From Cytophagia bacterium (GTDB taxonomy: Bacteria; Bacteroidota; Bacteroidia; Cytophagales; Cyclobacteriaceae): a DNA stretch of 36,194 nucleotides. The stretch lies in the NCBI GenBank assembly GCA_013373005.1, contig JABXIP010000175.1:1-36194 (forward strand), in the 5' to 3' direction. Every line of letters begins with the position of its first letter. Positions within the stretch are counted from its first letter, which is position 1. The position numbers were made by a program, and so were the translations under genes. Of the stretch, positions 1 to 36,194 are shown one piece after another. The notes beneath the pieces are model-generated. The model worked only from the letters and a program-made list of their open reading frames with translations. It had not been told where the DNA came from and ran no database searches.

Positions 1-56
1 ACCTCCTCAAAACCAACAGGTCTGTATTTTCGGGCCGAGACAACGAATTTTTCCAT
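1..56 (-). CDS. dnaX: DNA polymerase III subunit gamma/tau, N-terminal fragment (continues off the window)
   Basis: Reverse complement from ATG at 56 reads MEKFVVSARKYRPVGFEE, the conserved DnaX N-terminus (ARKYRP). Confidence 0.93.
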   Translation of the reverse strand, partial: MEKFVVSARKYRPVGFEE

Positions 57-76
57 TGCCGCAAGATATAAATTTG

Positions 77-111
77 AGTTAGATGTTCAGAGTTCAAAGT
101 TTAAAGTTTGA
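77..111 (+). repeat. Degenerate 7-mer tandem repeat (5 copies)
   Basis: agttaga/tgttcag/agttcaa/agtttaa/agtttga. Confidence 0.7.
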
Positions 112-130
112 GGAAAAAAAGACTTAGAAC

Positions 131-166
131 CACCAAAGGCGCGAAGAGCGTAAAGACCGTGAATGA
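131..166 (+). repeat. Degenerate 9-mer tandem repeat (4 copies)
   Basis: caccaaagg/cgcgaagag/cgtaaagac/cgtgaatga. Confidence 0.55.
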
Positions 167-169
167 TTT

Positions 170-238
170 TCATCCCGACCTAAGGAGGGATCAGCCCAGC
201 AATATAGCTTGGCAGATCCTTCGGCTTCGCTCAGGATA
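170..238. repeat. Degenerate REP-like palindromic dimer (CGTC/GTCAT type)
   Basis: Two short hairpin units in inverted arrangement, TCATCCCGACCTAAGGAGGGATC and AGATCCTTCGGCTTCGCTCAGGATA. Same layout as the element at 25055-25121. Confidence 0.6.
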
Positions 239-272
239 AAAAAAAGCCCTCCCATGCCGAGGCTTGGGGGGC
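238..272 (-). terminator. Intrinsic terminator of ssrA
   Basis: Minus strand GCCCCCCAAGCC-TC-GGCATGGGAGGGC followed by T8, immediately 3' of the tmRNA. Confidence 0.8.
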
Positions 273-277
273 GAGTG

Positions 278-642
278 TGGAGCCGCAGAGATTCGAACTC
301 TGGTCCAGATAAGGAACACTAAGTGCCTTCTACATGCTTATTTGCCGATTAGTTTTCGAGTTTGTAAAGGACAGCAACCACCCTAATCCAAACCTTATTC
401 GCGGTTAATCTTATACCAACATCACGACCCTATTGATACCAGTTCTGCTTTGTGATGTCTCATATTCCCACCCGGCAGAACGTGGGGTGAGAGAGACACA
501 TTGCTATCTAATACTAATTAGGCAGCAAGGGCGTATTGTCTTTCGCCAATTAAAAGGATGAAAGTTTTATTTAAGGGAAATACTAACAACTCCCTGCATG
601 CTTACACTTGCATTACACCTACTGTCAATTCCAGTCGGCCCC
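278..642 (-). ncRNA. ssrA: tmRNA (transfer-messenger RNA)
   Basis: 5' GGGGCCGACTGGAATTGACAG; 3' T-arm GTTCGAAT and acceptor CGGCTCC-A with the G3:U70-type Ala identity pair. Internal tag frame 547-518 encodes GERQYALAA*. Confidence 0.97.
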
Positions 643-676
643 ATAAGTTTTTAGTTTGCCGTATGCAAAAGGATTA

Positions 677-684
677 CAAATGTA
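677..684 (-). promoter_or_regulatory. Bacteroidota -7 promoter element (TAnnTTTG) for ssrA
   Basis: TACATTTG on the minus strand, about 35 nt upstream of the mature tmRNA 5' end. Confidence 0.6.
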
Positions 685-842
685 AGGGCTTTTTTGTTCC
701 GTGCTAATGGTAATAGCAGCTAGTTGAGATTCTGGATGTTTTTCTTCCTTTCTTGAATGTGGGAAGAAAAATTTCGGAATGACATTCAATTTATAGAGTT
801 GATCCTCTCAAACTCCGCCATTGTCACCATCACCTCCAGTAA

Positions 843-3437
843 CTACTCATTCCTCAAAATTTGCGATGGATTTATTCTAGCTGTTTTGATGGTTTGATAG
901 CCAATAGTTACCAAAGTGACTGATATGGCAGCAAGTCCGGCAATGGCCAATAGACTCCACCCGATGTTAATTCGATACTGATAGTCTAACAGCCATTCAT
1001 TCATAAAGTAGTAGGACAATGGCAGGCCAATCAGAAGTGAAAAGCCAATTAAAATCAGAAGGTCTTTAGAAATAAGGACCATCATTGATGAAATGGATGC
1101 TCCAAGCACTTTTCTAATACCAATCTCTTTAGAACGGTTAGCGGCCATAAAGGAGGTAAGTCCGAACATGCCCATGCAAGCGATGAGGATAGCAATGCCG
1201 GCAAAGGTGATGAATACCCTTTTGAGTTGAAGCTCGAAACTATACATCTGCTGAAAGCGATCATCTAAAAATTGCGAATCAAATGGCAGCCCGGGATTAA
1301 ACTCACTAAAGGTGGATTCCATAAATGAAAGCGTTTCTTTCATGTTATTGCCGGAAATTTTAGCCATTCCGAAAAAGATCCGGGAGGGGTTATACAACAA
1401 AATGAAGGGCTCTATTTTACGCTCCATCGACATAAAATGGAAGTCCTCGATAACTCCTTGAACTGGCGCTTCAACCTCTGCAATGGTAATGTTCTGGCCT
1501 ATAGCTTCCTGCGGAGCCCAGTTGAATAACTCGGCCGCAGTTTGGTTGATGATATAGCTCGGTTTTATTCCTGTGGTATCGTATTCACGGAACGGAACAG
1601 CCTTTGTATTAAAGTCATCACCAGCTAAGAGATTCATGCCCACCACTTCCATAAAGTCTTTATCAGTGTAGAGGCAATAGATGGCTTCTTCATCACCCAA
1701 ATTGTTAAGCTTAATTGGATGAGCAGTCCCTACATGTACAGGTGTATTATGGCTAAAACCAACACTTTCAATATTAGGGTTTGTAAGCAAGGTGGATTTG
1801 AAGGTTTCGAGCTGATCTCTCATGGCCCAACTGTCGACTATAAAGCGGACAACATGCTCACGATCGAAGCCAATATTTTTGTTCTGAATAAATGACAGTT
1901 GCCCGTTAACCACCAAAGTAGCTACGATTAGAAAGGCGGAGATTGAAAACTGAAAAATCACCAGCACTTTTCTTAATTGATTACCATCATTCGAGCTGCT
2001 GAATTTTCCTTTTAATACTGCAACTGGCTTAAAATTAGAAAGCATTAGTGCGGGGTAAGAGCCGGCCAATAGTGTGATGATAACACTCAGTGCTAAAAGC
2101 TGAATCACCAGTTTAGAGTTTGTAAGCTCGGTAACCGTAAAGGTCTGGTCTGACAAAATATTGAACTGAGGAAGAAGGAAAACTGCCAATCCGAAGGATA
2201 GGATCAAGGCAATGATGACGAAGATAAATGACTCGCTTAAAAACTGATAAATAAGCTGCTTGCGTTTGGCGCCAATCACTTTTCTAACACCAACTTCTTT
2301 AGCTCTATGCATGGTTCTGGCAGTAGCCAGGTTCACATAATTGACGCAGGCAATGAGTAAAATGAGAGCAGCGACAGACATAAAAATATAGACATACCTG
2401 ATGTTGCCAGGATTACCTAATTCGTATTGAAGACGCATCTCAGACTGTAGATAAATATCTCCATAGTTTTGAAGCATCAGCGGGATTGGCTCTTCACCTA
2501 TTACCGATTTCAATTCACTATTGATCAGGTTTCCAGCTTTGGCTTCAAATTGCTTGAGGTCTACACTTGGCGCTAGCTGTAAAAAAGTATAGTAACCATC
2601 GTTTGTCCATTGTTCATCTAAAGTCCATGGTACATCGCTCAGTTGTGCCGCGTAGTCCATTTGAATCAATGAGTTTTTAGGAAAAGGAGCTAAAACGCCT
2701 GTAATGGTATAGGTTCTTCCGAAAATGGTTAGGGTTTCTCCAATAACATCTGATTTGCCGTATCTGGCAATGGCCTCCTTTTCAGAAATGACCAGTGAAG
2801 CCGGGTTGTCGAATAGATGCTCCTTGTCACCATAAAGCAGTGGGAAGGTGAACATCTTGAAAAACGCTGGCTCTAAGTAATGCACATTGGCCATGTAGGT
2901 GTTTTGCTTCACCTTGAATGTTCGGCTGCCTAATACAATCAATCGGGCAGATTCAACTATTTCATCTTCAAAACTCCTGTCGAGCAAAGCACCAACCACA
3001 CTCGGTACGAAAGCTTTTTCACCATCTATAATGCGATAGATTTGGTCTTTATTTTCATGAAAATTATCGAAGCTTAATTGATGCTGAACGTACATGCTGA
3101 TCAAGATGAAGCTTGTAAGTCCAACCATAAGACCAGCAATGTTAATGAACGAGTAGGCTTTATGCCTTGCAGCATTTCTGAATGCTATTTTGAAATAGTT
3201 TTTGAACATGACGATGTTGTTTGTTGAGTTTTGAGAGTTTGGGAGTGTGCGTAGGCGATAACCTCTGATGAATTTGAAAACATTGAGCCAGTAAAGTCTT
3301 TTTGCTTTAGGGGTACCATATTTCTCAACATGGAATTCAAAGCGCTCATATAAGTCGCCAAGAATTTCTTCCTGGAATTCATCTTTACAGTAGAATGCGA
3401 GAAAACGCTCTGCTAATTTGGGAGGGCCTGCCTTCAT
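843..3437 (-). CDS. MacB/FtsX-type duplicated ABC permease with N-terminal permease-prefix domain
   Basis: PPKLAERFLAFYC...EEILGDLYE prefix, then MFKNYFKIAFRN, two FtsX repeats (RAKEVGVRKVIGA, RSKEIGIRKVLGAS) and C-terminal INPSQILRNE. Start moved from 3479 to the ATG at 3437, which overlaps the PadR stop (ATGA). Confidence 0.9.
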   Translation of the reverse strand: MKAGPPKLAERFLAFYCKDEFQEEILGDLYERFEFHVEKYGTPKAKRLYWLNVFKFIRGYRLRTLPNSQNSTNNIVMFKNYFKIAFRNAARHKAYSFINIAGLMVGLTSFILISMYVQHQLSFDNFHENKDQIYRIIDGEKAFVPSVVGALLDRSFEDEIVESARLIVLGSRTFKVKQNTYMANVHYLEPAFFKMFTFPLLYGDKEHLFDNPASLVISEKEAIARYGKSDVIGETLTIFGRTYTITGVLAPFPKNSLIQMDYAAQLSDVPWTLDEQWTNDGYYTFLQLAPSVDLKQFEAKAGNLINSELKSVIGEEPIPLMLQNYGDIYLQSEMRLQYELGNPGNIRYVYIFMSVAALILLIACVNYVNLATARTMHRAKEVGVRKVIGAKRKQLIYQFLSESFIFVIIALILSFGLAVFLLPQFNILSDQTFTVTELTNSKLVIQLLALSVIITLLAGSYPALMLSNFKPVAVLKGKFSSSNDGNQLRKVLVIFQFSISAFLIVATLVVNGQLSFIQNKNIGFDREHVVRFIVDSWAMRDQLETFKSTLLTNPNIESVGFSHNTPVHVGTAHPIKLNNLGDEEAIYCLYTDKDFMEVVGMNLLAGDDFNTKAVPFREYDTTGIKPSYIINQTAAELFNWAPQEAIGQNITIAEVEAPVQGVIEDFHFMSMERKIEPFILLYNPSRIFFGMAKISGNNMKETLSFMESTFSEFNPGLPFDSQFLDDRFQQMYSFELQLKRVFITFAGIAILIACMGMFGLTSFMAANRSKEIGIRKVLGASISSMMVLISKDLLILIGFSLLIGLPLSYYFMNEWLLDYQYRINIGWSLLAIAGLAAISVTLVTIGYQTIKTARINPSQILRNE

Positions 3438-3775
3438 TGAATTTTGTTGTCGAATACAAAATCGGGCATTTGCCCCCATAGGTATTGGCGCGCGTCACGT
3501 GCTTCAATTAGAGCTTCTTTACCAGTGCTGGTAATTGAGAAGATGCGTTTTCTTCTGCCCCCTCGTTGATCTGAGGCACCACCCATTTCCGATTTCACAA
3601 AGCCTTTTTCCTCTAAGCGATACAGAGCTGTGTGCACCGAACTCATGTTGACTGATCGTCCGAGCTCGGCTTCAATTACATTGGTGATAGACATGCCGTA
3701 AGCTTGACCATGCTGCACGGCTACTATGAGCAGTACTGTCTCTTCAAATTCACCCAATTGATATTTTCTTGTCAT
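3434..3775 (-). CDS. PadR-family transcriptional regulator
   Basis: LGEFEETVLL, AYG, VHTALYRLEEKGFV, RGGRRKRIF winged-helix motifs; translationally coupled to the permease. Confidence 0.92.
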   Translation of the reverse strand: MTRKYQLGEFEETVLLIVAVQHGQAYGMSITNVIEAELGRSVNMSSVHTALYRLEEKGFVKSEMGGASDQRGGRRKRIFSITSTGKEALIEARDARQYLWGQMPDFVFDNKIQ

Positions 3776-3784
3776 ATCTATTAG

Positions 3785-3833
3785 TTACTGATTCGTAAAA
3801 CTAATAGAAAATTAATTACTTACCCATTTGTAA
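3785..3833. promoter_or_regulatory. Two TTAC-N6-GTAA palindromes, candidate PadR operators
   Basis: TTACTGATTCGTAA (3785-3798) and TTACCCATTTGTAA (3820-3833), just upstream of padR. Confidence 0.5.
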
Positions 3834-3982
3834 AGGTTATTATTTACTCATAATGATTTGAGTAAGTCGAAAGGGATGGTTAATTCGATCTTTTCCACTC
3901 TGTCATTGCCACTTTCACTTCACCGTAAGTGTATTTGTTAGCTGATTATCATTAATTTGAATCCTTAATATTTAGGTTTATT

Positions 3983-4130
3983 TTGAATGAAATATCATTC
4001 ATTATGGGTTATAATTTGAAATAATGACTGAATTATCATTCATATTGAGTATATTTGATTTTTTATATTATGACTGACTATTCAGTCATAAAGTTATTAA
4101 ATATCATATAATGAATGATAAATCATACAA
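3983..4130. promoter_or_regulatory. Array of four palindromic operators (ATGAMTGA-N4-TCAKTCAT) upstream of and overlapping hipB
   Basis: Copies at 3983-4002, 4024-4043, 4070-4089 (inside the perfect 10-bp IR 4068-4091) and 4111-4130. Confidence 0.75.
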
Positions 4131-4461
4131 AGATTGGTCGTTAATGAGTGATAAGGCTTTGAGTGAGGTGATTGGAGGCTTTGTCAAGCATCATCGTTTG
4201 AAGCAGCAAATGACACAGGCTCAGGCGGCAAAGGCCGCAGGTATGAGTAGGTCAACGCTTAGTCTCTTAGAGAGAGGCGAGCCTGTAAATCTTATGAGTT
4301 TGATCCAAGTGCTTAGAGTATTAGACCTCCTTTATGTTATGGAGGCTTTTCAAATGAAAGAGGAAATTAGTCCCTTGGCCTATGCAAAAATGAAAAAGAA
4401 GCAAAAACAACGGGCAAGAGTAAATAAAGTAGAAGAACCTAAGGAGGATCTGGGATGGTAG
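4111..4461 (+). CDS. hipB: HipB-like XRE/HTH antitoxin
   Basis: HTH motif TQAQAAKAAGMSRSTLSLLERG; overlaps the hipA start by 7 nt. Confidence 0.82.
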   Translation: MNDKSYKDWSLMSDKALSEVIGGFVKHHRLKQQMTQAQAAKAAGMSRSTLSLLERGEPVNLMSLIQVLRVLDLLYVMEAFQMKEEISPLAYAKMKKKQKQRARVNKVEEPKEDLGW

Positions 4462-5759
4462 ATGTTGCCGAAGTAAAGATATGGGGGCAATTAGTGGGGG
4501 CAGTTCGATGGAATGAATCTTCTGGCTTAGCAAGCTTTGAATACGCTCCTGTTTTTCAAACGAAAGGATGGGATTTATCACCAATTAAAATGCCCATTCG
4601 CAGTGGTTCCCAGATTTATAGCTTTCCTGAACTCAAAAAAGGTAAAAATGAAGATTACGATACTTTCAAAGGATTACCTGGTTTACTGGCCGATTCGTTA
4701 CCGGATCGCTATGGTAACCAGCTCATGAATGTTTGGTTGGCACAAAGAGGGAGACCAGAAAATAGCATGAATCCGGTAGAGCAGCTCTGCTTTATCGGAA
4801 AGCGAGGAATGGGGGCACTGGAGTTTGAACCTGCTCAGTTGCCGTCTAGACAAGGAAGCTCGCAAATTGAAGTCGATTCTTTGGTGGAAGTAGCGCGAAA
4901 GATGCTCTCTCAGAAGAAGGGTTTTGAAGCCAACCTCTCTGAAGATGAGCAACAGGCTCTTCAACAAATACTAAGAGTAGGAACCTCCGCTGGAGGTGCG
5001 AGGCCTAAGGCAATAATCGCCTATCATCCTGAAACAGGCAATGTAAGGTCTGGCCAATTGAAGGCACCTGAAGGATTTGAACACTGGCTCTTGAAATTGG
5101 ATGGCGTGAGTGATGCACAATTTGGAGAAAGTAGTGGTTGGGGAAGAATAGAGTATGCCTATTATTTGATGGCGACCCATTGTGGTATTGAGATGATGGA
5201 ATCAAAGATGCTGGAAGAAAATGGCAGGGCACATTTCATGACTAAAAGATTTGACAGGGAAGGTAACAATACCAAGCATCATGTGCAGACGCTCTGTGGT
5301 ATTCAGCATTATGATTACAACCAGAGAGGAGCTTTCAGTTATGAGCAAGTATTTCAAACCATGCGCCAACTTAGGCTGACCTACCCTGAGGCTGAGCAAA
5401 TGTTCAGGCGAATGGCATTCAACATCATGGCCAAGAACTGCGATGATCACACCAAGAATTTTGCTTTTATATTGAAGAAGGACGACCGGTGGAGGCTGGC
5501 TCCAGCTTATGATATCTGTTATGCCTACAATCCTGATAATTTTTGGCTGCATAATCAGACCATGCGCTTAAGAGGCAAGCAGGATCATTTTACAAAAGAA
5601 GATTTGTTGAGTATAGGCAAAGAGAACAATATCAAAAAGGCGGCTCAAATTATTGAACAGGTTCAAGACTCAATTAATGATTGGCCTCAATTTGCAATGG
5701 AGGCTGGTTTAAGTGATGCTAAAACAAAAGCCCTGCAACGTTCCTTTCCCAAACTCTAA
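4455..5759 (+). CDS. hipA: HipA-family Ser/Thr kinase toxin (type II toxin-antitoxin)
   Basis: HipA N-terminal DSLPDRYG, P-loop GTSAGGARPK, catalytic DDHTKN and LAPAYD. Confidence 0.93.
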   Translation: MVDVAEVKIWGQLVGAVRWNESSGLASFEYAPVFQTKGWDLSPIKMPIRSGSQIYSFPELKKGKNEDYDTFKGLPGLLADSLPDRYGNQLMNVWLAQRGRPENSMNPVEQLCFIGKRGMGALEFEPAQLPSRQGSSQIEVDSLVEVARKMLSQKKGFEANLSEDEQQALQQILRVGTSAGGARPKAIIAYHPETGNVRSGQLKAPEGFEHWLLKLDGVSDAQFGESSGWGRIEYAYYLMATHCGIEMMESKMLEENGRAHFMTKRFDREGNNTKHHVQTLCGIQHYDYNQRGAFSYEQVFQTMRQLRLTYPEAEQMFRRMAFNIMAKNCDDHTKNFAFILKKDDRWRLAPAYDICYAYNPDNFWLHNQTMRLRGKQDHFTKEDLLSIGKENNIKKAAQIIEQVQDSINDWPQFAMEAGLSDAKTKALQRSFPKL

Positions 5760-5766
5760 AAAGGTG

Positions 5767-7959
5767 TCACTTTTCCTTTTGATGCAGTCTCTTCCACTCC
5801 GTCATCGCCACTCGTACTTCTCCATAGGTATATTCATCGCCTAGCTGGTTTTTTATTTCTGTGAGGCTGGTGGTTTCCGGAGTGATCAGGCTGATGATGT
5901 TTTTGAGCTTTTGCTCATCTACCAGATCAGTGGCTTTTACTTCTCCGGTTTCAATGTATTTACAGAGGTGACCCTCAACGGTGGAGGAAACCAGACCCCT
6001 TTCCTCGGCAATTTCTTCAACAGTCTTGCCTTTTTTGTAAAGCTCAAAGCTTATTTCAGCTGTTGGGGTTTTGTCTTTCTTCTTTTCCGTTTTAGGAATG
6101 ATCACTTCTTTCAACACATCCTGAACATCTTGCTTGGTGAGCGATTTACCCTCAGCCATGAATTGAATGCAAAGACCGGCTCTGAGCAAGGCCATTTGTT
6201 TGTTGAAGAGTAATTCGGAAAGCTCTTTCAGTTCCTTTCTATAAGTCTTTAGCCTGGTTTTGTCTTTCAGGTTTTTGTCGTGTGTTTTAATGGCATCATA
6301 GGCTGTCATCAGAATTGGCGCAAAGTATTCCTTGGCCTTTTCAACTCTTTCGGCCAAGAGCTTCAAATCCCGATCCTGATGAATGATGGTGTAAGCCTGG
6401 CTTTGGAAGCCCTTGCCTACCTTCACCAAGGGTAGCAATGGCTCAACCAATCCGTTGGTCCACTCCTGAAACTGCTGCTTAAGCGAACGATTTTCCTGCT
6501 TATCGAAGCTTGTGATGTGGCTTTTAAAAGCTCTCACCAACTCATCAAAATCGAAGTGTCGGCAAATGAGTTGAAAGAGGTATTCGTTTCGATCACTGGC
6601 TAGTCTGTCTGAAAGCTCATCCAGCGATGGTTTGGCTTCAGAAAACTCTCGCATGGAGCTGGATATGTCGAAACCGTCTGTCGGTATTTTGGAGGAAAGC
6701 ACCAGTCCATCCAGTGAAGTCAATCTGGAAAGTGCCACATAAACCTGACCTTGAGTAAAGGCTCCAGAGAGATCTAGAATGGCCTTTTCAAAAGTGAGGC
6801 CCTGGCTCTTGTGTACTGTTACTGCCCAGGCAAGCTTTAGCGGGAAGTGAGTGAAACTTCCCAGAATTTTCTCATCTATCTCATTGGTGTCTTTATTGAG
6901 TGTGTAGCGCTTGTTTTCCCAGGTATACAAAGGAACGGGTACTTCATCGCCATTCTCAAACTTCACCTTAATGGATGTTGTGCTAAGAGATGAGACTACC
7001 CCAATCTTTCCGTTAAAGAATTGCCCATCACCGCTTGGGTCGTTCTTAATGAACATTACCTGAGCTCCTTCTTTCAGCACCAATTCCTCGGGAACAGGAT
7101 AGGAGTTTTCAGGAAAGTCCTGGCTGATTTCTGCCTGAAACGAATGACTTTTGGTATCTAATGCCCCCAGTCGCTCCGTGTTAATATTATCGGCCTTGCG
7201 GTTGTGAGTGGTCAGGTGAATAAAGCCCTCTGCATCAGCTTCACTAAGCTCCGGCTTATAGAACTGATTGAGAAAGTTGATGTCCTCAGCACTTTGCTTA
7301 TTCTCCCTAAATCGGTTGAGTATGGCAATGAATTGATCATCACTCTGACGGTATATTTTCTCTAATTCAACATGTATAAGGGGTTGACTAGATAGCGCTT
7401 TAGCTTCAAAGAAATATGATGAGCTGTAATAGGACTTCAGGATATTCCATTCATCATCTTTTACCACTGGGGGTAGTTGAAGCAGGTCACCAATAAATAG
7501 AATTTGAGCTCCACCAAAGGGAACATCTTTTCGTTTTCTCAGGTAGCGCAGCATATGGTCAATGCAGTCGAGCAGATCGGCTCTCAGCATACTTACCTCA
7601 TCAATAATGAGCAGTTCCATTTCCTGAATTAGCTGCCTTTTTGAGCTATTGAATCTGAGGTTAGAAAAGAGATTGTAAAGGGTGGTGAACTGGGTATTTA
7701 CATTTGGTGGAACAACTCTCTCAGGAATAAATGCCCCGAATGGAAGTTGCAACAAAGAGTGTAGGGTAACCCCTTGCGCATTGATAGCTGCAATGCCTGT
7801 TGGGGCAGCCACAATAGTTTTTTTATGAGTATGCTCTACAATATGCTTGAGAAAGGTGGTTTTGCCGGTACCGGCTTTGCCGGTAAGGAAAACGTGCCTG
7901 TCGGTGGTATTGATGAAATCGGCAGTGAGTTTCGCTATGTCACTTAGCTCGTATTGCAT
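5767..7959 (-). CDS. PIF1/RecD-like SF1B helicase with C-terminal helix-turn-helix domain
   Basis: Walker A GKAGTGKT, APTGIAA, DEVSM, GDLLQLPPV, AVTVHKSQGLT, QVYVALSR. C-terminal TVEEIAEERGLVSSTVEGHL HTH. Confidence 0.9.
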   Translation of the reverse strand: MQYELSDIAKLTADFINTTDRHVFLTGKAGTGKTTFLKHIVEHTHKKTIVAAPTGIAAINAQGVTLHSLLQLPFGAFIPERVVPPNVNTQFTTLYNLFSNLRFNSSKRQLIQEMELLIIDEVSMLRADLLDCIDHMLRYLRKRKDVPFGGAQILFIGDLLQLPPVVKDDEWNILKSYYSSSYFFEAKALSSQPLIHVELEKIYRQSDDQFIAILNRFRENKQSAEDINFLNQFYKPELSEADAEGFIHLTTHNRKADNINTERLGALDTKSHSFQAEISQDFPENSYPVPEELVLKEGAQVMFIKNDPSGDGQFFNGKIGVVSSLSTTSIKVKFENGDEVPVPLYTWENKRYTLNKDTNEIDEKILGSFTHFPLKLAWAVTVHKSQGLTFEKAILDLSGAFTQGQVYVALSRLTSLDGLVLSSKIPTDGFDISSSMREFSEAKPSLDELSDRLASDRNEYLFQLICRHFDFDELVRAFKSHITSFDKQENRSLKQQFQEWTNGLVEPLLPLVKVGKGFQSQAYTIIHQDRDLKLLAERVEKAKEYFAPILMTAYDAIKTHDKNLKDKTRLKTYRKELKELSELLFNKQMALLRAGLCIQFMAEGKSLTKQDVQDVLKEVIIPKTEKKKDKTPTAEISFELYKKGKTVEEIAEERGLVSSTVEGHLCKYIETGEVKATDLVDEQKLKNIISLITPETTSLTEIKNQLGDEYTYGEVRVAMTEWKRLHQKEK

Positions 7960-8058
7960 TTGTTTATTGATTCAATTTAAAGAGGATGTTTTAAAAAAAC
8001 ACACCTAATGACCCGGTTCAATAAAAATCGTGTTGGGTATTTTTTCTAGATTACAAAT

Positions 8059-8145
8059 ATGAAAAAGAACTCTAGCCTACTGGCAGCATTCATCGTTTTT
8101 CTGGTCTTTTTTATTGCTGCAGTCATTTACACACTTCTGTATTAA
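8059..8145 (+). CDS. Putative 28-aa single-pass membrane protein (not in ORF track)
   Basis: MKKNSSLLAAFIVFLVFFIAAVIYTLLY*: basic N-terminus, about 20 hydrophobic residues, A-rich leader. Confidence 0.5.
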   Translation: MKKNSSLLAAFIVFLVFFIAAVIYTLLY

Positions 8146-8151
8146 GTCAAT

Positions 8152-8159
8152 TACCTTTG
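8152..8159 (+). promoter_or_regulatory. Bacteroidota -7 promoter element
   Basis: TACCTTTG, 4 nt before ATG 8164. Confidence 0.55.
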
Positions 8160-8163
8160 CTGA

Positions 8164-8412
8164 ATGAAATGCTCTTCAGGAAAATATCAGTACATGTCTG
8201 AGGATTTGGCAGAGACCGCCCTAATTGATCAGCATATCTACAAAGGCTTCCTTCCTCATGAAGGACCACAGAATGTGTACGAGTGTCAGGTTTGCGGTTA
8301 CTGGCATCTTACCTCAAAGGCCCCAGAGCAAAACGCCAGACTTACAGAAATGATAGAATCCGGAGAAATGAAACGCAAACAGGAAGCTAGCAAATGGGAG
8401 CGAGGATTTTGA
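8164..8412 (+). CDS. Small hypothetical protein with putative zinc-binding site
   Basis: N-terminal Cys (MKCSSGK) plus YECQVCGYWHLTS. Confidence 0.75.
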   Translation: MKCSSGKYQYMSEDLAETALIDQHIYKGFLPHEGPQNVYECQVCGYWHLTSKAPEQNARLTEMIESGEMKRKQEASKWERGF

Positions 8413-8467
8413 GTTCCTTTTTTGGATTATCCTTACTTTCGGGACTTGTTTTAGGAAAAGCTCAATC

Positions 8468-9295
8468 ATGAAGAAAATCTTAACCTTTTTGCTCTTAACA
8501 ATTACTTTATCGGTTTTCAGTCAGGAAGAAGAAAGACCTCATACTGCTGCTGCCAATGTAAAGGTTATTGAAACACCTCTGCACTTTCCTCGAATTGATA
8601 GGGAGCGCCAGATCCGGATTTACCTTCCTCCCAATTATTCAGCAACCAAGAAGGACTACGAGGTGCTTTATATGCACGATGGTCAGAATCTCTTTGATGA
8701 CGCTACTTCATTTGTAGGCGAATGGGGAGTAGATGAGGTTTTGAATGAGCTTTATAAAGAAAAAGGCCTCGAGCTGATTGTTGTAGGTATAGACAATGGC
8801 CAACAGCACAGAATGCTGGAATTAACTGGTTGGGATCATGAAAAGTATGGAAAGGCAGAAGGCAAGGAGTACATGAACTTTATTATAAGAGTAGTAAAGC
8901 CCTATGTCGATGATCATTACAGAACTTTAAGCTCTTGGGAACACACAGGAATTATGGGCAGCTCCATGGGTGGCTTGATTTCTCACTATGCCATGTTTCA
9001 ATATTCAGGATACTTCAGTAAGGCTGGAATTTTTTCACCGAGCTATTGGTATGGAGAAGGACCGTTCGAACAGGTAAAGAAGCTGAAGCTGGCCCCGGAA
9101 GCAAAGCTATTTTTGTATATGGGAGGTAAAGAGGGAGATATGATGGTCGATAATTTCAATAGAATGATCGACCTGCTGAAGGAGGAAGGTTACTCAGACC
9201 AAATTCGAACTAAGATTACTCCGGAAGGAGAGCACAAGGAGCCGTTTTGGAAGGCCGAGCTGAAGGAGGCACTTCTTTGGCTTTACAGTAAATAG
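8468..9295 (+). CDS. Secreted alpha/beta-hydrolase (putative esterase)
   Basis: Signal peptide, YMHDGQNLFD, nucleophile elbow GSSMGG, C-terminal His (GEH). Confidence 0.88.
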   Translation: MKKILTFLLLTITLSVFSQEEERPHTAAANVKVIETPLHFPRIDRERQIRIYLPPNYSATKKDYEVLYMHDGQNLFDDATSFVGEWGVDEVLNELYKEKGLELIVVGIDNGQQHRMLELTGWDHEKYGKAEGKEYMNFIIRVVKPYVDDHYRTLSSWEHTGIMGSSMGGLISHYAMFQYSGYFSKAGIFSPSYWYGEGPFEQVKKLKLAPEAKLFLYMGGKEGDMMVDNFNRMIDLLKEEGYSDQIRTKITPEGEHKEPFWKAELKEALLWLYSK

Positions 9296-9325
9296 CTCTG
9301 GGTTCCATTAGGTACAACGATCTAT

Positions 9326-9333
9326 TATATTTG
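9326..9333 (+). promoter_or_regulatory. Bacteroidota -7 promoter element
   Basis: TATATTTG, 17 nt upstream of ATG 9351. Confidence 0.55.
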
Positions 9334-9350
9334 CGCAGATTTAAATTATC

Positions 9351-10223
9351 ATGATTTTTAGAATCATTGCTTCATTGCCACGATGGCTGGTTTATATCAT
9401 TGCGGATTTCCTGTGGTTCTGGGGCTATAAGGTTTTCGGATATAGACGAAAGGTAATCCAAGGAAATATTAAGGCTTGCTTTCCTGATTTTTCTAAAGCA
9501 GAAGTGAAGAAGACTGCGAGTGCTTTTGCCAGACAGTTTTTCCAGGTTCTGGGGGAGGCTATTTTTTCTTACAAGTTCAAAGAGGAAGACTGGAAGGATA
9601 GGATAGTGATTGAAAATGCGCGAAAAGTAAAGGAATATTTAAAGGAGAATAAGACTGTTTTGGTAACCTATGGGCACACAACTAATTGGGAGTGGCCATT
9701 GGTTTCAATGGGGCAACTGCTCAAGGTAGATATGGACTTTCTCTATAAGCCCATGGAAAATAGTTCTGTTGATAAAACATTACTGGAATTCAGAGAGAAG
9801 CATGGGGCTAAAGGATTGCCTAAGGATAATGCCATTAGGCACATTCTGAAGAACAGAAATAAGCCAAGACTAATAGGTATGGTTGGAGATCAGATTCCTG
9901 CTCGGGGTACTGATAAAGTATGGCTCGATTTTATGGGCAGAGAAACGGCCTTTTATACCGGCCTAGAAAAAATAGCAGTAGCTACACAAAGCCCGGTTTT
10001 CTTTTTGGAGGTGATAAGAGTAGGGAGGGGTAAATATCAATATACTTTTAAAGAAATCGATTCGCCACCTTATGCCAAAGACCACACGGGTATTATAGAA
10101 AAATATGCCTCATGCATAGAAGATAATATCCGAAAGCAGCCTGAAGGGTATCTATGGTCTCACAAAAGGTGGAAGTACACTAAAGCAGAAGATCCTACTC
10201 TAAAAGAAAATATTGATCTGTAG
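9351..10223 (+). CDS. Lipid A biosynthesis (LpxL/HtrB-like) lysophospholipid acyltransferase, copy 1
   Basis: HX4E motif GHTTNWE, GDQ, YLWSHKRWK. Confidence 0.88.
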   Translation: MIFRIIASLPRWLVYIIADFLWFWGYKVFGYRRKVIQGNIKACFPDFSKAEVKKTASAFARQFFQVLGEAIFSYKFKEEDWKDRIVIENARKVKEYLKENKTVLVTYGHTTNWEWPLVSMGQLLKVDMDFLYKPMENSSVDKTLLEFREKHGAKGLPKDNAIRHILKNRNKPRLIGMVGDQIPARGTDKVWLDFMGRETAFYTGLEKIAVATQSPVFFLEVIRVGRGKYQYTFKEIDSPPYAKDHTGIIEKYASCIEDNIRKQPEGYLWSHKRWKYTKAEDPTLKENIDL

Positions 10224-10282
10224 TACTCTTAAAGAACTATATAATTAAACAACACGTTGCATCTACTCACTCAATTGCCTCA

Positions 10283-11143
10283 ATGATTTTTGTAAAGCTG
10301 GCTTCTTACCTTCCTTTTTGGTGGGTGTATTTCTGGTTCAGAATGACAGCCTATTTTAGCTTTTATGTGCTGAAGTACAGAAGGGCGGTGGTTCATCATA
10401 ATATCAAGAACTCTTTTCCTGAATTGTCTGATAAGGCGCGACTAAAAATTGAGAAGCGATTTTATCTCCAGTTTATGGAGGTGTTTGCCGAGATGACCAA
10501 ATCTTACAGTTTTAAAAAGAAGGATTGGGAAGAGAGATGCAAAATCACCAATCCAGAAATCCTCACAGCTCATCTTGACAAAAAGGAGCCTGTATTACTC
10601 ATTTCTGGTCATGTTACTAACTGGGAGTGGCCCGCTCATTCCATCAGTAGTCAAATGGACTACCCTATGGAGTTTCTATACAAGCCTTTGAAGAGCAAAA
10701 AATACGAGTCTATTGTGCATCAGCTTAGGACTAGGCATGGGGGTGTTCCAATTACCAAGGACAATGCTTTGAGAGAGATTGTTAGGAGAAAGAAGGTTCC
10801 GCGGATAATTGGTATTGTGGGAGATCAGGTTCCCAGCATTGGTACCGAAAAAGTATGGGTTGAGTTTCTAAATCAAGAATCTGCATTTTATAGCTCACCT
10901 GAGCGTATTGCCACAGCTGTTAACTACCCGGTCTATTTTTGCGATGTAGTGCGGGTTTCTAAAGGTCATTATGAAGTAACTTTTAAGCCCATCGCTGCGC
11001 CACTATATTCTGACGATCCGGGAATAGTCACGAAGTATGCAGAAATGCTTGAAGAGTCAATTCGGAAAAGTCCATCAGATTACCTTTGGTCTCACAAACG
11101 TTGGAAGTATACCAAGGAAGACGAAAAGCGAATCTTAGGCTAA
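10283..11143 (+). CDS. Lipid A biosynthesis (LpxL/HtrB-like) lysophospholipid acyltransferase, copy 2
   Basis: GHVTNWE, GDQ, YLWSHKRWK; clear paralogue of the upstream gene. Confidence 0.88.
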   Translation: MIFVKLASYLPFWWVYFWFRMTAYFSFYVLKYRRAVVHHNIKNSFPELSDKARLKIEKRFYLQFMEVFAEMTKSYSFKKKDWEERCKITNPEILTAHLDKKEPVLLISGHVTNWEWPAHSISSQMDYPMEFLYKPLKSKKYESIVHQLRTRHGGVPITKDNALREIVRRKKVPRIIGIVGDQVPSIGTEKVWVEFLNQESAFYSSPERIATAVNYPVYFCDVVRVSKGHYEVTFKPIAAPLYSDDPGIVTKYAEMLEESIRKSPSDYLWSHKRWKYTKEDEKRILG

Positions 11144-13642
11144 TCATTCATCTCTCAATATCTCTGAAGGGTTTTGCTTGGCAGCATTCAAAGAGTGAAC
11201 GCCAATGGTAAGCCAGGCGATAGCCACAGAAACTAACCCTACTAACATAAATACCCATACTTCAATAGGTGTTTTGTAGGCAAAATTGGCCAGCCAATTC
11301 TTAATAAAGAAGTAAGCCAAGGGGCTGGCAATTACAATTGAGATAATAATTAGCAGAGAGAATTCTTTGGTGAATGAAACAATCAATTGCTTAACCGTAG
11401 CTCCCAAAACCTTTCTAATGCCCAACTCTTTCTTACGTTGTTCTGAGGCAAAAGCACTTAATCCGAAAAGCCCTAAACAAGCAATGGTAAGAGCCATAGC
11501 AGTGAAAATATTTAGTATCTGTCCCATTTGCTGTTCCGTTCTAAAGTTGGCCTCGAATAGCTGATCCATAAATGAATATTCAAATGGAACTGAGGCGTCT
11601 ATTTCTTTGAGACTGGCTTCAATATTTTTCAGGCTTCTTTCAAGAGCCGGTATATCATTGACTATTTGCGAGTTCAGTCTAACAGACAAGTAATTCTTAC
11701 CAATATCGTACATGAAGTCGTTTTCCTCATTAATGATAAGCAAAGGTCCGATTTCAAAGCGTACGCTATTGAAGTTAAAATTCTCTACCACACCAATTAC
11801 TTCAAACAACGCTTGAGTGCTGTTGGGGAAGGTGATGTGCTGACCTATGGGTGAATTTTCAGGATTGATAGGGAACTCCCAGCCCAAAGTTTTTACTGCT
11901 TCGGCATTAAGAATGACCTTGTATTTATCTGTGCCACGACTTTTATCGAAGTTTCTACCTTCAATAAAGTGAAGGTTCAGCAGGTTGACGTATTCTTCAT
12001 TAACTCTGATTCTGTTAAGTGTTACAGCTTCTGTATCGGGACCATAGGCCTTGTATTTGTCTTCGTTCCAAACTTCCGGTGGGGTAAGGTCAGATACTCC
12101 GGCTTCTTCAAAGGCTGAGTTGCTAATGAGCATAGACTGTAAGGTTTGCTGCTGCTCATGACTTAGCATTTCCATGTTGTGCACCTGAAGGATGTTTTCT
12201 GAATTGAAGCCCAGATTCAAATTGGACACATAGTTCAGCTGTTTTTGCACAAAAAAGGTGGCAATTATTAGTGCCACAGATATGGTGAATTGAACAATTA
12301 CCAAAGTGTTTCTCAGCATACTCCCTTTGAAACCAGTGCTGAGTTTGCCCTTCAATACTTTGATTGGGCTGAAAGAAGACAGGTAGAAAGCAGGGTAGCT
12401 TCCAGCAGCAATGCCCAGCAGCAGAATGAATCCGGCTATAATTCCTAAAGCCATTGGGTCATTGGCATATTCATATAAGCTCAGGTTAGTATTGGCAATG
12501 AGGTTAAAACCATCCAATGAAATCTCGGTTACCACCAAGGCAATAACTGTACTCACCGCTACATATAGCACTGACTCAAAGATGAATTGCTGAATGAGTG
12601 TTCGTTTTTCTGAGCCTAATACTTTTCTAATGCCCACCTCTTTGGCTCTTCCGGCTGACTTGGCGGTAGAAAGGTTCATAAAGTTGATGCTGCACAAGAG
12701 GAGAATGAGTACGCCAACGGCTGTGAAGATCTGTATGTACAATATGTTTCCGCTAGGCCCGATTCTATTGCCTGAAGTTGGTGTATGGATATATACTTCA
12801 CTTAAAGGCTGAAGCTCCAGTGTCCATTCTTTCTCGCCTATATATTCCTCATAGGTCTGACCAAATACATTCTGAATTTCCTGTTTGGCCCATTTAGGAG
12901 GAATGGATTGAATTTTAGCTTCAAGCTGATCTACATCTACTCCTTCAGCAACCAGTCCATATGTGACAAAGGTTGTCCAAATCCATTGGTGTTGACGCTG
13001 CTTTATATGGTTATAAGATTCCATGGAAAGTAGTATGTCGAATTGTATATGAGAATTCAGAGGGATATCTTCAATGACGGCCGTTACTCGAAATGGCTTT
13101 CCTTCGCCTGCCTGATTTACGACTAAGGTTTTTCCTACTGCTTCTTCGGTGCCGAAATATTTGGTGGCCGTCTCTTGGGTGATGACCATATTGCCCGGTA
13201 AAGCCAAGGCCTCTCCTAAGTTTCCCTCCTCAGCTTTAAAATCGAAGATTTTGAAAAAGTTTTGCTCGGCTATGAAAGCATTATTTTCAGTAAAAGAAAC
13301 CGGGTTACCTGCATCTGGTCTATAGCTCACAGCAACTTCTCCAGGAGTATGAACTCGTGTTACTTCCTCGAATTCGGGTACATCAGACCTTAGAGCAATG
13401 GCCAGATTGGGGCCGGTAGAAGCAAAAGACTCGTTCCAATCACCCCAGATCATTGGTTGATTGACCCGATAGATTCTATCTCGCTTTGAATGGAAGTTGT
13501 CATAGCTATACTGATCCAGCACATAAAGAGAGATGATTACCGTGGCGGTAATCCCAATGGTTAACCCTAGAATATTGAGGAGGGCAAATTGTTTGTGTCT
13601 GATGGCATTGCGCCAGGCAATGGTGAACATGGTTCTGAGCAT
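11144..13642 (-). CDS. MacB/FtsX-type duplicated ABC permease
   Basis: MLRTMFTIAWRN start, RAKEVGIRKVLGS and RKKELGIRKVLGA repeats, C-terminal NPSEILRDE. Confidence 0.92.
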   Translation of the reverse strand: MLRTMFTIAWRNAIRHKQFALLNILGLTIGITATVIISLYVLDQYSYDNFHSKRDRIYRVNQPMIWGDWNESFASTGPNLAIALRSDVPEFEEVTRVHTPGEVAVSYRPDAGNPVSFTENNAFIAEQNFFKIFDFKAEEGNLGEALALPGNMVITQETATKYFGTEEAVGKTLVVNQAGEGKPFRVTAVIEDIPLNSHIQFDILLSMESYNHIKQRQHQWIWTTFVTYGLVAEGVDVDQLEAKIQSIPPKWAKQEIQNVFGQTYEEYIGEKEWTLELQPLSEVYIHTPTSGNRIGPSGNILYIQIFTAVGVLILLLCSINFMNLSTAKSAGRAKEVGIRKVLGSEKRTLIQQFIFESVLYVAVSTVIALVVTEISLDGFNLIANTNLSLYEYANDPMALGIIAGFILLLGIAAGSYPAFYLSSFSPIKVLKGKLSTGFKGSMLRNTLVIVQFTISVALIIATFFVQKQLNYVSNLNLGFNSENILQVHNMEMLSHEQQQTLQSMLISNSAFEEAGVSDLTPPEVWNEDKYKAYGPDTEAVTLNRIRVNEEYVNLLNLHFIEGRNFDKSRGTDKYKVILNAEAVKTLGWEFPINPENSPIGQHITFPNSTQALFEVIGVVENFNFNSVRFEIGPLLIINEENDFMYDIGKNYLSVRLNSQIVNDIPALERSLKNIEASLKEIDASVPFEYSFMDQLFEANFRTEQQMGQILNIFTAMALTIACLGLFGLSAFASEQRKKELGIRKVLGATVKQLIVSFTKEFSLLIIISIVIASPLAYFFIKNWLANFAYKTPIEVWVFMLVGLVSVAIAWLTIGVHSLNAAKQNPSEILRDE

Positions 13643-13673
13643 AGCTGAATGTAATAAGTTCGACCTTACTTAG

Positions 13674-13690
13674 CCAAGGAGTGTGCCAAA
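13674..13690 (-). promoter_or_regulatory. Sigma54-like -24/-12 promoter for the permease
   Basis: Minus strand TTTGGCACACTCCTTGG (TGGCAC-N5-TTG), about 30 nt before the start codon. Confidence 0.6.
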
Positions 13691-13790
13691 CAAGAACAAG
13701 CCTAAACAGGCTTTATCGGCATGTTCGGGCTCGTGGATTTTATAAATCTGTTCTTTGAAGGACGTTGGTGTTCGCTGGCGGTCGGTTAAC

Positions 13791-13820
13791 AAAAATGCCA
13801 CACCTTTTGGGCATGGCATT
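13791..13820 (-). terminator. Intrinsic terminator of htpG
   Basis: Minus strand AATGCCATGCCC-AAAA-GGTGTGGCATTTTT, downstream of the htpG stop. Confidence 0.7.
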
Positions 13821-13844
13821 CAAATATCAATTTGGAGTTAAGTT

Positions 13845-15737
13845 TTACTTGCTCAATAACTCTGTGCTTCTCTTAATGAAATCTGTTAATGACTTGCCTT
13901 CGAGTAAACCTTGAGACAGCATAGCAAGGTCAATAGCCTGTTTAGCCAGACCCTCTTTGGCTTCATCTCCATCAGACTTCAATATTTTATCAGCCAATGG
14001 GTGGTTACCATTTACAGACACATCATAAGTATCAGGCATGGCGCCAAACATATTGAAGCCTCCGCCTCCTGTAGCCTGCATTTCCTTCATTCTGCGCATA
14101 AACTCAGACATGGTGATGGTTACAGGAGCATCATCCGGAGAAAGTGCTTCAACTTCTACCTTAAAGTTTTCATTGCCAATTGATTTAGCAAATACACCCT
14201 TCAGACTTTCTTTTTGTTCGTCTGTGAGAATGAGTTCTCTCTTCTCGTCTTTATCGATAAGCTTATTCAGGTTGTCAGAGTCAACACGCTTAATCTGTGT
14301 TTTCTCCAGCTTCATTTCCATGTGGTTGATGAAGTGGCTGTCGATAGGAGAGTCCAAAATTAACACATCATAACCTTTGTCTTGAGCGGCATTGATAAAG
14401 GCATCTTGCTTGGCTGGGTTATTGGCATACAACCATACTTTATTGCCGTCTTTATCGGTTTGATTGGCCTCAATATGTGCTTCATATTCTTTTAAGGTGA
14501 AGCACTTACCTGCCGTGTTTTTCACCAAAGCATAATCTGTTGCTTTCTCATAGAATTTCTCTTCCGAGATCATTCCATACTTCACAAATAGCCCAATGTC
14601 GTCCCACTTCTTCTCGTACGATTCTCTCTCTTTCTTGAAGAGTTCACCCAACTTGTCTGCCACTTTTTTAGTGATGTAGGTGTTGATCTTCTTCACATTT
14701 CCATCAGACTGAAGGTATGAACGAGATACGTTCAAAGGAATGTCTGGAGAGTCGATGATACCGTGTAGCAGCATCAGGAACTCAGGAACAACATCCTTCA
14801 CCTCATCGGTAATGAATACCTGACGAGAGTACAGCTGAATTTTATTCTTCTGCATTTCGAAGTCGTTCTTCAGCTTAGGGAAGTAAAGAATTCCGGTTAG
14901 CTCAAACGGATAGTCAACATTCAGGTGAATCCAGAATAGTGGATCTTCAGAGAATGGATAAAGCTCTTTGTAGAATGAGAGGTAATCTTCATCTGTCAGA
15001 TCTGAAGGCGACTTGGTCCAGATAGGAGCGGTATTGTTAATGATGTTGTCCTTCTTAACTGTCTTCCACTTCTTCTTGCCCTCTTTGTCTTCACCATCTT
15101 CTACAGATTCTTCTTTCTCACCGAATTTCACTTCGATAGGAAGGAATTTGGCATACTTATCTAGAATGCCCTGAACTCTGCTATCTTCTAAGAACTCTTC
15201 AGAGTCTTCGTTGATGTGCAGGGTAATGGTTGTACCTCTTGTCTTTCTCTTTCCTTCTTTGATCTCGAACTCTGTGCTACCATCACAAATCCATTTGGCA
15301 GGCTCTGCACCTTCCTGATAGCTCAATGAGTCAATTTCAACCTTGCCGGCCACCATAAAGGCAGAGTAGAAGCCAAGACCGAATTTACCAATGATCTCTT
15401 TGGCATCTCCGGCATCTTTAAACTTCTCAACGAATTCAGTAGCGCCTGAAAAAGCAATCTGGTTGATGTACTTTTTAATCTCCTCCGCAGTCATACCAAT
15501 ACCGGCATCTTTCACGGTAATGGTTTTCTTCTTTTTGTTTACCTCTACCTCAACTCTGGTTTCACCAAGGTCTCCAGTGTATTCACCTAGAGAGGCTAAT
15601 CTTTTGATTTTTTGCGTGGCGTCTACCGCATTTGAGACTAATTCTCTCAAGAAGATTTCATGATCTGAATAGAGAAACTTCTTGATGATCGGGAATATGT
15701 TCTCGGTATGTATCGAGATTGTACCTTTCTCTTGCAT
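13845..15737 (-). CDS. htpG: Molecular chaperone HtpG (Hsp90)
   Basis: LYSDHEIFLRELVSNAVDA, DAGIGMT, IGKFGLGFYSAF, DSPDIPLNVSR. Confidence 0.98.
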   Translation of the reverse strand: MQEKGTISIHTENIFPIIKKFLYSDHEIFLRELVSNAVDATQKIKRLASLGEYTGDLGETRVEVEVNKKKKTITVKDAGIGMTAEEIKKYINQIAFSGATEFVEKFKDAGDAKEIIGKFGLGFYSAFMVAGKVEIDSLSYQEGAEPAKWICDGSTEFEIKEGKRKTRGTTITLHINEDSEEFLEDSRVQGILDKYAKFLPIEVKFGEKEESVEDGEDKEGKKKWKTVKKDNIINNTAPIWTKSPSDLTDEDYLSFYKELYPFSEDPLFWIHLNVDYPFELTGILYFPKLKNDFEMQKNKIQLYSRQVFITDEVKDVVPEFLMLLHGIIDSPDIPLNVSRSYLQSDGNVKKINTYITKKVADKLGELFKKERESYEKKWDDIGLFVKYGMISEEKFYEKATDYALVKNTAGKCFTLKEYEAHIEANQTDKDGNKVWLYANNPAKQDAFINAAQDKGYDVLILDSPIDSHFINHMEMKLEKTQIKRVDSDNLNKLIDKDEKRELILTDEQKESLKGVFAKSIGNENFKVEVEALSPDDAPVTITMSEFMRRMKEMQATGGGGFNMFGAMPDTYDVSVNGNHPLADKILKSDGDEAKEGLAKQAIDLAMLSQGLLEGKSLTDFIKRSTELLSK

Positions 15738-15774
15738 AACGTTCTGTCAGTTTTTTTTACAAGAAGCCTAAAAG

Positions 15775-15790
15775 TCAAAGTCCATACCAA
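15775..15790 (-). promoter_or_regulatory. Sigma54-like promoter for htpG
   Basis: Minus strand TTGGTATGGACTTTGA (TGGTAT-N5-TTG), about 38 nt upstream of the ATG. Confidence 0.5.
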
Positions 15791-15953
15791 GACAGAAAGA
15801 GTGACAGGCTGGCAGTCTATTATTTTATCACTGTCTTTTTGCAACCTAGTATTCAATCAGAGTGTCTCCATTATGGATTAAAACAAACCTTGCAGTAAGA
15901 GCATAGGTAATGGTTTGTTGTATTAATTTTGAACCCATATTAAAAAGAAGAAG

Positions 15954-16478
15954 ATGAAGAAGTGGATTGCGGGAATTGCATTGTTGAGTTTGTTTGGATG
16001 TTTAGGAGAAGATGACACCCCTCAATATAATCCTATTGAGCAGTTGGAAGTAGATATAGCCGCTATTGAGCAGCATTTAACCGCTAACAATATTACCACA
16101 GTAGAAGATGAGCAGACTGGTATCAGATATATTATTCTCGAGGAAGGTAACGGAATGGACCCTACCGATGGAGATGTGGTATTGGTGAATTACGAGCTCT
16201 ACAATTTTGAAGGCGATTTGCTAGATACAAACGTAGAGAGTGTTGCTGTAGATGGTGGCATACATAATGAAGAAAGAAACTACCAACCGCTACAGTTTCA
16301 ATTGGGAACCAACGGACTTATTCCTGGCTTTCAAAGATCTACACTTTTGTTGTCAGAGGAAGGTAAAGGAGATTTCTATATTCCTTCAGTTTGGTGCTAC
16401 CAAAACTATGGTTCTGCTAACATAGGTCCCAATGAAAACCTAAGGTTCATTATAGAGCTTGTTAAGGTGAATCCTTAA
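15954..16478 (+). CDS. FKBP-type peptidyl-prolyl cis-trans isomerase, lipoprotein
   Basis: Lipobox LFGC; V.VNY, LIPGF, IPSVWCY, IGPNENLRFIIEL FKBP motifs. Confidence 0.9.
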   Translation: MKKWIAGIALLSLFGCLGEDDTPQYNPIEQLEVDIAAIEQHLTANNITTVEDEQTGIRYIILEEGNGMDPTDGDVVLVNYELYNFEGDLLDTNVESVAVDGGIHNEERNYQPLQFQLGTNGLIPGFQRSTLLLSEEGKGDFYIPSVWCYQNYGSANIGPNENLRFIIELVKVNP

Positions 16479-16500
16479 TAGTTTATGAAATTTGAATAGA

Positions 16501-16530
16501 GAAAGCCTGGCTCAAGAGTCAGGCTTTTTT
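16501..16530 (+). terminator. Intrinsic terminator
   Basis: AAAGCCTGGCTC-AA-GAGTCAGGCTTTTTT. Confidence 0.8.
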
Positions 16531-16579
16531 GTTGAGATTGATTACTTTAAGTGACTATTTAACTAAAGCCCAATAAACC

Positions 16580-16741
16580 ATGTCAATCACTTCTACCCTC
16601 ATTATTCTTCTTTTGATTTTTATTCTATTGCTAGCCATTGTGTATTTGCTGAAAAGCTTTATCAACTCCAGCGTATCAGCCAATGAAGCCATTTTGGCCG
16701 AGTTGAGAGAAATTAAAAAGCATCTGAGAAAAGAAGACTAA
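16580..16741 (+). CDS. Putative 53-aa membrane protein (TM helix plus short amphipathic tail; not in ORF track)
   Basis: MSITSTLIILLLIFILLLAIVYLLKSFINSSVSANEAILAELREIKKHLRKED*; its stop overlaps the stop of the convergent gene. Confidence 0.65.
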   Translation: MSITSTLIILLLIFILLLAIVYLLKSFINSSVSANEAILAELREIKKHLRKED

Positions 16742-17232
16742 CGAATTCTATCTACGCTCTTTATCAGTTTTTCATCCTTGCGGATAAAGCGGTTGGCAAT
16801 GATGTTCATAAGCATAGCTCCTGCAGGTAGGTAGAATCCTAGAGAGATGGCGCCTTGCCCGTCAATCAACCCTTCATATTGGTAGATTTTGTAATAGCTA
16901 ATTCCCAAAGTGGCTGCCATAATAAGTGCATTCAATGCACCCAGCTTCATTTGGTTAAGCCTGTTTTTGAATTGGAGTATTGAAAAAATGGCGATCAACG
17001 CGGCAACAATAGTCAGGGCGCCAATGTACCAAGTGCCATCTTCTCTCAGAATGCTGTCATCCGAGAGGTCGGTTAGAGTACCGGCTGTGTCCACAACTTT
17101 CATTTTCAGAGTAGTAAGAGTTACCACCTTAGAGTCATCTGCGCTTTTTTCGCCCCAGATATAATAGGCATTAGTCATTCCCATTAAAACGGCTACTCCA
17201 AGTAGAAAAAGAGTTTGGATACGTTGAATCAT
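16738..17232 (-). CDS. DUF4293-family membrane protein
   Basis: MIQRIQTLFL N-terminus, FKNRLNQMKL, IRKDEKLIKSVDRIR C-terminus. Start moved from 17268 to 17232 because a TATATTTG promoter element lies at 17252-17259. Confidence 0.85.
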   Translation of the reverse strand: MIQRIQTLFLLGVAVLMGMTNAYYIWGEKSADDSKVVTLTTLKMKVVDTAGTLTDLSDDSILREDGTWYIGALTIVAALIAIFSILQFKNRLNQMKLGALNALIMAATLGISYYKIYQYEGLIDGQGAISLGFYLPAGAMLMNIIANRFIRKDEKLIKSVDRIR

Positions 17233-17370
17233 GATTTCCTCAATTTTTGGGCAAATATAGCAAACCAATTCACGATTGCTGATTTTGGGTTTATGATTTA
17301 AGCCTTGTCTTCCCTGCTTTGGATTAAAATCAGTTAATTCGCACTGTCATTTTTAATCGACCTTATCGGA

Positions 17371-18114
17371 ATGCGCTTTTTTCTGGATGTTTCTTACAAT
17401 GGAGCGGCCTATCATGGATGGCAAAGGCAGGCCAATGCGCATACTGTTCAGGAAGAGATTGAGAATGGGCTTTCTAAGATTTTAGGAGCAGAAACTGCCA
17501 TCACGGGCAGTGGAAGAACAGACACCGGAGTTCATGCCAAAATGCAAATGGTGCATTTCGACACCGAAAAGGAAATGGAACCGGCTCAGATTCAGTACAA
17601 ACTCAATAGTATTTTACCTGATGATATTTCGGTGAATAACTGTCGACCTGTTCAGCCGGAGGCTCATGCTCGTTTCGATGCTCGGGAACGAGGATATCAT
17701 TACTTCATCAATCCCAATAAGAACCCTTTTTTGGTTGGAAAGAGCTATTATTTCAATCATCAGCTAGATGTGGATCTCATGAATGAAGCTGCAGAAAAGC
17801 TATTGGGCAGGCAGGATTTTGAGAGCTTTAGCAGGGTGAAAACAGAGGTGAACAATTTTATCTGCGAAATTTTTACCGCCAGATGGTATTGGGAGAACGA
17901 TCAGCTGATTTTTAACGTTAGGGCAAACAGGTTTTTACGCGGAATGGTTAGGGCATTGGTCGGAACCTTGTTGGAAGTGGGGCGCGGGAAACTTACTGTT
18001 GAAGAATTTGTTAGTATCATTGCTGCAAAAGACAGAACCAAAGCCGGTAGAGCGGTGCCACCTCACGGGTTGTATCTCAGTGAGGTAAACTATTCAGACG
18101 AGATTTACATATAG
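17371..18114 (+). CDS. truA: tRNA pseudouridine(38-40) synthase
   Basis: YHGWQRQ, GSGRTDTGVHA, HARFDA, FLRGMVR, PPHGLYL. Confidence 0.97.
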   Translation: MRFFLDVSYNGAAYHGWQRQANAHTVQEEIENGLSKILGAETAITGSGRTDTGVHAKMQMVHFDTEKEMEPAQIQYKLNSILPDDISVNNCRPVQPEAHARFDARERGYHYFINPNKNPFLVGKSYYFNHQLDVDLMNEAAEKLLGRQDFESFSRVKTEVNNFICEIFTARWYWENDQLIFNVRANRFLRGMVRALVGTLLEVGRGKLTVEEFVSIIAAKDRTKAGRAVPPHGLYLSEVNYSDEIYI

Positions 18115-18116
18115 CA

Positions 18117-19895
18117 TTGGAAAAGGAAAAAGTAAAAGCCAAGAGCGGTAATGTAGTGGATTTTAAAGTGTTGAAACGCTTGTTTCAATATGCCAGACCC
18201 TACATGAAGCAATTCTATCTACTGGTGTTCCTGACCATATTTTTGGCCATATTGATGCCAATTAGGCCTGTTCTGGTTCAAAAGGCCATTGATGAATATG
18301 TGCCCAATGGAGATTACGATGGTCTTGTGCTAATGATCACCATACTCATAGGTCATCTCATTGTTTTAGCTGTTGTCCAATACTCTCACACTTATCTTTC
18401 CGGTTGGGTTGGGCAGACCATCATTAAAGACATTAGAACCAAGCTCTTTAATCACCTAATTAGGCTAAAGCTGAAATTCTTCGATCAGACACCTATTGGC
18501 AGACTGGTTACCAGAAATGTATCTGATATTGAAACGCTTTCCAATGTATTCAGTGAAGGGATAGCAGCGCTTATCGGTGACTTGCTTCAGCTGGTTTTCC
18601 TAATGGGCTTTATGTTCTACCTGGACTGGAAGTTGACTCTGGTGAGCCTTTCAACTTTGCCTCTTCTTATCTTCAGTACTTATGTGTTCAAGGAGAAGAT
18701 CAAGGTTACCTTCAATGAGGTGAGAAATGCCGTTTCCAACCTCAATTCCTTTGTTCAGGAACATGTTACCGGTATGAACATCGTGCAGATTTTCAATGCC
18801 GAAAAGCGCGAAATGGATAAGTTCAAGGAGATTAACCGAGAGCATCGGAAGGCTCATATTAGATCTGTATTGTACTATTCCATCTATTTCCCAGTTGCAG
18901 AAATTATTCAGGCCATTGCCATAGGTATGGCAGTGTGGTATGGTGCCCGAGGCATATTGGTAAATACGAGTGCCGGGCCGGGTGTAATCATCGCCTTTAT
19001 CATGTACATCCAGATGTTCTTCCGTCCGATCAGAATGATTGCCGATAGGTTCAATACCCTACAGATGGGAATTGTAAGCTCCAACAGAATATTCGACCTT
19101 CTCGACAATAATGAGCATATGAGCGATGAAGGAGATTATGCTCCTGAGGAGATTCGTGGTGACGTTGAGTTCAACAAAGTGTGGTTTGCCTATAACGATG
19201 AAGACTATGTATTGAAGGACATTTCTTTTAAGGTTAAGGAAGGTGAAACCATTGCACTGGTAGGGGCCACAGGGGCTGGTAAATCTTCCGTTATCAATTT
19301 GCTTTCCAGGTTCTATGAGATCAACAAAGGGGAGATTTTGGTTGATGGTGTGAACCTGCATGAATACGAGTTGAGTGCCTTGAGGAGGCATATTGGTGTA
19401 GTTCAGCAAGATGTGTTCTTGTATTCCGATACCATTAGGCACAACATCACTTTGGGCAACCCTGATATTTCTGATGAAAAAATTGCTCAGGCAGCAGACA
19501 TTGTTGGTGTGAAAAAGATCATTGATCGTCTGCCTGGCGGCTATGACTACAATGTAATGGAGCGTGGCTCAACTCTTTCCGTTGGTCAGCGTCAGCTAAT
19601 CTCATTTGTAAGAGCCATGGTTTACGATCCGAAAATCATCGTGCTGGATGAAGCGACTTCATCGGTAGATACAGAAACTGAGGAGATGATTCAGAAGGCT
19701 ATTGAAGTACTGATGAAGGGCAGAACCTCCATTGTGATTGCTCACAGGCTTTCAACCATTCAGGGAGCTGATAAGATTATTGTACTCGACAAAGGAGAAA
19801 TTAAGGAAGTAGGAACGCATCAGGAATTGCTTGAAAAGGACGGATTCTACTCCAAACTGTATAACATGCAATACAAAGAAGTAGCTGCAATATGA
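18117..19895 (+). CDS. ABC exporter, fused permease/ATPase (MdlB/MsbA-like); TTG start
   Basis: Hydrophobic TM domain, Walker A GATGAGKS, signature LSVGQRQ, LDEATSSVD, IAHRLST. Confidence 0.93.
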   Translation: MEKEKVKAKSGNVVDFKVLKRLFQYARPYMKQFYLLVFLTIFLAILMPIRPVLVQKAIDEYVPNGDYDGLVLMITILIGHLIVLAVVQYSHTYLSGWVGQTIIKDIRTKLFNHLIRLKLKFFDQTPIGRLVTRNVSDIETLSNVFSEGIAALIGDLLQLVFLMGFMFYLDWKLTLVSLSTLPLLIFSTYVFKEKIKVTFNEVRNAVSNLNSFVQEHVTGMNIVQIFNAEKREMDKFKEINREHRKAHIRSVLYYSIYFPVAEIIQAIAIGMAVWYGARGILVNTSAGPGVIIAFIMYIQMFFRPIRMIADRFNTLQMGIVSSNRIFDLLDNNEHMSDEGDYAPEEIRGDVEFNKVWFAYNDEDYVLKDISFKVKEGETIALVGATGAGKSSVINLLSRFYEINKGEILVDGVNLHEYELSALRRHIGVVQQDVFLYSDTIRHNITLGNPDISDEKIAQAADIVGVKKIIDRLPGGYDYNVMERGSTLSVGQRQLISFVRAMVYDPKIIVLDEATSSVDTETEEMIQKAIEVLMKGRTSIVIAHRLSTIQGADKIIVLDKGEIKEVGTHQELLEKDGFYSKLYNMQYKEVAAI

Positions 19896-20416
19896 GTAAG
19901 AAGGGAAAAGTAATTGCTGGCCTGGTGGCCTTTGTATTTATTGTTGGTGCCTATTTTTATCTCGGTGGTTTGAACAAAGTGGAATACTCTGTCGAAAGAG
20001 TTTCTGACTATAATTTAGTAGGCGTACACTTTCAGGGAGAAGGTGATAGCAAAGAGATTGAAGAGGCCTTTTTTACGGCCAAGGAATATATCGAATCAGG
20101 TAAACTGAAGGGTGTTTTAACCCTTGTGCATTACAACGATACTACTTTGGCCGATGAAGAGCTGAAGATGTTCATAGGCATCAAACTGGAGACTGGTACA
20201 TCTGATTTGCCGGCTAACTATGAGAGGTTGACTATTCCTGCTTCCAATTCAGTACGAGCTCAAGTTGAGGCACATAATGTTGTGATGCCCAGCCCGACAA
20301 CTATTGAAGCAAGACTAAGAGAAACCGCAAAAGAAGCGAGGCTTGAGCTTCAAGATTTCACTATTGAACAGTACGTTTCCGAAAATCTACTGGTCATCGA
20401 TATGCCGGTTAAGTAG
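19892..20416 (+). CDS. Membrane-anchored GyrI-like small-molecule-binding domain protein
   Basis: N-terminal TM helix followed by an alpha/beta pattern ending in IEQY; ATGA-coupled to the ABC exporter. Fold call is tentative. Confidence 0.6.
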   Translation: MSKKGKVIAGLVAFVFIVGAYFYLGGLNKVEYSVERVSDYNLVGVHFQGEGDSKEIEEAFFTAKEYIESGKLKGVLTLVHYNDTTLADEELKMFIGIKLETGTSDLPANYERLTIPASNSVRAQVEAHNVVMPSPTTIEARLRETAKEARLELQDFTIEQYVSENLLVIDMPVK

Positions 20417-20490
20417 GGAATTGGTGAAGTGGGTGGTTAGTGAATTAGTCTGAGAAATCATCCAATCAACAAATTCCCTAGTTCCCCAAT
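20412..20490. repeat. Inverted pair of degenerate 8-mer tandem arrays between convergent genes
   Basis: agtaggga/attggtga/agtgggtg/gttagtga/attagtct on +; attgggga/actaggga/atttgttg/attggatg on -. Confidence 0.65.
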
Positions 20491-21008
20491 TTCCTATAGC
20501 TATGCGCCAGCATAGACAATACATTCCCAAAATGCTCGATTTTCTCCATGGTTTCATCGGGAATTTCTTTGCCATTCATTCTGGCCAATAGTAATCCGAA
20601 AACCCCATTGAGGCAAGCTTGTACAGGGTTGTTAACCAATCCCTCAGAAGCTTGAATGCTTTCTCTAATGGCAGGTCTGGCTGCATTGAATATGGCTCCG
20701 TAATCCTCATCTTCAACTAGAAGCTTCATGCTTAAATCCGAGAGTTTCTGCACTTCATCCTGAACGTAAGAAAGGTGACCTTCCTTTTCAAGCCCCTCAG
20801 ACTTCATCTGTCCAATTACTTCTGTATACCATTTGAGCTCCTCTTCTCTTTTCTCCTCACTCATTTTTTCATCAGGAATATTCCCGAAAACATGGATTTT
20901 GATTTTCTCAATATCGAAATCAAAATTTCTGATGAGCATTTCGGACTGATAAATATAAATGATGTACTCAGATATATTCTCCTGCTTTTTCTTATCGGCC
21001 AATAACAT
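20478..21008 (-). CDS. DUF4924-family protein
   Basis: KKQENISEYIIYIYQSE...IR, M..EG...EGHL, CLNGVFGLLL pattern of this Bacteroidota family; TATTTTTG promoter element at 21014-21021. Confidence 0.8.
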   Translation of the reverse strand: MLLADKKKQENISEYIIYIYQSEMLIRNFDFDIEKIKIHVFGNIPDEKMSEEKREEELKWYTEVIGQMKSEGLEKEGHLSYVQDEVQKLSDLSMKLLVEDEDYGAIFNAARPAIRESIQASEGLVNNPVQACLNGVFGLLLARMNGKEIPDETMEKIEHFGNVLSMLAHSYRKLGN

Positions 21009-21026
21009 GGTTGCAAAAATAGTCGA

Positions 21027-22229
21027 TCAATTCTTTAGGCCAACAATCATCACCACAGGATTGTCATCGGGCTTCATATCACCTAGTTTTTTGAGGTTGG
21101 CAGGGAGTTGTGCTGCCTTTTCGGGATTTTCTTTAAACCAGGCTAGCACATCTGGCGCCTCAATGTAGCCAACCAACTGATTATTGTCGGTTGCATATTG
21201 TGGTACAAATGGCAGGAAGTTATCGAGGTCGTTTACAAAGCCATGCATTTCGGTACGGCCAATATCAGACAACATTGTTTCGCCACTTTCTCTGTTGAAA
21301 ACGCCATTGAAGGTTTGGCCCTGGGTTCTCAGCTGGAAGAAGATGTTTTGCTCAGTTACATCGAGTAGACGTGTCTCAAAGAGCTCCAGTTTGGACTCGG
21401 GTGTAGTATTGGTTAGCCTTTCTTGATAGGGGATTCCCTTGCTGCCTAAGTCGAAGACGGCTTCGGGTTTTAAATCCATATTCACTATTTGAAATAGAGT
21501 GTCATTATAAGTCTCTTTAAAGAAGGTTTGGTTTTTAGATTTTGAAAAAACACCCTCATTAAAAAATATGTAGAACGAATTTGGATTTTCAATCAGACAA
21601 GTCTCATGATTATAGATGAGCTTTAATTCTTCTCCGCTCTCATTAAAGAAGACCAACTTGTATTTTTGGTTGCAGTTGTAATTGCCATGAAAACCAACAA
21701 AAGTAGAATCATTAACTTGTGCAAACCCCATAACCAAAGTGCTATCGCTTGAAGGCGTTATCAAAGTGTTTTTAATCTCACCATTAACATTTAATGCCAT
21801 GTGCTTCCCATTACTAGCATTTACATAAGTGTAGCCTGTACTTTCATTAAAATATCTGTCTACTTGCATATACTCGTCTGGTCCTTCACCACGAGTCCCA
21901 ACTTTTCTTAGGAAGCTGCCAGATGCTTTATTAAATGCCAAAACCTGTTGGTGTGCACTAACAATGATATTTTCATCTGTAACTTGAAAGTCTGGATTTC
22001 TGGCAATCAGCGATTCTTCAATTGTTTCTAATGGAACATACTCAATAGACTCAGCAAAGGCACTGAGTGAAACTTCAGTGCGATTATCATAGGCTTCAAC
22101 CAAATCAATGGTTGCCAGACCAGGGCCTTTAACTTTTTTTTCGGTGCCAGAATTACAAGAAGAGAATAAGAGAAGTATTGCGAAAGTGCCTGTTAAGGCG
22201 GTCTGTGTGTAGAGATTATGTTTTTTCAT
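21027..22229 (-). CDS. 6-bladed beta-propeller lipoprotein (DUF4934-like)
   Basis: Lipobox LFSSC, IEYVPLET, GTRGEGPDEY, NDLD...F.P, DDNPVVMIV. Likely start MKKHNL at 22229. Confidence 0.8.
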   Translation of the reverse strand: MKKHNLYTQTALTGTFAILLLFSSCNSGTEKKVKGPGLATIDLVEAYDNRTEVSLSAFAESIEYVPLETIEESLIARNPDFQVTDENIIVSAHQQVLAFNKASGSFLRKVGTRGEGPDEYMQVDRYFNESTGYTYVNASNGKHMALNVNGEIKNTLITPSSDSTLVMGFAQVNDSTFVGFHGNYNCNQKYKLVFFNESGEELKLIYNHETCLIENPNSFYIFFNEGVFSKSKNQTFFKETYNDTLFQIVNMDLKPEAVFDLGSKGIPYQERLTNTTPESKLELFETRLLDVTEQNIFFQLRTQGQTFNGVFNRESGETMLSDIGRTEMHGFVNDLDNFLPFVPQYATDNNQLVGYIEAPDVLAWFKENPEKAAQLPANLKKLGDMKPDDNPVVMIVGLKN

Positions 22230-22339
22230 TGGTTTTGGTTGATGGGGATAATGAAGGGTATTCAATATCAAACAATTAAGTTATTCCCTTAGTACAAATA
22301 TTGCACCAAACAAGAGAATTGAATTGCATCACTTTTTTC

Positions 22340-22347
22340 TATTTTTG
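22340..22347 (+). promoter_or_regulatory. Bacteroidota -7 promoter element for lepA
   Basis: TATTTTTG, 18 nt before the ATG. Confidence 0.6.
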
Positions 22348-22365
22348 CGGTTCGTTTAGAGGTAT

Positions 22366-24153
22366 ATGGAGAGAATTCGGAATTTCTGCATCATTGCGCA
22401 CATTGACCATGGTAAAAGTACTTTGGCTGACAGACTACTTCAGCACACTGGAACTGTGACCGATCGTGAGATGCAAGATCAGCTGTTGGATGATATGGAT
22501 TTGGAGCGTGAGCGTGGTATTACTATCAAGTCGCACGCCATCCAAATGAATTATAAATATAAAGGTGAGGAGTATATTCTCAATCTAATTGACACTCCCG
22601 GTCACGTTGACTTTTCTTATGAAGTGTCTCGTTCCATTGCGGCTTGTGAGGGTGCCCTGCTTATTGTAGATGCTTCTCAAGGAGTGGAAGCACAAACCAT
22701 TTCCAATCTTTATTTGGCTCTTGAGCATGACTTGGAGATCATTCCGGTGCTAAACAAAATAGATCTGCCAGGTGCAATGCCTGAGGAGATGAGCGATCAG
22801 GTGATTGAGCTTTTGGGTTGCGATAAGGAAGATATTATTCTGGCAAGCGGTAAAACCGGTATCGGAATTGATGAAATTCTTGAGGCGATTGTAGAAAAAA
22901 TCCCTGCTCCACAAGGAGATCCTGAAGAACCACTTCAGGCCATGATCTTCGATTCTGTTTTCAACTCTTACAGAGGAATTGAAGTAATCTTCCGTGTTTT
23001 CAACGGAAGTATTAAAAAAGGAGATAAGGTAAAGTTCGTGAATACGGGCAAAACCTATGATGCCGATGAAATTGGTGTTCTCAAGTTAAAGCAGTCTCCT
23101 CAACAAGAAATTAAGGCCGGAAATGTTGGTTATCTAATCTCTGGAATTAAGGTGGCCAAAGAGGTGAAGGTGGGTGATACCATCACTCACATGGATAGGC
23201 CTACGCAAAGAATGGTAAAGGGCTTTGAAGATGTGAAGCCGATGGTGTTTGCCGGTATCTACCCGGTAGATACTCAGGACTTCGAAGAGCTGAGAGCCTC
23301 TATGGAGAAGCTTCAACTGAATGACGCATCACTTGTTTGGGAACCTGAAACTTCAGCCGCACTTGGCTTTGGTTTCCGTTGTGGATTCCTCGGTATGCTT
23401 CATCTGGAAATTGTGCAGGAACGTCTCGAAAGAGAGTTCGATATGACCGTAATTACTACGGTGCCTTCGGTACAGTTTCATGCCATTATGAATGATGGCT
23501 CTGTAAAGAAAATCAATGCCCCTTCAGAAATGCCTGAGGCAAACGCCATGGCTCATATGGAGGAACCTATTATTCGTGCTCAGATCATTTCTAAAGCAGA
23601 ATATGTCGGTGGAATTATGGGGCTTTGCATGGACAAAAGAGGTGTTCTTAAGAATCAGGTTTACCTGACTTCAGATAGAGTTGAACTGACTTTTGAAATG
23701 CCTTTGGCAGAGATTGTATTCGATTTCTTCGATAAACTAAAAACCATTTCAAGAGGGTATGCTTCTCTAGACTATGAACTGATCGGTTTCAAACAGTCTA
23801 ATCTGGTGAAGCTTGATATTCAATTGAACGGAGATAAGGTAGATGCACTATCTGCCATAGTTCATAGAGATAAGGCTTACGAGTGGGGTAAGAGACTTTG
23901 CGAAAAGCTGAAAGAGCTAATTCCACGACAGATGTTTGAGATTGCTGTTCAGGCATCCATTGGAACAAAAATCATTGCCAGAGAAACCGTGAAAGCCTTG
24001 CGTAAAAACGTGTTGGCCAAATGTTACGGTGGCGATATTTCTCGTAAGCGTAAGCTTTTGGAGAAACAGAAAAAGGGTAAGAAAAGAATGCGTCAGGTAG
24101 GTAATGTGGAGATTCCGCAAGAGGCCTTTATGGCGGTACTAAAACTGGATTAA
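22366..24153 (+). CDS. lepA: Translation elongation factor 4
   Basis: [63 protein letters not shown]. Confidence 0.99.
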
Positions 24154-24154
24154 T

Positions 24155-25036
24155 ATGAGCTATCAATTGCTTGATGGGAAAGCAACGGCCCAATCGATAA
24201 AAGATGAACTAGCCGGAAAAGTAAGTGAAATCAAGTCTAAAGGAGGCAAAGTGCCACATCTTGCTGCCGTATTGGTAGGAGAAGATGGTGCTAGTAAAAC
24301 TTATGTAAATGCCAAGGTGAAAGCCTGTGAGGCGATTGGTTTCGGATCTACCCTAATTCATTTGCCTGAAGATACTTCCGAAGAGGAAGTGATGGCAACC
24401 GTAGACAGGTTGAACAACGATCCGGAGATTGACGGTTTTATTGTTCAGGTTCCTCTACCTAAGCAAATAGATGAGCAAAAGGTAGTGGAGGCCATTCTTC
24501 CTGAGAAAGATGTTGATGGTTTCCATCCATCTAACCTGGGTAAAATGTTGCTCGATCTTCCAACACTTCTTCCTGCCACACCTAAAGGAATGATGTTGTT
24601 AATGGAAAGAAACGGTATCGATACTTCGGGTAAACATTGCGTAGTGATTGGCAGAAGTCATACCGTAGGAACACCTATTAGTGTCTTGATGTCAAGAAAC
24701 TCAAACCCTGGGAATGCAACGGTAACGCTTTGTCACAGCAGAACTCAGAACTTAGCAGAGATAACCAGACAAGCAGATATTCTGATTGTAGCTATTGGTA
24801 GGGAAGGATTTGTTACCGCAGATATGGTAAAAGAAGGAGCTGTGGTGATTGATGTAGGAATACACCGAGTTCCGTCAACAGAGACCAAGTCCGGATTTAA
24901 GTTAAAAGGAGATGTTAGGTTTGATGAGGTAGCGCCAAAATGCAGCTACATTACACCAGTTCCAGGTGGAGTTGGACCAATGACCATTGCTTCATTGCTT
25001 TGGAATACCTACTTGGCCAACCAGAAATTAGTTTAA
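24155..25036 (+). CDS. folD: Bifunctional methylenetetrahydrofolate dehydrogenase/cyclohydrolase
   Basis: [44 protein letters not shown]. Confidence 0.98.
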
Positions 25037-25054
25037 CACATATTCCTCGATTGT

Positions 25055-25121
25055 CGTCATTCCCGCGTAGGCGGGAATCTCCTAAATGGATAGGATATCC
25101 CCGATCAGGCCATGGATGACG
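25055..25121. repeat. CGTC-type REP-like palindromic dimer
   Basis: CGTC-ATTCCCGC-GTAG-GCGGGAAT perfect 8-bp hairpin, a spacer, then a degenerate inverted unit ending GATGACG. Confidence 0.8.
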
Positions 25122-25144
25122 TTTTAAAGGAAATTTGATATTGA

Positions 25145-25175
25145 AGCAGTTTCAACACCTGCTATAAAAAATTGA
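25145..25175 (+). promoter_or_regulatory. preQ1 class I riboswitch aptamer (compact variant)
   Basis: AGCAG-TTTCAACAC-CTGCT-ATAAAAAA-TTGA: 5-bp P1, loop starting TT and ending AC, ATAAAAAA tail, P2 pseudoknot TCAA/TTGA; directly upstream of queE. Confidence 0.8.
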
Positions 25176-25177
25176 TT

Positions 25178-25807
25178 ATGACAGAAAACAAACAAACAGC
25201 CGAACTCAACGGCAAGCTTCCGGTAATGGAAGCATTTTATACCATTCAGGGTGAGGGTCATTTCACCGGAAATTCAGCATACTTTATAAGACTTGGCGGC
25301 TGCGATGTTGGCTGCGTTTGGTGCGATGTAAAGGATAGTTGGGAAGCTGCAAAATGGCCGCTTCAAACCATTGAAGAAATTGTTGATGGTGCCAGGGAGC
25401 ACAAGAGTAAATTGGTGGTAGTTACTGGTGGAGAGCCTTTGATGTACAATCTCGATGAGCTGACAGATTCACTAAGGTCTTCAGGTTTTCACACCAATAT
25501 TGAAACTTCAGGCGCTCACCAATTATCAGGCACCTGGGATTGGCTCTGTTTCTCTCCAAAAAAGTTTATGAAACCCAGGTCGGAGTTTTATGATACGGCA
25601 GATGAACTGAAAGTCGTTATATACAACAAGAGCGATTTTAAGTGGGCTGAGGAACATGCAGAGAAGGTGAGACCAGAGTGTTTATTGTACCTTCAGCCGG
25701 AGTGGGACAAGTCAGAAAAGATGCTTCCACAAATAATTGAGTACGCAAAAGACAACCCTCGATGGAAAATATCGCTACAAACACATAAGTTTATGCAGAT
25801 TCCTTAA
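25178..25807 (+). CDS. queE: 7-carboxy-7-deazaguanine synthase (radical SAM, queuosine pathway)
   Basis: FYTIQGEG, CDVGCVWCD (CX3CX2C), VTGGEP, IETSG, SPK, LQPE, SLQTHK. ATG 25178 preferred over the in-frame TTG 25172. Confidence 0.95.
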   Translation: MTENKQTAELNGKLPVMEAFYTIQGEGHFTGNSAYFIRLGGCDVGCVWCDVKDSWEAAKWPLQTIEEIVDGAREHKSKLVVVTGGEPLMYNLDELTDSLRSSGFHTNIETSGAHQLSGTWDWLCFSPKKFMKPRSEFYDTADELKVVIYNKSDFKWAEEHAEKVRPECLLYLQPEWDKSEKMLPQIIEYAKDNPRWKISLQTHKFMQIP

Positions 25808-25810
25808 AGC

Positions 25811-27667
25811 TTGAGGTTCTTATTTATCATATCATTCCTATTCATTGCTTTGGCTGTTCAGTGCCAGGAGCAACTACATACAAAAAGAGCCAAGCTAATT
25901 GACGCTTATGGTGAGGCCAAGGAACTCGTAAGGATTGGTAATCTGTATCAGTCCATTGAAATACTTACAGGCATACTCGATAAGGACGATAGTTTCGATG
26001 AGGCCGTTATGCTCATTCATGAGGTGTATATCAAAAGAGATGAGCCCAACAGGGCTAGTGCTATAATCTCACAATATGCATCTGAATTAGAGCCAGCTTT
26101 CTTGAATCGCTTGCTACTCATTCAGGCTAATTATAAATATCAGTTTGGAGAATATGAAGAGGCTCAAAAGCTACTAAGCAATGTGAATGGCGAGGTGTAT
26201 GATATCAGCGCAGATAGGGTTGAATTTCTTAAACAGTCCATTCAATTTTCGCTGGAGCAACTAAATGAACTTGCGGATATTGAATTTGAGAAGCTGCCCA
26301 ATCCCATTAATGAGTTCGATATGCAGTATTTCCCATCCATTACAGCCAAGAGCCGAATAGTCTTTACTGTGCGAGATCGATTGGCAAGGGGAAATGAAGA
26401 TTTATATACAGCATACATTTATAAAGAGGGGATTTGGTCTGAGCCGGTAAGTATTTCTGGCCAGATTAATACCGAAAGAAACGAAGGAACAGCCTCTATT
26501 TCTGCCGATGGGAAAACCTTAGTTTTTACAATCTGTAATAAGCCGGGTAATATTGGAAGCTGCGACTTATATATTTCTTACTTCAAAAATAATGACTGGA
26601 CAAATCCTGAGTTGCTTGGGCCGGAAGTGAATAGTGAGGCCTGGGATTCACAGCCATCGCTAAGTGCCAGAGGAGAGACTTTATATTTCGTCAGTGAACG
26701 CGAGGGAGGTTTTGGAAAACAAGACATTTGGATGAGCCGAAAAATGGGAGAGGGCTGGTCTCCGGCTGTTAATCTGGGAGAAAGCATTAATACTCCGGAA
26801 GACGACTGTTCTCCTTTTATCTATTTAGATGGAAAAACACTTATCTATTCAACTAGAGGTAGGGTTGGGCTTGGGGGCTACGATTTATTTAAGTCAGTTC
26901 AAGATGCCAATGATTGGTCGGCTCCTGAAAACCTCGGCTACCCCATAAATAATGCATTCGATCAAGTAGGCTACTGCATTTCTGCGGATCGTTGGGCCTA
27001 TTTCAGCTCTAGTGAGGCGGGAGGAAGAATTTTTCTGCAGCGCTTTAGGGTGCCAGACTCTTTGGTGCCGGAGGTAGACCTGGGAGATTTAATTGATGCT
27101 TACGGAAAGGTTGTTGATGCCTCGACCGGAGAGTTATTGGCTGCCAAGGTATACCTGATTCATGAAGGAGATACTGTGGAACGAGATGTCGAAGATGATG
27201 GTCAGGTGCTTTTGGGCGATGATGAATTCAGCTTCGCGATAGCCAAACGAAAAGGCTACAGAAGTTCTCAATTGAGTCGTACAGACTTTCTTAAAGATTC
27301 TACCCTAAGATTGACTCCTTTCAAAGCAGGCGAAGATCTTTTGGAGAAGCCAATTCCATTTCAGTTTGATAGCGATGTTCTTTTGGAAGAAGCATTTCCT
27401 GAGCTCAATAGAGTTGCACAACTTTTATTAGATCACCCCGAATTAGAAGTTGAAATCCGAGGATACACAGATGCTTCAGGCAAGGAGTCTTATAACCTGG
27501 GACTTTCTGAAAGACGGGCAAAAGCTGTCTACCAATACATTGTCGAGAAATTGCATAATTCCGATAACCTGTCTTTTAAAGGGTATGGAGAATCTCATCC
27601 AATTGATACCCGAATTGGGGGATTGAACCGAAGGGTTGAAATAATTACACGAACGGTCGTTAGGTAA
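25811..27667 (+). CDS. OmpA-family protein with TPR-like N-terminus and PD40 repeats (PorE-like architecture); TTG start
   Basis: Signal peptide, PD40 repeats (W..P.NLG..IN, ISADG), C-terminal GYTDASG..YN.GLSERRA..V and NRRVEI. Confidence 0.88.
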   Translation: MRFLFIISFLFIALAVQCQEQLHTKRAKLIDAYGEAKELVRIGNLYQSIEILTGILDKDDSFDEAVMLIHEVYIKRDEPNRASAIISQYASELEPAFLNRLLLIQANYKYQFGEYEEAQKLLSNVNGEVYDISADRVEFLKQSIQFSLEQLNELADIEFEKLPNPINEFDMQYFPSITAKSRIVFTVRDRLARGNEDLYTAYIYKEGIWSEPVSISGQINTERNEGTASISADGKTLVFTICNKPGNIGSCDLYISYFKNNDWTNPELLGPEVNSEAWDSQPSLSARGETLYFVSEREGGFGKQDIWMSRKMGEGWSPAVNLGESINTPEDDCSPFIYLDGKTLIYSTRGRVGLGGYDLFKSVQDANDWSAPENLGYPINNAFDQVGYCISADRWAYFSSSEAGGRIFLQRFRVPDSLVPEVDLGDLIDAYGKVVDASTGELLAAKVYLIHEGDTVERDVEDDGQVLLGDDEFSFAIAKRKGYRSSQLSRTDFLKDSTLRLTPFKAGEDLLEKPIPFQFDSDVLLEEAFPELNRVAQLLLDHPELEVEIRGYTDASGKESYNLGLSERRAKAVYQYIVEKLHNSDNLSFKGYGESHPIDTRIGGLNRRVEIITRTVVR

Positions 27668-27918
27668 AACTCCCTGATAATCAGTCAATAATGCCTTGAA
27701 TAGGTGTTTTTCAACGTTTTTCATGCCAATTATCAAATCAAAAAAGTCGTCTCGGCAGAGAAAAAAAGCTAGATTCGCCAAACAATCGCATTCAACTTCT
27801 GTTTGGATGCCAAGAACAAAGGAGTAGGGACATGAGGGGTATGAATTGTTCATATCAAAGACGGATTAATTATTTAATCAACATTACTAAAACAATTATT
27901 TAACTAAACTAACAAGGA

Positions 27919-30900
27919 ATGAAGAGAATTTCATTGACTTTATTGTCACTGATGCTGTTCTTAATGTCGGGTGTGGCTTATGGTCAAACCAGAACAATTA
28001 CAGGTACAGTAACAGGGGCAGATGATGGTCTTGCTCTACCGCAAGTAACCATTCTACTGAAAGGTACCGTTCAAGGTACATCTACCGATTTTGACGGTAA
28101 CTTCCGAATTGACGTTCCTAGCAACGAGTCAGTTTTGGTTTTCCGCTTCTTGGGTTATATCACCAAAGAAGTTACTGTAGGCAATCAAACTTCAATTAAC
28201 GTACAGCTGGATCCAGATGCATTGTCATTAGGTGAAGTTGTTGTTACTGGTTATGGTGAGTCTACCAAAAAGTCTTTTACAGGTACTGCCAAGACAGTAG
28301 CAAAGGAAGACATTGAGAACAAAAACTTCTCCAACGTTTCGCAGGCATTGGCAGGTGAGGTAGCCGGTGTAACTGTAATCAATACATCTGGACAACCAGG
28401 TACGGCTTCAACTATCCGTATTAGAGGTTTCGGTTCGGTAAATGGTAATAGAGCTCCACTTTATGTGGTAGATGGTGTTCCTTTTTCAGGAAGTATCAAC
28501 TCTATCAACCCTTCTGACATCGCGTCTACTACTGTATTGAAAGATGCGACTGCAACTGCAATTTATGGTGCTAGAGGTGCTAATGGTGTTATTTTGATCA
28601 CTACAAAAAGTGGTTCTGCATCTACAAGCTCTATCGAGGTTGATATTAAATCTGGTGTAAACTTGAGTTTATTACCAAGACAGCAAATGATGAAAAACCC
28701 AGAAGAGTACATTGCTCTTACTTGGGAAAGTTTGTACAACAGAGCATCTGCCAATGGTGTTGCAGATCCTGTAGCTTGGGCTAACGCTAACTTATTCTCA
28801 GGTAGCGGTATCGACCCTCACTACAACATGTGGAATGTTGCTGATGGTGGAGAATTGATTGATCCGACTACCAGAATGGTAAGACCTGGAGTGACCAGAA
28901 GATATGACCCTGAAAATTGGGAAGACTATGGTTTCCAGAATTCTTCTAGAAATGAAGCTAACATCAGATTGAGCGGGGGAGGTAAAGACAGTAAATACTT
29001 TGCGTCATTCGGTTACTTGAATGACGTAGGATACATCATTCGTTCTGACTATGAGAGATATACTGCCAGAATTAACATGACTAACAATATTAAAGATTGG
29101 TTGTCTACCTCTTTCAATGTTGGTTATGCAAGATCAGAGACTAACACAAATGGTCAATCTAGCAACTCAGGAAGTATTTTCTGGTTTGTTGATAACCTTC
29201 CTCCCATTTACCCTCTATTCCTTAGAGGTAATGATGGAAGCATCGTACAAGATCCAATTTTTGGTGGTAACCAGTATGACTATGGTGAAAATGGTAGAGG
29301 CTTTGGAGCTTTAACTAACTCTATTGCTGATGCAACATTTGACAGAAACTTTCAGAACAGAAATGAGCTTAATGCTAATTTCACTGTTGACGCTCAGATT
29401 ACTCCAAACTTGTCTTTCCAGTCTAAGTTTGGTAGCCAGTACTACTTCAACAGATCTACTGGTCTAAGAAACCCATTCTATGGTTCTGGTGCTTCTCAAG
29501 GAGGTTCTTTGTTCAGAACGGATTCTGAACTATTTGTAACTAACTTCTTGAACTTGTTCAGATATGAGAAGTCTTTCGGAGATCACTCTATCGAAGTATT
29601 GGCTGCTCATGAGTCTAACACATTCGATCAGTCTGTTTCAAGTCAATCAAAGCAAAAGGCAGTATTGCCTTACCTTGATGAGTTCAACAACTATATTATT
29701 GTTTCTTCACCTCCAACGTCTTACACTAACAACAGTAGATTGGAGAGTTATTTTGGCCAAGCCAACTATGACTACAAGGAAAAGTATTTCTTCAGTGCTT
29801 CTTTGAGAAGAGACGGATCTTCAAGGTTTATTCCTGCTAACAGATGGGATACCTTCGGTTCAGTAGGTGCTTCTTGGATCATGTCTGAGGAAGATTTCTT
29901 TACTTCAGCTGTTCCTTTCTTCGACTTCTTCAAGTTGAAAGCTAGTTACGGTGTAATGGGAGATCAGGCAGGTGTAGGTCTTTACGAGGCGTTCAATACG
30001 TTCAACGTAAGTAACCTTAACGATGAGATTTCTATCTCTGAAAGACAAATTGGTTATCCAAACCTTACTTGGGAAACAGCTAACCTTTATCAGGTGGGTG
30101 CAGAATTCTCAATTGGTAGAATCTTAGACGGTTCAATTGACTACTACATTAAGAACACAACCAATCTAATCTTTGATAGAAGAGTTGGTCCTTCTGTAGG
30201 TTTCGCAATTGAAAAAGTAAATGACGGTGCTTTGAAGAACTCAGGTCTTGAGTTTGATTTGACTGCTCACTTAATGAACAAGAATGACTTCAAACTAGAC
30301 TTCACAGTTAATGGTCAGTTCTTGAATAACACGTTGACCAAAATGCCTATCGACCCTGCAACTGATGCGCCTAAGGTGCTTGATATTGCTGGCGGTTTCG
30401 GTAGAACGGAAGGAAGATCTCTTTTCGATTACTACATGAGAGAGTGGGCTGGTGTTGACCCTGCAGATGGTAGAGCTATGTGGAACTTGTACTATGATGA
30501 TGCCGATAACAACGGTGCATACGATGCAGGTGAGGAAATTGCTTCAATGTACGAGTACTTGAATGACAACCCTGAAGCTAACGTTCTTCAGACTACTACT
30601 AAAACTTATGCTGATGCAACTCAGAAATTCATCGACAAGTCACCAATTCCTAAAGTGAGTGGTGCATTCAGACTTTCTGCTCAGTATAAAGGATTCGACT
30701 TCAGTGCTCAATTCATCTACAGCCTTGGTGGTTGGTCTTATGATGGACAGTATGGTGGAGCAATGGGTAACCACTTGGCTGGTAACTCAAACTGGCACGT
30801 AGATATCAGAGACAGATGGCAACAGCCTGGCGACATCACTGATGTTCCAAGATTGTCTGATGGATTGGATACAAACACTAACAGCCAGTCTACAAGATTT

Positions 30901-31137
30901 ATGATCTCTACTAACTTCTTGTCTTTGAACAACATCAGACTAGGTTACAATGTACCTAAAAGATGGTTGACAGGTAGCGGATTGACTAACGTGAATTTGT
31001 TTGCTTCTGCTGATAACATGATGTTCCTAAGTGCTAGAAAAGGTTATAATGCCTCTACTAATGAAACGGGTGGATCAAGTGTTTATAGATATAGCCCTCT
31101 GTCTACTGTAACAATGGGATTGAGAGTTAAATTCTAA
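27919..31137 (+). CDS. SusC/RagA-family TonB-dependent outer membrane transporter
   Basis: Carboxypeptidase-like N-terminal domain, plug (PLYVVDG, LKDATATAIYGARGANGVILITTK), RRDGSSRF, LTWET, C-terminal Phe. Confidence 0.96.
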   Translation: MKRISLTLLSLMLFLMSGVAYGQTRTITGTVTGADDGLALPQVTILLKGTVQGTSTDFDGNFRIDVPSNESVLVFRFLGYITKEVTVGNQTSINVQLDPDALSLGEVVVTGYGESTKKSFTGTAKTVAKEDIENKNFSNVSQALAGEVAGVTVINTSGQPGTASTIRIRGFGSVNGNRAPLYVVDGVPFSGSINSINPSDIASTTVLKDATATAIYGARGANGVILITTKSGSASTSSIEVDIKSGVNLSLLPRQQMMKNPEEYIALTWESLYNRASANGVADPVAWANANLFSGSGIDPHYNMWNVADGGELIDPTTRMVRPGVTRRYDPENWEDYGFQNSSRNEANIRLSGGGKDSKYFASFGYLNDVGYIIRSDYERYTARINMTNNIKDWLSTSFNVGYARSETNTNGQSSNSGSIFWFVDNLPPIYPLFLRGNDGSIVQDPIFGGNQYDYGENGRGFGALTNSIADATFDRNFQNRNELNANFTVDAQITPNLSFQSKFGSQYYFNRSTGLRNPFYGSGASQGGSLFRTDSELFVTNFLNLFRYEKSFGDHSIEVLAAHESNTFDQSVSSQSKQKAVLPYLDEFNNYIIVSSPPTSYTNNSRLESYFGQANYDYKEKYFFSASLRRDGSSRFIPANRWDTFGSVGASWIMSEEDFFTSAVPFFDFFKLKASYGVMGDQAGVGLYEAFNTFNVSNLNDEISISERQIGYPNLTWETANLYQVGAEFSIGRILDGSIDYYIKNTTNLIFDRRVGPSVGFAIEKVNDGALKNSGLEFDLTAHLMNKNDFKLDFTVNGQFLNNTLTKMPIDPATDAPKVLDIAGGFGRTEGRSLFDYYMREWAGVDPADGRAMWNLYYDDADNNGAYDAGEEIASMYEYLNDNPEANVLQTTTKTYADATQKFIDKSPIPKVSGAFRLSAQYKGFDFSAQFIYSLGGWSYDGQYGGAMGNHLAGNSNWHVDIRDRWQQPGDITDVPRLSDGLDTNTNSQSTRFMISTNFLSLNNIRLGYNVPKRWLTGSGLTNVNLFASADNMMFLSARKGYNASTNETGGSSVYRYSPLSTVTMGLRVKF

Positions 31138-31156
31138 ACCGAAGAACAGAAAAATT

Positions 31157-32632
31157 ATGAAAAATAAAATATTTGCTTTAATCGTAAGTTTCGCAGTCCT
31201 TGGTTTTTGGGGTTGTGGCGAAAGCTTCTTAGATGTAGAGCCATCACAGTTCTTAAGTGCAGAGCAAGTAGCAGAAGCTGCAGCTCTTAACCCAGATGTA
31301 ATTGCGGGTAGTATGAGTGGTATTTATACCCTTACCTTCAATACTGGTACTGGTGGAACAGGTGGACACGATGATTTCGGTCAGAAAGGTTATGATATCT
31401 TCTCTGATATGTTGTCTGGCGACTTGGCCCTTTCGGCAAGTGCTTATGGTTGGTACAGAACTATTACTGAATTCCAAACTACTCAGGATTTTACCTTCCA
31501 GGATAACTATCAGGTTTGGAGATACTACTACAGACTGATTCGTTCTGCTAACTTGGTAATCGATGCATTGGGTGGTAATGATGCTACTCCTGCTTTGGAT
31601 GAAAACAAGTATATCATGGGACAGGCTAAGGCAATGAGAGCTAACTCTTATTTCTATTTAGCTCAGTTCTTCCAGCCGGCTTACAATCCTTCAGAAGAGA
31701 TTCTTCCATTGTACACTACGCCAAACGATCCTAACGGACCAAAGGTGACTGCACAAGAAGTATACGACCTGATGGTGGATGACCTTACTGATGCAATCTC
31801 ATTATTAAATGGATTTACAAGAACTGCTAAAAGCCAGGTAGATATGTCTGTGGCTCAAGGTATGTTGGCTTATGTGTATGGTGCTATGGGCAACTATGCT
31901 GAGGTTAAAACTTTGACTGCTGCAGTTATCAATTCAGGTGCTTACCCGATTGTAGATGCTACTGAAGCAACTGGTGGATTCAATGATGTGAATACTCCGG
32001 GTTGGATGTGGGGTGTAGACCTTACTTCAGATATTGGTTTGAACCTAGTTTCTTGGTGGGGACAAATGGATGCCTTCACTTACAGCTACCAGTGGGCAGG
32101 AGATAGAAAAGCCATCGATCAAGGTTTGTTCGATCAAATTCCAGCTAACGATGTAAGAAAAGGTCAGTTCTTGGATAACCCTGCAAGCGGATACCATCTT
32201 GTTGCAATTAACAAATTCTACGATCCTGCAAGAGTTACAGGAGGTCAGAGATACATTACTACTGACTACTTATATATGAGAGTAGCTGAAATGTATTTGT
32301 TGAATGCTGAGGCATCTGCTAAAACAGGTGACGAGGCTACCGCAAGAACTTCTTTGAAAGCGCTTTTGGCTGAAAGGTTCTCAACTCCAGCAGAGTATGC
32401 TTATGTTGACTTACTTACAGGTCAGGCTTTGGAAGACGAGATTTACTTGCAAACCAGAATTGAGCTTTATGCAGAAGGTAAGTCTTACCTAGCAATGAAG
32501 AGAAATCAGGCTACTATTGTTAGAGGTTCTAACCACCTTTCTAACGTTGGTGTGCCAATTAGCTATGATGATGACAGGTTGACATTTGAAGTTCCTCAGT
32601 CGGAAATTCAAAATAACCCGTTTATTAACTAA
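31157..32632 (+). CDS. SusD/RagB-family nutrient-binding lipoprotein
   Basis: Lipobox FWGC, W..YY..I..AN, MRVAEMYLLNAEA, RIELYAEG, PQSEIQNNP. Confidence 0.95.
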   Translation: MKNKIFALIVSFAVLGFWGCGESFLDVEPSQFLSAEQVAEAAALNPDVIAGSMSGIYTLTFNTGTGGTGGHDDFGQKGYDIFSDMLSGDLALSASAYGWYRTITEFQTTQDFTFQDNYQVWRYYYRLIRSANLVIDALGGNDATPALDENKYIMGQAKAMRANSYFYLAQFFQPAYNPSEEILPLYTTPNDPNGPKVTAQEVYDLMVDDLTDAISLLNGFTRTAKSQVDMSVAQGMLAYVYGAMGNYAEVKTLTAAVINSGAYPIVDATEATGGFNDVNTPGWMWGVDLTSDIGLNLVSWWGQMDAFTYSYQWAGDRKAIDQGLFDQIPANDVRKGQFLDNPASGYHLVAINKFYDPARVTGGQRYITTDYLYMRVAEMYLLNAEASAKTGDEATARTSLKALLAERFSTPAEYAYVDLLTGQALEDEIYLQTRIELYAEGKSYLAMKRNQATIVRGSNHLSNVGVPISYDDDRLTFEVPQSEIQNNPFIN

Positions 32633-32653
32633 GAGTTATACAAGTTGAATATT

Positions 32654-32681
32654 AAAAAGGGAGCTTTTGCTCCCTTTTTTT
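32654..32681 (+). terminator. Intrinsic terminator (likely bidirectional) after the SusD gene
   Basis: AAAAAGGGAGC-TTTT-GCTCCCTTTTTTT. Confidence 0.9.
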
Positions 32682-33158
32682 GTGGACGATCGGTATTTTT
32701 TTTATTTCAAAGGCATAATTTTTTGAATGTCCACTGCCAAATTTTATTTTGTTTATTCTTGCGAATTGATCTGCGATATTTTTTAGAAAAGATCAAAGCA
32801 TAATTCTGATTCTTTGCAGCCGATTTGTTCAGTGAAAATGGAATCATGTATTTAATGTTAAATTATAACTCGAAAAATTAACATTAATTAATTCTTGAAG
32901 CTTGGATTCCATAATTGAGCTGATTCCATTTTAAGCGAAGGAGTGCCCAATTCTCTAAATTTCGTTTACCCCTACTTGGCAGAAGAAAATTTTTAAAAAA
33001 TGTTAAAAAGCCTCTTTCCACAGAGATAGGCCATGTTTTTCGGAAATCGAATGCAATTATTTTGTTTTAGTAGAATTATTATTTGACCAACTTTTATTTT
33101 ATGTTTGGTGTGCTAAACAAACTTTTTAATCAACTATTAAACTAAAAACGAAAGCAAA

Positions 33159-36100
33159 ATGAAGAGAGTTTTACTGACTTTCGTCTCGTTTGCTATGTTG
33201 ACAATGTCAACTCTAGTGCAAGCGCAAGACAAGACAGTCTCTGGTAAGGTTACTGGTTCGGATGACGGACTTCCTTTGCCTCAAGTGACTGTATTGATTA
33301 AGGGTACTACACGTGGTACGCCTACTGATATGGATGGAAATTACTCAATTGATGTTCCATCTGGTGCTACGCTCGTATTCAGATATCTTGGATACGTAAC
33401 TCAGGAAGTTGCTGTAGGTAACCAAACGGTTATTAACATTCAACTTGCTCCTGATGCAACCTCACTCGGTGAAGTAATTGTTTCTGGTGTGGCGTCTGGT
33501 ACTCCAGCCAAGAAATTGACTATTACTGTTGCCAAGGTCAACAAAGAAAGACTACAAATGGCTCCTGCAACTTCGGCTTCAGGTGCGCTTGTAGGTAAAG
33601 TTGCTGGTTTAAGAGTAGGTTCTACTGGTGGTTCTCCAGGATCTGACAACGCAATTCAACTTAGAGGTGACAATAACCTGAATGTAGGTTCTGGCCCGAT
33701 GGTTGTAGTTGATGGTGTTATCATTCAAGGTGGACTTTCTGATATCAACGTTGATGATATTGAGTCTTACGAGGTTATCAAAGGTGCTTCTGCAGCTTCA
33801 TTGTATGGTTCTCGTGCAGGTAACGGTGTAATCGTAATTACTACTCAAAGAGGTAATGATGGTGATATTGGGGTAACTAATGTTACTTTGAGACAAGAGT
33901 ATGGCTGGCAAAACATTGCTCAGACTATCGATCTTGCTGAACACCACCCATTTACTTTGGCTTCTGATTATCAGCAGTTCGATAAGTTCACTAAATATGA
34001 TGGTGTAACATATCCTGCAGGATACATTGGTGGTTATGATCCTAACATTGTTGGTACCAGATCTTTAGATGCTGACCACTATATGGATAACCCATTTGGT
34101 GTTACAAGAGATCTTCAAGACGAATTCTTTAAGACTGGTAACAACATGACATCTTATGTGGGTGTTTCAACAAGAAGTGCTAAAACAAACGCATTCTTGT
34201 CATTCGAGAACAACCAACAAGGTGGTATCATTCAATATACTGACGGTTTTAAAAGACAAAACCTAAGATTGAACATTGACCACCAGGTAACTGATTGGTT
34301 AAAAGTTTCAGCGACTAATTTGATCGTAAATACTACTACTCAGAACCCTGGTTCTGGTGGAGGTATTTTCTTCAACTTGGTATTGGCAGAGCCTGATAAT
34401 GACCTATTCATGGAAAACCCTGATGGTCAGCCTCACTACATCCGTCATAACCACTGGAGTAATGAGACTAACCCATTGTATGGTCCATATAAGCAAAAAT
34501 CTGAAAATCACTCTAGAAGATTCTTGGGTAACTATAGAGCAAACGTTCAGCTTACTGAAGGTATAGAGTTTGTAGCTTCTTACTCAAACGAAACTGAAGA
34601 TACGAGAGGTCAGGGTTATTCACCATTCGATACTTGGATTCTAGGTACTTCAGGTCCTGGAGCTAACGAATTTGGTATTGCTTATTCTCAAGGTTCTATG
34701 AGCCAAAGCTGGTCAAGAAGAGTTGCTGAGCAAGCTCAGGCTACTTTCAACTTGAGCAAAAACTTTGGAGACCTTACCGCTAAAGGTAAAATCTCTTATC
34801 TATATGAAAGACAGCATAACCTTTCAACCAGTGTTTCTGGTTTTGACTTCTTGATTAGAGATCTTCCTACTTTCTCTGCTTTTGATTCTGATAACATCAG
34901 AGCTAGCAATTCAGAGGTTGAGATTAAGGCTTCTAACTACTTCTTCATTGGTTCATTGGATTACCAAGACAAGATTTTATTTGAAGGTTTGTATCGTATA
35001 GATGGTTCTTCATTGTTTGGAGAAGACAGCAGATGGGCTAACTACTACAGAGTATCTGGTGGTTATAGAATTACAGAAGATTTCGACATTCCTGGTTTCT
35101 CTGAATTGAAAATCAGATCTGCTTATGGTATCGCTGGTATCAGACCTAGCTTCGACTGGCAATATGAAACTTACAGTGTAAGTAATGGTGTTGCTAGCCC
35201 TCAGAACTTGGGTAACAGAAACCTTAAGCCTTCAAGAACTGAAGAGTTGGAAGTTGCTATTGAGTCTGAATTCCTAGATATCTTCAGCTTGCAGTTGATT
35301 TACGCTAAGTCTACTACTACAGATCAATTCTTGTATGTACGTCTATTGCCTATTGCTGGTGGTTTCAATGGTCAGCGTCAAAATGCTGGTGCTACTGAGT
35401 CTAACACAATTGAGGCTAACTTGGGTGCTAACTTGTTTAAAAACAAGGATTTCACTTGGGATGCTAACTTGACGTTCACTAGAACAAGACAGAAAATCAC
35501 TGAATTGCCAATCGCTCCTTATCAGTCAGGTACTGACGGACTATTTTATATCAGAGAAGGTGAAACTTATGGTGCAATCTATGGTTACACTTGGGTGACT
35601 TCTTTGGATCAAATGGCTCAGCAGCTTCCTGAGAATGCTACTATTTCTGACTACGAAGTAAATAGCGATGGATTTGTTGTTGAGGCTGGTAGCCAGGGAA
35701 CTACTTCTGAGGCTCCTATCAGACTACAAGATCCAGCTACTGGTCTAGATGCGTTTGTTAAAATAGGTGATGGTAATCCTGATTTCTACATGGGCTTTTC
35801 AAACACTTTCCGTTACAAAGGGTTTACAGCTTACTTATTGTTCGATATCAAGCAAGGTGGCGATGTTTACAACAGAAAATCTCAGTGGTTGACTCGTGAC
35901 TCTAGAAATGGTATCATGGATATGGCAGGTGTGCCTGACGGACAGAAGAAGGCATTCGACTACTACCAAGGATTGTATGATGTAAACTCAAACAACTCTT
36001 ACTGGGTAGAAGATGCAAGTTTTGTTAAGTTAAGAGAGCTATCTGTAGGTTATAATTTCTCAGCCAACGAAATGACTAGCTTACTGGGTTCAGATGTAAT

Positions 36101-36194
36101 CAAAGGTGCTAACCTTAGAGTAATTGGTAGAAACTTATTGACTTTCTCTGACTACTCTGGTTACGATCCAGAAGTGGGTAACTTTAGAAACCCA
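33159..36194 (+). CDS. Second SusC/RagA-family TonB-dependent transporter (3' end beyond the window; not in ORF track)
   Basis: MKRVLLTFVSFAML...AQDKTVSGKVTG, plug IKGASAASLYGSRAGNGVIVITTQ, RIDGSSLFG, near-terminal DYSGYDPEV. Candidate -7 element TATGTTTG at 33100-33107. Confidence 0.95.
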   Translation, partial: MKRVLLTFVSFAMLTMSTLVQAQDKTVSGKVTGSDDGLPLPQVTVLIKGTTRGTPTDMDGNYSIDVPSGATLVFRYLGYVTQEVAVGNQTVINIQLAPDATSLGEVIVSGVASGTPAKKLTITVAKVNKERLQMAPATSASGALVGKVAGLRVGSTGGSPGSDNAIQLRGDNNLNVGSGPMVVVDGVIIQGGLSDINVDDIESYEVIKGASAASLYGSRAGNGVIVITTQRGNDGDIGVTNVTLRQEYGWQNIAQTIDLAEHHPFTLASDYQQFDKFTKYDGVTYPAGYIGGYDPNIVGTRSLDADHYMDNPFGVTRDLQDEFFKTGNNMTSYVGVSTRSAKTNAFLSFENNQQGGIIQYTDGFKRQNLRLNIDHQVTDWLKVSATNLIVNTTTQNPGSGGGIFFNLVLAEPDNDLFMENPDGQPHYIRHNHWSNETNPLYGPYKQKSENHSRRFLGNYRANVQLTEGIEFVASYSNETEDTRGQGYSPFDTWILGTSGPGANEFGIAYSQGSMSQSWSRRVAEQAQATFNLSKNFGDLTAKGKISYLYERQHNLSTSVSGFDFLIRDLPTFSAFDSDNIRASNSEVEIKASNYFFIGSLDYQDKILFEGLYRIDGSSLFGEDSRWANYYRVSGGYRITEDFDIPGFSELKIRSAYGIAGIRPSFDWQYETYSVSNGVASPQNLGNRNLKPSRTEELEVAIESEFLDIFSLQLIYAKSTTTDQFLYVRLLPIAGGFNGQRQNAGATESNTIEANLGANLFKNKDFTWDANLTFTRTRQKITELPIAPYQSGTDGLFYIREGETYGAIYGYTWVTSLDQMAQQLPENATISDYEVNSDGFVVEAGSQGTTSEAPIRLQDPATGLDAFVKIGDGNPDFYMGFSNTFRYKGFTAYLLFDIKQGGDVYNRKSQWLTRDSRNGIMDMAGVPDGQKKAFDYYQGLYDVNSNNSYWVEDASFVKLRELSVGYNFSANEMTSLLGSDVIKGANLRVIGRNLLTFSDYSGYDPEVGNFRNP

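Follow-up and report, generated by a model that had tools for sequence, protein, structure and literature searches.

The window analysed here, a stretch of 36,194 nucleotides from a Cytophagia bacterium of the family Cyclobacteriaceae (contig JABXIP010000175.1), contains the gene run lepA, folD, queE and a PorE-like gene, which are separated by 1, 141 and 3 nt, respectively, and likely form one operon (Table 1). The top NCBIfam matches of the queE product are five QueE models, every one of them below cut-off, and its sole PDB relatives are three QueE structures. Directly upstream of queE is a 31-base motif (25145-25175, plus strand) that ends two bases before the ATG at 25178 and consists of a 5-bp stem (P1) closing a 9-nt loop (25150-25158), an A-rich tail and a final TTGA, in agreement with the initial annotation of this DNA, which described these bases as a preQ1-I-like riboswitch. 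The hairpin by itself is weak (-4.5 kcal/mol, z -1.8, with 13 of 200 shuffles equally good), so that the single sequence offers little proof and the support has to come from conservation. Sequence comparison places the REP-like repeat in the folD-queE gap outside the switch, since it is missing in relatives whose folD ends 6 nt upstream of P1. The repeat has a weak match to Rfam FtrB (E 0.003) and five partial copies at other places in the host genome, and across the genus the gap is filled by varied repeats.

Table 1 Predicted aptamer, its parts and the neighbouring genes
Feature	Position	Strand	Remark
lepA	22366..24153	+	1 nt upstream of folD
folD	24155..25036	+	upstream gene in likely operon
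REP-like inverted repeat	25055..25121	.	between folD and motif; takes up most of the folD-queE gap
type III-like preQ1-I aptamer (predicted)	25145..25174	+	position n = 25144+n; numbering as in the E. coli 30-mer crystal construct
P1 5' strand	25145..25149	+	G5 = 25149 = pocket floor
U6, U7, U8	25150..25152	+	predicted ligand-contact and ceiling positions
P2 5' strand (C9 A10 A11)	25153..25155	+	sits where type III has the anti-SD
L2 (C12 A13 C14)	25156..25158	+	C14 = 25158, predicted by homology to E. coli C14 to read preQ1 through Watson-Crick pairing
P1 3' strand	25159..25163	+	
A-rich L3	25164..25171	+	-14 to -7 of start codon; contains A25-A27; A27 = 25171
P2 3' strand (U28 U29 G30)	25172..25174	+	-6 to -4; in place of type III SD bases AGG
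queE, radical SAM 7-carboxy-7-deazaguanine synthase homologue, 209 aa	25178..25807	+	putatively regulated gene
PorE/CHU_0125-like OmpA-domain gene	25811..27667	+	3 nt downstream of queE; matches below cut-offs

The motif is confirmed as real and conserved. Our family sample comprised 121 Cyclobacteriaceae genomes, one per genus, with QueE in 115 of them, and 110 queE leaders of 209 nt were examined; 34 carry the motif (two of these from the window's genus) and 76 do not. Within that genus it is present in all 30 leaders examined, out of 35 QueE loci, amid divergent flanks, so that the proposal of a conserved preQ1-I-like pseudoknot ahead of queE holds for the genus and for part of the family. 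None of the 49 queE leaders from other families has the motif (24/24 order and 25/25 class leaders negative; these were the top-scoring QueE loci per sample, and one order leader was just 59 nt long). The unpublished genomes G111 and G381 were counted only in the family and class tallies and for one motif-negative leader. An exact-pattern scan of GTDB with the family consensus, a pattern that does not match the window's variant, returned 89 matches, 88 of which sit 0-4 nt upstream of a QueE start, with one falling inside a Verrucomicrobia coding region. Organism titles were listed for 80 of these matches, and 79 name Cytophagales or Cyclobacteriaceae-type organisms; viral contigs gave no match to the family pattern. 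In the host genome (8.09 Mb, both strands) a loose structure descriptor has 87 matches, and a model built from 17 family copies, including that of the window, has a single match (E 8e-5, no other below E 3); no motif copy is present there at the yhhQ, tgt, queA, queG, PTPS or folE loci. A search of 150 class genomes with the model turned up six matches beyond the family, all of them weak (E 0.003-0.04); none has the loop or precedes queE, although distant type III relatives would escape such a search because the 17-copy model (R1) fails to detect the E. coli switch. On a FastTree QueE tree the presence of the motif needs 6 changes, and a single origin is not excluded.

The B. subtilis aptamer (type II), with which the initial annotation compared the motif, turns out to be the wrong partner: judged by sequence, the motif is most closely related to the E. 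coli yhhQ leader, a type III preQ1-I riboswitch (PDB 8FZA; PMC10622847), and maps onto it base for base. The window 31-mer aligns without gaps to the E. coli numbering at G5-C15, U6, U7, C12, A13, C14, A25-A27 and P2 positions 9-11/28-30, and both elements have a 9-nt loop that begins with UU and ends with AC, a G5-C15 floor, C14, A25-A27 and a 3-bp P2 linking loop positions 9-11 to bases past the A-run. Both also lie next to a translation start. The family consensus additionally shares C8, U11-A28 and A13, and its loop equals that of E. coli at seven of nine positions; the two that differ are the anti-Shine-Dalgarno (anti-SD) cytidines, and the E. coli SD guanines that partner them are replaced by uridines. 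In the E. coli switch, changes at G5-C15, U6, C14 and A27 are reported to cut affinity about 600- to 64,000-fold (PMC10622847), and every one of these mutationally validated pocket bases is retained in the motif. Among 121 distinct contexts G5-C15 and U6 are present in all and U7 in 119; the descriptor that defined this set demanded G5-C15, U6 and C14, and a wider hairpin check lost no leader. The assignment of C25158 as the specificity base thus stands as a prediction by homology to the conserved E. coli C14, and A27 (25171) is a predicted ligand contact given the role of E. coli A27. Features typical of the preQ1-I class are accordingly seen together: a short P1 closed by G5-C15, a U opening the loop, a loop-final specificity C, an A-run L3 ending in the ligand-contact A, an H-type pseudoknot P2 with covariation, though from few independent events, and a position ahead of a gene for queuosine synthesis or transport, as for the 88 GTDB matches before queE. 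The motif had also been described as shorter than characterised aptamers, which does not hold for type III, where the loop has the same 9 nt and 52 nM is reported for preQ1 binding by a 30-mer construct (PMC10622847); the natural E. coli switch is 36 nt, and 31 nt is unusually short among natural sequences.

There are clear differences as well. P2 is an anti-SD/SD helix in type III (PMC10622847) and takes five SD-free forms in the Cyclobacteriaceae motif; the type III hallmarks of a pyrimidine-rich anti-SD loop and an AAGG Shine-Dalgarno are absent, loop positions 9-10 being mostly purines. L3 is shorter (8-9 nt), the ATG is 0-4 nt away as opposed to 6 in E. coli, the predicted target is queE and not yhhQ, and the hosts are Bacteroidota and not Pseudomonadota. 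The window's ceiling is U8/A11-U28 instead of C8/U11-A28, position 8 being C in E. coli and most family copies. The similarity to type II (T. tengcongensis, B. subtilis) extends to AC before the P1 3' strand, one alpha site, an A-rich tail and, in 7 of 65 copies, a 10-nt loop with a C-G ceiling pair, but type II has a longer loop, in which a purine (G) sits above the ceiling, and a G11-C30 pair (PMC10622847), neither of which the motif shows, and the B. subtilis switch works by termination. Type I (Carnobacterium antarcticum) likewise has UU opening the loop, but requires a longer loop, UC before the P1 3' strand and, for its second ligand, a C in the tail; the window has AC, and the three of 121 contexts with UC lack the longer loop. 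For regulation by type I, burial of the SD is reportedly less important than formation of the pseudoknot (PMC11625349). Rfam RF00522 (PreQ1) covers the same class, yet gives no match at the site (E up to 10) or in 18 family loci (E up to 1), one of the Rfam scans having scored 150 candidates per genome. It was thus correctly anticipated that the standard model misses the motif, but we rejected the miss as a sign of novelty or as evidence against the class, since Rfam 15 also gives no match to the validated E. coli type III switch. The initial view that the class lies mainly in Firmicutes, Fusobacteria and Proteobacteria needs correction, as a review of preQ1-I switches already lists this phylum for type I and describes a similar range for type II, placing type III almost exclusively in Pseudomonadota (PMC11625349). 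Our literature search, which had few subscription papers in scope, found no description of the motif, so an earlier listing is possible. Taken together, the motif would most likely work like a type III preQ1-I riboswitch but without the anti-SD/SD feature that defines that type.

Covariation was assessed in 65 copies found via a QueE protein anchor and the P1 hairpin alone, P2 not being required in the search. All 65 have the full 3-bp P2, in five forms: AAU/AUU (27), CAA/UUG (24, including the window), AGC/GUU (7), GAU/AUU (6) and AAC/GUU (1). In 2000 shuffles of the tails, P2 was present in 31 of the 65 copies on average and never in more than 43. The window's tail matches the loops of other forms at just one of three positions, and reciprocally, and in the 17-row alignment 98.5% of P2 cells are paired, as opposed to 35-49% once the partners are slid. 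P1 varies at pair 4, which is G-C in 91 and A-U in 30 of the 121 contexts (35 and 30 of the 65 copies). These data bear out the initially suggested covariation of P1 and P2; of the 4-bp P2 proposed at the same time (TCAA/TTGA), three pairs hold in all 65 copies, whereas the fourth is present in 39 overall and in 23 of the 24 copies of the window's variant. The seven AGC/GUU copies also have a fourth pair. The counts overstate independence, as the two-sided P2 changes derive from few lineage events, and a register shift, rather than three substitutions, may have given rise to the window's form. P2 is a mere 3 bp and AU-rich in most copies, and the loop has 9 nt in 53 and 10 nt in 12 of the 65. 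At the ceiling, C8 occurs with U11-A28 in 31 copies and U8 with A11-U28 in 24, including the window. Position 8 thus changes with the ceiling pair. In the window's variant it may be part of a U-A-U triple, analogous to the C-G-C ceiling triple of T. tengcongensis; alternatively, it could form the fourth P2 pair.

An intriguing characteristic of the hosts, not remarked on in the initial annotation, is that they mostly lack the enzymes expected downstream of QueE. The genome containing the window (98% complete) has two FolE-like genes, two PTPS-family genes, TGT, QueA, QueG and YhhQ, and QueC and QueF were not found in it. The TGT has Cys and Val pocket residues, presumably involved in preQ1 selectivity, that align to those of the Z. 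mobilis enzyme. Four single-contig genomes of the genus gave merely N-terminal or partial PP-loop matches to QueC. Among the 121 family genomes, QueC is present in 3 and QueF in 8, and none of the QueF genomes carries the motif, so the textbook feedback loop is broken. Of 151 Bacteroidia genomes, 147 have QueE homologues, 11 have QueC and 15 have QueF. In this sample the whole class thus shows a gap from 7-carboxy-7-deazaguanine (CDG), the QueE product, to preQ1. A similar gap concerns the substrate supply of QueE: neither host PTPS paralogue (G000:C204:4180-4587 and C482:8243-8686) has a canonical QueD motif; both carry CxxxxxHGH, which has been assigned to PTPS-II (PMC5041015). Genomes of such gene content have been classed as preQ1 salvagers (PMC10570037), and YhhQ is present in 54 of 55 genomes tested and in 38/38 motif genomes tested, so that preQ1 import is possible and this test does not force a de novo route. 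The queE neighbours in 84 loci are only folD, lepA and the PorE-like gene, with no candidate for the missing steps. As side observations, the QueF-like genes of the family (L266-L273) occur in genomes without QueC and, in 8/8, lie between the two parts of a methionine synthase (metH) that is split, and the QueC-like gene, in the two of three cases inspected (L263:282-2744 and L265:1468-3275), adjoins a PfkB/nucleoside-2-deoxyribosyltransferase fusion, with a nitroreductase also beside it in L263; from its gene content this looks like a defence-type cassette and not like queuosine synthesis.

A preQ1 sensor on queE, if true, would imply that QueE still feeds preQ1 despite the rarity of QueC and QueF, and the step from CDG to preQ1 might then proceed via LuxE-like and LuxC-like enzymes. 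The host has one gene of each kind (G000:C403, 1814-2803 and G000:C199, 3330-4028), divergent in sequence and unlinked to queE; the LuxC-like gene is divergently oriented from a 4Fe-4S ferredoxin in 3/3 loci. A LuxE-like orthologue is present in 3/3 motif genomes and was not found in 2/2 QueC+QueF genomes, a small set of kin that are not independent. By Pfam, LuxE is matched in 1 of 9 QueC+QueF class genomes versus 50 of 142 others, again with kin that are not independent; the totals (51/151 class, 26/121 family) are underestimates, since three missed genomes have the orthologue. A LuxE/LuxC-like bypass would fit this small test, although no aminotransferase to complete it turned up. The same gene content could also suggest that the fold senses another 7-deazaguanine, such as CDG, a 7-formyl intermediate, preQ0 or queuine, given how widespread QueE is relative to QueC and QueF, that the ceiling bases of the window's variant differ, and that three copies have CUC rather than YAC in L2. 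We consider this unlikely, as all direct type III ligand contacts are retained, including G5, which recognises the aminomethyl group through its O6 and so accounts for a reported 133-fold discrimination against preQ0 (PMC10622847); moreover, a carboxylate would probably face the phosphate that binds the amine, and the YhhQ of the motif genomes makes preQ1 importable.

With preQ1 as the predicted ligand, the start region suggests how the motif could act. The initial annotation did not mention the missing Shine-Dalgarno: there is no SD-like 4-mer between L3 and the ATG in any of the 121 contexts, and the ATG follows the motif after 0-4 nt in each of them. In a crude set of 872 host starts, SD-like 4-mers are not enriched either (46 vs 42), and adenine is enriched across -14 to -3 genome-wide, reaching 0.42-0.50 at -13 to -10. 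Initiation in Bacteroidia is described as depending on upstream adenines and the absence of structure (PMC6847099); for F. johnsoniae, A-3, A-6, A-12 and A-13 favour initiation and structure lowers it (PMC6847099, PMC13000457). The predicted pseudoknot spans -33 to -4 relative to the queE ATG. We infer that the motif, an H-type pseudoknot-compatible RNA, would bind one preQ1 as in E. coli type III, that the ligand would lock the pseudoknot across the A-rich initiation region just upstream of the AUG, and that queE translation would be shut off by burial of this region, without any Shine-Dalgarno pairing. Overall, preQ1-dependent translational repression of queE is the probable function. Against this reading, a fold model without pseudoknots assigns P1 a probability of just 0.26 in the window, where a non-conserved helix over the AUG competes; in 44 of the 65 copies the value lies above 0.5.

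Transcription of the motif is expected from -7 boxes upstream and, in 8 of the 30 genus genomes, from a folD gene that ends 6 nt ahead of P1. A sequence fitting the consensus for the Bacteroidota -7 box lies within 60 nt upstream of 18 of the 34 family copies; among the 76 leaders lacking the motif, 9 have one anywhere in their 209 nt. No such box is present in 28 further genus leaders, so that the motif is likely operon-internal there. A terminator reading was rejected, since no U5 run follows the motif in 65/65 copies. Rather than at initiation, bound preQ1 might still act by making the polymerase pause, by altering access for Rho or by changing the cleavage and stability of the mRNA, as pseudoknot-stabilised pausing has been described for the B. 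subtilis aptamer (PMC11625349) and an operon-internal site would suit such a mode. This seems quite improbable to us, because the short spacing to the ATG, confined to 0-4 nt, fits a ribosome-footprint constraint and there is no terminator downstream.

Translational repression without SD pairing would be of wider interest. A 2024 preQ1 review predicts translational riboswitches in non-SD bacteria, names them as yet to be found and says that searches would miss them (PMC11625349); the motif provides a concrete 31-nt candidate with a homologue of solved structure, making that prediction testable. In addition, the exchange of the anti-SD/SD helix for other pairs, with the pocket kept, amounts to a natural experiment in which occlusion can be told apart from SD sequestration. 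More tentatively, and at somewhat less than even confidence, the motif could represent a fourth preQ1-I subtype, a natural riboswitch of ~30 nt that regulates translation by SD-blind ribosomes solely through masking of Kozak-like adenines and the start region, with the orphan queE as genetic evidence for a QueC/QueF-free route from CDG to preQ1 in most Bacteroidia via LuxE-like and LuxC-like enzymes.

The conservation of P1 goes beyond what pairing needs, with pairs 2, 3 and 5 invariant in all 121 contexts, and there are only three two-sided P2 types. Both points could be explained by a protein-binding site or another ligand-independent element, e.g. an autoregulatory operator, that resembles an aptamer by convergence. 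However, type III P1 likewise has highly conserved G-C pairs (PMC10622847), and a base-for-base pocket match at a queuosine gene is jointly improbable by convergence, which makes such an element very unlikely. A chance hairpin next to a phylum-typical A-rich initiation region, to which the weak folding and the genome-wide adenine enrichment could point, has a negligible probability and is already refuted by the comparative data, i.e. exact conservation amid diverging flanks, 34 occurrences where the descriptor would give ~0.25 by chance in 110 leaders of 209 nt, and the concentration of 88 of 89 matches at one gene. Among the minor variants of the aptamer, seven copies from two genera (L123, L124, L128, L130, L135, L141 and L195) have a 10-nt loop, four pairs in P2 and C-G at the ceiling. 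Three copies of the window's genus (L142, L143 and L145) have L2 = CUC, with a type I-like UC, and in two copies of another genus (L154 and L157) U7 is changed to C or G together with a G8-C31 pair.
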